Shown here in pieces: positions 1 to 52,999 of a DNA stretch of 52,999 nucleotides (positions are counted from its first letter, which is position 1; every line of letters begins with the position of its first letter). The notes beneath the pieces are model-generated. The model had not been told where the DNA came from and did not search any database. It saw nothing but the letters and a program-made list of their open reading frames with translations. Both the position numbers and the translations under genes were made by a program. This stretch comes from Prevotellaceae bacterium (GTDB lineage: Bacteria > Bacteroidota > Bacteroidia > Bacteroidales > Paludibacteraceae), in contig JAISJU010000091.1 in assembly GCA_031261165.1 (NCBI GenBank), positions 1-52,999 on the forward strand, written 5' to 3'.

Positions 1-3000
1 TGGTATTGGCGGAACTGACATTCGCAGTGCCTACTTTGGAGGCATTTGCACCGCTCTTGTAAATAAAATTGGTTTCTGTACCTTCGCAAACGGCGAGGGC
101 GGAAAAGTTAGGTTTCACTCGGGGGAACATTTTTACTACTAACGGCGTAATACCGAAGTTTTCTTCAAACGCGCCGCCGTAGTCATAAACCGCACGTACA
201 TAGAATACCGTATCGCGTTGTAACTGAGGTGTATAAACAAAGGTATTTGTATGTCCGAGTTCGCCGCCGGTACCTACTTCATCGCGATACCAAACGGGCG
301 TTACGCTACCGCAGGCTATCGTCAGAGGAGTAGGCATACCCAAACAAGCGAGGTGGCTCGAGCCTTCCCAAGTTACGGTCAATATCAAGACGCGACCCGA
401 CCCGAGAGAAATAGGACGGTCACTGCAATCGTCAGGAGAAAAGTTTGCATTCGTAATTACCTGACATTCCAACTCATAACGCGGAGCCGAGCAGTCATCA
501 TCGGCATCAGGCGTATAAAGAACAGGTATCCTGTAAGTAAAGGTGATGCTGTCCGTACGGTAGGGCAAACTGTCGTTCAACTGGTCAACAGGGAAATCCA
601 GTTCGTAAATGCGGTCGCCATCGGCTGTTACCACACCGGCAGGATTGCCCGTGATGCTTATCACGCCGAATTGAGGACTGACAATGCTGCCGTTTATTAC
701 GATTTGTTTCGGAACACGCAAACGTACATAGTCGCCGTCTTTGATTAAATGAGTGAATACGCCCAAATCTTTTTTGAAAGTGGCTATCAAAGTATCTTTC
801 GTACGGTCGGGGCTATACACGCGAGCGTCCATATTGATATTTTGCAAATTCACCTGGAAAGAATATTCAGGCGTTACGTCTGTGTATATCGTAGGCGTAA
901 TATACTGCGTGCCGTTGTCTTCGCAAGGCAAACCGCAGGAGTTTTTACCGTAGAAAGCACCGCGATAGCGGATACCCGTCAAGTCGGTTTCGCAAGTGGG
1001 AACAAAAGGTATGCGGATACTCAACTCGCGGTCGAGGTCGGTAAAACCGAAACTCGGGTCGGCACCCCAGCCGGGGAGCATAAACACCGTGCTGTCCAAC
1101 AAGTCTTTTGCATAAATCGCAAATTCACGGATTTGAGTTTCATTTGAACCGCTGCCGATTGCCGCTGCCATAGCAGTACGAATAGCGGCTGGAATGGGAC
1201 GGAAACCGCTGCCCACAGGATATTCAAATGATGCCAAACCAAACAGGGCGGTTGTATCTACATATACCTGACCCATCGGAACGCGAACTGTTACATAAGG
1301 GTCGTTCAACGCGCCCTGAGATACCCTGCCGTTGATAACATAATCGACAGTATAAGCACCATTGTAGTGCAAAGCACCCGGCTTTATTATATTGGGTACA
1401 TTTGCGGTAACATAGCCTGCTATCTTTGTCTTGGGACTTTGAGAATCAAGTATCGTATAGGTGTAAGCACCACGATTACAAGCATTCACAGAATCAATTG
1501 GATAAGCAGTGTTCGGATTCCAGGAACCATTTTGAGCAACTGCATCAAGAGCGGTGTAAAGAGTTATGGTATCATTTGCGCCGCACTCATTTTTGCCTTT
1601 ATAGTCAAACACCAAACGGTAGTTCTTCATTTGCATCGGGGTCATATTCCCCACATACAACCAGTTATTATCCAAGCCCTGACCGTTAATAGTGGTAGTA
1701 CCATCAGTCAAAACAGCATTTTCAACATTGCCTTTCAAGTAAAGCCATACATTGCGGTTAGTCAATGTGCCGTGAGAGTTTTGAATTTTCACACTCGCCA
1801 ATGATAATTGCTGAGAATTGGTATATACTATTTGAGGACTACTTTCCAAATACAAACGAGGACCATTGTAAGTTAAGTAGCACGCTACCGAATTTTTATC
1901 TATATTTGCATACGCTTGATTTTGGAAACTATAGACAGTATATACCTGATTACCTGTACTGATAGCAGGCGTTGCTCTCAAATTGTATAACAAATGGATA
2001 CCCTGCGCATCATCGCCCATAAAATATTTGCCATTGCTCAGTTTGCCTGATACGGAAATATTATTGACTGTTGCGTTGCTGCCATTGTAATCATAATCAA
2101 TGTATCTGCTTAAATCGAAATAATAGGTTTTGTTGTGCGTAGTAAAATCTTCTACTACATTGTCTGCCTGTACCAAAATATCATCGGCAGCCGATGCCCA
2201 AGTAAAGCCCCATTTCATAAAGCGTAACTTGAAAGTGGCATTATTAGTTACCTCAAAACCCGCAGGGATGGTTACACGTGCCTGTTTCGGGATTTGTTGA
2301 TAACGAACTTCCTTATTAAATGTAGGCGTTTCGCAGTCTAATCCAAAATCTCTTACATAAACATAATGATAAAGAACATCTTGCGTGCTGCAAGCGTTGG
2401 TAAACAGAGCCGTTTGCGGTATTGAAGTCCATTGGTCTCTCATTGCGCCGCTATTTGTAGATGGGTTGTTATATTGACTTAACTCAAAGAATGTTATTTT
2501 AAATATGTCATCATCTTTGGCATACATATCTACCCAAACAGGACTATCGTCTTTGATACCATAAGTTTTGATACCAATAGCACTTCGGCGAACATAAGAG
2601 TATGGGATTTGTTTCACTACAAAAGGAATTTTGAGATAGACACTATCCCCGCCGTGCGCCAAATAGTCGTTGGCAACACCGTCATAATAAACAATCAATG
2701 AGTCAATATTATTAACAGTCGGAATGCTTAATGCAAAGGTATCCACAGAGCCGTCTGCCTGCTTTGTAAAGATTATAGTGGCTTGATTCCAGAAAGGTTG
2801 CGTATATTGCGTATTGCCGAATCTTGCCTGCACCTGAGCACCAAAACCTGTTCCCATTGTATATTTTAATATTGTTACCAATCTATCATATACATTCCCT
2901 GCTGTGCCGCCCACACGTCCTTTTACATAATAATAAGCCGTATCGCCTTCGAGCAACTTGTTGTGGTCTATTTCACTGTCAAGTGCAAGCGTGCCGTCAT

Positions 3001-5260
3001 CGGGTATATGGTCGTTATTGCTGTCTTTAAATCCTCTGTTTTGACGATGCACGCCAAACTCATCAACGATTAATGCCTGATTTTGGCAGTTCAGTTTCAA
3101 TATTGAGAAGATTTTGGTTGTTTTCTTAAAAGTTTTGCGGGCGGGATTGATGCCCGTATCGCCCGAATGCCAATCTGCCCATATCTGTATAGTATCGCTT
3201 ATAATATCACCGGAAAGACAGACACCGGGTTTGATGCGAATATTTAAGGCATCTATAACATCTGCCGTATTCCAGAATTTGGCAGAATAAACGTTGCCGC
3301 CGCGTGCCTGCCCATCGGTAAAGACACGTCCGCCCAAATCGAATGCAGACTCTATCGTGCCGCCACTCATATCCAAACTACACCAAACAGGCAGTTTTAC
3401 AAATATCTCAGTGTAGCGCGGACCCGTAGGCTCATCAGCAGGATTGGTATTAGTCAAGTTATTGTCTGAGGCAGTACGGAAACGGTTGCTTATTGTTGCA
3501 ATCGTATTCGGATATACATAAACTTCTGACTGACCTGCCGAGTTAAATTGAGGCTTCCTTGTACTATAATTAGCACCCGGATATATATCACTTGTATTAC
3601 TCCAAGTTGCCCCGCAGGCATTGCTTGTCCAAATCTCATCTACTATACGAAAGAGATTATAATTATAGTCGTTGTAGTAAGTCTGGTAATTGGATTTGCT
3701 CTGATAAGCCTCATTAATCCAATCGGGGTTGATAGCAAAACCCATTAATATTTCTACTTTTGCACCCACAGGCAACTGATTGTCCATACTAATGGGCAGA
3801 TTGATGTAGTAACCGACAAATTTATTCAATAATCCGCTTGAATACATCTGTGCATTGGTAAATCTGCCGGAGGATACATTCATTGGATAATAAGGATTGC
3901 CTGTATTGCCTGTCAAATACTTGGCTGTTATTCTTGTTCTGTCTATTACAATACTGTCGGCTGTGTTGGCTGCATTTCGTACCGATACGCGGAAATAGAT
4001 TTGTGTGCTGTCAATGTAGGCACAGGGCGACAACGAAGTTGTAAGCCATGACAAGATACGGAAAGAACTTGTCGGTGCGGAATTGCTGTTGCTAAAAGTC
4101 GCTTTTGCCCAGTTCAAACTACCGTCAAATTTCACATACCGCCAGTCGTTTTTATTGCGCATATTGTCAAAATCATCATCATCTTGTACTCTTGTTGTTG
4201 CACTGGAGTAACTGAATATCGGTGCTACGCCTTCACTGGGCAGTTGCAATATCACCTGGCTGCCCGTCCATCGGTTGCCGCACTGGTTGGCGGCATTGGT
4301 ATTGGTGTAGGAAGCATCATACCATATTTCTGTATTGATAAACTGGTTACAGCCCTGATTGGAGGTAGCGCGGAAAGTAAGTTTTCGGGCTATATTATTT
4401 ACATTGCCGTTGAGTTCCGCCTGCGTCAGCGTAATGGTTACGGTGCGCGAGGTTTGGGTGGTTACCGTAACGGGATTATATACTATCCGTGCCGCAGGTA
4501 TCAGTACGCCGTCTATTTTAAAACTGTCCACATAGATAATTTGCGGATTGTAAGTGAACATCGCACGGAATGATTTTACATAGCCGTTTTGTGCGTCAAT
4601 GTCCAATGATACGAGGTTGGTATCTTTGACTTGTGTGTAATTTATTATCTCGTAGCCTGACGTGGGCTGCAAGCGCATAGTAGGCTTTTGTACAGAGGCT
4701 TGATAGTCGCGGTGTCCGCCGAGAACAAAATCATTGCCCGAAATATCTATCACATAATCGCCCTGATTGAAAATATCCACGCCGCAGGTAGCGCGTATGG
4801 CTATTTTCATCACGATACTGTCGCCAATACGCAAAGTTTTGCTGTTGGCAGTGTAGTTGATGGTGAATTTTCGCGTACCGGCAACAGATGTACCGGTTAC
4901 CGTTCCGTTGTCGAAAGAGGCAGCGGGAGTCAGGTTTGCGTCTGTGTAGATGGTTTGCTTGGCATTGCCGGGCGCAGCCGTGCTGCCTACACGCACAAAG
5001 TCAATCCCGACAGGCAAGACTACCTCTATTTTGGGATTTACAATGTTTTTGGCGTACAGTTTGGCATTGATATACAAATAGCCGCTGTCGCCAAGTGCCA
5101 CAATGGGCGTGGGGTTTTGTGCCGGTGCGCCCTGCTCCCAAATAAGATTGGAAAGCACGGTCTGCGCTTGCGTTGTTCCCGCAAACGCCCCCAAACACAA
5201 TAGGGTTAAGAGCATACGCTTGATGCCCCTAAACCAAATTCTTTGGTCTTGGTGTTTCAT
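1..5260 (-). CDS. Very large secreted/cell-surface protein. The N-terminal >1,750 codons are present; the 3' end runs off the left edge of the window.
   Basis: It is absent from the ORF track because its stop codon lies outside the window. The ATG at 5258-5260 (minus) gives MKHQDQRIWFRGIKRMLLTLLCLGAFAGTTQAQTVLSNLIWEQG..., a signal peptide followed by Thr/Asn/Gly/Val-rich sequence. I translated about 1 kb from the start and spot-checked the frame at 1-180, 2401-2460 and 3541-3600 without meeting a stop. All listed ORFs in 1-5260 are short and in other frames. Confidence 0.75.
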   Translation of the reverse strand, partial: MKHQDQRIWFRGIKRMLLTLLCLGAFAGTTQAQTVLSNLIWEQGAPAQNPTPIVALGDSGYLYINAKLYAKNIVNPKIEVVLPVGIDFVRVGSTAAPGNAKQTIYTDANLTPAASFDNGTVTGTSVAGTRKFTINYTANSKTLRIGDSIVMKIAIRATCGVDIFNQGDYVIDISGNDFVLGGHRDYQASVQKPTMRLQPTSGYEIINYTQVKDTNLVSLDIDAQNGYVKSFRAMFTYNPQIIYVDSFKIDGVLIPAARIVYNPVTVTTQTSRTVTITLTQAELNGNVNNIARKLTFRATSNQGCNQFINTEIWYDASYTNTNAANQCGNRWTGSQVILQLPSEGVAPIFSYSSATTRVQDDDDFDNMRNKNDWRYVKFDGSLNWAKATFSNSNSAPTSSFRILSWLTTSLSPCAYIDSTQIYFRVSVRNAANTADSIVIDRTRITAKYLTGNTGNPYYPMNVSSGRFTNAQMYSSGLLNKFVGYYINLPISMDNQLPVGAKVEILMGFAINPDWINEAYQSKSNYQTYYNDYNYNLFRIVDEIWTSNACGATWSNTSDIYPGANYSTRKPQFNSAGQSEVYVYPNTIATISNRFRTASDNNLTNTNPADEPTGPRYTEIFVKLPVWCSLDMSGGTIESAFDLGGRVFTDGQARGGNVYSAKFWNTADVIDALNIRIKPGVCLSGDIISDTIQIWADWHSGDTGINPARKTFKKTTKIFSILKLNCQNQALIVDEFGVHRQNRGFKDSNNDHIPDDGTLALDSEIDHNKLLEGDTAYYYVKGRVGGTAGNVYDRLVTILKYTMGTGFGAQVQARFGNTQYTQPFWNQATIIFTKQADGSVDTFALSIPTVNNIDSLIVYYDGVANDYLAHGGDSVYLKIPFVVKQIPYSYVRRSAIGIKTYGIKDDSPVWVDMYAKDDDIFKITFFELSQYNNPSTNSGAMRDQWTSIPQTALFTNACSTQDVLYHYVYVRDFGLDCETPTFNKEVRYQQIPKQARVTIPAGFEVTNNATFKLRFMKWGFTWASAADDILVQADNVVEDFTTHNKTYYFDLSRYIDYDYNGSNATVNNISVSGKLSNGKYFMGDDAQGIHLLYNLRATPAISTGNQVYTVYSFQNQAYANIDKNSVACYLTYNGPRLYLESSPQIVYTNSQQLSLASVKIQNSHGTLTNRNVWLYLKGNVENAVLTDGTTTINGQGLDNNWLYVGNMTPMQMKNYRLVFDYKGKNECGANDTITLYTALDAVAQNGSWNPNTAYPIDSVNACNRGAYTYTILDSQSPKTKIAGYVTANVPNIIKPGALHYNGAYTVDYVINGRVSQGALNDPYVTVRVPMGQVYVDTTALFGLASFEYPVGSGFRPIPAAIRTAMAAAIGSGSNETQIREFAIYAKDLLDSTVFMLPGWGADPSFGFTDLDRELSIRIPFVPTCETDLTGIRYRGAFYGKNSCGLPCEDNGTQYITPTIYTDVTPEYSFQVNLQNINMDARVYSPDRTKDTLIATFKKDLGVFTHLIKDGDYVRLRVPKQIVINGSIVSPQFGVISITGNPAGVVTADGDRIYELDFPVDQLNDSLPYRTDSITFTYRIPVLYTPDADDDCSAPRYELECQVITNANFSPDDCSDRPISLGSGRVLILTVTWEGSSHLACLGMPTPLTIACGSVTPVWYRDEVGTGGELGHTNTFVYTPQLQRDTVFYVRAVYDYGGAFEENFGITPLVVKMFPRVKPNFSALAVCEGTETNFIYKSGANASKVGTANVSSANT

Positions 5261-5313
5261 AAAATAAAAATTGAATTAATGAATGGTTTTTTTAAAAAAT
5301 ATATATCTTTCTG

Positions 5314-5400
5314 TCTGAATCAGGATTTACAGGATTTTCAGATTGTCAGGATTGTATTCATCTTGTAAATCTTTTAATCCTGAAAATTCTGCTTCAGACA
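5314..5400. repeat. Family A element (TCTGAATCAGGATTTACAGGATT...), copy 1
   Basis: It is about 80% identical in direct orientation to 6237-6323. Its terminal words are inverted (tctgaatcagg...gcttcagaca). Confidence 0.85.
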
Positions 5401-5464
5401 CATAAAAAAGCGTGTAATGCCTTTTTGTATTGGCTTACACGCTTTTTCTAATTATAAATTTGAA

Positions 5465-5872
5465 TTATTTTCTTATTATCCAATTTTCGATTTTAATGTT
5501 TGAAATTCTATCAAAATGTTTGGTGTTATCTGTAACTAATGTTAGTTGATTAACAATAGCCGAGGTAGCTATCAACAAATCAAAATCATCTACCAACATT
5601 CCTGCTTTGCGCAACCTTGCCTTCTCTTTTGCATATATATCGAAAGTGTCAAAGACAGGCAATACATTTATTTCTTCTGAAAACTCTTTTATTAATTGCA
5701 AGTTTTCAATTACTCGATTGCTGCATTCCGCACCGTATTTGAGTTCTGCGATTGTGATTTCGGAAATATAACAATTCTCGAAACCAATCATTTCAAGTTT
5801 CTTATCCAATTCGTATTTTCCTCTCATATAGAAAATACAAATATTTGTATCTAACAAGTATCCTTTCATCAT
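5465..5872 (-). CDS. vapC: PIN-domain toxin (VapC family) of a type II toxin-antitoxin pair
   Basis: The sequence MKGYLLDTNICIFYMRG...TIAELKYGAE...DLLIATSAIVNQLTLVTDNTKHF has the typical PIN acidic-residue layout. The ATG at 5870-5872 overlaps the upstream stop (TGATG). The track start at 5875 is a TTG. Confidence 0.85.
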   Translation of the reverse strand: MMKGYLLDTNICIFYMRGKYELDKKLEMIGFENCYISEITIAELKYGAECSNRVIENLQLIKEFSEEINVLPVFDTFDIYAKEKARLRKAGMLVDDFDLLIATSAIVNQLTLVTDNTKHFDRISNIKIENWIIRK

Positions 5873-6129
5873 CAAAATTCGGCAATGCTGCGGTTAAAAT
5901 GTCTGCTTCCTCTAATTTCCGAAATCATTTCTTCGGCTGTTTTGTCCGACTGGAACGCCCCAAAGAAACGATGAGCAGAGTTTTTTCTTGCCTTTATTTT
6001 TGCCGTCTCTCTTCGTGTAGCATCATTGATAAGTTCCACCGCCAAAGCCATTTTAAGTTCGGGACTTAAACCTTTTAATAAGCCTAAATAATTACTTATC
6101 ACTATTGGGGTATTCATTGTTGTATTCAT
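5872..6129 (-). CDS. Putative antitoxin partner of VapC (family not recognised)
   Basis: It is a small ORF directly upstream of vapC and overlapping it. The track start (6156) is a TTG lying inside the -7 promoter box. The first ATG is at 6129 (MNTTMNTPIVISNYLGLLKGLSPELKMALAVELI...). Confidence 0.6.
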   Translation of the reverse strand: MNTTMNTPIVISNYLGLLKGLSPELKMALAVELINDATRRETAKIKARKNSAHRFFGAFQSDKTAEEMISEIRGSRHFNRSIAEF

Positions 6130-6153
6130 ATCCTTTTGTTTTTTTTGTTGCTG

Positions 6154-6161
6154 CAAAGATA
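6154..6161 (-). promoter_or_regulatory. -7 box TATCTTTG upstream of the vapB-like gene
   Basis: It matches the Bacteroidetes sigma-A consensus TAnnTTTG and lies 24 nt upstream of the ATG at 6129. Confidence 0.6.
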
Positions 6162-6236
6162 CAAATTAATTGCAAATTATTAATTACATTTTTTATTTTT
6201 TTCGTGTAAGCCAATATTTCAAAGAACTTTATTTTG

Positions 6237-6323
6237 TCTGAATCGGGATTTGCAGGATTTTAGGATTATCAAGATTGTATTCATTCTGTAAATCTTTTCA
6301 TTCTGAGAATTCCGATTCGGATA
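6237..6323. repeat. Family A element, copy 2
   Basis: tctgaatcgggatttgcaggattttaggatt...ttccgattcggata is a direct repeat of 5314-5400 on the other side of vapBC. Confidence 0.85.
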
Positions 6324-6552
6324 TATTTATATACAAATACAAAAAACCTCAGCAGGGCATATATTCTATATCTGCCCAACCGAAGTCTTTTCATCGTCTT
6401 GTTGTTGCAGCGCAATGAAAAAAATGGATACATTTTTCCCGCGCCGATTGAACGACTTGTTTTTCATAAAAATGAGTTAATGATGAATGGTTCACTTATC
6501 TTGTTTTGTCTCGCTAATTCTATCTTTGTTAATATAACGATAAAATTCTGTG

Positions 6553-6584
6553 CAAAGATAAAAACAATATTTCGGTTGCACAAA
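6553..6584 (-). promoter_or_regulatory. Orphan promoter TTTG-N20-TATCTTTG
   Basis: Both the -33 and -7 boxes are present with consensus spacing. There is no annotated gene directly downstream. Confidence 0.5.
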
Positions 6585-6591
6585 ATTTTTT

Positions 6592-6637
6592 ACAAAAAAA
6601 ATGCGTGTCCGTTAATCATTTTGTTTTACGGACACGC
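6592..6637 (-). terminator. Intrinsic terminator (10-bp stem GCGTGTCCGT/ACGGACACGC plus T8) with no adjacent gene
   Basis: The hairpin is at 6603-6637. On the minus strand it is followed by TTTTTTTT (6593-6600). Confidence 0.6.
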
Positions 6638-6998
6638 TTAAACGCCTATTAATAAAGGAAATAAGGTAAATGTTAAATTTTTAATTGGAACAAGAAACAG
6701 TTGTTTTTATTGATTTTTTGTTTGTATTTTTCGGCTTTTCAGCCTTAATTTTTAATCAAAAACGGGGTTTGAACGCAAATTACGCAGATAACGCAAATTT
6801 ACGCAAAAGCAACGCTTAAAACTATTGAAAATTAGAAAACGGTTTTAGATTTCTTCTGAATGCTACGCGCGGGGCTAAATGTGCATAACCGTATGCAAGC
6901 GTAGCGCGGCTTACGGTAGATAAAGCCCTGCTGCTGTCCAGCCTGTTAAGCGCAAGGCTGTTAAGTTCTCTGTAAAACGTACCGAACTATGTAAGTCC

Positions 6999-7103
6999 TG
7001 TCATTGCGGGCTTGACCCGCAACCCCCTGAAAAAAAGGGGATTCTGACTTTCGTCAGAATGACAGGATTGAAAAGGGGATTGCGGGTCAAGCCCGCAATG
7101 ACA
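6999..7103. repeat. Family B palindromic element (arms TGTCATTGCGGGCTTGACCCGCAA(T/C)CCCC)
   Basis: The left arm is 6999-7027 and the right arm is 7075-7103. An inner hairpin is ttctgactttcgtcagaa. Confidence 0.9.
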
Positions 7104-7108
7104 AAACC

Positions 7109-7427
7109 CCGCTCGCACCGATTTGCAATTACGAGTGTTCGGAAGATTGGAAAGACCTCATTTTTACCTAATTTCTCTAACAAAACAACCTCAGTAGCCA
7201 AGTGATTTGTCTGTCCCCAACCTCATTACCTCATTTCTTTAATATCCTAATTAGGTAATGAGGTTTATTTAACTCCAATTTTTCTGCTACTGAGGTTGTT
7301 TTGTTAGAAAAATTAGGTAGAAATGAGGTCTTTCCAATCTTCCGAACACGACTAATTTGCAATCGGTGTGCTAAATGCTTGATTAATAATCGTGTATGGC
7401 GCACCGATTGCAAATCGGCGCGAGCGG
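7109..7427. repeat. 319-bp long-armed palindrome (MITE-like)
   Basis: The roughly 90-bp arms at 7111-7198 and 7286-7369 are near-perfect reverse complements. The outer pair is ccgctcgcaccgatttgcaat / attgcaaatcggcgcgagcgg. The inner hairpin is cctcattacct...aggtaatgagg. Confidence 0.85.
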
Positions 7428-7510
7428 AAAAAATCAAAACAGTTTCTAAACAATTTTGCGAAAATTTGCGTTATCTGCGTAATTTGCGTTCTTTTGAACT
7501 TTTCAAACCG

Positions 7511-8113
7511 TTAAAACCGGTAGCCCACCGACACGCCAATCTTATTTGGGTAATACTCATTCGAGCCGTTGAAAGGGTCGGGCGGGTTGTCGTTTTCGTG
7601 TCCGTGCGGTGTCATATTGATGCTACCGTCTGCAAAGTAGCCGTTGTACCAACTTGCCGTAAAAGACCAACCGAAATAACAGTCTATCAGCCATTTGTCG
7701 TTGATGCGATACTCGTAGCCGCCGCAAATGCCGAGCATCAAGCCAAAACCTTTTGCCGTGCCGTCATAAAAACGCAGTTTGCCACCGCTGAGGTAGGGCT
7801 TTGAGAGGTTAAAGCCCATTGCACCCGCGTTGGCAGCGGCATACCAACCTTTGTTGCGTTCGCCGAAGTAACGGCGCACTTCGTTGAGAAAAATGCCGAA
7901 ATGCAGGGGTTTGTGCATTCCGTTTTCGTGGAAACCGAGCCAGGGGGAATAGACTATTTCCGCCTGATAGGTGTAGCGCGGCGAGAGCGGAAACTCCACG
8001 GCGGGGTTGAAAATGCCAAAAGGCAAGTAGAGCGCATTCATTTTCGGAACAATTTGCGCCGAAAGCGTGGCGGCGGATAACATTAATAATAATGTAAGGA
8101 TTGTTTTTCTCAT
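7511..8113 (-). CDS. Outer-membrane beta-barrel protein, DUF3575-like
   Basis: It has a signal peptide (MRKTILTLLLMLSAATLSAQ), alternating aromatic/glycine beta-strand patterns and a C-terminal ...VSVGYRF. The motifs N-x-LY...NPAVEF...YSPW...EVRRYF resemble my memory of DUF3575. Confidence 0.55.
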   Translation of the reverse strand: MRKTILTLLLMLSAATLSAQIVPKMNALYLPFGIFNPAVEFPLSPRYTYQAEIVYSPWLGFHENGMHKPLHFGIFLNEVRRYFGERNKGWYAAANAGAMGFNLSKPYLSGGKLRFYDGTAKGFGLMLGICGGYEYRINDKWLIDCYFGWSFTASWYNGYFADGSINMTPHGHENDNPPDPFNGSNEYYPNKIGVSVGYRF

Positions 8114-8130
8114 AAACTTCGTTTTTTGGA

Positions 8131-8230
8131 GGCACGCAGATGACGCAGATAACGCAGATTTTCGCAGATTTTTTTCTTAATTATAGAAATTATCTGCGAA
8201 AATCCGCGTTATCTGCGTCATCTGCGTGCC
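8131..8230. repeat. Family C palindrome (GGCACGCAGATGACGCAGATAACGCAGAT...)
   Basis: Arm 8131-8170 is the reverse complement of arm 8192-8230, with one or two mismatches. The right arm is translated as the ispD C-terminus. Confidence 0.9.
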
Positions 8231-8891
8231 TGATTAAACATTGTGCTATCTTCAAATCAAAAACTGTCGTAATTTTTATATTTTCGCGGTTGCCTTCCGT
8301 CAAATGTATTTTTGCGCCGAAAGCCTCTACCACAGAGGCATCATCGGTAAAAGCAGGCGTAAAGGCTTGTTGATAAGCATCTTTCAGCAGGCGCACATCA
8401 AATACTTGCGGCGTCTGCACCAATTTAAAATTTTGTCGCGCAACGGCAATGCTTTCATTATCAACAATTTGCCGGATACTATCCACACTATCCACCACCG
8501 GCACTGCTGCGCGATGTTCCGCCGCCGCCTCAAAACAACGACTGATGGTGTCCGCGCTGACCAAAGGGCGCACGCCATCGTGTATGGCAACCAAGCCCTC
8601 GCCGTCAATCAACGAAAGCCCGTTTTTGACAGAGTGAAAACGTGTTTCGCCGCCTTTGGCAATGGGGCATTTTTGCTTAAAATTATGCTTTCTGCACAGT
8701 TCATTCCAAAAAAGGATTTGCGTTTCGGGCAATACCAAAATAATATGGATACCTTCATCGTAACGCAAAAACGCATCAATGGTGTGCATCAAAACCGGCT
8801 TTCCCGCGAGTTCCAAAAACTGTTTCGGCACCCCGCCGCCCAAGCGTATGCCGCGCCCGCCTGCTACTATAATTGCGTATTTTTTAGACAT
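8190..8891 (-). CDS. ispD: 2-C-methyl-D-erythritol 4-phosphate cytidylyltransferase
   Basis: [37 protein letters not shown]... is the classic IspD N-terminus. ATG at 8889-8891. The track start at 8945 lies upstream of the -7 box. The last 13 codons ([13 protein letters not shown]) are encoded by a palindromic repeat. Confidence 0.9.
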
Positions 8892-8914
8892 TGGACAGTT
8901 ATTTTTTGAGGAGG

Positions 8915-8922
8915 CAAAGGTA
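8915..8922 (-). promoter_or_regulatory. -7 box TACCTTTG upstream of ispD
   Basis: It lies 23 nt upstream of the ATG at 8891. Confidence 0.6.
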
Positions 8923-8956
8923 AGGGTTTTTGTCGTTAAAATCAAACTTAATAAAA

Positions 8957-9075
8957 TCTGAATCAGGATTTACAGTATTATAGGATAATACAGAATAAGA
9001 AAAATGCAGAATTTAAGTTCTGCATTTATTTTTCTTATCCTGTTAATCCTAAAATCCTGTAAATCCTGATTCAGA
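8957..9075. repeat. Family A element, long palindromic copy
   Basis: The arms are tctgaatcaggatttacag ... ctgtaaatcctgattcaga. The asnS terminator hairpin is embedded in the centre. Confidence 0.85.
8995..9027 (-). terminator. asnS terminator hairpin
   Basis: The 10-bp stem is aaatgcagaa / ttctgcattt, followed on the minus strand by TTTTTC. Confidence 0.6.
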
Positions 9076-9082
9076 CGACAGA

Positions 9083-10480
9083 TTAAAAATCCGCTGTGTT
9101 TGGCGTGCGCGGAAAAGGTATCACATCGCGAATATTCGCCATACCGGTAACAAAGAGCAACAGGCGTTCAAAGCCCAAGCCAAAGCCGGAGTGCGGTGCG
9201 GTGCCGAAACGGCGGGTATCCAAATACCACCAAATATCTTTTTGCGGAACAGCCATTTCTTGTGCGCGATTTTTCAGTTTCTCAAAATCTTCTTCGCGCT
9301 GCGAGCCGCCGATGATTTCGCCGATTTTCGGGAAAAGTACGTCCATTGCACGCACCGTTTTGCCGTCATCGTTTTGTTTCATATAGAACGATTTGATTTC
9401 TTTCGGATAATCGGTCAAAATCACGGGGCGTTTGAAATGCTGCTCTACGAGATAACGCTCGTGTTCGCTTTGCAGGTCTGTTCCCCACGACACAGGAAAT
9501 TCAAACTTATGCCCTTTGGCAACGGCTGCCTCCAGAATTTCGACACCTTCGGTGTAAGTCAGGCGTTTAAAATCGTTATCCAACACAAATTGCAGGCGTT
9601 CCGTCAGTTCTTTATCAAAATGTTCCTGCAAAAAAGCGAGGTCGTCAGCACAGTTTTCCAATGCCCATTTGATGCAGAATTTGATAAACTCTTCCGCCAA
9701 ATCCATATTGTCGGCAATTTCGTAGAACGCCATTTCCGGCTCAATCATCCAAAATTCGGACAAATGGCGCGGCGTGTTCGAGTTTTCGGCGCGAAAAGTG
9801 GGACCAAAAGTATAAATATCGCCCAGGGCAAGAGCCGCGAGTTCGCCCTCCAACTGCCCGGAAACGGTCAAACTTGCCTGCTTGCCGAAGAAGTCGCGGC
9901 TGTAATCAATCGAGCCGTTTTCGTCTTTTTTCAGGTCGTAGAGGTTGAGGGTTGTAACTTGGAACATTTGCCCCGCTCCCTCGCAGTCTGAGGCTGTGAT
10001 GATGGGCGTATGCACATACACAAAGCCTTTTTGATGGAAAAAGGTGTGAATAGCCATCGCCATATTGTGGCGCACGCGGTAAATCGCACCAAAAGTGTTG
10101 GTACGCGGGCGCAAGTGCGCTATCTCACGCAGAAATTCGAGCGAATGCCCTTTTTTCTGCAAGGGATAGGTTTCGGGGTCGGCAGAGCCATATACCTCAA
10201 TCTTTTCGGCTTGTATCTCCACCGTTTGCCCTTTTCCCTGCGAGGCAACCAACTTTCCCTCAACGGCAATACACGCCCCTGTGGTAATGGGTTTTAGCAA
10301 TTCTTCCGAGAAGTGTTCCAAATCCACCACAATTTGTATATTATTGACCGTTGAGCCGTCATTGAGCGCAATGAAATTCACGCTCTTATTGCCTCTGCGG
10401 GTGCGCACCCAACCTTTTACCAAGATTTTGACATCTGTTTCTGTCTGTTTGAAGACATCTTTGATTTTTGTCCGTTTCAT
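9083..10480 (-). CDS. asnS: Asparagine--tRNA ligase
   Basis: 465 aa. It has an N-terminal OB anticodon-binding domain and class IIb motifs ([37 protein letters not shown]). Confidence 0.93.
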
Positions 10481-10508
10481 ATATTTGTTATTTTTTTATT
10501 GTTGTTGT

Positions 10509-10610
10509 CCGTGCGCTAACGCACACGGTTATTGTAAGTTCAGTCCTTTCAGGACTGCAAATGTCCCCGAAAGGGGGCAAATTATAGTAACCGTGTGCGT
10601 TAGCGCACGG
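10509..10610. repeat. Palindromic element with 23-bp perfect arms
   Basis: The arms are ccgtgcgctaacgcacacggtta ... taaccgtgtgcgttagcgcacgg. The two inner hairpins are cagtcctttcaggactg and ccccgaaagggg. Confidence 0.9.
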
Positions 10611-10637
10611 AAAGAAATAGAATTTCGGGCGACAAAA

Positions 10638-11156
10638 TTAATCATTTTGTTGCAATAATTCAACAATTCCTTGCACAATATTTTCAATATCGCTTTCCAT
10701 ATTGACCGTAAAGCGTGCTTGCGTGTAAAAAGCCTCGCGTTTTGCCACATTTTCTTTGATAAAAGCGAGCAGTTCCTCGTCTGTTTTATCGGCAATGAGC
10801 GGGCGTTTCGATTTGGCTTTGGCGAGCGTTTCGCACAATGTTTCGGGCGAAGTTTGCAGGTAAATCGTTACACCTCGCTCGTTCATCAACGCCATATTGT
10901 CGAAAAAGCAGGGCGTTCCGCCGCCGGTGGCAACAATAGTGTTCTCAAAATCAACTGTTTCGCGCAACATTGCCGCCTCCGTTTTTCGGAAACCGTCTTC
11001 GCCGCGTTCTTCAAAAACCTGTGCAATGCTTTTGAAAAACCGCTTTTCGATATATGCGTCCAAATCAACAAAGGGCATACCGAGCCGAGCGGACAGCAGT
11101 TTGCCGAGCGTGGTTTTGCCGGTACCCATATAGCCGATGAGAAAAATGCTTTTCAT
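10638..11156 (-). CDS. aroK: Shikimate kinase
   Basis: MKSIFLIGYMGTGKTTLGKLLS contains the P-loop, and ...IVATGGG... follows. The ATG at 11154-11156 is 20 nt downstream of a TATCTTTG box. Confidence 0.88.
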   Translation of the reverse strand: MKSIFLIGYMGTGKTTLGKLLSARLGMPFVDLDAYIEKRFFKSIAQVFEERGEDGFRKTEAAMLRETVDFENTIVATGGGTPCFFDNMALMNERGVTIYLQTSPETLCETLAKAKSKRPLIADKTDEELLAFIKENVAKREAFYTQARFTVNMESDIENIVQGIVELLQQND

Positions 11157-11175
11157 TTTTTTGATTTTCGAGGCG

Positions 11176-11183
11176 CAAAGATA
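11176..11183 (-). promoter_or_regulatory. -7 box TATCTTTG upstream of aroK
   Basis: It lies 19 nt upstream of the ATG at 11156. Confidence 0.6.
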
Positions 11184-11237
11184 CAAAAAAAGAGGCTTTT
11201 GCAAGCCTCTTTCTCCAAATTATTAACAAGTTAAATC

Positions 11238-12953
11238 TTATTTTACGATGGACAAGAAGTCTGCATCGGTAGCAAATTTAGCAAATTCCACATCGGTGAG
11301 TGCTTTTTTCGCCAACGATTTGTCTTTGGTGATGGCGGCTTTCAAACCGTCAATCACTTGTTGTTTGTTAGCGGTACGCGCACCTACAACGGCTTTCAGA
11401 TAATCGGTCGTAGCATCGGGATTTTGAACGGCTGCCAACGTAGCGTTTGCTTTGTTGTAGTTGGCGGTCAAAATCTGTGTCAGCGCAGCCACATTCGAGT
11501 TGTTTTTATCCACCGAAGTAGCAGCAGCCGAGTAACTGCCTTTGGAAATTTGGATTAAAGCCTGTGCATCTTTGTAATCGGCTTCAGGCACGCCACCTTT
11601 GCCTTTGTCCAAATAAGAGGCGGCTTTAGCGTAGTCTTTGCCTGTTGCCAAAGTAGCGATACCCAAGTTATAGTTCGTTTTCGTTTCAAGCGATGAAATG
11701 CTTAATGCTTTTTCAAACAACGAAGTAGCACCTGCATAATCGCCCTGTTGGAATTTGATAGCACCCAAGTTGTTGTAACCGCGCCAATCGTTGGGGAATT
11801 GGTCAACTACGGCTTGATAAATAGTTGCTTTTTCCTGTGCGTTAGTGGTTAAAGTAGCACCGTAAAGCAATTCTTCCGCATTCAACGATTTGATGTCTTT
11901 TTTGACAGTAACCACAATTTCCGCATCGGATTTTCCGAGTACATCAACCGTCAATTTCAGTTTTGAACGGCGCAGTTGCGGAAGAATGTCGGTAGCAAGT
12001 TGGTCAAACACAGACGACAGTTTTTTGATTTCCTGTTCGCGTTTTTCGGGGTCGGCAGTGTTTTGCAGAATACTCAAAATCGTTTGTTTTTCTTGAATAT
12101 TAGACTTTTCCACCAATGTTTTGAAACCGTCCCAGTCTTCTGCCGTAAATTTAGACGAAACGCTGTTGCCGAGAGCCGACAGTTTTTGTTTTTTCAGTTC
12201 GGCTTTCAGGTAATCTACTGTTGCTTTTTCGCGGCTGCCTGCCAATTTGGAGTTCAAATCTTCGGCACCATCGGGCGAGGCATAAGCCTGTACTTCAACA
12301 CCTTTCAGAGCCTGATTGGCAGTGCTGTCGGTGGTAGCCGCTAATTTTTTCAAGAAGTTGGTCAGATTTTTCTTTTCCGAATCGCGAATGTCGTACTTGT
12401 TAATCACAAACAAGACTTGGGCATCAATTGCCTGCTCAACGGATTTTTGGAATTTGTCTTCTGCAAAAGTGGGGGTCAGGCTTTTGCCTGTTACGAGCGT
12501 AGGTGTTATAATTACACCGTCTGCCACTTTCACGCGGGGCAATTTCTGTGTTTTTTTACCGATGGTGGCTTCCAAATCAAGATAGAGTTCCGATTTTTCA
12601 AAACCATCTACATAGTCAAAAGAAGCATTTTGCGTAACTACGCCGCCTTCTTTGTAAGGAATGACCTGGTCATTGCCTTTTACTTTTTCGCCCTGGTAAG
12701 ATACCGACTCGGCGGCAATTTCTTTACCATCTGCCGAAACCAACACCGGTGTTACCTTCAATATGGCTTTTTTGGCGAAATACTTGGGCGGGAATTTTGC
12801 CGTAATAGCGGCATCAACCTTTCCTGCTTTCAACTCCAACGGACTCGGAACAACTTCAACGTAGTCCGAAGATAATTCTCCGATTTTGCCTGCACAAGAG
12901 GCAAAAAGGGCTGCAACTAATAATGCTGCAATGTAATAATAATTTCTTTTCAT
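11238..12953 (-). CDS. Lipoprotein with a central OmpA-like peptidoglycan-binding region and C-terminal TPR repeats
   Basis: The lipobox is in MKRNYYYIAALLVAALFASC. The OmpA-like signature is VEVQAYASPDGAEDLNSKLAGSREKATVDYL. TPR-like repeats occur near the C-terminus (WRGYNNLGAIKFQQGDYAGATSLFEKAL...). ATG at 12951-12953. Confidence 0.7.
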   Translation of the reverse strand: MKRNYYYIAALLVAALFASCAGKIGELSSDYVEVVPSPLELKAGKVDAAITAKFPPKYFAKKAILKVTPVLVSADGKEIAAESVSYQGEKVKGNDQVIPYKEGGVVTQNASFDYVDGFEKSELYLDLEATIGKKTQKLPRVKVADGVIITPTLVTGKSLTPTFAEDKFQKSVEQAIDAQVLFVINKYDIRDSEKKNLTNFLKKLAATTDSTANQALKGVEVQAYASPDGAEDLNSKLAGSREKATVDYLKAELKKQKLSALGNSVSSKFTAEDWDGFKTLVEKSNIQEKQTILSILQNTADPEKREQEIKKLSSVFDQLATDILPQLRRSKLKLTVDVLGKSDAEIVVTVKKDIKSLNAEELLYGATLTTNAQEKATIYQAVVDQFPNDWRGYNNLGAIKFQQGDYAGATSLFEKALSISSLETKTNYNLGIATLATGKDYAKAASYLDKGKGGVPEADYKDAQALIQISKGSYSAAATSVDKNNSNVAALTQILTANYNKANATLAAVQNPDATTDYLKAVVGARTANKQQVIDGLKAAITKDKSLAKKALTDVEFAKFATDADFLSIVK

Positions 12954-13181
12954 AGGATATAAAATTGTTTGATATAAATACACGTTAATTTTGGGGACAA
13001 AAATAGATATAAAGATTGATACACAAATAATTTTAGTGTTAAAAAAATAGAAAATTAAAATAATTATCAGCAAAGTATTGAAAAGACTATCATCAAAACC
13101 TTATGTTGCATAAACTTTCATAAAGCATTTTGCGGATAAAAAAAAATACATAAAATTTGCCGTTTAAAATTACATTCATTT

Positions 13182-14168
13182 ATGCTGTATTTATCGTATC
13201 TCAATAAATTAAACTTTCGGAGGGTAATAAACCTGTTCTTACTATGGGCAAGTTATCGGTTGTCATACCTGTTTAAAAAGCCCTTCGTATGGGCGGTACC
13301 TGTATCGTGCAGCATTGAGCCGCTCAATTTTTGCAACCTGCAATGTCCGGAATGTTTCGCGGGAAACGGTAGCCTCACACGCCCCAAAGAAATGCTTGAT
13401 GTGTTTGCATACCAAAGAATCATTAATCAATTCTCGCCCAACACGACATTTTTAACGCTTTATTTTCAGGGCGAGCCGCTGCTGCACCCCGATTTTGCAG
13501 AATTAGTACGCATTGCCGACCAAAAAGGCATTTTCACATCAACTTCCACTAACGGACATTTACTTGCCAAGCGCGAAATTGCCCGCAAAATAATACAATC
13601 CGGTTTAAAACACCTCATCATTTCCGTTGATGGCACTACGCAAGAAACATACGAAAAATACCGCAAAAACGGCAATCTGCAACAAGTGCTTGACGGTATT
13701 CGCAACATAACGGAAATGAAGAAAGAACTAAAATCGAAAACGCCTTTCGTGGAAATCCAGTTTCTCGTAATGCGCCACAACGAACACCAAATTCCCGAAA
13801 TAAAACGCCTTGCCAAAGATTTAAACAAACTGACATTCAAATCGGTGCAAATATACAATATTGATAAGAGCGATTTGCTGCCCGCAAACAAAAAGTACAA
13901 CCGTTACCGGCAAAACGCAGACGGCACACTCCGCATCAAAAGGCGTTTTCGCAACCGCTGTTGGCGGCAATGGTCTTCGGTGGTCATCGCTTGCAACGGC
14001 GATGTCGTTCCCTGCTGTTTCGACAAGAATGCTAAATATGCTTTCGGCAACGTGTTTGAAAAACCGCTCAAAGAGATTTGGTACGGCAAAAAAGCCAACG
14101 ATTTCCGCCGCGCCATTTTAACGAACAGGGGGAATATTGATATTTGCTGCAATTGCTCGGAAAAATAA
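13182..14168 (+). CDS. Radical SAM protein with C-terminal SPASM-type Cys cluster
   Basis: The CxxxCxxC motif is CNLQCPEC. The C-terminal Cys-rich region is CWRQW...ACNGDVVPCCFD...DICCNC. The N-terminus is hydrophobic. Confidence 0.8.
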   Translation: MLYLSYLNKLNFRRVINLFLLWASYRLSYLFKKPFVWAVPVSCSIEPLNFCNLQCPECFAGNGSLTRPKEMLDVFAYQRIINQFSPNTTFLTLYFQGEPLLHPDFAELVRIADQKGIFTSTSTNGHLLAKREIARKIIQSGLKHLIISVDGTTQETYEKYRKNGNLQQVLDGIRNITEMKKELKSKTPFVEIQFLVMRHNEHQIPEIKRLAKDLNKLTFKSVQIYNIDKSDLLPANKKYNRYRQNADGTLRIKRRFRNRCWRQWSSVVIACNGDVVPCCFDKNAKYAFGNVFEKPLKEIWYGKKANDFRRAILTNRGNIDICCNCSEK

Positions 14169-14201
14169 TCCTTTCCCTTTGCTGTCATTGCGGGTTGACA
14201 A

Positions 14202-15116
14202 TTATAACACCGCCCCCAACCATTTCCGCGCCTCTTTCTCGGAAATCCCTTTTCTTCGGGCGTAATCCGCCAACTGGTCTTCGCCTATCTCGCCAATCAT
14301 AAAGTAACTTGCCGCAGGGTGGGCAAACAGCAATCCGCAAGCGGAGGCAGTAGGATACATTGAGCCGTTTTCGGTGATTTTGATGCCTGTTTTGTCAAAG
14401 CCTAATATTTTATCCAACTGAAAAATAACGGACTGGTCGGGCAAAGAGGGATAGCCCACTGCAGGGCGGATACCCTGATATTCGCCTTTGAAAAGTTGCT
14501 CGACAGTCAAATTCTCGGCGGGCGCGTAGCCCCAATGTGTTTTGCGGATTTGCTCGTGCAGCCATTCGGAAGTTGCCTCTGCCAAACGGTCGGCAAGGGT
14601 TTGCGCCAAGAGTGCGCGGTAAGTATCGCCCTCAAATTTCTCGCGCAGTTCATCGCTGCCCGCCACCGATACGGCAAAAATGCCGACATAATCGCCTTTT
14701 GGCGAAACAAAATCTGCCAAAGAAAGAAAATGTCCGTTCTCGTTTCGTTGCTGCTGCCGCAACATCGGGATATAAACCGGCTCATTTTCGGCATCAAAAA
14801 CAATGCCTTCGTTTTCCGATTTGGCGGGCAGAATTTGAAAAACGGCTTTTATGGAAAATGATTTTTCGCTTTCGGCAAGCAAGCGTTGTGCATCGCGAAA
14901 AAGATGAAGTGCCTCGCGGGCTTTTTCGCGCTTGTCCTGCTTTTGCAGCCAAGCCGCCTCGCACGCCTCGCAAAGACAGACTTTTTCAATGCCCTCGTAT
15001 CGCCCTGCGACTTTCCACGCTTTGAAAAAGTATGTCCAATTGATGTAACGCGCTATGGCGAAGACGTCAATGTTATTTAATAATGTAAGATTTTTGTTTT
15101 TGGGCGGATAAATCAT
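14202..15116 (-). CDS. Stand-alone methionine synthase (MetH) AdoMet-binding/reactivation domain protein
   Basis: It aligns by eye with the E. coli MetH C-terminal domain: ...WTYFFKAWKVAGRY..., ADRLAEATSEWLHEQIRKTHWGYAPAENL, YQGIRPAVGYPSLPDQ, QLADYARRKGISEKEARKWL. Confidence 0.85.
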   Translation of the reverse strand: MIYPPKNKNLTLLNNIDVFAIARYINWTYFFKAWKVAGRYEGIEKVCLCEACEAAWLQKQDKREKAREALHLFRDAQRLLAESEKSFSIKAVFQILPAKSENEGIVFDAENEPVYIPMLRQQQRNENGHFLSLADFVSPKGDYVGIFAVSVAGSDELREKFEGDTYRALLAQTLADRLAEATSEWLHEQIRKTHWGYAPAENLTVEQLFKGEYQGIRPAVGYPSLPDQSVIFQLDKILGFDKTGIKITENGSMYPTASACGLLFAHPAASYFMIGEIGEDQLADYARRKGISEKEARKWLGAVL

Positions 15117-16249
15117 TTATCTATATTGATTAATTCATACTGCCGCGTTCCCAAACCGATTTCTTCCGCGTGGTCAAGCCCTGCCTCCCATTTGGTGTTT
15201 GGGTGTACGAGGCGGAATTTTTCTTTGCCTTCAAAATCGTGGTGTTGGTGGCGGTCAGTTATTTTGTTATTGCCCAGCGCGGGGGCTTTGGTTACGAGGT
15301 CGGCGCAAAGTTGGTCGAGTGCCACAGGGTCGAACGAGGCGGCAATGCCGATGTTCGGCACAATGGCGGCATCGTTGCAGTTCCAGCAGTCGCAGTCGGG
15401 CGACACGTCAATGATGAAATTGATGTGGAAATTCGGCTTGCCGTTCAGCACGGCGTAGGTGTATTCTGCCACGCGGTAGTTCATTATTTCGGTGGAATTG
15501 TCCCAAACCGGCTGTGCGGAATCGAAGTTACACGAGGCAACGCATTGCCCGCAACCCACACAAAGTTCGTAATTTATCACCGCTTTTTTCTTCTCATTGA
15601 GAAAAATGGCGTCAGATGCGCAGTTTTTGATGCACTGCCCGCAGGAGGTACATTTTTCTGCATCAATAACGGGTTTTGAAGACGAGTGCAGTTCTAACTT
15701 TCCGGCGCGGGCGGCGGCACCCATTCCCAAGTTTTTGAGCGCACCGCCAAAACCTGCCTGCTCGTGTCCTTTAAAGTGGTTCATCGAAATCACGATGTCC
15801 GCCTCCGCGATGGCTGCGCCGATTTTTGCCGATTGGCAATACTGCATATTCAGCGGCACTTCCACATAGTCGATGGCGCGAAGTCCATCGGCAATGATTA
15901 CCGGACAGGGGATAGCGATGGGGTTAAAGCCGTTTTCGTAGGCACTTGCGAGGTGGTCAAGTCCGTTGGAACGCCTGCCGGTGTAGAGCGTACAAGCGTC
16001 TGTGAGGAAGGGTTTCGCGCCTTTGCCGAGCAGGAATTTTGCCACGCGGGCGGCGTAGTTCGGGCGGATATACGCCATATTGCCCGGCTCGCCGAAGTGG
16101 ATTTTGATAGCCGTAAATTTGTCTTTGAAGTCGATTTGCTCAATGCCCGCTTTGCGAATCAATATTTCCAACTTATCCAACAGACTGCGGTTGTTGCGGA
16201 TACGCATATCTGTGAAATATACTTTTGAGGGTTGCGCTACTTGTGCCAT
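15113..16249 (-). CDS. DUF362-family protein with an inserted 2x[4Fe-4S] ferredoxin module
   Basis: The N-terminus is DUF362-like (KVYFTDMR...IKIHFGEPGN...RPNYA). Two CxxCxxCxxxC motifs are present (CTSCGQCIKNC, CVGCGQCVASC). ATG at 16247-16249. The track start at 16282 is a TTG inside the -7 box. The stop overlaps the downstream ATG (ATGA). Confidence 0.75.
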   Translation of the reverse strand: MAQVAQPSKVYFTDMRIRNNRSLLDKLEILIRKAGIEQIDFKDKFTAIKIHFGEPGNMAYIRPNYAARVAKFLLGKGAKPFLTDACTLYTGRRSNGLDHLASAYENGFNPIAIPCPVIIADGLRAIDYVEVPLNMQYCQSAKIGAAIAEADIVISMNHFKGHEQAGFGGALKNLGMGAAARAGKLELHSSSKPVIDAEKCTSCGQCIKNCASDAIFLNEKKKAVINYELCVGCGQCVASCNFDSAQPVWDNSTEIMNYRVAEYTYAVLNGKPNFHINFIIDVSPDCDCWNCNDAAIVPNIGIAASFDPVALDQLCADLVTKAPALGNNKITDRHQHHDFEGKEKFRLVHPNTKWEAGLDHAEEIGLGTRQYELINIDK

Positions 16250-16279
16250 AGTTTTTTTTAGTTCATTAAAATAATGCCA

Positions 16280-16287
16280 CAAAAATA
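16280..16287 (-). promoter_or_regulatory. -7 box TATTTTTG upstream of the DUF362 gene
   Basis: It lies 30 nt upstream of the ATG at 16249. Confidence 0.55.
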
Positions 16288-16342
16288 CAAAACTTTTTCT
16301 TCACGGCAAAAAGGTTGTAACGTTTTTTTTTCATTGACCGGC

Positions 16343-16419
16343 GTAGGGGCGTATTGCATACGCCCTTCACAATGTTTTTTTTGTTGGGGGGGAAGAGGGC
16401 GTATGCAATACGCCCCTAC
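16343..16419. repeat. Palindromic element with 24-bp perfect arms (GTAGGGGCGTATTGCATACGCCCT)
   Basis: The reverse complement of arm 16343-16366 equals 16396-16419. Each arm is itself a small hairpin (ggcgtat-tgc-atacgcc). Confidence 0.9.
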
Positions 16420-16520
16420 AATCAACCAAATCCGCGTCAGCGGGTTACTGTTTTTATTCTGATTTACAAAAAAAGATATTCCATTTCTCGAAGAAATGGA
16501 ATATCTAAAAACGCCGCTTT

Positions 16521-17759
16521 TTACGGCAACTCGTTGAGCGAACTATAAATATGGTCGGCACTCCAATCATACACATTGCCTTTGGTGTTGTTGGCAAATG
16601 TTACGTTTTCGTGTGTCAGGCGAAGATAACCTCTGTCCCAGTAGGCAATCTCAATGCCGTAGTTGTAGGAATTGCGGAAAATGCAATTTTTCAACGTCAA
16701 TTCGGTTTCCTGCGAGCCTGTCAGGTAAAGTAATGATTCATACTGCCCTTTGCCGCCGTACTCAAATGTGCAATACTCAATGCTGTTGCCCGATGTTCCG
16801 TAAATCCGCACTTCGTTCCAATACTCGCTTGTGCCGGGCAGGCGGGTAATCAACACAGGTTTTTCGGCTGTGCCTTTTATCAGCAGTTTGGCAGAGCCAT
16901 CGGCAGCCGTAAAATAACTGTCGGCAGCCCTGTAAATGGTAACGCCCGCATTGATGGTAAATTTACCTGTACACGAAATATTGCCAATGTAATAAGGTAC
17001 AGTGGTTTCGGACAGCGTAACGTCTGCCACGCTTGTCGCATAAGACACTTCAATATAATCCTTTCCGTTACCCGCGAGTGCAGAAGTGTTATCCAAAATT
17101 TGTGCCTGCGCGATGTAATTTACCCAAATGGGATTTTCATCGCAAGCGGTAATTGTGTTGTGGTCAAAAGCCGACAGAATGTCTTTGTTACGGTCGGCAA
17201 CCATAACGCCGTAGGTTTTCGACCCCGAAATGCTGCAATAACTGATGCCGACTTTTCCGCCATCATAAGTTGTTATCGCACCTTTTTTCGTTCCGCCTCT
17301 GTTTGTGCCGCCGCCATTGACGAAGTCGCAATACTTGAATTCATTGTCGTTGAGTGTCTGAATTTGAATACCCAACCAACTGCCTTTGTTCGCGCCACCG
17401 ACAAACTGAATGTGTTTTTCAGCCATTCCGATTGCCTTAATGGCGGCACCATCGTAAATTTGCATACGACCGCTGCCGTCATTTTTTGTAAACTGAATGG
17501 TAACGCCCGGCTCAATGGTGAGCGTGGCATTATTCTCCACATACAAATCACTACCTGCAAAGAAGTAGTCAATCGGCAAGCCCAAATCTTTGAGCGTGGT
17601 GTTCTCGGTGATTGGACTTGTGAGTTCCGTCAAAACCCCGACAGGCGTTCCACCATCCGGCTCGTCTTCATCTTCTTTTCCGCAACTTGCGAAAGTGAAA
17701 CCTGCGAAGAGGGCAATTATCATTGCCCAAAACTTCAATGAAAAATAATTTTTAGTCAT
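16521..17759 (-). CDS. Lipoprotein, probable right-handed parallel beta-helix fold; function unknown
   Basis: The lipobox is in MTKNYFSLKFWAMIIALFAGFTFASC. Repetitive G/N/T-rich segments of about 22-25 aa (..NNATLTIEPGVTIQF.., ..INAGVTIYRA..) are typical of beta-helix repeats. Confidence 0.6.
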   Translation of the reverse strand: MTKNYFSLKFWAMIIALFAGFTFASCGKEDEDEPDGGTPVGVLTELTSPITENTTLKDLGLPIDYFFAGSDLYVENNATLTIEPGVTIQFTKNDGSGRMQIYDGAAIKAIGMAEKHIQFVGGANKGSWLGIQIQTLNDNEFKYCDFVNGGGTNRGGTKKGAITTYDGGKVGISYCSISGSKTYGVMVADRNKDILSAFDHNTITACDENPIWVNYIAQAQILDNTSALAGNGKDYIEVSYATSVADVTLSETTVPYYIGNISCTGKFTINAGVTIYRAADSYFTAADGSAKLLIKGTAEKPVLITRLPGTSEYWNEVRIYGTSGNSIEYCTFEYGGKGQYESLLYLTGSQETELTLKNCIFRNSYNYGIEIAYWDRGYLRLTHENVTFANNTKGNVYDWSADHIYSSLNELP

Positions 17760-17810
17760 AGTAATAAAGAATTTAGAGATTAGAAAATAATTAATTGAGA
17801 TATAATCCGG

Positions 17811-17867
17811 TTATTGTCTTCTATAACTTGAATATTGTCTTCTATGTTTCAGTTATTGTCTTCTATA
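17811..17867. repeat. Three direct repeats of (T/A)TATTGTCTTCTAT(A/G) at exact 21-bp phasing
   Basis: The copies start at 17811, 17832 and 17853. They lie 52-108 nt upstream of the beta-helix lipoprotein ATG. Confidence 0.85.
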
Positions 17868-17881
17868 TTTCAAAAGGAAAC

Positions 17882-17916
17882 AAAAAAAACCGTACGAGGA
17901 ACGTTTCCCTCGCCGG
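17882..17916 (-). terminator. Intrinsic terminator after the 40-codon ORF
   Basis: The minus strand reads ACCGGCGAGGGAAACGTTCCTCGTACGG followed by TTTTTTTT. Confidence 0.65.
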
Positions 17917-18039
17917 TTATGCTGAAAAATTATCGTAAGTCGCTTTAAATGAGTGATTTACCCCCCCCCATAAACAAATTTTAACAACCGCTGTATCTGC
18001 GGCTGCCAAAGGGTTTTGGTATGTTTTTGAGGTTTTCAT
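17917..18039 (-). CDS. Candidate 40-aa small protein (MKTSKTYQNPLAAADTAVVKICLWGGVNHSFKATYDNFSA)
   Basis: It is below the ORF-track size cut-off. ATG at 18037-18039 and TAA at 17917-17919. It is bracketed by a TTTG-N20-TACCTTTG promoter and a hairpin+T8 terminator. It could instead be a non-coding RNA. Confidence 0.35.
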   Translation of the reverse strand: MKTSKTYQNPLAAADTAVVKICLWGGVNHSFKATYDNFSA

Positions 18040-18068
18040 TTTAGGGTTCAGTGTTTATTTTGATGGGG

Positions 18069-18100
18069 CAAAGGTAAAAGGGAATTTTGATATGTGCAAA
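18069..18100 (-). promoter_or_regulatory. Promoter TTTG-N20-TACCTTTG upstream of the 40-codon ORF
   Basis: Both boxes are present. The -7 box ends 29 nt upstream of the ATG at 18039. Confidence 0.55.
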
Positions 18101-18141
18101 TAAAATGATATGTTTTGCAACATAAAAATACATATATAGTG

Positions 18142-18161
18142 CCGTCAGTTAAAACTGACGG
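18142..18161 (-). terminator. Hairpin downstream of rpoC (possible terminator)
   Basis: ccgtcagtt-aa-aactgacgg is a 9-bp stem. There is no immediate T-run, so support is weaker. Confidence 0.4.
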
Positions 18162-18247
18162 AACTTACAAGCAATAAAAAAAAGCCAAGAGAAAAGCCAA
18201 AGACTTTTCTCTCAACTCCCAACAAATATGAAAAAACTATATTAAGA

Positions 18248-21200
18248 TTAATCCTTTTCCACAAGTTCTTCCTGTTCCACCACGTTTTTGCGTGCCTCCA
18301 TCATCTTTTCGTACTCTTCGCGCGAGCCGACAATCAGTTTGTCGAACTCTCTTTGACCGGTACCGGCAGGAATGAGGTTTCCGCAAATTACGTTTTCTTT
18401 CAAACCTTCGAGTCTGTCGAGTTTGCCGTTGATGGCAGCCTCATTCAGCACTTTGGTCGTTTCCTGGAATGATGCGGCGGACATAAAACTGTTGGTCTGC
18501 AATGCCGCGCGGGTGATGCCCTGCAACACTTGGCTTGACGTAGCGGGAATGCAGTCGCGCACTTCCACCGGCTTTAAGTCGCGGCGTTTGAGAATACTGT
18601 TCTCATCGCGGAGTTTGCGCGGCGTTACTATCATACCCGGTTTCATCGTTTCCGAATCGCCCGCCTCTATTACAAACTTTTTGTCCCACAAACGGTCGTT
18701 TTCTTCCATAAAGGCGAGTTTATCCACCATTTGTTTTTCGAGGAATATTGAGTCGCCCGGGTCTTCAATCTGCACTTTGCGCATCATCTGGCGCACAATC
18801 ACTTCAAAGTGTTTGTCGTTGATTTTCACACCCTGCAAGCGATATACGTCTTGTACTTCATTCACAATGTATTCCTGTACGGCGGTGGGTCCCTTGATTG
18901 CCAAGATGTCCGAAGGCGTTATGGCTCCGTCAGACAGCGGCGTACCGGCACGCACATAGTCGCTTTCCTGCACGAGGATTTGTTTCGACAAGGGTACGAG
19001 ATACTTTTTCTGTTCGCCGGTTTTAGACGTAACGGACATTTCTCGGTTACCGCGCTTGATTTTTCCAAAATTCACTTCGCCGTCAATTTCGGCTACCACA
19101 GCGGGGTTGCTCGGGTTGCGAGCCTCGAAGAGTTCGGTTACGCGGGGCAAACCACCCGTGATGTCGCCCGACTTGCCTACCGCACGCGGGATTTTCACCA
19201 ACAACTGACCGCTCTTCACCGTTTCGCCCTCTTCCACTATGATGTGGGCATTCACAGGCAAGTTATAAGTTTTCAGTATTTCGCCTTTTTTGTCCAAGAT
19301 GTGTGCTACCGGCACAATGCTCTTGTCTTTCGGCTCAATGATAACCTTTTCGCGCAAACCTGTCTGTTCGTCAGATTCGGTTTTAAAAGTAACATTTTCC
19401 ACCATTCCCTCAAACTGGATTTTACCGGCAACTTCCGATACAATCACGGCATTGAAGGGGTCCCATTCGCAAATCACATCGCCTTTTTTCACATTGTCGC
19501 CGTTCTTGTAATACAGTTTCGAGCCGTAGGTAATGCTTTGGTTGGTCAAAATAATCTTCGTGTTCGGGTCGATGATGCGCATTTCCGCCAAACGACCGAC
19601 TACCATTTGGAAAGTATTGTTATTTTCCGTAGCCTCTACCGAGCGGAGTTCGTCAATTTCGATGATACCGTCATAGCGCGACACAAGTTTGGACTCGGCT
19701 GCAATGTTTGATGCGATACCCCCTACGTGGAAGGTACGCAGCGTTAATTGCGTTCCCGGCTCGCCGATGGACTGCGCTGCAATCACGCCGACCGCCTCGC
19801 CTTTTTGCACCATTCTGCCGGTTGCCAGGTTGCGACCGTAGCATTTGGCGCAAACGCCTTTTTTCGATTCGCAGGTTAATACCGAGCGGATTTCTACCCT
19901 CTCGATGGGCGAATTTTGTATTGTTTTGGCTTGGTCTTCGCGGATTTCATCGCCCGAAGACACAATCAATTCGCCCGTCAGCGGGTGATAAATATCGTGT
20001 ACCGACACACGCCCCAATATTCTTTCGTAGAGCGATGCCACCACTTCTTCGTTACTCTTTATTTCCATTGCCACAAGCCCGCGCAACGTGCCGCAGTCTT
20101 CTTCGTTAATAATAACGTCTTGCGACACATCGACCAGACGGCGCGTTAAGTATCCCGCATCGGCAGTCTTCAAAGCCGTATCCGCCAAACCCTTACGCGC
20201 ACCGTGCGTTGAAATAAAGTATTCCAACACCGACAAGCCTTCTTTGAAGTTCGACAAAATCGGGTTTTCAATAATCTGACCACCCTCTGCCCCACTCTTC
20301 TGCGGTTTTGCCATCAAACCACGCATACCGGATAACTGACGAATTTGCTCTTTGCTACCGCGTGCGCCCGAGTCGAGCATCATATACACGGAGTTAAAGC
20401 CCTGATTGTCTGACGAGAGTTGTTTCATCAAAATGTTCGACAAGTTCGCATTTACGTGTGTCCAAACGTCAATGGTTTGGTTGTAACGCTCGTTGTTCGT
20501 AATGAAACCCATATTATAGTTGTTCATAATTTCTTCCACTTCCGCGTAGCCTTTTTGAACTAACTCTTCTTTTTCTTTCGGAATGATAACGTCTCCCAAG
20601 TTGAACGACAAACCGCCCTGGAACGCCATTTTGTAGCCCAAATCCTTAATATCGTCAAGGAATTTTGCCGTTGTGGCGATACCGCAAACTTTGATAATGT
20701 TACCGATGATGTCGCGCAGTGATTTTTTCGACAAAATTTCGTTGATGTAGCCTACTTCTTTCGGTACAAACTCATTCACGAGTACGCGACCTACGGAGGT
20801 TTCTTTCAGCATATCCACCAATTCGCCTTTTTCGTTCAAGTCTTCCACAATCACTTTCACAGGCGCGTGCAAATCCACTCTTCCTTCGTTGTAAGCGATT
20901 TCTGCTTCTTCGGGTCCATAGAAAACCAGCCCTTCGCCTTTTGCGCCCGGACGTATTTTGGTAATGTAATACAGCCCAAGCACCATATCCTGCGAAGGTA
21001 CGGTAATCGGTGCGCCGTTGGCAGGGTTAAGAATGTTGTGCGCACCGAGCATCAGCAGTTGCGCCTCCAAAATCGCCTCGTTGCCGAGTGGAAGATGCAC
21101 AGCCATCTGGTCGCCGTCAAAGTCGGCATTGAACGCCGTACAACTGAGCGGGTGCAACTGGATTGCCTTGCCTTCTATCAATTTCGGTTGGAACGCCTGA

Positions 21201-22537
21201 ATACCCAAGCGGTGAAGGGTCGGAGCACGGTTGAGCAACACAGGGTGTCCCTTCATCACGTACTCCAAAATATCGAAAATAACAGGGTCTTTTCTATCTA
21301 CAATTTTCTTTGCCGATTTCACTGTTTTTACGATACCGCGTTCTATCAATTTACGGATAATAAACGGTTTATAGAGTTCGGCAGCCATATTTTTGGGCAA
21401 ACCGCATTCGTGCATTTTCAATTCGGGACCTACCACGATAACCGAACGCGCCGAGTAATCGACACGCTTACCGAGCAAGTTCTGACGGAAACGCCCTTGC
21501 TTGCCTTTCAAACTGTCGGACAAGGATTTCAGCGGACGGTTGGCATCGGTTTTCACAGCCGTAGTTTTGCGCGAGTTGTCGAACAAAGAATCGACAGCCT
21601 CTTGCAACATACGTTTCTCGTTGCGAAGGATTACTTCCGGTGCTTTGATTTCGATTAATCGTTTCAAACGATTATTTCTGATAATGACACGTCTGTACAA
21701 ATCGTTCAAGTCCGAAGTGGCGAAACGACCACCATCAAGCGGCACGAGCGGACGCAAATCGGGCGGAATAACCGGCACAACTTTGATAATCATCCATTCG
21801 GGCTTGTTGCGGTGCTTGGCAGCGCGGAACTGTTCCACCACCTGCAAGCGTTTCAACGCCTCAGCCTTACGCTGTTGCGAAGTATCGGTGCTTGCCTTGT
21901 GGCGCAGGCTGTACGACAATTCGTCCAAATCCAGCCGTTGCAGCAATTCGTAAACCGCCTCTGCGCCCATTTTGGCAATGAATTTGTTGGGGTCAGTATC
22001 TTCCAACATATCATTTTCGCGCGGCAACGTTTCCACCAAATCCAAATATTCGTCTTCGGTCAGCACATCGCCCACAGCAACGCCTTCGTCGCCTTTAACA
22101 CCGGGTTGAATCACCACATATTTTTCGTAATAAATAATGGTATCAAGTTTTTTGCTCGGCATTTCGAGCAGGTAGCCGATTTTGTTCGGCAATGAGCGGA
22201 AATACCAAATATGCGCCACCGGAACAACCAACTGAATGTGTCCCATACGCTCGCGGCGTACCTTCTTTTCGGTAACTTCCACACCGCAACGGTCGCACAC
22301 AATGCCTTTGTAACGAATGCGTTTGTATTTACCGCAATGGCACTCGTAATCTCGGCAGGGACCAAAAATCCGCTCGCAAAACAAACCATCGCGTTCGGGT
22401 TTGTAGGTGCGGTAGTTGATGGTCTCGGGTTTCAACACTTCTCCGCTCGAATGTTCCAAAATTTCTTCGGGCGAAGCAAGACCGACTGAGATTTTATTAA
22501 AATTGCTCTTTAATTTTATTTCTTTTCTGAAAGCCAT
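18248..22537 (-). CDS. rpoC: DNA-directed RNA polymerase subunit beta'
   Basis: 1429 aa. It contains the zinc-binding CHCGKY...CDRCGVEV, the NADFDGD catalytic motif and Bacteroidota-typical features throughout. Confidence 0.98.
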
Positions 22538-22564
22538 AGCTATGTATTTTTATTTGATTACTTT

Positions 22565-23215
22565 TTAAAATATTGATACTATCCATTGTAAAAACTTATC
22601 CCAAGGGAGAAAACTCGAAGATATTATGCCTGAAATAATGGCTGCTCCAAACCAACCTAAGAAAGATAAGATTTTCTTTGTTGTAAATTTTGCTATTGCC
22701 CAATTAATTTTAAGTCTGTATTTTTCCAACAAGTCATCTAAATTGTCGTATTGAATATAGACTTGTTCATACAACAAAATAGCATCTTCCTTATTAGTAC
22801 GTTCCTTCGTCTTCGCTTCTCTCTTTTTTAAAACAATGTCATTGTAAATGACTTTATATTTTGGGTAAAAATTTCCACTGTCAATGGAAGTAATATCTAT
22901 GTATTTAGTTTTACGTTCAAAATTTCCAACAATGTTTTCGTGTAATTTTACATTCAAAAATTTATAGCAATCCAACAATATTCTTTCTATATGCCCTGTT
23001 GCCTTCGGTATTTGTTCACTAATAATTCTTTTGTCTAACGGCTCCGTATAACATCTTGCAACATGGTCATTAAAAGCCCTGATTTCATTAAAAATAGGTC
23101 GCGGAAACTTTTCATAACGACTTTCTATATCAGCAACCAAGGGTTTAATCACCTCATTATAAGTTTTATATAATGGTGAAAGTTGCGAATGAAGATAAGT
23201 ATGTATATTATCCAT
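22565..23215 (-). CDS. ORFan: 216-aa predicted helical protein with a single C-terminal transmembrane anchor
   Basis: A clean ATG-to-TAA frame in about 30% GC DNA. The C-terminal hydrophobic helix is ILSFLGWFGAAIISGIISSSFLPW. It lies 27 nt upstream of the rpoC ATG. No family was recognised. Confidence 0.7.
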   Translation of the reverse strand: MDNIHTYLHSQLSPLYKTYNEVIKPLVADIESRYEKFPRPIFNEIRAFNDHVARCYTEPLDKRIISEQIPKATGHIERILLDCYKFLNVKLHENIVGNFERKTKYIDITSIDSGNFYPKYKVIYNDIVLKKREAKTKERTNKEDAILLYEQVYIQYDNLDDLLEKYRLKINWAIAKFTTKKILSFLGWFGAAIISGIISSSFLPWDKFLQWIVSIF

Positions 23216-23224
23216 TATTTCTAT

Positions 23225-23479
23225 TTATTTCAGTAATTTCAGGTCATCGTATTTATTTAATTCTTTACGATTAAATTCTATAAATCTATTTAAATAGAGA
23301 TAAGGACTTCCTCTGCCTATTAAACGTTCATCGTTTATCGGTGTGTTTTTCAATCGTTTACCGATTCTGACTTCAACAACTTTGTCTAACGCATGAGCGT
23401 CCATTGAAATTACATCACTAAATCTTAAATTTAGTCGTTTTTCAATTATTTTTCTTGAAGAATCATTCAACGTATACAT
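23225..23479 (-). CDS. ORFan: 84-aa basic soluble protein
   Basis: A clean ATG-to-TAA frame in AT-rich DNA. It starts 26 nt after the rpoB stop and ends 9 nt before the next ATG. No family was recognised. Confidence 0.6.
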   Translation of the reverse strand: MYTLNDSSRKIIEKRLNLRFSDVISMDAHALDKVVEVRIGKRLKNTPINDERLIGRGSPYLYLNRFIEFNRKELNKYDDLKLLK

Positions 23480-23505
23480 AACAAAAACCGGATTTTATTG
23501 TTTTT

Positions 23506-26500
23506 CTAATCTAAATTCACACTCAAGCACAATCCGCGCAATTCGTGTAACAATACATTAAGCGATTCGGGTATGCCTGCGTTGGGCATCGCGTCTCCTT
23601 TCACGATTGCCTCGTAGGCTTTGGCGCGACCATTCACATCGTCAGACTTGATGGTCAAAATTTCCTGCAAAATGTGCGCTGCGCCGAAGGCTTCCAACGC
23701 CCAAACTTCCATTTCCCCGAAACGCTGTCCGCCGAACTGCGCCTTACCGCCGAGCGGCTGTTGCGTAATCAGCGAATAGGGTCCGATGGAACGCGCGTGC
23801 ATCTTGTCATCAACCATATGTCCGAGTTTCAGCATATAAATCACGCCGACAGTCGCGGGTTGGTCAAAACGTTCGCCGGTACCGCCGTCATACAGATACG
23901 TTCTGCCGTAATGCGGAATGCCTGCTTTGTCGCACCACTCGTCCAAATCTTCAAGACTTGCACCATCGAAAATCGGGGTGGCAAATTTCTTTCCGAGTTT
24001 TTGTCCTGCCCAGCCGAGTACAGTTTCAAAAATCTGTCCCAAGTTCATACGCGAAGGCACACCGAGCGGGTTGAGGACAATATCTACCGGCGTTCCGTCT
24101 TCGAGGAAAGGCATATCTTCTTCGCGCACAATACGCGATACAATACCTTTGTTCCCGTGCCGTCCTGCCATTTTGTCGCCCACGCGGATTTTGCGTTTTT
24201 TCGCAATATACACTTTTGCCAACTGCACGATACCCGAAGGTAATTCATCGCCGATGGTAATGTTCAGTTTCTTGCGTTTCAACTGCGCGTCAAGTTCTTT
24301 GTATTTCTTCACATAGTTTTGAATCACCGCCTTAATCATATCGTTCTTGTGAGAATCGGAAATCCAGCGGTGAGTTTGTACCTGCGTATAATCAATTTCG
24401 TTCAATGCTTTTTGCGAGAACTTGTTTCCTTTGGCAATCAGTACCGTACCCAAAAAGTCTTTTACGCCCGATGAGGTTTTGCCGTTTGTCAGAACAAGCA
24501 ATTTTTCAATCAAAATAATTCTCAATCGTGCATTTTCCTGTTCAAACTCATCATCGAGTTTAGGCATCATTGCTTTGTCCGTCAATTTCGATTTGCGGTT
24601 TTTGATGGCTTTCGAGAACAGTTTTTTATCCACTACCACACCTGTCAATGACGGCGTTGCTTTCAAAGAGGCATCTTTCACATCGCCCGCTTTGTCGCCA
24701 AAAATGGCGCGGAGTAATTTTTCTTCGGGCGAGGGGTCGCTTTCGCCTTTCGGCGTGATTTTACCAATCATAATGTCGCCCGGCTCAATCAACGCGCCAA
24801 TGCGCACGATACCGTTTTCATCAAGATTTTTGGTTGCATCTTCGCTCACATTGGGAATGTCGGCAGTCAATTCTTCCATACCGCGCTTGGTTTCACGCAC
24901 TTCGAGCGTGTATTCCACCACGTGTACCGAAGTAAAAATATCTTCGCGAACAATGCGCTCGTTCAACACGATGGCATCTTCAAAGTTATAACCTTTCCAA
25001 GGCATAAACGCCACTTTCAGGTTTTTGCCGATGGCAAGTTCGCCGTTTTGGGTTGAATAGCCTTCGGTCAAAATTTGTCCTTTGCTCACACGGTCGCCAC
25101 GATTGACGAGCGGACGCAAGTCCATTGTCATATCCTGGTTGGTTTTTTGGAATTTCGGAATGCGGTGATTTTTCACGGCTGTGTCGAAACTCACAAATTC
25201 TTCATCTTCTGTTCTATCGTAGCGAATGCGGATAACGTCTGCATCAACATATTCCACTATACCATCGTTTTCCGCCATAATTTGCGTACGCGAGTCGCGA
25301 ATAAGTTGTCCTTCAATGCCGGTGCCGACAATCGGTGCTTCGGTACGCAACAAAGGTACTGCCTGGCGCATCATATTCGAGCCCATCAATGCACGGTTGG
25401 CATCATCGTGTTCGAGGAAAGGAATAAGCGCGGCGGCGATTGACGCAATTTGCGTGGGCGAAACATCCATCAGTTGCACCTGTTCGGGCGGCACCACAGG
25501 GAAATCTGCCTCCAAACGCGATTTCACGGTTTTGCGGATAAACGAGCCGTCATCTTTCAACGGCGCGTTGCCCTGTGCTACAATATTATCTTCTTCTTCT
25601 TCGGCAGTAAAATATTTGATGCCTGCGGGCGACAAATCAACCGTTGAGTTTTCCACATTGCGATAAGGTGTTTCGATAAAGCCCAAATCGTTGATTTTGG
25701 CATACACGCAGAGAGATGAAATCAAACCGATGTTCGGACCTTCGGGCGTTTCAATCGGGCAGAGGCGACCATAGTGCGTATAATGCACATCTCGCACCTC
25801 AAAGCCCGCACGCTCGCGGCTCAAACCGCCGGGACCGAGCGCCGACAAACGGCGTTTGTGCGTAATTTCAGCCAGCGGGTTGGTTTGGTCCATAAATTGC
25901 GACAGCGCGTTTGTACCGAAGAACGAGTTAATCACCGAAGAAATCGTCTTGGCGTTAATCAGGTCAATGGGCGTAAACACTTCGTTGTCGCGCACGTTCA
26001 TACGCTCGCGAATGGTACGCGACATACGCGCCAAACCAACACCGAACTGATTGTACAACTGCTCGCCCACCGTGCGCACACGGCGATTGCTCAAGTGGTC
26101 AATATCATCAACCACTGCCTTTGAGTTAATCAGTTCGATTAAATATTTGATAATTTCAATAATATCTTCTTTCGTCAGAACTTTCACTTCCATATCGGTC
26201 GTCAAGTTCAGTTTTTTGTTGATGCGGTAGCGACCTACTTCGCCCAAGTCATAGCGTTTTTCCGAGAAAAACAGGTTATTGATAACCTCGCGAGCAGTAG
26301 CATCATCGGCAGGCTCGGCGTTGCGGAGTTGGCGGTAGATGTACAGCACCGCCTCTTTTTCCGAGTTAGACGGGTCTTTTTGCAGCGTGTTGTAAATAAT
26401 CGCGTAGTCCGACATATTTTGGTCTTCCTTATGGATAAGGATTGTCGGTGCGCCTGTTTCCACGATGTCTTCGATGTGTTTGTTTTCAAGCACCGTTTCG

Positions 26501-27318
26501 CGGTCAATCACCACCTCGTTTCGTTCAATGGAAACTACCTCGCCGGTGTCCTCATCTACAAAGTCTTCCACCCAAGTTTTCAGCACGCGGGCGGCAAGTT
26601 TCGAGCCGACATATTTTTTCAGGTTGGTTTTGTTCACTTTGACTTCTTCTGCCAAATTGAAAATTTCCAGAATATCGCGGTCGCTTTCAAAACCGATGGC
26701 ACGCAAAAGCGTTGTTACCGGCAATTTCTTTTTGCGGTCGATGTAGGCGTACATCACGTTGTTGATGTCCGTTGCGAACTCAATCCACGAGCCTTTGAAC
26801 GGAATGATACGCGCCGAGTACAGTTTTGCACCGTTGGCGTGCGTGCTTTGTCCGAAGAATACGCCCGGCGAGCGGTGTAACTGCGACACCACGACACGTT
26901 CCGCGCCGTTTATCACAAACGAGCCTTTGGGCGTCATATATGGAATAGGTCCCAAATACACGTCTTGAATCACCGTGTCGAAATCTTCGTGGTCGGGGTC
27001 GGTGCAATAGAGTTTCAACTTGGCTTTCAGCGGTACGCTGTAGGTCAACCCGCGTTCGATACACTCGTCTATCGTGTAGCGCGGCGGGTCGATAAAGTAG
27101 TCAAGAAACTCCAGGTTGAAGTTGTTGCGCGTGTCGGAAATAGGAAAATTTTCCGCAAAAACTTTGTATAAACCTTCGTGTTTTCTTTTTTCCTGAGCAG
27201 TGTCAAGTTGAAAAAAGTCCCTGAACGATTTTAACTGTACTTCCAAAAAATCCGGATATTCCAACGGATTTTTTATCGAAGCAAAATTAATTCTTTGAGT
27301 TGCAGTGTTTGAAGACAT
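23506..27318 (-). CDS. rpoB: DNA-directed RNA polymerase subunit beta
   Basis: 1270 aa, with conserved RpoB blocks (e.g. [23 protein letters not shown]). Confidence 0.98.
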
Positions 27319-27360
27319 TTATATATATGATATTAGTTTGATTTGTTTTTTTATAGAGAA

Positions 27361-27819
27361 CTATCTATCTGTAATCCTATTTATAACCAAATCCATAGAA
27401 ACTGTTTCCGATATTTTAGGAACTAAAACCGAAACAATTAATGGTGCTGCATTGGCTGTTATGCTGGGGATTACATCAGCAGTAAATAAATATTTATTTG
27501 CTGATAATTGTTGTAGCGACAATTTTTCCACATAACTATCCACATTACAATCTGCTACATTAAATACAATTAAAGAATATTTTGAGAAATCAATAGATAT
27601 AGATAAACCAACTTTACAAGGGAAGTAATGATTAAATTCTTCTGACGAATTAATTATTTGAATAGTAGTTAATCCAATATTTTCCCAACAAGATGAAAAT
27701 CCCATATTTAAGTTTGTGATTTCTATTTCTATAGGATAATTAGATTTATCTGTTTTTTTATCACAACCAATAAACAGGATAGAAAACAGCAATATTGATA
27801 AAATACTATTTTTTTTCAT
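27361..27819 (-). CDS. ORFan lipoprotein (152 aa), AT-rich
   Basis: The signal peptide and lipobox are in MKKNSILSILLFSILFIGC. A 60-nt sample (27601-27660) has 16 G+C by hand count. It lies 42 nt upstream of the rpoB ATG. Confidence 0.65.
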   Translation of the reverse strand: MKKNSILSILLFSILFIGCDKKTDKSNYPIEIEITNLNMGFSSCWENIGLTTIQIINSSEEFNHYFPCKVGLSISIDFSKYSLIVFNVADCNVDSYVEKLSLQQLSANKYLFTADVIPSITANAAPLIVSVLVPKISETVSMDLVINRITDR

Positions 27820-27857
27820 AGTGTTGTTGTTTTATTAAATAATTACTTAATAAGATG

Positions 27858-28087
27858 TGGCTTGAAAAGCCGAATTTCCATAACCGCAGGTCAGTGTTAG
27901 TGAGCGAAGTCGAGCTACGACCTACGGACAAAAACAGATACTAACTTTTGCCTGAAAGGCAAAATCTTATTATATATGTTCTGCCTTTCAGGCAGTTTTT
28001 ACACTTTATTTTTATCCCGCAGGTCGTAGTTCGACTTCACTCACTAACCGCTGACCTGCGGTTATACAAATCTGGCTTTTCAAGCCA
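27858..28087. repeat. About 230-bp palindromic element (family D; ATAACCGCAGGTCAG... arms)
   Basis: The arms are tggcttgaaaagcc...ataaccgcaggtcag...cgaagtcgagctacgacct and, mirrored, aggtcgtagttcgacttc...ctgacctgcggttat...ggcttttcaagcca. The inner hairpins are gcctgaaaggc and gcctttcaggc. Confidence 0.85.
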
Positions 28088-28180
28088 TCAGTAATAAGCC
28101 TTTTTATGAATATAGCATAATCAAAATAAAAGATTGACTATCAATGAATTACAAAAATATTTTATTTATATACATAAAAA

Positions 28181-28213
28181 GGCTTAGAAACCTTTTTTCA
28201 AGGTTTCTAAACC
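28181..28213 (-). terminator. Hairpin plus T-run after rplL (terminator/attenuator)
   Basis: The minus strand reads GGTTTAGAAACCTT-GAAAA-AAGGTTTCTAAGCC followed by TTTTTATG. Confidence 0.65.
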
Positions 28214-28245
28214 GATTATCCTGATTCTCAGGATTTTGTTTTAAC

Positions 28246-28623
28246 TTATTTCAGTTCGACTTCTGCTCCGCCTTCTTCGAGTTGTTTCTTGAGGGCTTCG
28301 GCTTCGTCTTTTGCTACACCTTCTTTGATGGGCGACGGTGCTGCATCTACAATATCCTTGGCTTCTTTCAATCCCAAACCGGTAAGTTCTTTTACCAATT
28401 TAACGATTGCAAGTTTGTTTGCGCCTGCTGCTTTCAAAACCACGTCGAAAGACGTTTTTTCTTCAACGGCGGGTGCTGCGCCTGCGGCGGGACCTGCTGC
28501 TACGGCTACTGCTGCTGCTGCCGGTTCGATACCGTACTCTTCTTTGAGGATAGTTGCAAGTTCATTAACTTCTTTAACTGTCAAGTTAACTAATTGTTCT
28601 GCAAAAGCTTTTAAATCTGCCAT
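28246..28623 (-). CDS. rplL: 50S ribosomal protein L7/L12
   Basis: [34 protein letters not shown], then an Ala-rich hinge, then ...[19 protein letters not shown]. Confidence 0.97.
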
Positions 28624-28665
28624 TTTTATTTACGTTTTTAAGATTTTTAATTTGATTTATTTTAA

Positions 28666-29190
28666 TTAATTTCTTTCGGCGAGTGTTTTCAGTACGCCGT
28701 GAATGGTGTTGCCACCCGATTGAAGAGCCGAAATAACATTTTTGGCGGGTGATTGCAACAAAGCAATAATATCGCCGATAAGTTCGTTCTTGCTCTTGAT
28801 ACTGATGAGCGCGTCTAATTGGTCTGCGCCCACGTAGAAACTTTCTTCCACGTATGCTGCTTTCAATACCGGTTTGCCCGCTTTGTCCTTTTCGCTGAAA
28901 CTTTTGATAAGTTTAGCAGGAGCGTTGCCTGTGTTTGAGAGCAGAATAGAGGTTGAGCCTTTCAGTGTTTCATACAGTGGTGTAAAATCTGTGTCCAAAG
29001 CGTCTAACGCTTTTTCCAGCAAGGTGTTTTTTACCACTACAAGCCTGATGTCTTCTTTGAAACAGAGTTTTCTCAATTCGCTGGTTTTTTCGGCGTTCAA
29101 GCCTTCAATATCCACCAAATAGAAATGACTGTATTCCCCAACACTTGCTTTTATCTGTTCAATGATTGTGCTTTTATCTTCCTTTTTCAT
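28666..29190 (-). CDS. rplJ: 50S ribosomal protein L10
   Basis: Supported by its position between rplA and rplL, its length of 174 aa and an L10-like sequence. Confidence 0.93.
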   Translation of the reverse strand: MKKEDKSTIIEQIKASVGEYSHFYLVDIEGLNAEKTSELRKLCFKEDIRLVVVKNTLLEKALDALDTDFTPLYETLKGSTSILLSNTGNAPAKLIKSFSEKDKAGKPVLKAAYVEESFYVGADQLDALISIKSKNELIGDIIALLQSPAKNVISALQSGGNTIHGVLKTLAERN

Positions 29191-29204
29191 AAAAATTTTA
29201 ATTT

Positions 29205-29900
29205 TTAATTTTCAACTGATTTAGGGTCAATTTTAATACCCGGACTCATTGTACTTGAAAGATAAATGCTCTTCACGTATGTACCTTTGGCGGTGGTCGG
29301 TTTCAATTTTATCAAAGTTTGAATAAACTCGTGGGCGTTTTCCGTAAGTTGTTCGGGTGTAAAAGACACCTTTCCAACGGAAGTATGCACGATACCGAAT
29401 TTATCTACTTTGAAGTCAATTTTACCCGACTTCACTTCTTTTACCGCTTTTGCCACATCTTGGGTTACGGTGCCGCTTTTGGGGTTGGGCATCAAACCTC
29501 TCGGTCCGAGTACGCGCCCCAATGCGCCGATTTTTCCCATAATGGAAGGCATTGTGATGATAACGTCTATATCTGTCCAACCTGCTTTGATTTTATCGAT
29601 ATATTCGTCAAGTCCCACATAATCGGCACCGGCTTCTTTTGCCGCCGCCTCTTGGTCAGGAGTACATAATGCAAGAACCCTTATTGTTTTCCCCGTACCG
29701 TGCGGCAGTGATACCACGCCACGCACCATTTGATTGGCTTTTCGGGGGTCAACACCCAGACGCACATCTACATCGACAGATGCATCAAATTTGGTATTGG
29801 TGATTTCCTTTACCAATTTGGCAGCCTCGTTGAGAGAATATGATTTCCCTGCTTCAATTTTTTCCAAAGCCAACTTTTGTTTTTTTGTAAGTTTAGTCAT
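29205..29900 (-). CDS. rplA: 50S ribosomal protein L1
   Basis: [15 protein letters not shown]...[24 protein letters not shown] is typical of L1. Confidence 0.96.
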
Positions 29901-29920
29901 TTTTCTAATTGAAGTGTTAA

Positions 29921-30364
29921 TTAATTACTACTCGGGAAAGTCCCTTTTACGGTTATACCCATACTTCTCGCTGTGCCTGCTACCATTTTCATAGCAGCAT
30001 CTTGTGTAAAACAGTTTAAATCCACGATTTTGTCTTCGGCAATGGCTTTTACCTGTTCCCAGGTAACTTCCGCAACTTTTTTACGGTTGGGCTCAGCCGA
30101 GCCGCTTTTGAGTTTCGTCAGTTCAAGTAACTGAATGGCTACGGGCGGCGTTTTGATGACGAAATCGAAAGATTTGTCTGAATAATAAGTGATGACAACC
30201 GGCAATACTTTGCCCGGTTTGTCTTGGGTTCTGGCATTAAATTGCTTACAAAACTCCATAATATTGATACCCTTCGAGCCCAGCGCGGGTCCTACGGGCG
30301 GAGATGGGTTTGCCGCACCTCCTTTAATCTGTAATTTAATAAGTCCAGCAATTTCTTTTGCCAT
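29921..30364 (-). CDS. rplK: 50S ribosomal protein L11
   Basis: [44 protein letters not shown] is typical of L11. Confidence 0.97.
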
Positions 30365-30430
30365 TTTTGTAAAAATTTAATTTGTGAAAATATGCGAGGC
30401 GGAAACAACCTGTCTGTAACAAAAAACCGA

Positions 30431-30979
30431 TTATTCCTTCTCTACTTGCAAGAATCCAAGTTCAAGGGGTGTTTTTCTGTCGAAAATCTTGACCATAATT
30501 TTGAGTTTTTTCTTCTCGGTGTTCACTTCTTCAATAACACCGCTAAAGCCTGAGAAAGGACCATCTGTAACTTTCACCGTTTCATTTACTTTGAAAGGTA
30601 CAAGCAGTTCTGCCTCCTGCGCTTGCAGTTCATCGACCGTGCCGAGAATGCGATTTACTTCCGATTGGCGTAAGGGTGTCGGTTTGATGGCGTTCCGTTC
30701 GGTGAGAAATCCTATCACATTCGGAAAATTCTTCAAGTGATGTTCCATCTCGCCCGTCAGAGCCACTTCTATCAACACGTAGCCGGGAAGATAACTGCGT
30801 TCTTTGATAATCTTTTTACCATTGCGTATCTGATAAACTTTTTCGGTTGGTATCAGCACCTGAGAAATGTACTTGTCGAGGTCGGTGTTTCTCACTTCCG
30901 CCTCAATCATTTCCTTCACTTTGTTTTCCTTACCACTGATGGCTCGCAAAACATACCATTTCTTCTCAATTTCTGCCAT
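30431..30979 (-). CDS. nusG: Transcription termination/antitermination factor NusG
   Basis: The NGN domain (KWYVLRAISGKENKV) and the KOW motif (VKVTDGPFSGFSGVIEEV) are present. It sits between secE and rplK. Confidence 0.95.
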   Translation of the reverse strand: MAEIEKKWYVLRAISGKENKVKEMIEAEVRNTDLDKYISQVLIPTEKVYQIRNGKKIIKERSYLPGYVLIEVALTGEMEHHLKNFPNVIGFLTERNAIKPTPLRQSEVNRILGTVDELQAQEAELLVPFKVNETVKVTDGPFSGFSGVIEEVNTEKKKLKIMVKIFDRKTPLELGFLQVEKE

Positions 30980-30996
30980 TATACCCTCCTGCCGGT

Positions 30997-31200
30997 TTAA
31001 AATTTAAGCGAATAGATAAAACCCATTATCTCTTCAAAACTAACATCCATCAGAAATACCACCAGCGCGATGATAAGGGAAGCAATCATAACAATCACTG
31101 CACTGCTGAAAACTTCAGGAACCGTAGGCCAAGAAACCTTATGAACAAGTTCGTTGTAAGATTCTTTGGTATATCCTTTTATACTGCTAACTATACTCAT
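30997..31200 (-). CDS. secE: Preprotein translocase subunit SecE
   Basis: The 67-aa MSIVSSIKGYTKESYNELVHKVSWPT... has one TM helix and sits between tRNA-Trp and nusG. The longer track ORF (to 31278) overlaps the tRNA and is rejected. Confidence 0.85.
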   Translation of the reverse strand: MSIVSSIKGYTKESYNELVHKVSWPTVPEVFSSAVIVMIASLIIALVVFLMDVSFEEIMGFIYSLKF

Positions 31201-31220
31201 ATAAAATAATATTTTTTTTG

Positions 31221-31293
31221 CACGGGAGGTAAGACTCGAACTCACGACACCCGGTTTTGGAGACCGGTGCTCTACCAACTGAGCTACACCCGT
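31221..31293 (-). tRNA. tRNA-Trp (anticodon CCA)
   Basis: Hand-folded cloverleaf: acceptor ACGGGTG/CTCCCGT (one U-U mismatch), D-arm GCTCAGTTGGTAGAGC, anticodon arm CCGGT-CTCCAAA-ACCGG, T-arm GTGAG-TTCGAGT-CTTAC. It occupies the canonical position before secE. Confidence 0.9.
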
Positions 31294-31324
31294 GTATTTG
31301 TTTTTCCCACATTTTTTGGGGCTG

Positions 31325-31356
31325 CAAAGATACGGACTGTTTTTTTAACTGCCAAA
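31325..31356 (-). promoter_or_regulatory. Promoter TTTG-N20-TATCTTTG upstream of tRNA-Trp/secE/nusG
   Basis: Both boxes are present. The tRNA 5' end (31293) is 31 nt downstream of the -7 box. Confidence 0.65.
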
Positions 31357-31399
31357 TGTTTTCTGCATTATTTTTCAAAAAAAATAGATGGGGAATTTT

Positions 31400-31434
31400 C
31401 ACAAACAAAACAGCGGGCTTTTGCCCGCTGTTTT
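31400..31434 (-). terminator. Intrinsic terminator after the PadR-associated membrane protein gene
   Basis: The stem is CAGCGGGC / GCCCGCTG, directly after the stop codon, followed by TTTTGTTTG on the minus strand. Confidence 0.7.
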
Positions 31435-32058
31435 TCAAGTCGTTTTCCTATACATTTTCAAAAACAAGAGCGGGAAAAATGCAAAATTCAGCACCATCAA
31501 AGCAAACAAAAGAAAGATGGCAAAAAGCATTAAACCGTCAGGCTGCCAGCCGCAAAATTTGGAAAGCAATGCCAAAACGAGTAGTGCAATTCCTGCAAAG
31601 CCCGAAACATAAGTCATTTTTCCACCAAAAGATTGTGCCAAATCTTTTTTGTAAAGATACATAAAAAGCACAGGCAGGAGCACAAACAGCAAAATTGCTG
31701 TTGTAATAACCAGCACAAGTTGCGCATACGGATAATGCATCAACTTCATAAAAAAGGTGGTAGTCGCGCCGATAGCCGACAAATACCCCGATAAAAACAG
31801 CGTTTTTCTCATAGATTTAATTTTTTTGTAAGTTAATAAATAAATGGTTTCCCGCTGAATTTCGTCAAATCCATCGGGCGAGATATGTTGATAAGCCTTA
31901 TCATACGCTGTTTCAAAACTTGTTCCGTTTTGCATTTCCGCCTCAACGGCACAACAAAAATGGTCAATCAAATCCTCTTTCATCGCTGCCGATGAAATAT
32001 TGCTTTGGTTGATAACCTGACTTATGAAGTCTATTTGTTTCTCCGTTAAACCTTTCAT
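31435..32058 (-). CDS. Integral membrane protein (about 4 TM helices) encoded downstream of the PadR regulator
   Basis: There is an N-terminal soluble region of about 80 aa, then hydrophobic helices (LFLSGYLSAIGATTTFF, LVLVITTAILLFVLLPVLFMYL, GFAGIALLVLALL, LMLFAIFLLFALMVLNFAFFPLLFL). The ATG at 32056-32058 is 12 nt after the PadR stop. Confidence 0.7.
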   Translation of the reverse strand: MKGLTEKQIDFISQVINQSNISSAAMKEDLIDHFCCAVEAEMQNGTSFETAYDKAYQHISPDGFDEIQRETIYLLTYKKIKSMRKTLFLSGYLSAIGATTTFFMKLMHYPYAQLVLVITTAILLFVLLPVLFMYLYKKDLAQSFGGKMTYVSGFAGIALLVLALLSKFCGWQPDGLMLFAIFLLFALMVLNFAFFPLLFLKMYRKTT

Positions 32059-32070
32059 AATCAATATTTT

Positions 32071-32394
32071 TTATGTGGTTATGATTTTATTAATCGTGTC
32101 AATGAAATCTTTTAATTCGCTTTCTTTTTCATTTTTCACTTGCACACCCTGCGTTGTCATAAAATAATAATGCCGCACACGCTTACCGATGTTTTGCGTT
32201 TCTACGTCAATCAATCCGTCTTCTTTCAATTTGTGTAAGGCAGGATACAATGAGCCTTCTTTCAGTAAAATTTTGCTGTCGGACAACTCTTTTACTCTTT
32301 GCGTAATTTGGTAGCCATACATTTTACCGTTTTCGGCAAGCAGTTTCAATACGATTGCCGACAAAGTGCCTTTTAAAAGTTCTTTTGAATACAT
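32071..32394 (-). CDS. PadR-family transcriptional regulator
   Basis: The winged-helix signature is ELLKGTLSAIVLKLLAENGKMYGYQITQRVKELSDSKILLKEGSLYPALHKLKEDGLI. The start was chosen at MYSKELLKG (32392-32394), because a TATCTTTG box lies inside the longer track ORF. Confidence 0.85.
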   Translation of the reverse strand: MYSKELLKGTLSAIVLKLLAENGKMYGYQITQRVKELSDSKILLKEGSLYPALHKLKEDGLIDVETQNIGKRVRHYYFMTTQGVQVKNEKESELKDFIDTINKIITT

Positions 32395-32398
32395 AGCA

Positions 32399-32406
32399 CA
32401 AAGATA
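32399..32406 (-). promoter_or_regulatory. -7 box TATCTTTG immediately upstream of the PadR ATG (possible leaderless mRNA)
   Basis: Only 4 nt separate the box from the ATG at 32394. Confidence 0.4.
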
Positions 32407-32454
32407 CATAGAATTACGATGTATATCCAAATTTTCGAGCATAAAAAAAGTTAA

Positions 32455-32491
32455 AACAAAAAAATAGGAATTAGATTTCTCTAATTCCTAT
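32455..32491 (-). terminator. Intrinsic terminator after tuf
   Basis: The 11-bp stem is ATAGGAATTAG / CTAATTCCTAT, followed by TTTTTTTG on the minus strand. Confidence 0.75.
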
Positions 32492-32514
32492 TTTTCTTAT
32501 GGATTAACTAATTA

Positions 32515-33702
32515 TTAGTCAAGCAATTCAGTAATCTGACCCGAGCCTACGGTACGACCACCTTCGCGGATTGCAAAACGCAAACCTACGCTGCAAGCAA
32601 CAGGGTAAATCAACGTTACGGTGATTTCCAAGTTGTCGCCCGGCATTACCATTTCTACGCCATCGGGCAAAGAGATTTCGCCGGTTACGTCAAGCGTGCG
32701 GATATAGAACTGCGGACGGTATTTGTTGTGGAACGGAGTGTGGCGACCACCTTCTTCTTTTTTCAAGATATAAACAGATGCCTTGAAAGTAGAGTGAGGA
32801 GTTACTTTTCCCGGGTGGGTGATAACCATACCGCGTTTGATTTCGTCTTTGTCGATACCACGAAGCAACAAACCTACGTTATCGCCGGCTTGACCTTCGT
32901 CCAATATCTTGCGGAACATTTCAACACCGGTTACTACAGATTTTTTACCTTCTGCGCCAAGACCGATGATTTGAACTTCTTCGCCTGTTTTGATGATACC
33001 TGTTTCGATACGACCTGTTGCTACCGTACCACGACCTGTGATAGAGAACACGTCTTCAACCGGCATCAAGAATGGTTTATCAACAGCACGCGGAGGCAAT
33101 TCAATCCAATTATCCACAGCGTCCATCAATTCCATAATTTTATCTTCCCATTCGGGGATACCGTTCAAACCGCCGAGAGCAGAGCCTTGAATAACAGGTG
33201 TGTTATCGCCGTCAAAATCGTAGAACGAAAGCAATTCGCGCATTTCCATTTCAACGAGTTCGAGCATTTCGGGGTCATCAACTTGGTCGCATTTGTTCAT
33301 AAATACCACCAGACGGGGAACGTTTACCTGACGAGCCAACAAGATGTGTTCGCGCGTTTGGGGCATCGGACCGTCTGTAGCGGCAACTACGATGATAGCA
33401 CCGTCCATCTGAGCGGCACCGGTAACCATATTCTTCACATAGTCGGCGTGACCCGGACAGTCAACGTGAGCATAGTGACGATTAACGGTTTGATATTCAA
33501 CGTGAGCGGTGTTGATGGTGATACCGCGTTCTTTTTCTTCGGGGGCATTGTCGATTTGGTCAAATGACTTTACTTCCGAAAGACCTTTTTTTGCCAAAAC
33601 GGTGGTGATAGCAGCCGTTAAGGTAGTTTTTCCGTGGTCAACGTGTCCGATAGTACCTACGTTTACGTGAGGTTTCGACCTATCAAATTTTTCTTTTGCC
33701 AT
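32515..33702 (-). CDS. tuf: Elongation factor Tu
   Basis: [33 protein letters not shown]..., 395 aa. Confidence 0.99.
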
Positions 33703-33767
33703 AATTTTGAAACTATAAAAAGATTATTAATAAATAAATTGTTTTTTTGTAAATTTAGTTTATATTG

Positions 33768-33839
<72 letters not shown>

Positions 33840-33910
33840 AATTTCAGACACAAGACACAAGATTATTAGACATAAGACTTGTTGTTGTACTCTGTTTTTT
33901 CTTTCTTTTG

Positions 33911-33983
33911 AGCGGAAAACGGGGCTCGAACCCGCGACCCTCAGCTTGGGAAGCTGATGCTCTGCCAACTGAGCTACTTCCGC
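33911..33983 (-). tRNA. tRNA-Gly (anticodon CCC by my reading)
   Basis: Hand-folded: acceptor GCGGAAG/TTTCCGC, D-arm GCTCAGTTGGCAGAGC, anticodon arm TCAGC-TTCCCAA-GCTGA, T-arm GCGGG-TTCGAGC-CCCGT. Confidence 0.8.
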
Positions 33984-33994
33984 AAGAAAATATG

Positions 33995-34068
33995 AGCCTC
34001 CAGAGGGATTCGAACCCACGACCCCGAGATTACAAATCACGTGCTCTGGCCAACTGAGCTATGGAGGC
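33995..34068 (-). tRNA. tRNA-Thr (anticodon TGT)
   Basis: Hand-folded: acceptor GCCTCCA/TGGAGGC, D-arm GCTCAGTTGGCCAGAGC, anticodon loop TTTGTAA (one mismatch in the stem), T-arm GTGGG-TTCGAAT-CCCTC. Confidence 0.8.
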
Positions 34069-34114
34069 ATAACATTTCAACGACCGTTTCGCTTATTTTT
34101 TGCGAAATCGGCTG

Positions 34115-34122
34115 CAAATGTA
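34115..34122 (-). promoter_or_regulatory. -7 box TACATTTG upstream of the tRNA-Thr/Gly/Thr-tuf unit
   Basis: It lies 46 nt upstream of the first tRNA 5' end (34068). Confidence 0.55.
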
Positions 34123-34161
34123 CGGACTATTTTTGATATTAAAAAATATTTTCGACTTTTT

Positions 34162-34461
34162 TTATTTCGCACGTTGTTTTTCTTTGTATTTGGCAAGTTG
34201 CTTGTCGAGCGCATCAACCACCAAATCAGTGCTCTCCTCGAAAGTATCGGAAGTTTTGGAGGCAAAAATTTCTGTTCCGGGAACTTGAATTTTAATTTCC
34301 ACTTCTTTATTTTGAGCCGCTTCGGGCTTGGTAACTTTCAAATATACATCTACGGCGATAATATCTTCGCTGATTTTTTCCAATTTTGCAACTTTTTTCT
34401 GAATGTATGCCTCCAATTTTTCGGTGGCATCAAATTTGATGGATTGAATTTTGATTTCCAT
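34162..34461 (-). CDS. hpf: Ribosome hibernation promoting factor (short HPF/RaiA family)
   Basis: MEIKIQSIKFDATEKLEAYIQKKVAKLEK...VEIKIQVPGTEIFASKTSDTFEESTDLVVDALDKQL is typical of the sigma-54 modulation/S30EA fold. Confidence 0.88.
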   Translation of the reverse strand: MEIKIQSIKFDATEKLEAYIQKKVAKLEKISEDIIAVDVYLKVTKPEAAQNKEVEIKIQVPGTEIFASKTSDTFEESTDLVVDALDKQLAKYKEKQRAK

Positions 34462-34509
34462 AATTTTTTAAATTGTAAATTATACGTTTAATTCTTAACT
34501 CTTATTTTT

Positions 34510-35388
34510 TCACTCTCTCGGGTGCGCCTTTTTGTAAATATTCCGCAACTGCTCAAAGGTAGTATGCGTATAAACCTGCGTGGCAGCAAGGCTGGCGTGT
34601 CCCAAAATTTCTTTTACCGCGTTCAACTCCGCGCCAGCGTTCAGCACCGAAGTTGCAAAAGTGTGCCGCAACACGTGCGGACTGCGTTTCGACAGCGAAC
34701 TTTGTGCTGTCATCGCATCGTGTACGATTTGATACACAAGGCGCGGGTACATTTTTTCGCCGTTCTTCTTTATATATAATGTATAGTCGCGGTTGGGAAT
34801 TTCGTTCCGCAGTTTCCGATACATTATTATATTGGTGCGCAATGTGTTGCCAAACGGCACGATGCGCTCTTTATTCCTCTTTCCCAATACTTTAAGCGTG
34901 TTTGCGGACAAGTCCACATCACTGTCTTTCAAATTGACGAGTTCCGAAAGGCGTATGCCTGTTTCGTAGAACATATCAATTATCAAGCGGTTTCGGCACG
35001 CCTCAAAGTCGTTTTCGTCAATTTCGGCATCGTCTAACACGCGGTCAAGTTCGCTTTCTTTGAAAAAAAGCGGTAAGTTCTTTTCGGTTTTCAGGGCTTT
35101 TATCGCTTTTGCAGGATTAGTCGCCACTAATCCGCGCTGCAACAAAAACCTGTAAAACGAGCGTAATGCCGATATTTTTCGATTTACCGAACGAGGTACA
35201 ATACCTGTGTCCATCAGCGAAACTATCCATTCCCGAATGTTTTTATCCTCAATCTCAGGCGGATTGAAACTGCCGTTTTGCTCGGAAACAAATGCCTCAA
35301 ACTCCTCTAAATCAGTTTTATACGACAAAACAGTATGAGAAGAGTAATTTTTCTCATACTGCAAATATTTTAGAAAGAGGTCTATCAT
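34510..35388 (-). CDS. Tyrosine-type site-specific recombinase, XerC/XerD family
   Basis: The N-terminal SAM-like domain is LKYLQYEKNYSSHTVLSYKTDL. The catalytic C-terminus is HVLRHTFATSVLNAGAELNAVKEILGHASLAATQVYTH. It sits in a housekeeping context (rpsU-xer-hpf-tRNA-tuf). Confidence 0.85.
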   Translation of the reverse strand: MIDLFLKYLQYEKNYSSHTVLSYKTDLEEFEAFVSEQNGSFNPPEIEDKNIREWIVSLMDTGIVPRSVNRKISALRSFYRFLLQRGLVATNPAKAIKALKTEKNLPLFFKESELDRVLDDAEIDENDFEACRNRLIIDMFYETGIRLSELVNLKDSDVDLSANTLKVLGKRNKERIVPFGNTLRTNIIMYRKLRNEIPNRDYTLYIKKNGEKMYPRLVYQIVHDAMTAQSSLSKRSPHVLRHTFATSVLNAGAELNAVKEILGHASLAATQVYTHTTFEQLRNIYKKAHPRE

Positions 35389-35538
35389 ATATTCCTGTTA
35401 TGAGAAAGGACTTTTTTCAAATTGCGAATATACGAACTTTAATTGTAAATTGCAAATTATAAATCGTAAATTTAGAAAACACGCTAATTATCAGCGAATT
35501 AATTTAAGATTTAAAATTCACCACTTACACTTAAAAGA

Positions 35539-35730
35539 CTATTCTTCGCTTATTTGAATTTTCTTCACGTAAACGGCGTGTTTGATTTCTTCGCGGCGAG
35601 TTACCGAAGGTTTTTCAAACGCTTGGCGTTTGCGAAGTTCTTTCACTACACCGGTTTTTTCAAACTTTCTTTTGAACTTTTTCAGTGCTTTTTCGATGTT
35701 TTCGCCCTCTTTAATTGGAACTACAATCAT
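35539..35730 (-). CDS. rpsU: 30S ribosomal protein S21
   Basis: MIVVPIKEGENIEKALKKFKRKFEKTGVVKELRKRQAFEKPSVTRRE..., 63 aa. ATG at 35728-35730. The longer track ORF has an implausible N-terminal extension. Confidence 0.9.
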   Translation of the reverse strand: MIVVPIKEGENIEKALKKFKRKFEKTGVVKELRKRQAFEKPSVTRREEIKHAVYVKKIQISEE

Positions 35731-35848
35731 AATTTTGTTTTGATTTTTAATGTTGATTTTTTGGACTGCAAAAGTAGATATTGTTTTTGGATTGACAAAA
35801 TTTTTTGAACGATTTTTTTTGAACAAAAAACATTCTTGGGATTTTTGA

Positions 35849-35900
35849 GGGGATTGCGGGTCATACTTCGACTATGCTCAGTAAGCAGCCCGCAATAACA
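35849..35900. repeat. Family B single arm with an expanded loop
   Basis: ggggattgcgggtca-tacttcgactatgctcagtaagca-gcccgcaataaca. Confidence 0.75.
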
Positions 35901-35908
35901 GCCTTAAA

Positions 35909-36130
35909 TTACGGCACAGGGTCATACCCGTGTCCGCCCCAAGGGTGGCAGCGGGCGATGCGTTTGACAGCCAAGCACGAGCCGCGTAATGCGCCATACT
36001 TTTTTATCGCCTCTACGGCATATTCCGAGCAAGTAGGCGTGTAGCGGCAACTTGCGGGTGTGAAAGGCGAAATGCAGTAGCGGTAAAAGTAGATGGGCAA
36101 GAGAATGAGGTGTGAGAATTTTTTTTTCAT
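35909..36130 (-). CDS. yidD: Membrane protein insertion efficiency factor YidD
   Basis: [58 protein letters not shown]. The ATG at 36128-36130 overlaps the rnpA stop (ATGA). Confidence 0.9.
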
Positions 36131-36507
36131 TGCAATTTTCGGCTCAATTTTTCGATGCTTTCCTGCCATTTCTGTTGCATTGTTTCATAAGGGAAAATCT
36201 CGTTTGCAACATAATTGACAGATAAATAAATGGTTTTGTTTTCGAGCAAAGCGTATAAAGCCGCTTTGTTCAGTCGATAAACCTCTCTGATTAAACGTTT
36301 TATGCGATTTCTATCCACCGCGTGCTTAAAGCGTTTCTTTGGTACGCCAATCAACACTTGCACAGGGATTTCGCCTTTTTCCGCAACGCTAAACCCGATG
36401 CGAAAAGGATAGGAAAGGAAAAAATCGCCTTTGTCGAAATGCGTATTGATACGGATTTCGCCACAAAGGCGTTCCGCTTTGCTAAATGTGTGTTTTTGAA
36501 CTTGCAT
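36127..36507 (-). CDS. rnpA: Ribonuclease P protein component
   Basis: 126 aa. It carries the RNR-type motif [21 protein letters not shown] and lies upstream of yidD. Confidence 0.9.
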
Positions 36508-36517
36508 AATGAAGTGG

Positions 36518-36525
36518 CAAAGGTA
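36518..36525 (-). promoter_or_regulatory. -7 box TACCTTTG upstream of rnpA
   Basis: It lies 10 nt upstream of the ATG at 36507. Confidence 0.5.
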
Positions 36526-36598
36526 TGAAAAAAAATTGGAAATGATTTGTTTTATAAAAAAATACGTCTTAACTTTGTTCTCTTAATTTTTTACTTTT

Positions 36599-36979
36599 AT
36601 GGAAAAATTCATCACAAAAAAACGGAAAATACTGAGAAACATCTTTAGAGGATTGAGTTTGACCTCGATAGCCTTTGTTTTTCAGGCTTGTTATGGTATA
36701 GAAAGAGATTTTGGAAATGACATTTTAGTGGAGGGCGTTGTAACCACAAGAGGCAACAAACCAATAGAAGGCATTAAGGTTTCGTATGACAATTCGCTTC
36801 AATATGAATTGACCGACTCCGAAGGGAAATACTCGTTTTACACTTATAAAGCCGAGTTGAATATGAAATTTGAGGATATTGACTCCATTCAAAACGGCTT
36901 GTTTTTGCCGCAAGAAATGCTTGTGCATATTACTGCTAACCGAGTTAAGTTAAATGTAAAATTAGATGCTGCCCCATAA
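36599..36979 (+). CDS. Small lipoprotein with a carboxypeptidase-regulatory-like beta-sandwich segment, associated with a radical SAM enzyme
   Basis: The lipobox is in LSLTSIAFVFQAC. The segment VEGVVTTRGNKPIEGIKVS...TDSEGKYSF is CarbopepD_reg-like. Its 3' end overlaps the downstream radical SAM gene by 14 nt. It matches my memory of a TIGRFAM-defined rSAM-plus-lipoprotein pair in Bacteroidetes. Confidence 0.65.
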   Translation: MEKFITKKRKILRNIFRGLSLTSIAFVFQACYGIERDFGNDILVEGVVTTRGNKPIEGIKVSYDNSLQYELTDSEGKYSFYTYKAELNMKFEDIDSIQNGLFLPQEMLVHITANRVKLNVKLDAAP

Positions 36980-38036
36980 AATAACGCAATATCTGCATAA
37001 TATTTTCAGGAAAAACGAGACAAATCTTCATATCTTAAATTATTTGTTTTGGGAATGTACGCAACGCTGCAACTTACATTGTTTGCATTGCGGGTCGGAT
37101 TGCATTGCCGATGCCAAAACGCCTGATATGCCTTTCGAGGACTTTTTGCAAGCCATTTTACCCTTAAAAGATGCATATGAGCCTGATTCCATCACCGTTG
37201 CCATTACCGGCGGTGAGCCTCTGCTGCGAAAAGATTTGCCTCAATGCGGTAAAACTTTGCGCAAACACGGCTTTCGTTGGGGTATCGTTACCAACGGATA
37301 TGCTTATAATGCAGAGATTCACGCAAAATTGTTGTCGGCGGGAATGGGGGCTGTTACTTTGAGTTTAGACGGATTTGAGGAAAGCCACAATTGGCTGCGT
37401 GCCAATCAAAACAGTTTTTCGCACGCCGTGAAGGCATTGGATTTGATAACTTCTTCGGACAGATTATTTTACGATGTTGTTACCTGCGTTCATCAAAGAA
37501 ATATCCGCGAATTGGAAAGTTTTAAAGAGTTCTTGATTTCAAAACACGTGAAAGCGTGGCGGTTATTTACCATTGCGCCCATCGGCAGGGCTGCCGCTCG
37601 AAGCGAGTTACGCCTGACGACCGAAGATTTACACTTTCTGATGGATTTTATAGCTAAGGCGCGGGCGGATAAACGGATTGACACAAAATTCAGTTGCGAG
37701 GCATACGTTGGCAATTACGAAACAAAGGTGAGGGACTGTTATTTCTTCTGCCGCGCGGGCATAAACATCGCCTCTGTTCTGATTGATGGCTCCATTTCGG
37801 CGTGTCCGAATATAAACCGACATTTTGTGCAGGGCAATATCTACCGTGATGCGTTTTTAGACGTGTGGCACAAGCGTTTTGAAGTGATGCGAAACCGAGA
37901 ATGGACAAAAACCGGCATTTGTTCCGCTTGCAAAAAACACAAATATTGCAATGGCGGCGCAATGCACTTGTGGAATGAACAACAAGATGGTATAATGCTG
38001 TGTATCAATAAGGAATTATCTGCGGGAAAAACTTAG
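36966..38036 (+). CDS. Radical SAM/SPASM-domain protein (partner of the upstream lipoprotein)
   Basis: The CxxxCxxC motif is CNLHCLHC, and the glycine-rich SAM motif is ITGGEPLL. The C-terminal Cys clusters are CYFFCRAG...SACPN...CSACKKHKYCNGG. Confidence 0.85.
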   Translation: MLPHKITQYLHNIFRKNETNLHILNYLFWECTQRCNLHCLHCGSDCIADAKTPDMPFEDFLQAILPLKDAYEPDSITVAITGGEPLLRKDLPQCGKTLRKHGFRWGIVTNGYAYNAEIHAKLLSAGMGAVTLSLDGFEESHNWLRANQNSFSHAVKALDLITSSDRLFYDVVTCVHQRNIRELESFKEFLISKHVKAWRLFTIAPIGRAAARSELRLTTEDLHFLMDFIAKARADKRIDTKFSCEAYVGNYETKVRDCYFFCRAGINIASVLIDGSISACPNINRHFVQGNIYRDAFLDVWHKRFEVMRNREWTKTGICSACKKHKYCNGGAMHLWNEQQDGIMLCINKELSAGKT

Positions 38037-38102
38037 AATGTTTTGCAAAGTTGGAATATATAGCCAGAAAAGGTATTATTCTATTATGTCCTTCATAAAA
38101 AA

Positions 38103-38149
38103 CTTTGTGTGCTTTGTGGTAAGAATTTCAAACCACAAAGCACACAAAG
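38103..38149. terminator. Bidirectional hairpin between the convergent radical SAM and hemD genes
   Basis: The 18-bp perfect stem is ctttgtgtgctttgtggt / accacaaagcacacaaag. Confidence 0.6.
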
Positions 38150-38175
38150 TTCACAATTTAATTATTTTGTGCCAT

Positions 38176-38955
38176 TTATCTTTTCGACAATGCCTTATGA
38201 TTTTCCTTTACCACAATTTCGAGAGCGGCGGTAATGGAAGGCGCATCGGGGCGGGGCGCGTCAAAGTCGAGGCGCAATCCGGCATCTTTCACGGCTTTGG
38301 CGGTTGTGGCACCGAGCGTACCGATTTTGATGTCGCCCTGCTCGAAATCGGGGAAATTTTTCTGCAAAGAGGTGATGCCCGCCGGACTGAAAAATACGAG
38401 TACATCGTAGTCAAACGGCTCATCGGGCGCAAAATCATTGCTGACGGTGCGATACATACTTGCTTTGTCGTAGTGCAGTTTGTTTTTCTCCATCAACGCC
38501 ATCAGTTCATCGTTCAACACATCTGCCGATGTGGAAAGCAGGTATTTTTCTTCTCTGTGTTTGAGAAGAGCAGCAACCAATCCGTCAAGTTTGCCGTTTT
38601 TTCCGTGAAAAACTTTACGCTTGCGCAGCAAAATGTATTTTTGCATATACAGCGCAACGGACTCCGAAATGCACACATACTTCATTGTTTCAGGCACTTT
38701 GATGTGCAATTCTTCGCACAAACGAAAAAAATGGTCAATAGCGGTGCGGGCAGTAAAAATAACGGCAGAGTAATCCAATATATTGACTCTCTGCTTTCTA
38801 AACTCCGTTGCCGAAATGCCTTCCACTTTGATAAAAGGGCGGAAGTCGATTTTCACGTTATACTTTTCGGCAATGTCAAAATACGGCGACTTGCTGTCGG
38901 TCGGTTTCGGCTGCGAAACAAGTATCTTTTTTATCTTCACAATTTTGTTATCCAT
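38176..38955 (-). CDS. hemD: Uroporphyrinogen-III synthase family protein
   Basis: ILVSQPKP...PFIKVEGISATEFRKQRVNILDYSAVIFTARTAIDHFFRL is the typical Bacteroidota HEM4-family layout. It is paired with an upstream DUF4271-like gene. Confidence 0.75.
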   Translation of the reverse strand: MDNKIVKIKKILVSQPKPTDSKSPYFDIAEKYNVKIDFRPFIKVEGISATEFRKQRVNILDYSAVIFTARTAIDHFFRLCEELHIKVPETMKYVCISESVALYMQKYILLRKRKVFHGKNGKLDGLVAALLKHREEKYLLSTSADVLNDELMALMEKNKLHYDKASMYRTVSNDFAPDEPFDYDVLVFFSPAGITSLQKNFPDFEQGDIKIGTLGATTAKAVKDAGLRLDFDAPRPDAPSITAALEIVVKENHKALSKR

Positions 38956-39815
38956 TCTGTCAGTAAATTTGTCCGTTCTACTTCAACGAGTATCTGAATT
39001 AATGCGATAATCGGTAAAATTTCGAGGGTGCAAAGGTACAAAATGAAATACAAATAGGAAACAAATTGACTGCAAAAATATTTTAATATTAGGAAAGATT
39101 TGAACAATGCGAAAATCAGGCATAAAATACCGCCCAAAACAAGAAAAACCGTTATGTTCTCAAATGTGGCATAAACCAAAATTAAATTATTGATATATAG
39201 CAATATGCCGAACATTGAAATGAGTGCAAAATGGCTGTTTCGGAAGTGCATTGCTGTGCTTTGGTTGTTAAAAAACACGAATCCCAGAAATCTCAAAACA
39301 AGGAGTTTTGCAATATAAAAAATGTAAACAATGGCAAAAAACACCAAAACGAGCCGATTGTTTGCTGCCGGATTGGGATAAAAAGTTGCAACGGAAATAT
39401 ACAAAAGGATAGCCAAATTAGCAAAAGCAATAAATGTCAGATAAAGGGTTTGCCTGATGTCTTTCAGCGAAGAATCGGCAAAGAAACTCATACGTTCTTT
39501 GATTTTCAACAGCCCTTTGGTTTGTTCTGTCCAAAATTTTCGGAAACGAATCATATTATAGGCATACACAAAAAAGAGCAGCACAAAAAGCAACGTGAGC
39601 CAACTTTGCGCGTGCAGGGCAAAGGGGTGCGTTTGTCCGTCTTTGCCGTTCAAATGGTGCTTTTCCGTATCTTTGACGGTGTAAAATTTCAAAGACGACT
39701 GCGCCCGCACACTGTCCAACGCCAAAAGCGGATTATCGGCTTCGAGCAGCAGGTAGGGAATTTTTCCTTCGCTTGCAACCGCTGTGGTGTCGATATAGGG
39801 GAAATTTTCAGGCAT
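38937..39815 (-). CDS. Polytopic membrane protein, DUF4271-like
   Basis: Six or more hydrophobic helices follow a soluble N-terminus of about 70 aa. It occupies the conserved position upstream of hemD-like genes in Bacteroidota (from memory). Confidence 0.6.
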   Translation of the reverse strand: MPENFPYIDTTAVASEGKIPYLLLEADNPLLALDSVRAQSSLKFYTVKDTEKHHLNGKDGQTHPFALHAQSWLTLLFVLLFFVYAYNMIRFRKFWTEQTKGLLKIKERMSFFADSSLKDIRQTLYLTFIAFANLAILLYISVATFYPNPAANNRLVLVFFAIVYIFYIAKLLVLRFLGFVFFNNQSTAMHFRNSHFALISMFGILLYINNLILVYATFENITVFLVLGGILCLIFALFKSFLILKYFCSQFVSYLYFILYLCTLEILPIIALIQILVEVERTNLLTEWITKL

Positions 39816-40350
39816 TTTTCAAACTCTTGATAAGCATTTCAACATTATCGGCAATAGTCCATAAATTGCGGTCTTCCTGTTCCATAAATTCTTCTTTCAC
39901 AGCCGTTTCAAACATCTGCAAAAGCGGATTGTAAAAACCGTTGGCGTTCAAAATAAATACACGTTTGGGAAAAAGTCCGAGTTTTCGCCACGTAATCGCC
40001 TCCACCAATTCCTCAAAAGTGCCAATGCCGCCCGGCAACGCCACCGCAGCATCGGCGCGTTGCAGCATCAATTCTTTGCGTTCGTGCATCGTTGCCACCT
40101 CAACCATTTCGGGCAGGGCGCAATGGTGCCAATTCAAATCGACCATAAAACGCGGAATAACGCCCGTGATATGCCCGCCCGCCGACAAAACGCCTTCTGC
40201 CAAATAGCCCATTAAGCCCTGATGTCCGCCACCGTAAATACAATGTATATTATTCTCGGCAAGCATTCTGCCGAAATCGCGGGCGGCGTTGAGGTAATGC
40301 TGCGGCACTCGTGCGCTTGATGCACAATAAACACAAACGGACTGTATCAT
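39808..40350 (-). CDS. LOG-family (TIGR00730) nucleotide phosphoribohydrolase
   Basis: GGGHQGLMG and PGGIGTFEEL motifs; 180 aa. Confidence 0.85.
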   Translation of the reverse strand: MIQSVCVYCASSARVPQHYLNAARDFGRMLAENNIHCIYGGGHQGLMGYLAEGVLSAGGHITGVIPRFMVDLNWHHCALPEMVEVATMHERKELMLQRADAAVALPGGIGTFEELVEAITWRKLGLFPKRVFILNANGFYNPLLQMFETAVKEEFMEQEDRNLWTIADNVEMLIKSLKNA

Positions 40351-40949
40351 TTTGTAAAGAAATAGGTTAGGGCAAATTCGAGGTTGTTGTTGTACTGTGC
40401 CGTTTGGTCATAAAAACCAATCGGGTCAACATTTTCAATTTTGCGGACAGGCAAAATAGAGTACGAAAAACGTGCGCCGAGCCTCAAAGGCAGTTTTGGA
40501 ATATCGTAAGCCACGCCGAAAATGCCCGCGAGTTCAAACCGCCTGTAATCTTCGGTGCGTTCATAACCATAGCCGTCAAAATCCTCTTTGGCATTGATGA
40601 GGAAAGCAAAACCAAGCCCCGCCTCGCCGATAAAATTACTCCAAATGCGATATTGTGCCAACACCGGAACTTGGATATAATTCAGTCGCACTTTGTAGTA
40701 TCTGTCCGTTTCCTGCACTATTTCCCGCGCACCTTTTTGCAGGAATTTAAGTTCCATCGCCAGCGAGAACTTTTCGCTCAATGCCCTATCCACAGACGCG
40801 CCGATAATCAGTCCGGGCTGGTAGTAGCCGCTACATCTGTCGCCATCAATCTGGCTGACTGACACACCTGCGAAAGCCCCGCCGCGAAAGTTTTGAGCGT
40901 TTGCGGCGAGTGCCAAAAGCGCACATATTAATAATGTTAGTTTTTTCAT
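40347..40949 (-). CDS. Outer-membrane beta-barrel (porin-family) protein
   Basis: It has a signal peptide (MKKLTLLICALLALAANAQ), alternating beta-strand patterns and a C-terminal aromatic residue (...LTYFFTK). Confidence 0.7.
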   Translation of the reverse strand: MKKLTLLICALLALAANAQNFRGGAFAGVSVSQIDGDRCSGYYQPGLIIGASVDRALSEKFSLAMELKFLQKGAREIVQETDRYYKVRLNYIQVPVLAQYRIWSNFIGEAGLGFAFLINAKEDFDGYGYERTEDYRRFELAGIFGVAYDIPKLPLRLGARFSYSILPVRKIENVDPIGFYDQTAQYNNNLEFALTYFFTK

Positions 40950-40970
40950 ATTGTTGTAATTTTATTTCTG

Positions 40971-40978
40971 CAAAAGTA
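40971..40978 (-). promoter_or_regulatory. -7 box TACTTTTG upstream of the OMP-LOG-DUF4271-hemD operon
   Basis: It lies 21 nt upstream of the ATG at 40949. Confidence 0.55.
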
Positions 40979-41051
40979 GGCATATACGTTTATAAAAACA
41001 AATAAATTTTCAATAGATACATTGACTATTTACTCATATTTTTTTCTTGCT

Positions 41052-41149
41052 GGATTGTTTCGCTTCGCTCGCAATGACGGTACTAACATTATTCCGTGCG
41101 GCGTACAAACGTTGTGATGCCCGTCATTGCGAGCAAAGCAAAGCAATCC
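41052..41149. repeat. Family B-like variant palindrome (GGATTGTTTCGCTTCGCTCGCAATGACGG)
   Basis: The arms at 41052-41080 and 41121-41149 are imperfect reverse complements. Confidence 0.75.
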
Positions 41150-41165
41150 GGAAAACTTAAATTTA

Positions 41166-42410
41166 TCAATTGGCTTTTTGCAATAATTGCCGTATTTTTT
41201 CTACATTTTCTTTCTGATTTTCAGGTATAACGTCTGCTTTTTCGTATTTATTTAAATCTTCCAAACATTTTTCTGCATAAGAAAGCCCTTCGGTTGGCGT
41301 ATTCAAAAGTTCCGAATAAACTTTTTCTGCATCTTCGTATCTATTTTGAAAAAGCAATGCTGCTGCTAAATTCGTTTTTATCCAAGTTTGCGTACTGTCT
41401 ATACTTAAACCTTTTTGGGCTGATTGTTCGGATTTTTGGTAGTTTTTGGTAAGAATATAATAAAAGGAAAGATTACCATAGGGTTTGGCAAATTCTTTAC
41501 CATTAGGTTTAATCACAGGAATATAAACTATTGAAGATTTTGAAATAAAAGGCTGTCCATTTTTCTTAATTGTTCTATTATCTAATGAATAAGGAGTTTG
41601 ATAAGAAGAAGTTGCGACATTGTGTGGATTTAATCTAATTGCTTGTTCCAAATTCTCAATAGTTTGCAAAATGCTGTCTTGTTTGCCATAAATAGTAGCA
41701 AGATTAATGTAAGCATCTGAAATATACGGATTAATGGTAATTGCTTTACGAAATGTTTCAATCGCTAATTCATTATTCTCCTGCTTTAAATATGCCGTTC
41801 CTAAATTATGATACGCTCTGTAACTATTCGGATTTAAACGAATAGCAGTTTTAAAATGCTCAACAGCCTTTTCATAATCCCCTTTTTCTGTCAATGCCGT
41901 TGCTAAATTTGTGTAATTTGGCTCGATATGAGATTTTGTTATTGATTTTTCAAAAAACATAATAGCATTGTCGTATTCTTTTTGTTTTATATAAAAAATT
42001 CCAATATTGTTATAAGTGCAAATATTATTAGAATTAATGTCTAAATCTAACGCTTTTTGAAATACCTGTGCTGCTTGTGGATAATTTTCCAATTCTGTAT
42101 ATGCTATTCCTAAATTCGCATATGCCATAACATAAGTGGAATCCAATTTTATTGCTGACTGCAAAAATGGAACAGATAACTCAAAAAGTCTTTCTCTGTT
42201 GTAAATATTTCCCGCACTATTATAAGCCTTTGCATAAGTTGGATTTAAATTAATGGCTTTTGTATAATAACTTAATGCTATTGCAAGATTTCCTTTTAAT
42301 TCTTCCTGAACTCCTTTATTCAAAGCCATTTCAGAACGAATAGTCTTGCAACTGCTAAAAGCAATCAGCAGCAAACAACCTATTATAATATGTATAAGAT
42401 ATTTTTTCAT
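41166..42410 (-). CDS. Tetratricopeptide-repeat lipoprotein
   Basis: The lipobox is in MKKYLIHIIIGCLLLIAFSSC. There are many 34-aa TPR units (A..YY..A..LNP....AY.N.G..Y). The ATG at 42408-42410 is 2 nt after the hisF stop. Confidence 0.8.
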   Translation of the reverse strand: MKKYLIHIIIGCLLLIAFSSCKTIRSEMALNKGVQEELKGNLAIALSYYTKAINLNPTYAKAYNSAGNIYNRERLFELSVPFLQSAIKLDSTYVMAYANLGIAYTELENYPQAAQVFQKALDLDINSNNICTYNNIGIFYIKQKEYDNAIMFFEKSITKSHIEPNYTNLATALTEKGDYEKAVEHFKTAIRLNPNSYRAYHNLGTAYLKQENNELAIETFRKAITINPYISDAYINLATIYGKQDSILQTIENLEQAIRLNPHNVATSSYQTPYSLDNRTIKKNGQPFISKSSIVYIPVIKPNGKEFAKPYGNLSFYYILTKNYQKSEQSAQKGLSIDSTQTWIKTNLAAALLFQNRYEDAEKVYSELLNTPTEGLSYAEKCLEDLNKYEKADVIPENQKENVEKIRQLLQKAN

Positions 42411-42412
42411 TC

Positions 42413-43168
42413 TCATTTTCTCACAGCAATTCCTTTTTCGCATAAATATTTTTTCAATTCCTGTATCCCAATTTCCTTAAAATGAAAAATGCTCGCCGCA
42501 AGTGCCGCATCGGCTTTGCCTTCGGTGAAAACATCGCTGAAATGACTCATTGCACCCGCGCCGCCGGAGGCGATGATGGGAATATTCAAACTCTCGGACA
42601 ATGTACGCAGTGCCTCGTTGGCAAAGCCCTGTTTCACGCCATCGTGATTCATACTCGTAAAAAGAATTTCGCCCGCACCGCGTTCCTGCGCCTCTTTTGC
42701 CCACTCGAAAAGTTTTCGCTCGGTAGGAATACGCCCGCCGTTGAGGTAGCAAGTCCATTCGCCGCCATCAAATTTGGCATCAATGGCAACGGTGCAAACC
42801 TGCGAGCCGAAGTTTTGAGCGATTTCGCTTATCAAATCGGGGTTACGCAGTGCTGCGGAATTGACGGACACTTTGTCCGCTCCCGCGCCGAGCAGTTTAT
42901 CCACATCGCGCAACTCGTGTATGCCGCCGCCAACGGTAAAGGGAATGTTGATGTGGCGGGCGATGCGGCGCACAAGGTCGACAAAGGTTTTGCGCCCCTC
43001 GTGCGAGGCGGTGATGTCCAAAAACACAAGTTCGTCTGCACCCTGACGGCTGTATTCCGCACCCAACTCCACAGGGTCGCCCGCCGAGCGCAGGTTCTCA
43101 AAATTGATGCCTTTAACGGTTTGACCGTCTTTGATGTCGAGGCAGGGGATTATTCTTTTGGCAAGCAT
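42413..43168 (-). CDS. hisF: Imidazole glycerol phosphate synthase, cyclase subunit
   Basis: [39 protein letters not shown]...VGGGI... Confidence 0.96.
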
Positions 43169-43183
43169 AACAGTTATTTTGTC

Positions 43184-43270
43184 CCTTGCGCCTTTTGCGA
43201 AAATCTTTGCGAACTTTGCGGTTAGATTTTTACCGCAAAGGGTGCAAAGGCTACGCTAAGTTCGCAAAGA
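43184..43270. repeat. Palindromic element built from TTTGCG/CGCAAAG words, lying between hisH and hisF
   Basis: The pairs are tctttgcgaact / agttcgcaaaga and tttgcggt / accgcaaa. Confidence 0.75.
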
Positions 43271-43867
43271 TTAATTGATTAACTCAATGAAATTCTTTAA
43301 TATACGTTCACCCACCGCGCCGCTTTTTTCGGGGTGGAACTGCACGGCATAAAAATTATCGCGTTGCAACGCCGCACTGTACGGCTGTATGTAATCGGTT
43401 GTGGCAATGGTATTTTTGCCTTTTTCTGCAAAAAAACTATGCACATAATAAAAATAGTCTTCTTGCGACACTCCGCTGAAAAGCGCGTTGCCGTTGTGCT
43501 GCACAGTATTCCAACCCATATGCGGCACTTTGTCGGCAGGGTTGTTGGGGACAAACTTTTTCACTCGTTCCTCAAAAATGCCAAGACAATCCACATTACC
43601 CTCTTCGGAGTGTGCGCACATCAGTTGCAAGCCGATGCAGATACCGAAAACCGGTTGCCGCAAATCCACAATCACTTTATCCAAGCCGCTTTGGTGCAGG
43701 TACGCCATTGTGGTACTTGCTTCGCCCACACCGGGGAAAATGACTTTGTCCGCCGCACGGATTTTGTCCGCATCGCCCGTGATTTCCGCCTCTATACCAA
43801 TGCGTTTCAAGCCGTTATCTACCGAAAAGATGTTGCCGGCGTTGTATTTAATGATGACTACGTTCAT
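43271..43867 (-). CDS. hisH: Imidazole glycerol phosphate synthase, glutamine amidotransferase subunit
   Basis: MNVVIIKYNAGNIFSV...FPGVGEAS...PVFGICIGLQLM...HSF...QFHPEKS carries the triad Cys/His/Glu. ATG at 43865-43867. The track extension reads into the promoter and a repeat. Confidence 0.93.
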   Translation of the reverse strand: MNVVIIKYNAGNIFSVDNGLKRIGIEAEITGDADKIRAADKVIFPGVGEASTTMAYLHQSGLDKVIVDLRQPVFGICIGLQLMCAHSEEGNVDCLGIFEERVKKFVPNNPADKVPHMGWNTVQHNGNALFSGVSQEDYFYYVHSFFAEKGKNTIATTDYIQPYSAALQRDNFYAVQFHPEKSGAVGERILKNFIELIN

Positions 43868-43884
43868 TTTATTTTTTTGATTTG

Positions 43885-43892
43885 CAAAGATA
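43885..43892 (-). promoter_or_regulatory. -7 box TATCTTTG upstream of hisH
   Basis: It lies 17 nt upstream of the ATG at 43867. Confidence 0.6.
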
Positions 43893-43902
43893 CTGTTTTT
43901 TG

Positions 43903-43989
43903 GCACACGGATAACACAGATTAGACGGATTTTCACGGATTTCTATAAAAAATCCGTGTTTATCCGTCTAATCCGTGTTATCCGTGTGC
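43903..43989. repeat. Palindromic element built from ACGGAT/ATCCGT words
   Basis: gcacacggataacacagattagacggattttcacggatt ... aatccgtgtttatccgtctaatccgtgttatccgtgtgc. Confidence 0.85.
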
Positions 43990-44000
43990 TAAAAAACGTG

Positions 44001-45299
44001 CTATTCTTCGTTGAAACTGCAAGCAAATGCCTTTTGGATTTTTTCTACATAATCCAATTTTTCCCAAGTGAAAAGTTCCACTTCTTTTTCAATCGTGCCT
44101 GCGTAGGGCGATTTGAATGTTTTTTTCACCGTTTGCGGCTCTTTGCCGAAGTGTCCGTAGGCTGCCGTTTCCGAGTAAATCGGGTTGCGCAGTTTCAAGC
44201 GGTCTTCTATCGCTTTGGGGCGCAGGTCGAAGAGGCGTTCCACCGTTTCGGCAATTTCACCGTCAGAGAGCGACACTTTCGCTTTGCCGTAGGTATTCAC
44301 ATACACGTTCATCGGTTTTGCCACGCCGATAGCGTAGGACACTTGTACCAGCACTTCGTTTGAAACGCCTGCTGCCACAAGGTTTTTGGCAATATGGCGA
44401 GCCGCATAAGCCGCACTTCTATCCACTTTCGAGGGGTCTTTGCCCGAGAACGCGCCGCCGCCGTGTGCGCCTTTGCCGCCGTAGGTATCCACGATGATTT
44501 TTCTGCCTGTCAAGCCGGTGTCGCCGTGCGGTCCGCCAATCACGAATTTGCCGGTCGGATTAACGTGCAAAATCAGGTATTTGTCGAACAAATCGGCAAG
44601 ACGTTTGGGCAATTTTGCTACCACGCGCGGAATTAAAATATTCTGCACATCGTCTTTGATTTTTGCCAACATTTCCGTATCGGCTTGGTCTTGCGACTTG
44701 CCTGCGGCGGATTGCACAAAATCATCGTGCTGTGTGGAAATCACAATGGTGTGAATGCGTTTCGGGTCGCCGAAATCGCTGTACTCAATCGTAACTTGCG
44801 ATTTGGAGTCGGGGCGCAAGTAGGTCATAACCTTTCCTTCGCGGCGAATATCGGCAAGTTCCGTGAGCAGCAAGTGCGACAAATCCAACGAAAGCGGCAT
44901 ATAATTGTCCGTTTCGCCGGTGGCGTAACCGAACATCATACCTTGGTCGCCCGCACCCTGATTGTAGGGGTCTTCGCGTTCCACACCGCGATTGATGTCC
45001 GCCGATTGCTCGTGCAATGCCGAGAAAATACCGCAGGAATCGCCGTCAAATTTGTACTCGGCTTTGGTGTAGCCGATGCGGTTTATCACGCGGCGCGGCA
45101 CGTCCTGCACATCAACGTATGCTGTTGATTTTACTTCGCCTGCCAAAACGACTTGACCGGTGGTTACAAGCGTTTCGCAAGCCACTTTTGAATTGGAATC
45201 GAATGCCAAAAACTCATCGAGAATGGCATCTGAAATCTGGTCGGCAACCTTGTCGGGATGCCCTTCCGAAACGGATTCGGAGGTAAATAAATAAGCCAT
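44001..45299 (-). CDS. metK: S-adenosylmethionine synthase
   Basis: [28 protein letters not shown]...[12 protein letters not shown]...[19 protein letters not shown]. Confidence 0.97.
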
Positions 45300-45351
45300 A
45301 ATTTTTTAGATATTTAGATGTTAGACAATTAGATATTAGAGTTTAGACTTG

Positions 45352-45456
45352 CCTCAGGTCGCTGACCTGAGGTTATGAAAATTCGACCTTTCAGGTCGTG
45401 CGTGGTCTGAAAGACCTGATTTTCATAACCGTATGTAAGCGTAGCGCAGCATACGG
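45352..45456. repeat. Family D-like composite of hairpins in the metK leader
   Basis: The components are cctcaggtcgctgacctgagg; ggttatgaaaat...attttcataacc enclosing cgacctttcaggtcg and ggtctgaaagacc; and ccgtatgtaagcgtagcgcagcatacgg. Confidence 0.8.
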
Positions 45457-45567
45457 CTTTGTATGTGTAGGGATTATGGCTTATCAGCAAAGGGGAAAGG
45501 AAATGTATTTTTAGCATTTTTTTTCGTGGTTGCAAGCGAGCCAAATTTATCCACTTCAAATTTTCTG

Positions 45568-45575
45568 CAAAGGTA
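45568..45575 (-). promoter_or_regulatory. -7 box TACCTTTG, candidate metK promoter with a leader of about 265 nt
   Basis: It is the only TAnnTTTG box I see between the upstream gene stop (45616) and the metK ATG (45299). There is no clear -33 TTTG. Confidence 0.4.
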
Positions 45576-45615
45576 GGGCATTTTTTTGAATACTGCAAGA
45601 AAAAAACGAAAAATT

Positions 45616-46257
45616 TTAATTTTTCTCGCGCAATTTTATTACCACTACGCCGCAAGCCCCCTCTGAGCCGAAGATTGCGCCCGAAGGTCCTTTTACCACT
45701 TCCACTGTTTCAACGTCCCACACAGTGAGGTAGGAGGCATCGTAAGAATGTACGCCGTTGATAACGAAAAGCGGTGTGTTTCGCCCGCGAATAGAGGTAA
45801 AACCGCGAATAAGCAGGTTGCCGTTGGTATATTGCACACCGGTAACTTTGGTGCTGATTGCTTGCAGCAGATTGGTTTCGCCGCCTTGTTCCAACTCTTT
45901 GCGCGAAAGAATTGTGCCGCCATATTGCGGTTGCAGCACTTCGATTTTGTCGCGCTCAATGAAAATGGAATCGTTGCGCAGGGTGATTTTGAATTGGTTG
46001 TCGCCGTTGAGGGCGATTGCGAGCGTTTTTGCCGAGTCGAGGGCTACGATGAGCGTATCGCGGTCGGGCAGCACGTTGCGGATACGGAAATTGCCGCGTT
46101 TGTCTGTTGTGGTCGTTTTGCCCGAAACGGAAGTTTTGACGGTCATTTTTTGGGCGGGTTGGTCGCCGTTCAAAATTTGACCCTCTACAAAAATATCTCT
46201 TGCTGTTGCAGAAAAAGAAATGGCGGCTAACAAAAATATAAGTATTAGATTTTTCAT
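45616..46257 (-). CDS. Small secreted protein with CarbopepD_reg-like and TonB-plug-like segments
   Basis: It has a signal peptide, then FVEGQILNG...TDKRGNFRIRNV, then plug-like LLQAISTKVTGVQ...IRG..S......PLFVINGV......L...DVETVEVVKGPSGAIFGSEGACGVVVI. Confidence 0.6.
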   Translation of the reverse strand: MKNLILIFLLAAISFSATARDIFVEGQILNGDQPAQKMTVKTSVSGKTTTTDKRGNFRIRNVLPDRDTLIVALDSAKTLAIALNGDNQFKITLRNDSIFIERDKIEVLQPQYGGTILSRKELEQGGETNLLQAISTKVTGVQYTNGNLLIRGFTSIRGRNTPLFVINGVHSYDASYLTVWDVETVEVVKGPSGAIFGSEGACGVVVIKLREKN

Positions 46258-46280
46258 AGCATTACATTAAGATTATGAGG

Positions 46281-46288
46281 CAAAGATA
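46281..46288 (-). promoter_or_regulatory. -7 box TATCTTTG upstream of the plug-domain gene
   Basis: It lies 23 nt upstream of the ATG at 46257. Confidence 0.55.
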
Positions 46289-46383
46289 AACAAAAATGAC
46301 GACAAAAAGAATATTTTACATACTATTGTGAATTTGAAATATTTGTTTTATTTTTGCAAAGAAATAATTTAAACTTTACTACT

Positions 46384-46857
46384 ATGAAAAATCTACATTA
46401 TTTATTAGTTGTGCTTTTTGCGGGAATGATGTTTGTTTCCTGCGAGAAATCTAAAAAAAACAATGGTAATCCGATTACTTCAGAATTTTGGGTATCGGTA
46501 GATAACTTGCCTGTGAGGAATTTCAAACAGGATACGGTTTATGTTATAAATAATGACGGTGAATACCTGCAACACCCTTATTTTATGCTATCTTCTACCT
46601 ATAATGTTGATTTTGCAACACAAAGCATTTTGGTTAATTATTTTGCAGGTTGTATGTTTTGCGATGTTAAATCTACTTTTGACAACAAAAACGGCTATCA
46701 TTGGAATGTTGTTTATTCCGCCAACAAAGATATTATGTGTGTCAGGGCAATGGATTTTATGGTGTATAAAATTGTGCCTAAAATTCCTACAAATACACGT
46801 ATAGAACTGAATGCGGTTCTTGTTCCCTGCACAGACGCCAAAACAGTTTCTGAATAA
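46384..46857 (+). CDS. Lipoprotein of unknown function
   Basis: MKNLHYLLVVLFAGMMFVSC contains the lipobox. The ATG at 46384 is 28 nt downstream of a TATTTTTG box. The track start at 46354 is a TTG inside that box. Confidence 0.6.
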   Translation: MKNLHYLLVVLFAGMMFVSCEKSKKNNGNPITSEFWVSVDNLPVRNFKQDTVYVINNDGEYLQHPYFMLSSTYNVDFATQSILVNYFAGCMFCDVKSTFDNKNGYHWNVVYSANKDIMCVRAMDFMVYKIVPKIPTNTRIELNAVLVPCTDAKTVSE

Positions 46858-46865
46858 ATAAACTA

Positions 46866-46990
46866 TTTTCAGAATTTCCCTTAGTAGTCAAAATGTTGAT
46901 ACAATATACCCTTATTCCCTTATTAAATTACTGTAATAAGGGAATAAGGGTTTGATAAAAGAAAACTTGCTACTAAGGGAAATTCTGAAA
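46866..46990. repeat. Palindromic element with 22-bp arms between convergent genes
   Basis: The arms are ttttcagaatttcccttagtag ... ctactaagggaaattctgaaaa. The inner pair is cccttattcccttatta / taataagggaataaggg. Confidence 0.88.
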
Positions 46991-46997
46991 ATAAGGT

Positions 46998-47423
46998 TTA
47001 TTTATTCTTCAAAATATCCCGAATTTCGGTCAATAAAACCTCTTCTTTCGAGGGTGCAGGCGGTGCGGCAGGTGTTTCGTTTTCTTGTTTTTCCATTCGT
47101 TTTTTCAGCGTATTAATGCCTTTCACAAAAAGAAAAATGCAGAATGCCACAATGATAAAATCGAAAGTTACCTGCAAAAAGTTGCCATAGTTGAGCGTAA
47201 CCGCCGCTTGTTCCACGCCATCAACCACGCGGGCATCGCGCATCACAAACTTCAAATCCGTGAAATTCACACCACCGACCAGCAAACCGATGGGCGGCAT
47301 AATCACGTCTGCCACGAATGACGACACAATTTTGCCGAACGCGCCGCCGATAATCACACCGACAGCCATATCAATTACGTTGCCTTTCACGGCAAATTCT
47401 TTGAACTCTTTTATAAAACTCAT
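46998..47423 (-). CDS. mscL: Large-conductance mechanosensitive channel
   Basis: [46 protein letters not shown]... Confidence 0.95.
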
Positions 47424-47487
47424 AATGTTAGGCTTTTAGATATTAGTTTTTTAGATTTTAGACTATGGACTCAAAAAAAATTTGCAA

Positions 47488-47495
47488 CAAAGTTA
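47488..47495 (-). promoter_or_regulatory. -7 box TAACTTTG upstream of mscL
   Basis: It lies 64 nt upstream of the ATG at 47423. Confidence 0.45.
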
Positions 47496-47527
47496 CGGAT
47501 AAAATATTTTATTCCAAAAAAAATAGG

Positions 47528-47535
47528 TAATTTTG
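47528..47535 (+). promoter_or_regulatory. -7 box TAATTTTG upstream of micro-lipoprotein 1
   Basis: It lies 21 nt upstream of the ATG at 47557. Confidence 0.5.
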
Positions 47536-47556
47536 TAACTTTAAAATAACAAAAAT

Positions 47557-47685
47557 ATGAAAACAGCAAAAATCATAGTGGTAGCAGCCCTTGCGGTGCT
47601 GTTGAGCGCGTGCAGCACCTCGAAAGGTTGCGGTTGCCTTTCTATGGAAACGGCAGTAAAAGCAGTTATTGAACTTGTAAAATAA
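47557..47685 (+). CDS. Micro-lipoprotein, 42 aa (MKTAKIIVVAALAVLLSACSTSKGCGCLSMETAVKAVIELVK)
   Basis: It is below the ORF-track cut-off. It has a signal peptide and lipobox (LLSAC). A TAATTTTG box lies 21 nt upstream. A paralogous copy follows. Confidence 0.55.
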   Translation: MKTAKIIVVAALAVLLSACSTSKGCGCLSMETAVKAVIELVK

Positions 47686-47689
47686 ACAA

Positions 47690-47718
47690 GGGGATTGCGG
47701 GTCAAGCCCGCAATGACA
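47690..47718. repeat. Family B single arm (GGGGATTGCGGGTCAAGCCCGCAATGACA)
   Basis: It is identical to the left arm of the miaA copy. It starts 5 nt after the stop of micro-lipoprotein 1. Confidence 0.9.
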
Positions 47719-47738
47719 CCCATAATTAAATGTATAAG

Positions 47739-47861
47739 ATGAAAAAAATGAAATGGTTGGCGGTGGCTTTTGTCTGCATTCTGCTGCTCGGCTCGTGCAA
47801 AACGCAACACAAACCGGGCTGTCTTTCACTGAATGCGATAGTGGAAATGGTCAAAAGATAG
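47739..47861 (+). CDS. Micro-lipoprotein paralogue, 40 aa (MKKMKWLAVAFVCILLLGSCKTQHKPGCLSLNAIVEMVKR)
   Basis: It has the same architecture as 47557-47685: a lipobox (LLGSC), then K-x-GC-LS-x-x-x-x-V-x-x-V-K. Confidence 0.5.
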   Translation: MKKMKWLAVAFVCILLLGSCKTQHKPGCLSLNAIVEMVKR

Positions 47862-47866
47862 CAATA

Positions 47867-47895
47867 GGGGATTGCGGGGCAAACCCACAATGACA
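47867..47895. repeat. Family B single arm, diverged
   Basis: ggggattgcggggcaaacccacaatgaca. It lies between the micro-lipoprotein 2 stop and the miaA ATG. Confidence 0.85.
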
Positions 47896-47897
47896 GT

Positions 47898-48857
47898 ATG
47901 AAGAATGACTTAGTTACCATACTCGGCGTTACGGCGTGCGGGAAAACTGCTTTTGCCACCACGCTTGCCTGCGAACTCGGCGGGGAAATTATCAGTGCCG
48001 ATTCGCGACAGGTGTATCGCCGAATGGACATCGGCACGGGTAAAGATTTGTCGGATTACACCGTGAATGGGCGGAAAATCCCCTGTCATTTGATTGATAT
48101 TGCCGAGGCGGGCGAGAAATATAATCTTTTTGAGTACAAACGCGATTTTTTCCGCGCTTACGAAACGATAAAATCCAAGGGCTATTTGCCGATTTTATGC
48201 GGCGGCACAGGGCTTTATATTGAGGCTGTGCTGAATAACTACGACCTGCCCGATGTGCCGCAAAACCCTGAACTGCGCGAAAATCTGGCGCAAAAATCCT
48301 TATCCGAACTCACGGAAATACTGAAAACCTACAAAACGCTGCACAATAAAACCGATGTGGATACGGCGCAACGGGCTATTCGGGCTATTGAGATTGCGGA
48401 ATTTCAAGCGAATGCAGGGGGATTGCGGGTCAAGCCCGCAATGACAAACCCCACCTGTCATTGCGGGCTTGACCCGCAATCCCCATTGAACAGCGTAATC
48501 CTCGGTTTGGACATTTCCCGCGAAGACCGCCGAAAACGCATTTCCGAAAGGCTGCAACAACGCCTGCAAGCGGGAATGATTGACGAAGTGCACGACATTC
48601 TGCAAAGCGGCGTAGCGGCAGAAGATTTGATTTACTACGGACTTGAATATAAATATGTAACAAATTATATTCTCGGAAAACTGACTTATGAAGAAATGTT
48701 TTCGCAACTCGAAATTGCCATACACCAGTTTGCCAAACGGCAAATGACGTGGTTTCGCGGTATGGAACGGCGCGGTTTCCACATTCACTGGATTGATGCG
48801 CTGCTGCCGATGGCGGAAAAAGTGGAAATCGCAAAAGAAAAAATATACCCTAAATAG
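47898..48857 (+). CDS. miaA: tRNA dimethylallyltransferase carrying an in-frame palindromic-element insertion
   Basis: The P-loop is in ILGVTACGKTAFATTLA, followed by EIISADSRQVYRRMDIGTGK. Codons 174-196 (GGLRVKPAMTNPTCHCGLDPQSP) are encoded by a 68-bp repeat. Confidence 0.92.
   Translation: MKNDLVTILGVTACGKTAFATTLACELGGEIISADSRQVYRRMDIGTGKDLSDYTVNGRKIPCHLIDIAEAGEKYNLFEYKRDFFRAYETIKSKGYLPILCGGTGLYIEAVLNNYDLPDVPQNPELRENLAQKSLSELTEILKTYKTLHNKTDVDTAQRAIRAIEIAEFQANAGGLRVKPAMTNPTCHCGLDPQSPLNSVILGLDISREDRRKRISERLQQRLQAGMIDEVHDILQSGVAAEDLIYYGLEYKYVTNYILGKLTYEEMFSQLEIAIHQFAKRQMTWFRGMERRGFHIHWIDALLPMAEKVEIAKEKIYPK
48417..48484. repeat. Family B full palindrome (two perfect 29-bp arms) inside the miaA coding sequence
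   Basis: 48417-48445 (ggggattgcgggtcaagcccgcaatgaca) has a reverse complement equal to 48456-48484. The miaA reading frame is maintained across it. Confidence 0.92.
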
Positions 48858-48884
48858 GGTATTTCCAAAAAAATAAACTACCCT

Positions 48885-48892
48885 TATCTTTG
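48885..48892 (+). promoter_or_regulatory. -7 box TATCTTTG upstream of the PBP-like gene
   Basis: It lies 30 nt upstream of the ATG at 48923. Confidence 0.55.
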
Positions 48893-48922
48893 CAGTGTAA
48901 AAAATCGAAAAATTCATTTGTT

Positions 48923-49813
48923 ATGAAAAAGATAAAGACACTGCTTTTGCTTTTAGCCTTTACCGGTGCGGTTTCTGCACAGGACATTTCGGTGGGAAAC
49001 ACCAAGTTTTTGCAACCGCTGCTCGAAAAATGGGTGAGCGAGTATAAAAAAGTAAATCCCACCTCGCAACTCGAAGTGAAGAACGGCGAAGTATCGGGCT
49101 TGTCGGTAATTGCCAACGAAACGACCGGCAATGATGTGATTTATCTGGGCAAATATGCCCTGCTGCCCATCAGCAACACAAGCAATCCGTTGCTGAGCAA
49201 AGCAAAAAAAGGCTTGAAGAAGAAAGATGTGAGCAGTCTGATTTTCGAGCGCGATGCTTTTGCCGATGATGAAGATTTTGATGATGAAGAGAAGGCAAAA
49301 TATACCGCTAACGTGTATTCGCGCAAAGGCGATGTTTCTACTACGCTGGCTTTGGCGGAGTTTTTTAACCAAACGCCCGAGCGAATTAAAGGCAAAAAAA
49401 TTATCGGCGATGATATTTATGTGCTGAATGCGGTGCAGAAAGATGAGAATGCGGTTGCGTTCAATACATTAAATTATGTCTATAATCTGGACTCGCGCCA
49501 ACTGAAAGATAATATTTCGCTGCTGCCGCTCAATATCAACAGCAAACAAAAAGAAGTGTGGGCAACGCAGGATATTGACCAAATTATTACGCTGCTCGAA
49601 ACGGCTAAAAATGATATTGTGCCGGTGGAAAAATTCGGTTTGCTTATCTCGGCTGAATATGCCGACAATGCCGATGTGAAAAACTTTGCGGCGTGGGTGT
49701 TGGCGCAGGGACAAGCGTATAATCACGCTTTCGGTTTTCTGAATTTAGATGAAAGCACGCTGACCGCACAATTGAACAAAGTAAAAGCCAATTATTTGAC
49801 TTTTAAAAATTGA
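48923..49813 (+). CDS. Secreted periplasmic-binding-protein-like protein (possibly PstS/PBP_like_2-related); function uncertain
   Basis: The signal peptide is MKKIKTLLLLLAFTGAVSAQ. ISVGNTKFLQPLLEKWVSEYKKVNP resembles the start of phosphate-binding-type PBPs. The ATG at 48923 follows the TATCTTTG box at 48885-48892. Confidence 0.45.
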   Translation: MKKIKTLLLLLAFTGAVSAQDISVGNTKFLQPLLEKWVSEYKKVNPTSQLEVKNGEVSGLSVIANETTGNDVIYLGKYALLPISNTSNPLLSKAKKGLKKKDVSSLIFERDAFADDEDFDDEEKAKYTANVYSRKGDVSTTLALAEFFNQTPERIKGKKIIGDDIYVLNAVQKDENAVAFNTLNYVYNLDSRQLKDNISLLPLNINSKQKEVWATQDIDQIITLLETAKNDIVPVEKFGLLISAEYADNADVKNFAAWVLAQGQAYNHAFGFLNLDESTLTAQLNKVKANYLTFKN

Positions 49814-49832
49814 AAAGTTCTCACATATTTTC

Positions 49833-49930
49833 TTTACCACAAAGAACACAAAGATTTTTCGCCAAGAGCGCAAAGCATTATTTATTTTCTGCTTTGCGCT
49901 CTTGGCGAAAATGTATTCTTTGTGGTTAAA
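49833..49930. repeat. Palindromic element built from CACAAAG words, with a 20-bp inner stem
   Basis: The inner stem is tttcgccaagagcgcaaagc ... gctttgcgctcttggcgaaa. The outer pair is accacaaagaa / ttctttgtggt. Confidence 0.85.
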
Positions 49931-49935
49931 ACAGC

Positions 49936-50222
49936 CTTATGAACCTGAGTTCCGGATAAGAATTTAGATAATTACCTGAAAATAAATGAATAATTGCCCA
50001 TCGGGCATTTATATCAATAGAAAAAAAATGGTTGTTTGGTCTTTTTCCCGTAGGGGATACACAAAAATAACTGTTGTGAATGTCATTTCGGCTACGCTCA
50101 ATGCAACGCCTACGGACATTTTAGGTAAATAGAAATATTGTTATTCTACGGTTGCTGAGCGTAGTCGAAGCATTGATATACAAGTCCTAACGGACTATTC
50201 TATCCGGAACTCAGGTTATGAA
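49936..50222. repeat. About 280-bp MITE-like element with 17-bp perfect terminal inverted repeats
   Basis: aacctgagttccggata (49942-49958) pairs with tatccggaactcaggtt (50201-50217). The interior has several hairpins and no ORF. Confidence 0.75.
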
Positions 50223-50233
50223 AAAAGAAAATT

Positions 50234-50614
50234 TCATTCCTTTACATAAGTATTCGTCTTCACATCAACACTTCCTGAATAAGGATTGTCCTTGTTTTTC
50301 CAACGGCTGACTGTATAAGTAAATGAGGACAAAGGCGTTAAATCCTTTATCTCATCTATTTTGATTTGAGCGGCATATTGGTCGAACACCTCTATTGCCT
50401 TTTGGTCGCAGGCATTGAGGCTGCCCGCATCAAAGGCTTGTTCTTTGATGATGTTTTTTGAACTGACATAATTCTCTATTTTTATACTGTCATCGGGCAG
50501 AGCATTTACCTCGCTGACGTGATAAAAATAAAGCGTTCCTGTTTCTACTTTTTGACAAGCGGCAAAAATGACGGCTGCCAAAAGTATGCTTATGTAAAAA
50601 AATAGTTTTTTCAT
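50234..50614 (-). CDS. Lipoprotein of unknown function
   Basis: MKKLFFYISILLAAVIFAAC contains the lipobox. It starts 10 nt after the ftsH stop. Confidence 0.6.
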   Translation of the reverse strand: MKKLFFYISILLAAVIFAACQKVETGTLYFYHVSEVNALPDDSIKIENYVSSKNIIKEQAFDAGSLNACDQKAIEVFDQYAAQIKIDEIKDLTPLSSFTYTVSRWKNKDNPYSGSVDVKTNTYVKE

Positions 50615-50624
50615 ATACCGTAAA

Positions 50625-52607
50625 TTACGTCAGTTTTTCCTCTATTTCTTTTGCGGCTTTTGTTTCCGCCTCTATATCTTCGGGCGATTCTTTGATGAGT
50701 TCTTCGGTGCGCGATATCCAAGGGCGTTTGCCGAAAATCTTTTCCACATCTTCCGAAAATATTACTTCGCGCTCTATTAATAATGTAGCCAGTTCGTTGT
50801 GTCCTTTGCTGTTCTCGCGCAAGATGTCTTTGGCGCGGCTGTACTGTTCTTCTATCAATGCTTTTACCTCTGCGTCAATCATTTCGGCGGTTTTCTCACT
50901 ATATGGTTTGGAAAATCCGAAGTCAAACGAGCCGCTCGAATCGTAATAACTCACATTGGCAAGTTTGCCGCTCATTCCGTAGTACGAGATAATGGCATAC
51001 GCAAGTTTTGTAACCCTTTCCAAGTCGTTGAGTGCGCCGGTGGACATTTCATTGAAAAACACCTCTTCGGCAGCCCGCCCGCCGAGCGTGGCACAAATCT
51101 CGTCAAGCATCTGTTCTTTGGTGGTCAGTTGCCGTTCTTCGGGCAAGTACCACGCTGCACCTAAGGCTTTCCCGCGCGGAACGATGGTAACTTTGACCAA
51201 CGGATTGGCAAAGCGCAGTTTCCAACTCACCGTAGCGTGTCCCGCCTCGTGGTAAGCAATGGCGCGTTTTTCGGCAGTGGTAATAATTTTCGATTTCTTT
51301 TCCAAACCGCCGATAATCCTATCCACCGCATCAAGAAAATCCTGCTTTTCAACAGTCGTTTTTCCTTTCCGCGCCGCAATCAACGCTGCCTCGTTGCACA
51401 CATTGGCGATGTCCGCACCCGAAAATCCGGGCGTTTGCCGTGCCAAGAAGTCAATATCAATCGAATCATCAACTTTTACCGGTCGCAGATGCACTTTGAA
51501 AATCGCCTTCCGCTCATTCACATCAGGCAGTTCCACGTGAATTTGCCTGTCGAAACGCCCTGCACGCAAGAGTGCTTTGTCCAGCATATCCGCACGGTTG
51601 GTTGCAGCCAAAATAATAATACCGCTGTTCGTGCCGAAACCGTCCATTTCGGTCAAAAGTTGATTTAGCGTATTTTCGCGCTCGTCATTTCCGCCGTAAT
51701 TGGGGTTTTTGGCTCTCGCCCGCCCTACTGCATCTATTTCATCAATAAAAATAATGCAAGGCGATTTTTCCTTAGCCTGTGCAAAGAGGTCGCGCACGCG
51801 GCTCGCGCCTACGCCGACAAACATTTCCACAAAGTCCGAGCCGGACAGCGAGAAAAACGGCACATCTGCCTCGCCCGCTACGGCTTTTGCAAGCAGCGTC
51901 TTGCCTGTTCCCGGCGGTCCCACGAGCAACGCGCCTTTGGGGATTTTCCCGCCAAGTTCGGTATATTTAGTTGGGTTTTTGAGGAAAGAAACGATTTCTT
52001 CTATCTCCTGTTTCGCACCTACCAGCCCCGCCACATCGGCAAAAGTAATTTTCTTATTCCCATTCTCTTTGTCAAACAACTGCGCTTTGGAACGCCCTAC
52101 ATTGAAAATGCCGCCCATTGCGCTCGACAAACCGCCGCTCATTCCGCGCATCAGGTAAAACCAAATGCCTATGAAAATGATAAACGGCAAGAAACTCAAC
52201 ACGCTGTCCCAAAACCCGCGACTATCCTCATAAGTATAATCGCCCGTGAAATTATATTGTGCTATCACATCTTCCAGTTTGTCGTTAGACGGAATACGCG
52301 CCTCCACATAACTGCCTTTTTTCTGCTGTTGCTTGTCGCTAAACACTTCGGACAGCGAGGTTTCTTTGATATATGCCTGCACTACCCGCTTGTTATCCAC
52401 AATCAAAAGTTTTTCCACATAGCCCTTTTCCATATAGGTTTTAAAAGTGGAATACGGTACTTCTTTATTGGTAGTCGCGTTGGGTGCCATCACCCACATA
52501 GAAAACAATACAACGGCAATAGCGGCATACACCCACGTGATGCCGCCCGGAAATTTGAATCCTTTAAAATTTTTCGGACTTGGTGTCGCTTGACTTTTGG
52601 TATTCAT
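50625..52607 (-). CDS. ftsH: ATP-dependent zinc metalloprotease FtsH
   Basis: Walker A ([11 protein letters not shown]), Walker B (IIFIDEIDA), the SRH region and the HEAGH zinc motif are present; 660 aa. Confidence 0.98.
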
Positions 52608-52644
52608 TGATTGAATAATTGAAATTGAGTAATTGAATAATGAA

Positions 52645-52712
52645 TGTCTAACATCTTGTGTCTAATATCTAAACTTCTTGTGTCTAATATCTCACATCTG
52701 ATGTCTAATCAT
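52645..52712. repeat. Four tandem TGTCTAA(T/C)ATC words in the rsfS-ftsH spacer
   Basis: The copies start at 52645, 52659, 52681 and 52702. Similar TAGAC/GTCTA word runs occur at 45301-45350, 47435-47470 and 33845-33880. Confidence 0.75.
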
Positions 52713-52999
52713 CTATTTCAGTAATTTTGGCATCAGACCACAGGCTTTCGAGGCGGTAAAACTCGCGTGCCTCGCGCAAAAAAATATGCACCAAAATGTC
52801 GCCATAATCAAAAACAATCCATTGTGCATTTTGGAAACCATCGCTTGCAAAAGGTTTCGTTTTCGCGTTTTTGCGCACATAATCGCGCACGCTGTCGGCA
52901 ATGGCACTGACGTGCGTAGTAGAATCACCTTCGCAAACAACGAAATGGTTATACACCAAGCCTTCGAGTTTCGTCAAGTCGATGCTGACTATTTTCATG
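52705..52999 (-). CDS. rsfS: Ribosomal silencing factor RsfS. The N-terminus probably lies beyond the right edge.
   Basis: ...FVVCEGDSTTHVSAIADSVRDYV...WIVFDYGDILVHIFLREAREFYRLESLW. The in-window ATG at 52998 sits only 3 aa before the conserved core, so the true start is likely outside the window. Confidence 0.85.
   Translation of the reverse strand, partial: MKIVSIDLTKLEGLVYNHFVVCEGDSTTHVSAIADSVRDYVRKNAKTKPFASDGFQNAQWIVFDYGDILVHIFLREAREFYRLESLWSDAKITEIDD

Follow-up and report, generated by a model that had tools for sequence, protein, structure and literature searches.

A gene pair lodged between rpoB and rpoC belongs to an unnamed two-gene module widespread in Bacteroidales

The gap between rpoB and rpoC in the window (the whole 52,999-nt stretch of DNA analyzed here) holds a single representative of an unnamed, autonomous two-gene module that is widespread in Bacteroidales; at this site, it is kept under purifying selection in a small clade. 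Few gene adjacencies in bacteria are as conserved as that of rpoB and rpoC, and a long-resident, selected, foreign-looking pair in the predicted rpoBC transcript provides a natural experiment in how essential operons tolerate accessory or selfish modules. We tentatively propose, at a likelihood slightly short of even, that the pair is a new toxin–antitoxin-like (addiction or phage-defence) mobile module that has been taken into the rpoBC transcript.

Results

Two genes fill the rpoB–rpoC gap

The gap (22538-23505, 968 nt) is filled by two ORFs, of 84 and 216 aa, on the rpoBC (minus) strand, with spacers of 26, 9, and 27 nt in rpoB-to-rpoC order; on recheck, the coordinates, gap length, shared strand, and spacers given in the initial annotation were all exact. 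Upstream lies the ORF of rpoB (23506..27318), the presumed transcription source for the cassette, encoding the 1270-aa RNA polymerase beta subunit that is 75-90% identical to RpoB C-termini from Bacteroidota genomes. Between the stop of rpoB and the ATG of the small gene (23225..23479) lie 26 nt (23480..23505), the left half of the original rpoB–rpoC spacer, which carries no TAnnTTTG promoter box. A 9-nt spacer (23216..23224) precedes the large gene (22565..23215), and the 27 nt that lead from the stop of the large gene to the ATG of rpoC (22538..22564), the right half of the original spacer, are too short for a promoter. The ORF of rpoC (18248..22537), encoding the 1429-aa beta' subunit, must be transcribed across the cassette and shares 80-86% identity with the rpoC found downstream of the cassette in two other loci (L019 and L015). 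A 968-nt gap is indeed unusual, given that the rpoB–rpoC spacer measured 14-311 nt in 76 of 78 reference Bacteroidota genomes.

Because both ORFs have many homologues and pairwise dN/dS values of 0.06-0.24 (0.15-0.24 for the small gene and 0.06-0.20 for the large gene), the long open frames are real genes, as had been argued from their length in AT-rich DNA. A profile search recovered 187 relatives of the small protein. For the large protein, close homologues number 161, and its family comprises at least 1021 clusters at 50% identity. Hence, the "ORFan" label originally attached to the pair was wrong.

No TAnnTTTG box was detected on either strand from 21570 to 24143, and the interval lacks a credible terminator, the single match being a weak 5-bp stem within coding sequence and without a T tract. 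These scans bear out the original observation that neither signal occurs in the gap, and the spacers of relatives located between rpoB and rpoC likewise lack the box. Since neither a promoter nor a terminator could be detected for the cassette, which shares the rpoBC strand, co-transcription would be the sole simple route to rpoC expression. The cassette is therefore probably transcribed as part of the rpoB–rpoC mRNA, in agreement with the original proposal, a view that rests on the absence of motifs.

The insertion is old and its AT-richness is its own

The closest relatives of the cassette, at 51-71% identity, come from six further lineages and are also found between rpoB and rpoC, flanked by the rpoB tail and the rpoC head (L188, L015-18, L189, L019, L190, and the strain-level L186/187). 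Synonymous divergence (dS) was saturated for these same-site copies, and likewise for rpoC. Given diverged same-site copies with saturated dS in six lineages, the insertion is old, and recent horizontal acquisition at this locus was ruled out. An empty site was seen in one related metagenome-assembled genome (MAG). When the two outer spacers of the window were joined, they aligned with the intact 43-nt spacer of L030 at a score of 44, compared with 24.5 +/- 3.6 for shuffled sequences, and none of 5000 shuffles reached the observed score. We suggest that the two ORFs alone (~918 bp) landed mid-way in a short rpoB–rpoC spacer, and that the inserted copy may have been inherited since and kept by purifying selection.

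The cassette was absent from rpoB–rpoC in all 78 reference Bacteroidota genomes, and the pair occupies this site in one small clade only; clade specificity was among the checks proposed in the initial annotation. The initial annotation had also raised the prospect of an ancient gene pair present here family-wide, with native GC content and a known function; the shared site was found in a narrow clade only, and neither native GC content nor a known function was found. An RNA polymerase accessory subunit was rejected as well, RNAP linkage being confined to that clade while the pair lies elsewhere in most genomes and its large protein is membrane-anchored. In a neighbor-joining tree, rpoBC-located copies formed one clade together with L014, a copy at a different site with its own promoter; strict monophyly of the rpoBC-located copies was not established, with L014 included in the clade and low bootstrap support for exact monophyly (22/200).

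The GC content of the cassette is 0.298 (GC3 0.22-0.27), against 0.479-0.486 (GC3 0.55-0.57) for rpoB and rpoC and 0.432 for the whole window. The composition had been called foreign, and it is atypical for the host (0.298 vs. ~0.48), but the diverged same-site copies speak against the recent acquisition that this might imply. Across the family, cassette GC ranges from 0.25 to 0.40 and flank GC from 0.27 to 0.60, and the two are uncorrelated (r = -0.02). AT-richness is thus a property of the cassette at whatever site it occupies, not dependent on the host. The window also carries a bona fide VapBC-like (PIN-domain) pair at 5465-6129 that is similarly AT-rich (GC 0.31-0.39).

A mobile module at many unrelated chromosomal sites

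The small gene lies directly upstream of the large gene in every locus that includes upstream DNA (>100 loci), with ~3-19 nt between the aligned segments and, at one locus (L003), a one-base overlap. The format is constant: a soluble protein of 80-90 aa, then a tail-anchored membrane protein of ~210 aa. The 105 loci fell into 41 context clusters with no recurrent neighbor family, and the ~35 contexts other than rpoB–rpoC have no link to RNAP. At L132 and L138, 95% identity is confined to 1017 bp and the flanks are unrelated. Among free-standing copies, 29 of 33 have a TAnnTTTG box 15-110 nt upstream. The free-standing module is accordingly a ~1-kb unit, usually with its own promoter, found at many unrelated chromosomal sites.

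Neither gene of the pair encodes a recombinase domain, no recombinase recurs among the neighbors, and consistent terminal inverted repeats or target duplications were not found in the loci examined. The module thus lacks the marks of an insertion sequence or integron cassette. A 42-nt direct repeat flanks the L132 unit, a pattern not seen in other loci. Upstream of the L138 unit lies a hairpin.

Relatives were absent from IMG/VR (2.9 million contigs), GenBank phages (INPHARED, 50,697 genomes), and PLSDB plasmids, and a phage or plasmid origin was rejected accordingly. We scanned 98 flanking ORFs from 34 contexts, most of which were housekeeping genes; over all contexts, neighbors were mainly housekeeping or capsule/polysaccharide genes. 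A few defence- or TA-like neighbors were seen (DRT reverse transcriptase, AbiD, PD-Lambda-2, HigB, and SieB), none of them recurring; among the contexts scanned, homologues were not consistently found in defence islands, a possibility raised at the outset. A single context, L006-L009, looks phage-like: its neighbors include Peptidase_S49 and Phage_pRha. Taken together, the pair behaves as an autonomous mobile two-gene module, which is compatible with a toxin–antitoxin or abortive-infection reading. The layout of such systems had been recognized in the pair from the start; the mobile behavior of a small soluble and a membrane-anchored partner fits the resemblance, but neither protein matches any such family.

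A helical tail-anchored protein with a conserved polar site

The AF2 model of the large protein is all-helical and confident (pLDDT 95.6). The protein is predicted to be a helical bundle on the cytoplasmic side, tethered to the membrane by its C-terminus. The predicted anchor spans residues 182-200 (ILSFLGWFGAAIISGIISS; 22616..22672), where the Kyte-Doolittle 19-residue mean reaches 1.79, and 67 of 68 family members have a hydrophobic segment within the final quarter of their length. No hydrophobic segment was found in the small protein by the same measure; thus the order initially described, a small soluble protein followed by a larger membrane-anchored one, is upheld by hydropathy.

Conservation across 68 diverse members defines a near-invariant polar site comprising E44, R46-x4-H51, H75, R78, D82, K85, and E138. 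E44, R46, and H51 are each kept in 67/68 members, H75 in all 68, K85 in 67, and R78 and D82 in 66 each. From the translated codons, the first motif, N43-E-I-R46-A-F-N-D50-H51 with its R-x4-H spacing, maps to 23063..23089, and the second polar stripe, H75-I-E-R78-I-L-L-D82-C-Y-K85, to 22961..22993. In the model, R46-x4-H51 lies close to the N-terminus, in the short helix 2, H75/R78/D82/K85 stripe one face of the long helix 3, and the polar site as a whole would lie at the membrane-distal tip of the helical bundle.

The small protein was modeled with less confidence (pLDDT 70.6). An N-terminal three-helix unit (residues 6-39) has moderate model confidence, whereas the C-terminal half is poorly modeled yet bears the invariant RGSxYLxLxR motif (R56-G57-S58-x-Y60-L-x-L63-x-R65; codons at 23285-23314).

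Both proteins went unrecognized in the initial annotation, and this holds after searches of Pfam, NCBIfam, PADLOC, PHROGs, PDB, and BFVD. Neither protein, nor the 68 and 9 family members also scanned, matched Pfam, NCBIfam, PADLOC, or PHROGs, and PADLOC-DB 2.0 returned no family at E <= 1. Sub-threshold noise in the family scans consisted of DUF2096_N (6/68), MIT-like and, on the TM segment, holin/SLATT hits, along with a weak Sigma70_r4 match in two members (E 0.064). Profile searches against the PDB gave nothing significant; the best hits (E 0.1-0.7), to MIT domains of Vps4 over residues 118-172 of the query, were judged to reflect a generic helical hairpin. Foldseek searches with the large model against PDB and BFVD, and with the small model against PDB, found nothing at E <= 0.2; among 350,542 PDB chains (entries to April 2026), the best hit to the large model had E 0.23 and TM <= 0.3. 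A literature search on genes between rpoB and rpoC, or on similar Bacteroidales modules, found nothing relevant.

Discussion

In the toxin–antitoxin-like reading that we tentatively favor, the large protein would act as a membrane-anchored effector whose polar site (E44, R46-x4-H51, H75, R78, D82, K85, E138) is a putative active or partner-binding site. The small protein would serve as the cognate neutralizer or regulator of this effector and would bind it by way of the invariant RGSxYLxLxR segment. The anatomy of the large protein is effector-like, combining a confident helical model, a C-terminal TM segment in 67/68 members, and near-invariant charged and His residues. The assignment of toxin and neutralizer roles, and any link to phage, is a suggestion from this anatomy and from the behavior of the module. 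In its most elaborate form, which we consider improbable, the pair would constitute a new addiction or abortive-infection class, built on two folds without known relatives and wired into the rpoB–rpoC mRNA so that its supply tracks host core transcription; on shut-off by phage or stress, the small protein, being labile, would decay, and the membrane effector would then fire. Persistent selection for AT-rich, poorly translated codons would hold dosage low within an operon that ranks among the most heavily transcribed in the cell.

Several observations stand against a TA or defence role: the proteins match no toxin, antitoxin, Abi, or defence family in sequence or structure, neighborhoods are mostly housekeeping with few defence genes, and the pair is missing from the viral, phage, and plasmid collections searched, in which TA and defence genes are often common. 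The same observations favor a non-toxic accessory membrane module, in which a tail-anchored sensor, scaffold, or enzyme at the inner membrane face would be paired with the small protein as a soluble adaptor or regulator, expression through the rpoBC mRNA being proportional to growth rate and useful to the host. Long purifying selection on both genes and fixation in an essential operon, with retention at one site across diverged lineages, suit such a host-beneficial role equally well, as do neighbors drawn from housekeeping or capsule/polysaccharide genes. We nevertheless regard it as rather unlikely: a patchy distribution over ~40 unrelated sites, as a promoter-bearing 1-kb unit, is typical of a selfish or accessory cassette, the AT-rich composition is independent of the host, and no functionally related gene recurs alongside the pair.

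A more specific version of the toxin would be a divergent, membrane-tethered HEPN-type RNase, with R46-x4-H51 catalytic, membrane dimerization building the active site, and the small protein blocking it. HEPN toxins are common in two-gene TA or Abi modules, and the retention of R46 and H51 at R-x4-H spacing in 67/68 diverse members, with further conserved polar residues, is consistent with this; yet no HEPN-type Pfam family was hit in the 68 members even at E <= 1, Foldseek with the confident model retrieved no HEPN structure from the PDB, and the motif sits in helix 2, not where the last core helix begins, leaving such an RNase quite improbable. It is very improbable that the pair is a prophage-derived moron or superinfection-exclusion system, left behind in chromosomes, whose membrane protein would prevent phage DNA entry or assembly. 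The phage-like L006-L009 context, the SieB-like neighbor at another locus, and the membrane-anchored anatomy would fit, but contexts are mostly non-prophage and the viral contigs and phage genomes searched hold no relative. Movement without a known transposase or integrase would be accounted for if the pair were its own mobility machinery, an unrecognized recombinase with a DNA-binding helper, and a ~1-kb unit that changes sites with no recombinase gene alongside, conserved R/H/K/Y residues and a three-helix small protein compatible with DNA chemistry, and the repeat around the L132 unit point in that direction. We attach very little credence to this idea, given that a conserved transmembrane anchor is hard to square with a recombinase, that no PDB recombinase or nuclease is structurally similar, that other loci lack consistent terminal repeats or target duplications, and that the rpoBC copy has long been immobile yet remains under selection.

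The locus exposes a large unnamed family of protein pairs (at least 1000 clusters at 50% identity), human-gut Bacteroidales included, for which there is no Pfam model. The family combines a confident fold without a structural relative, a clear conserved site, and movement without a known recombinase, and is a well-defined candidate, within an important gut phylum, for the discovery of a new toxin–antitoxin or defence mechanism.

Comparison with known systems places the toxin–antitoxin-like reading in context. Like the pair, type II toxin–antitoxin modules consist of two short genes read in the same direction with hardly any spacing, the small one leading, and they share its patchy mobile chromosomal distribution and its AT-richness relative to the host. 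Most free-standing copies of the pair also carry a promoter box of their own. Unlike those modules, neither cassette protein matches a toxin or antitoxin family, the putative effector, 216 aa long, is a tail-anchored membrane protein whose fold has no match, and the window copy has no promoter of its own, whether lost or never present, and is probably embedded in the rpoBC transcript. With HEPN-domain TA and Abi toxins the large protein shares a near-invariant R-x4-H, an all-helical structure, and a two-gene setting, but it differs in showing no HEPN profile or structure similarity, an atypical motif position, and a C-terminal TM anchor. RexAB and SieB are membrane-effector abortive-infection or exclusion systems; there too, a cytoplasmic partner and a membrane protein form a compact module that can sit at odd chromosomal places, although the cassette has no homology to them (PADLOC and PHROGs negative) and is not prophage-borne in the collections searched. 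Csx28 is a membrane-pore protein that serves as an accessory to type VI-B CRISPR in Bacteroidetes, with an N-terminal TM helix and a gene linked to cas13b. The anchor of the large cassette protein is C-terminal instead, no CRISPR genes lie nearby, and Foldseek against the PDB gave no Csx28 match; still, Csx28 is, like the large protein, a ~200-aa helical Bacteroidetes protein that has both a membrane helix and a divergent R..H motif, and it sets a precedent for membrane-acting defence effectors.

A two-gene cassette occupies the rpoB–rpoC junction

Genes on the minus strand of the window form the classical tuf–tRNA-Trp–nusG–rplKAJL–rpoB–rpoC array. ORF calling placed the rpoB end at 23506 and the rpoC start at 22537 (both minus strand), and the 968-nt gap between them was filled by two minus-strand ORFs, a small one of 84 aa (23225-23479) and a large one of 216 aa (22565-23215), with spacers of 26, 9, and 27 nt. 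This layout agrees with the initial annotation, as does the unusual gap length: in a reference set of 78 Bacteroidota genomes with locatable rpoB and rpoC, the spacer measured 14-311 nt in 76 and the cassette genes were present at this position in none. The deviant AT-rich composition was likewise confirmed, GC being 0.298 in the cassette (GC3 0.22-0.27) versus 0.48-0.49 in rpoB and rpoC (GC3 0.55-0.57) and 0.43 window-wide.

The proposed absence of a promoter and terminator also held. No TAnnTTTG box, the Bacteroidetes -7 promoter element, occurred on either strand from 21570 to 24143, and the sole match in a terminator search of the interval was a weak stem inside coding sequence, lacking a T tract. 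Equally, no -7 box was found in the 13-58-nt upstream spacer of any cassette relative located at rpoB–rpoC, and the gap to rpoC in these copies was only 25-63 nt. Given this short distance and the essentiality of rpoC, transcription must cross the cassette to reach rpoC, and from its arrangement the cassette is very probably co-transcribed with rpoB–rpoC. The suggested coupling of the module to host transcription through the rpoBC transcript would fit the fact that every rpoBC-located copy is promoterless. In one of these, L190, the 58 nt that separate rpoB from the small gene (L190:373-430) include an inverted repeat resembling a hairpin (ATACTTGGG…CCCGAGTAT), after which comes a T run, possibly an attenuator ahead of the cassette; no such hairpin and T run precedes the window cassette.

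Long rpoB–rpoC gaps occurred elsewhere, measuring 480 nt in locus L102 and 260-311 nt in several Flavobacterium genomes. An independent gap of 1796 nt in a Saprospiraceae MAG (JAEUUR010000387.1; L085:4790-6590) held two same-strand ORFs of 253 and 349 aa with no relation to the window cassette.

The insertion is clade-specific and not recent

The closest cassette homologs were exactly those located at rpoB–rpoC. An rpoB tail upstream and an rpoC head downstream flanked the copies in L188 (large protein 71% identical to that of the window), L015-L018/L106 (69%), L189 (64%), and L190 (51%). The L019 contig (60%) begins within the cassette and has full-length rpoC downstream (80% identical), and the strain-level relative L186/L187, with a 99% identical small protein, has an rpoB tail upstream. 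In a neighbor-joining tree, rpoBC-located copies formed one clade together with L014, with low support for exact monophyly. L014 is the one member of this clade found at another site, next to an acyltransferase gene. Its 224-nt AT-rich upstream region (L014:379-602) contains a TACTTTTG box of its own and TTAATTAA palindromes; these, and a CATTAATTAATG palindrome after the -7 box of the human gut locus L132, may be operators.

Pairwise dN/dS of 0.06-0.20 (large gene) and 0.15-0.24 (small gene) indicated purifying selection on both genes. As in adjacent rpoC, cassette dS was mostly at least 1, so the insertion is not recent and a foreign character in the sense of a recent arrival is not supported. 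In L030, a related MAG labeled 'uncultured Porphyromonadaceae', the 43-nt rpoB–rpoC spacer aligned with the joined 26-nt and 27-nt spacers of the window (score 44 versus 24.5 ± 3.6 for shuffled sequences; 0 of 5000 shuffles as high). This locus thus represents the empty site, and the insert consists essentially of the two ORFs alone (~918 bp), between GTTTTTGTT and (A/T)GTAAT. On the short contigs available, the pattern is compatible both with a single insertion followed by vertical descent and with repeated hits through site preference.

The cassette belongs to a large, strictly paired family

Rather than ORFans, as initially annotated, the two genes are members of a large and strictly paired family. 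A word-indexed search returned 161 homologs of the large protein, all unnamed, ~210 aa long, and 39-71% identical, while an exhaustive profile search recovered 1021 cluster representatives (50% identity) at E ≤ 1e-3, 508 of them at E ≤ 1e-10. Profile searching with the small protein gave 187 relatives. In all loci for which upstream DNA was obtained (n > 100), the small gene lay immediately 5' of the large gene. The few named sources pointed to Bacteroidales (Dysgonomonadaceae, Tannerellaceae, Lentimicrobiaceae, and 'Bacteroidales bacterium'), and many loci were labeled human gut metagenome; the accession series suggests that the source organism of the window is presumably from a termite-gut metagenome.

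The cassette behaves as a mobile, self-contained unit, with 41 flank-similarity clusters among 105 cassette loci and no recurrent neighbor among 98 flanking ORFs scanned (34 contexts). These were mostly housekeeping genes (AcrB, ammonium transporter, glutamate dehydrogenase, DnaA, phosphoglucomutase, and capsule genes), plus a handful of defense- or toxin–antitoxin-like ones (DRT-type reverse transcriptase, AbiD, PD-Lambda-2, HigB, and SieB). Two human gut loci, L132 and L138, were 95% identical in DNA sequence along just 1017 bp, from ~93 bp 5' of the small gene to ~60 bp beyond the large gene, with unrelated flanks. A -7 box preceded the small-gene ATG by 15-110 nt in 29 of 33 free-standing representatives. 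Cassette GC ranged from 0.25 to 0.40 across the family, was below flank GC in 79 of 92 cases, and was uncorrelated with it (flanks 0.27-0.60; r = -0.02). No relatives were detected in IMG/VR, the GenBank (INPHARED) phage collection, or PLSDB plasmids, and neither a recombinase nor consistent terminal repeats accompanied the unit in the loci examined. In L132, a 42-nt direct repeat, 90% identical and containing a small hairpin, surrounds the ~1-kb unit (5622-5663 and 6811-6852, 1189 nt apart), and in L138 a hairpin with 25-nt arms (5609-5666) that carries the element's first bases (GGATTCTGCGTT) precedes the same unit; both may hint at how the unit inserts.

Predicted structures of the two proteins

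The AF2 model of the large protein (29 homologs; pLDDT 95.6, pTM 0.82) comprised seven helices (residues 2-34, 39-54, 62-102, 116-140, 142-165, 167-202, and 205-215). Residues 182-200 were hydrophobic (Kyte-Doolittle 1.79), and 67 of 68 diverse members had such a segment within the last quarter of the protein. Over these 68 members (24-63% identity), H75 and A134 were invariant, followed by E44, R46, H51, and K85 (67 each), R78, D82, and E138 (66 each), and N43 (63); judging from topology and helix order, these residues would occupy the bundle end away from the membrane anchor. The small-protein model was mediocre (pLDDT 70.6) and had no Foldseek match. Its three-helix N-terminal part (residues 6-39) was better defined (pLDDT ~87), whereas the C-terminal half, bearing an invariant R56-G-S-x-Y60-L-x-L63-x-R65 motif, was poorly defined, a pattern that would suit folding against a partner.

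Other AT-rich genes and further features in the window

A 152-aa ORF between rplL and rpoB (27361-27819, minus strand; GC 0.27, GC3 0.18) is a second AT-rich insertion in the rpoBC operon. It has a lipoprotein-type N-terminus (…LFIGC) and no family match except weak lipoprotein signal matches. The rplL–rpoB gap is 927 nt versus 58-439 nt in 67 reference Bacteroidota, none of which encodes a homolog. Upstream of this ORF, a strong terminator- or attenuator-like hairpin (14-bp stem and T run; 28181-28213, minus strand) just after rplL is followed by a TATTTTTG box (28152-28159, minus strand), resembling the rplL–rpoB attenuator arrangement. Two lower-GC ORFs between tuf (32515-33702) and tRNA-Trp (31221-31293), encoding a 123-aa PadR-family regulator (GC 0.35) and a 207-aa protein without a family match (GC 0.38), may represent a further insertion, into the conserved tuf–secE–nusG array (31435-32442, minus strand). 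Farther away are a 425-aa TPR-repeat protein (41166-42443, minus strand; GC 0.305, GC3 0.22), a 157-aa ORF without family matches (46384-46857, plus strand; GC 0.34), and a VapBC-like pair, AT-rich like the rpoBC cassette (5465-6129, minus strand), in which an 85-aa ORF precedes, with a one-base overlap, the gene for a PIN-domain protein of 135 aa (Pfam E 2e-12, GC 0.31). Low-GC accessory genes seem scattered through the source genome. A SAM-II riboswitch aptamer (45501-45560, minus strand; Rfam RF01726, 57.4 bits versus a gathering score of 44) lies upstream of the gene at 44001-45299.

A candidate toxin–antitoxin- or defense-like role

Tentatively, the leading candidate mechanism is a toxin–antitoxin- or defense-like module in which the 216-aa protein would be the effector and the 84-aa protein its neutralizer or regulator. 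Pointing to this are the strict pairing of closely spaced or overlapping genes, small gene first, the self-contained promoter, patchy multisite spread, and host-independent AT-richness, and the membrane anchoring of one partner, which has a conserved polar site. These features are hallmarks of toxin–antitoxin/abortive-infection-type selfish or defense modules; the VapBC-like pair of the window has the same compositional signature. The main rival, a nontoxic accessory membrane function, is favored by the housekeeping neighborhoods, the absence from the phage and plasmid collections searched, and long-term purifying selection, and is the less likely of the two. Less likely still are prophage exclusion, self-mobility machinery, and a HEPN-RNase version of the effector. 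The R46-x4-H51 spacing is reminiscent of HEPN RNases; however, the large protein matched no HEPN profile and its model nothing by Foldseek in PDB (best E 0.23) or BFVD (best E 0.48), and therefore it was not assigned to HEPN.

No simple model accounts for the persistently low GC3 of the cassette, still 0.22-0.27 after dS-saturating divergence versus ~0.45-0.6 in host genes, which implies that AT-rich (weakly translated?) coding sequence is selected for or that the genes are recurrently replaced from an AT-rich pool. No description of the proteins, of their fold, or of residence in the rpoB–rpoC transcript was found in the libraries or literature searched; the mobile two-gene, toxin–antitoxin-like cassette as such is an already known kind of element.

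Follow-up and report, generated by a model that had tools for sequence, protein, structure and literature searches.

The gene for the tRNA dimethylallyltransferase MiaA in the window, by which we mean the whole 53-kb stretch of DNA analysed, carries within its coding sequence two inverted copies of a short hairpin-forming repeat. The locus raises the question of what this element is, how it came to reside in frame in a conserved protein gene, and in what state it has left that gene.

Architecture of the miaA element and its place among known repeats

A repeat search identifies two arms of 29 nt that are 100% complementary and separated by 9 nt, the right arm, TGTCATTGCGGGCTTGACCCGCAATCCCC, being the exact reverse complement of the left arm, GGGGATTGCGGGTCAAGCCCGCAATGACA (Table 1). 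The exact complementarity of the two arms had been recognized in a first-pass annotation of this DNA, which described the whole as a perfect 68-bp palindrome. The perfection holds for the arms, whereas the element is 67 bp in length and its spacer, AACCCCACC, is not self-complementary; the left arm, previously assigned to 48417-48445, is shifted by 1 nt (Table 1).

Each arm constitutes one unit that is composed of a 4-nt unpaired tag, an 8-bp stem (ATTGCGGG / CCCGCAAT) in which the first two positions are A-T pairs, a 5-nt loop (CTTGA / TCAAG), and a short C-rich tail. The tags of the two units face each other, so that the dimer is of the type that Di Nocera et al. call "TT". In the miaA transcript, the dimer is predicted to form a hairpin with a 29-bp perfect helix (-64.5 kcal/mol as RNA, z = -11.6); folded as DNA, the predicted energy is -41.7 kcal/mol.

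The miaA open reading frame is intact across the element, as had been claimed. The element encodes the peptide GGLRVKPAMTNPTCHCGLDPQSP, which sits between the RAIRAIEIAEF and ILGLDISREDRRKRI blocks, the position given for it at the outset. Frames 1 and 2 of the dimer meet a TGA on both strands, so that only frame 3 is open, and a single unit is stop-free in four of the six frames. The in-frame state of the element follows from there being one open frame per strand, together with purifying selection on miaA.

With up to three mismatches allowed, the 29-mer occurs in six copies in the 53-kb window and in none of 100 shuffles, and the full or variant units in the window number eight. The description of the element as a dispersed repeat with intergenic copies is confirmed: the intergenic units named earlier were all recovered, the one at 35849-35900 as a larger-loop variant (Table 1).

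Table 1. Position and structure of miaA, of its element, and of the other repeat copies in the window
Feature	Position	Strand	Sequence or structure	Product or context
miaA CDS, tRNA dimethylallyltransferase	47898..48857	+		319 aa; Pfam IPPT, E = 1.5e-57
Left REP unit of miaA	48418..48446	- (TGTC tag on - strand)	+ strand sequence GGGGATTGCGGGTCAAGCCCGCAATGACA	codes GLRVKPAMT
Spacer, 9 nt	48447..48455		AACCCCACC; not palindromic	codes N-P-T
Right REP unit of miaA	48456..48484	+	TGTC-ATTGCGGG-CTTGA-CCCGCAAT-CCCC	codes CHCGLDPQSP
Element-derived codons, 23	48417..48485	+		residues G174-P196
"HH" dimer (tags outside)	6999..7103		units 6999-7027 and 7075-7103; 47-nt spacer	intergenic
Variant hairpin	7037-7064		flanks shared, other stem; GGGGATT-CTGAC-TTTC-GTCAG-AATGACA	in the spacer of the dimer at 6999..7103
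Variant unit	35849..35900	-	flanks and stem unchanged, 26-nt loop	overlaps no ORF of >=80 aa
Half unit	14183..14201	+	- strand ...CAACCCGCAATGACA	immediately past the stop of gene 14202..15116 (-)
Single REP unit	47690..47718	-		between two small lipoprotein-like ORFs; missing at the orthologous site of L001
Single REP unit	47867..47895	-	3 mismatches	ends 2 nt before the miaA ATG; missing in L001

In terms of architecture, the window unit fits the superfamily of CGTC/TGTC-tagged REP sequences (Di Nocera, De Gregorio & Rocco 2013, BMC Genomics 14:522; PMC3733652). Members of the CGTC superfamily have the tag CGTC or its variants TGTC (often) and CCTC, a stem of 8-9 bp with an AT start, a loop of 4-5 nt, and an unpaired 3-nt tail with the consensus CCA; dimers are frequent, mostly with the tags outside (HH) and rarely with the tags inside (TT). 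The superfamily spans five phyla, Bacteroidetes included, and has no dedicated transposase, and intragenic single units and dimers that code for 20-30 aa have already been tabulated (PMC3733652). Window units carry the tag TGTC, and many units elsewhere end in ...AATGACG, the tag-strand equivalent of which is CGTC. As for the tail, the window has CCC(C) and other Bacteroidales copies have CTC or CCT; written in forward orientation, most beta-proteobacterial copies have "tgg" in front of them, equivalent to CCA on the tag strand. The tail is thus C-rich, though CCA only in some copies. In addition to the tag, the AT-start stem, the 5-nt loop, the dispersed and mostly intergenic copies, the predominance of HH dimers, the in-frame copies, and the occurrence in several phyla are all shared with the superfamily. 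The differences lie in the hosts, which are Bacteroidales here, whereas Gramella forsetii is the only representative given for Bacteroidetes (PMC3733652), and in the miaA dimer, which is of the rare TT type and resides in a gene that is not among the target genes of that study. Among the numbered families, CGTC-3 has a similar stem and loop, and the sequence VIAGLDPAIH...DARVKPAHD encoded by the CGTC-3 repeats of Rhodopseudomonas (PMC3733652, Additional file 3) contains two stretches, VIAGLDPAIH and DARVKPAHD, that resemble CHCGLDPQSP and GLRVKPAMT of the window. The closest family is CGTC-2, which has an 8-bp stem and a 5-nt loop as observed here, a numbered assignment made by architecture only.

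The element is also reminiscent of the Rickettsia palindromic elements (RPE) that were reportedly described by Ogata et al. in 2000. In both cases, palindromic repeats lie in frame in genes for conserved proteins and add surface peptides while the host gene is functional; RPE-1 is much longer (>100 bp), and the hosts of RPE, unlike those of the window unit, are obligate intracellular alphaproteobacteria. By this analogy, the miaA element works like an RPE, and we do not file it as an RPE member. REPINs, or REP doublets, which are said to be mobilised by RAYT transposases in work by Bertels and Rainey from 2011 and Nunvar et al. from 2010, share with the miaA element the construction of one long hairpin from two inverted REPs and the occurrence in dispersed multi-copy families. 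They differ in their GTAG tag and linkage to a RAYT gene, whereas the tag of the window unit is (C/T)GTC rather than GTAG. In Neisseria dRS3, a short GC-rich stem-loop is enclosed by the flanks GTCATT...AATCC, as it is in the window unit, but the stem is different and the loop has 4 nt. It forms large intergenic clusters and is a phage/IS110 target, and neither association is seen for the window unit. The analogy to Rickettsia is closer than was claimed in the first-pass annotation, since the superfamily of the window unit contains RPE-4 and RPE-6; after re-classification, RPE-4 is CGTC-4 and RPE-6 is CGTC-1, the latter also being the family of dRS3 (PMC3733652).

A full-text literature search with four REP-encoded peptides returned no paper, a search for in-frame palindromic repeats in the Bacteroidales or termite context returned nothing relevant, and the RepRanger 2025 paper does not mention intragenic Bacteroidota REPs. 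The earlier remark that such insertions had not been described for this Bacteroidota repeat family stands insofar as no report was found for Bacteroidales or for miaA, but both the phenomenon and the superfamily are published. What is new here is the in-frame REP in Bacteroidales genes and in miaA; the kind of event is already in the literature.

The host gene and its insertion site in relatives

The MiaA protein of the window matches MiaA chains in the PDB down to E = 3.6e-39. In an alignment of 73 MiaA sequences (64-88% identity), it retains all of the invariant columns, including R159 and R162, which we take to be the counterparts of E. coli R167 and R170 on the basis of our own alignment with the E. 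coli sequence. R167 and R170 of E. coli MiaA are tRNA-binding residues (PMC8234997). Outside the insert, dN/dS is 0.11-0.14 for the six relatives in which it is computable. It is 0.14 (dS = 0.43) between the window and L001, a relative that has the insert in common with it, which argues that purifying selection persisted after the insertion; in the comparison with L007, which has no insert, saturation of the synonymous sites precludes a ratio. With its invariant columns kept and this dN/dS against L001, the miaA gene looks functional with its insert, as judged from sequence, and not like the inactive pseudogene that the first-pass annotation had considered as a possible objection. In model bacteria, miaA is not known to be essential, which corrects the earlier reference to essential genes.

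An AlphaFold2 model of the window MiaA (pLDDT 83, pTM 0.81) places residues 173-198 in a coil between the helix formed by residues 157-172 and the strand formed by residues 199-205, with pLDDT <50 for residues 175-192. The rest of the model gives its best superposition with the E. coli MiaA-tRNA structures 3FOZ and 2ZM5 (TM 0.73-0.77). The insert thus falls in a coil that is modelled with low confidence and links the insertion domain to the core; whether it would sit on a surface loop was a question that the first-pass annotation had put to modelling. Variation in the length of this loop is tolerated in MiaA, because other Bacteroidales lineages have an unrelated loop at the same site that is 12 residues longer.

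Sixty-six of the 73 MiaA orthologues are devoid of a REP-like insert and have loops of 28-40 residues, for example IEIEEYYKTKAPDTNEYNPINSLIIG. REP-derived sequence at the insert site is found in only six relatives in this alignment (P0002-P0006 and P0008). That the peptide would prove foreign to MiaA and be lacking in relatives had been predicted, and the alignment agrees, with only the closest relatives carrying such sequence. The arrangement at the site varies. L001 (88% nucleotide identity) contains the same TT dimer at the same codon, with identical arms and a spacer changed at 2/9 positions. L002 and L004 have the opposite order, with the tags outside (HH) and a spacer of about 17-20 nt, and L006 has the HH arrangement of L002 and L004 with a degenerate left unit. 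L003 retains one decayed unit, and the dimer in L005, likewise HH, belongs to a different REP type, the stems of which are GC-only.

In every one of these miaA variants, the repeat-derived sequence follows Q-x-N-x-[A/S] and little of the native loop is left. The junction "(N)CG CGT" is common to L002, L004, L005, and L006, though their REP bodies differ. As the native loop, which comprises ~13 codons in insert-free relatives, is largely gone, the event is best described as an insertion together with the loss of ~9 native codons; the word insertion here refers to the comparison with relatives rather than to a shown mechanism. In a neighbor-joining (NJ) tree, the insert-bearing clade is monophyletic with the exception of P0008 (L004), the placement of which is ambiguous: it is joined weakly to insert-free sequences, and the identities of individual segments leave its position ambiguous as well.

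In some lineages, the arms are far better conserved than the gene around them. Between the window and L001, they are identical at 58/58 positions, whereas the rest of the gene is 88% identical with pS = 0.33; if the arms evolved like their surroundings, the chance of this identity would be ~6e-4 to 1e-10. In L004, both 21-nt cores are perfect despite a dS of ~1.6. The units at the miaA site of L002, L003, and L006 are decaying and have mismatched stems. The behavior of a purely neutral passenger fails to predict the 58/58 arms. Their perfection could be due to gene conversion, with the many other copies as donors, or to selection that acts on the hairpin.

Distribution, dimer types, and mobility of the unit

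In a scan of one genome per species, a 22-nt core pattern of the unit is present at no fewer than 119 genome loci, many of which, in different phyla, have the identical 26-mer GATTGCGGGTCAAGCCCGCAATGAC. Many of the hosts are Bacteroidales, for instance Ca. Symbiothrix and MAGs with termite-gut-type names; others include Endomicrobium, Eggerthellaceae, Oscillospiraceae, Sulfurovum, and cultured beta-proteobacteria such as Ramlibacter and Caenimonas. The window host itself is Bacteroidales-like by MiaA similarity.

Among 39 dimers in the fetched genome loci, 30 are HH, seven are tandem (HT), and two are TT. Both TT dimers are those in miaA, of the window and of L001, a rarity that counts against a passenger model. 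TT and HH dimers of the unit with conserved spacers exist in metagenomes; the 56 TT-dimer loci found in a metagenome scan include none with the spacer AACCCCACC, and the 17-20-nt spacer of the L002 and L004 HH dimer is absent from the other loci scanned. The idea that the miaA dimer is itself a mobile unit was rejected, as neither dimer type was found with its spacer at other loci in these scans.

Single units appear to have been gained near miaA more recently. The two units upstream of the gene are missing from L001, L002, L005, and L006, which identifies them as recent gains; small upstream ORFs abut miaA in L002, L005, and L006. Two filled/empty pairs, in which the window is compared with L001, reveal insertions of ~45 and ~40 nt with no clean target-site duplication. 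Although AAATAA|TG is the sequence of both empty sites, the contexts of these sites are paralogous, and a target motif is not established from these two pairs. In an Rfam scan of the whole window at gathering thresholds, only tRNAs and a SAM-II riboswitch are found, and a permissive Rfam scan of 48350-48550 gives only sub-threshold generic miRNA-hairpin matches and no known family.

Residence within coding sequence is not peculiar to miaA. In-frame units are present in at least nine other Bacteroidales-type loci (at least ten with miaA), each with one open frame, and all four open frames of the unit occur among them. Pfam domains on both sides of the unit, or a match that spans it, are observed for a PfkB kinase, a GH43-GH16 protein, a UDP-glucose dehydrogenase, an ABC-transporter component, a ketoacyl synthase (two units), a 4Fe-4S protein, and Lhr. 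A T9SS-tail protein has a dimer inside the match to Por_Secre_tail, the T9SS C-terminal sorting domain, and in a U32 peptidase the unit follows the last domain match and is flanked on one side only. The stretch RHCGLDPQTP near aa 92 of the L075 ketoacyl synthase, a candidate third unit, has no repeat detected in its DNA and probably belongs to the native protein.

Origin of the element and its implications

As a whole, the element is very probably an in-frame inverted REP dimer that is tolerated as a passenger in a loop of MiaA. Two inverted copies of a small non-autonomous CGTC/TGTC REP form the dimer, which would have entered the length-variable connector that leads from the last helix of the insertion domain to the next core β-strand. 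Copies that landed or rearranged in the single open frame would have spared MiaA and survived purifying selection, leaving 23 residues as a passenger peptide in an exposed, probably disordered loop. The underlying mechanism was presumably transposition or recombination, and the peptide would be neutral.

Perfect inverted repeats can come from assembly or amplification chimeras, and a chimeric or fold-back join could have made this palindrome as well. The reading frame and the gene are normal on both sides of the element, and L001, an independently assembled contig from a JGI sample, has the same dimer at the same codon with flanks of 88% nucleotide identity and two spacer changes. Because L001 carries the dimer independently, we reject an assembly artefact, which is scarcely conceivable. 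It is improbable, too, that the hairpin has gained a function, be it RNA-level control of miaA (through cleavage of the RNase III type or a pause in translation of the mRNA) or a DNA signal, either of which would account for active maintenance of its sequence. The strength of the predicted 29-bp helix would be in keeping with such a function, as would the 58/58 arms of L001 next to a spacer with 2/9 changes at dS = 0.43 and the two perfect cores of L004. The decay of the units in L002, L006, and L003, however, speaks against a universal constraint; the unit is identical at unrelated loci and in unrelated phyla, which points to family-wide homogenisation or recent spread and not to a property specific to miaA; and no Rfam family matches the hairpin.

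The tolerated passenger may have arrived by either of two histories. To one of these, in which a single REP insertion or a small array, present in the last common ancestor of the insert-bearing clade, was reshaped at its site as units were duplicated, deleted, or replaced, we attach a confidence just short of even. Every arrangement is located at one position, with most of the native loop gone; in L003, the left junction is that of L002 and the right junction that of the window; the clade is monophyletic but for P0008; and four relatives share a left junction in front of differing REP bodies. Perfect arms would be hard to hold under saturated synonymous divergence without conversion, and the weak grouping of P0008 with insert-free sequences is also at odds with a single origin. 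The products of such rearrangement would be the TT dimer of the window and L001, the remnant in L003, the HH dimers of L002, L004, and L006, and the other-type HH dimer of L005. The alternative history, possible but clearly on the doubtful side, is that the loop is an insertion hot spot that received several independent hits, where an existing tag or an AATG-like motif may attract copies. Close relatives differ in their arrangement and REP type (P0004 compared with P0005 and P0006, at 84-90% amino acid identity in the flanking N- and C-terminal parts), two recent single-unit gains lie <750 bp upstream in the window lineage only, and the arms are intact despite deep divergence. Yet neither the TT dimer with its AACCCCACC spacer nor the HH dimer with the spacer of L002 and L004 was found at the other loci scanned, so that they do not look mobile; the common loss of the native loop is simpler as one event; and the two filled/empty pairs yield no target motif.

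A further and unlikely possibility is that the MiaA connector loop is a site of ongoing REP turnover in this Bacteroidales clade. In this connection, one codon position is occupied by a TT dimer, by HH dimers, by a single unit in decay, or by HH units of another REP type; 4/7 of the sequences share "CG CGT", and the arms of some lineages are perfect to a degree far above what synonymous change would predict.

For the annotation of Bacteroidales proteins, the peptides GLRVKPAMT, CHCGLDPQSP, VIAGLTRNP, and IAGQARND should be read as repeat-derived and not as homologous domains. The miaA element and the other in-frame loci extend protein-coding palindromic repeats, previously known mainly from Rickettsia, a few proteobacteria, and Opitutus terrae, to the Bacteroidales. 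The filled/empty sites and the several arrangements at one codon provide material on the mobilisation and uniformity of CGTC REPs, which have no known transposase. Should the proposed turnover reflect insertion or replacement directed by the tag, or else selection that acts on the hairpin, the locus would reveal the way in which orphan CGTC REPs are moved, and REP hairpins would be maintainable inside coding sequence, a view to which the filled and empty sites of the window and L001 would add.

Filled and empty sites beside miaA

Two single REP units, palindromic repeats of 29 nt, lie upstream of miaA in the window at 47690-47718 and 47867-47895. Both are missing at the orthologous sites of L001 (376-430 and 505-565), the relative's locus that shares 88% nucleotide identity with the window, such that the window carries insertions of approximately 45 and 40 nt at these positions relative to L001. 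The empty sites of L001 both read AAATAA|TG, a stop/start overlap. No clean target duplication was found at the two filled/empty pairs in the comparison of the window with L001.

The paralogous pair of small ORFs lies directly 5′ of miaA. Among the relatives for which upstream sequence was retrieved, L002, L005, and L006 have both lipoprotein-like ORFs, and L001 and L008 have one each in the sequence covered by alignment A3. The MscL-type gene also adjoins in L006, indicating that synteny is conserved. In P0002, the MiaA protein of L001, a 35-residue N-terminal extension corresponds to the second small upstream ORF read in another frame. The start of P0002 was probably mis-called; the true start aligns with the ATG of the window.

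Features of the window and of compared loci
Feature	Location	Strand	Remarks
Fourth tRNA gene	window 31221-31293	-	~2.5 kb from three-tRNA cluster
Cluster of three tRNA genes	window 33768-34068	-	
SAM-II riboswitch, long-loop variant (RF01726)	window 45501-45560	-	57.4 bits; gathering score 44
MscL-type mechanosensitive channel gene	window 46998-47423	-	just upstream of small ORFs
Two paralogous lipoprotein-like ORFs	window 47557-47685 and 47730-47861	+	~42 aa each; signal peptide, lipobox LLSAC, conserved C-terminus VVELVK
P0002 MiaA	L001 429-1493		354 aa as called
Tags-outside dimer, different REP type, in miaA of P0004	L005 1166-1333		GC-only stems; same codon position as window dimer
Ketoacyl-ACP synthase-like gene	L075 4453-5727	-	two separate in-frame REP units

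REP units within other coding sequences

The dimer in the miaA gene of L005 is composed of the units GGGCAGGG-CTTGC-CCCTGCCC and GGGCGGGG-GTAAG-CCCCGCCC, and its left junction, CG CGT, is common to the miaA inserts of L005, L002, L004, and L006. In the ketoacyl synthase of L075, a locus from the genome scan for the REP core, one unit encodes the peptide RRLRVKPAMT around residue 251, after the N-terminal KAS domain and before the C-terminal one, and the other encodes CHCGLDPQSP around residue 392, just ahead of the SNSFGFGG motif.

The REP core across phyla and in metagenomes

The 26-mer GATTGCGGGTCAAGCCCGCAATGAC is conserved exactly across organisms of widely differing phyla (genome scan, loci L009-L127), with hosts that include Bacteroidales, β-proteobacterial isolates, Eggerthellaceae, Endomicrobium, Oscillospiraceae, Defluviitaleaceae, and Sulfurovum. 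Many of the hosts are MAGs with names that suggest termite guts.

In metagenomes, tags-inside dimers of the REP unit form families with conserved spacers, which are 20 nt (GCACTGACGACCnnTTTTCC) or 16 nt (AGCTGCCCCCTTTGCC) long (L136-L163 and others, on JGI20163J15578 contigs, plus L144, L149, and L170). Because the spacers are kept within these families, the sequences suggest that the tags-inside dimers are REPIN-like mobile dimers in some communities.
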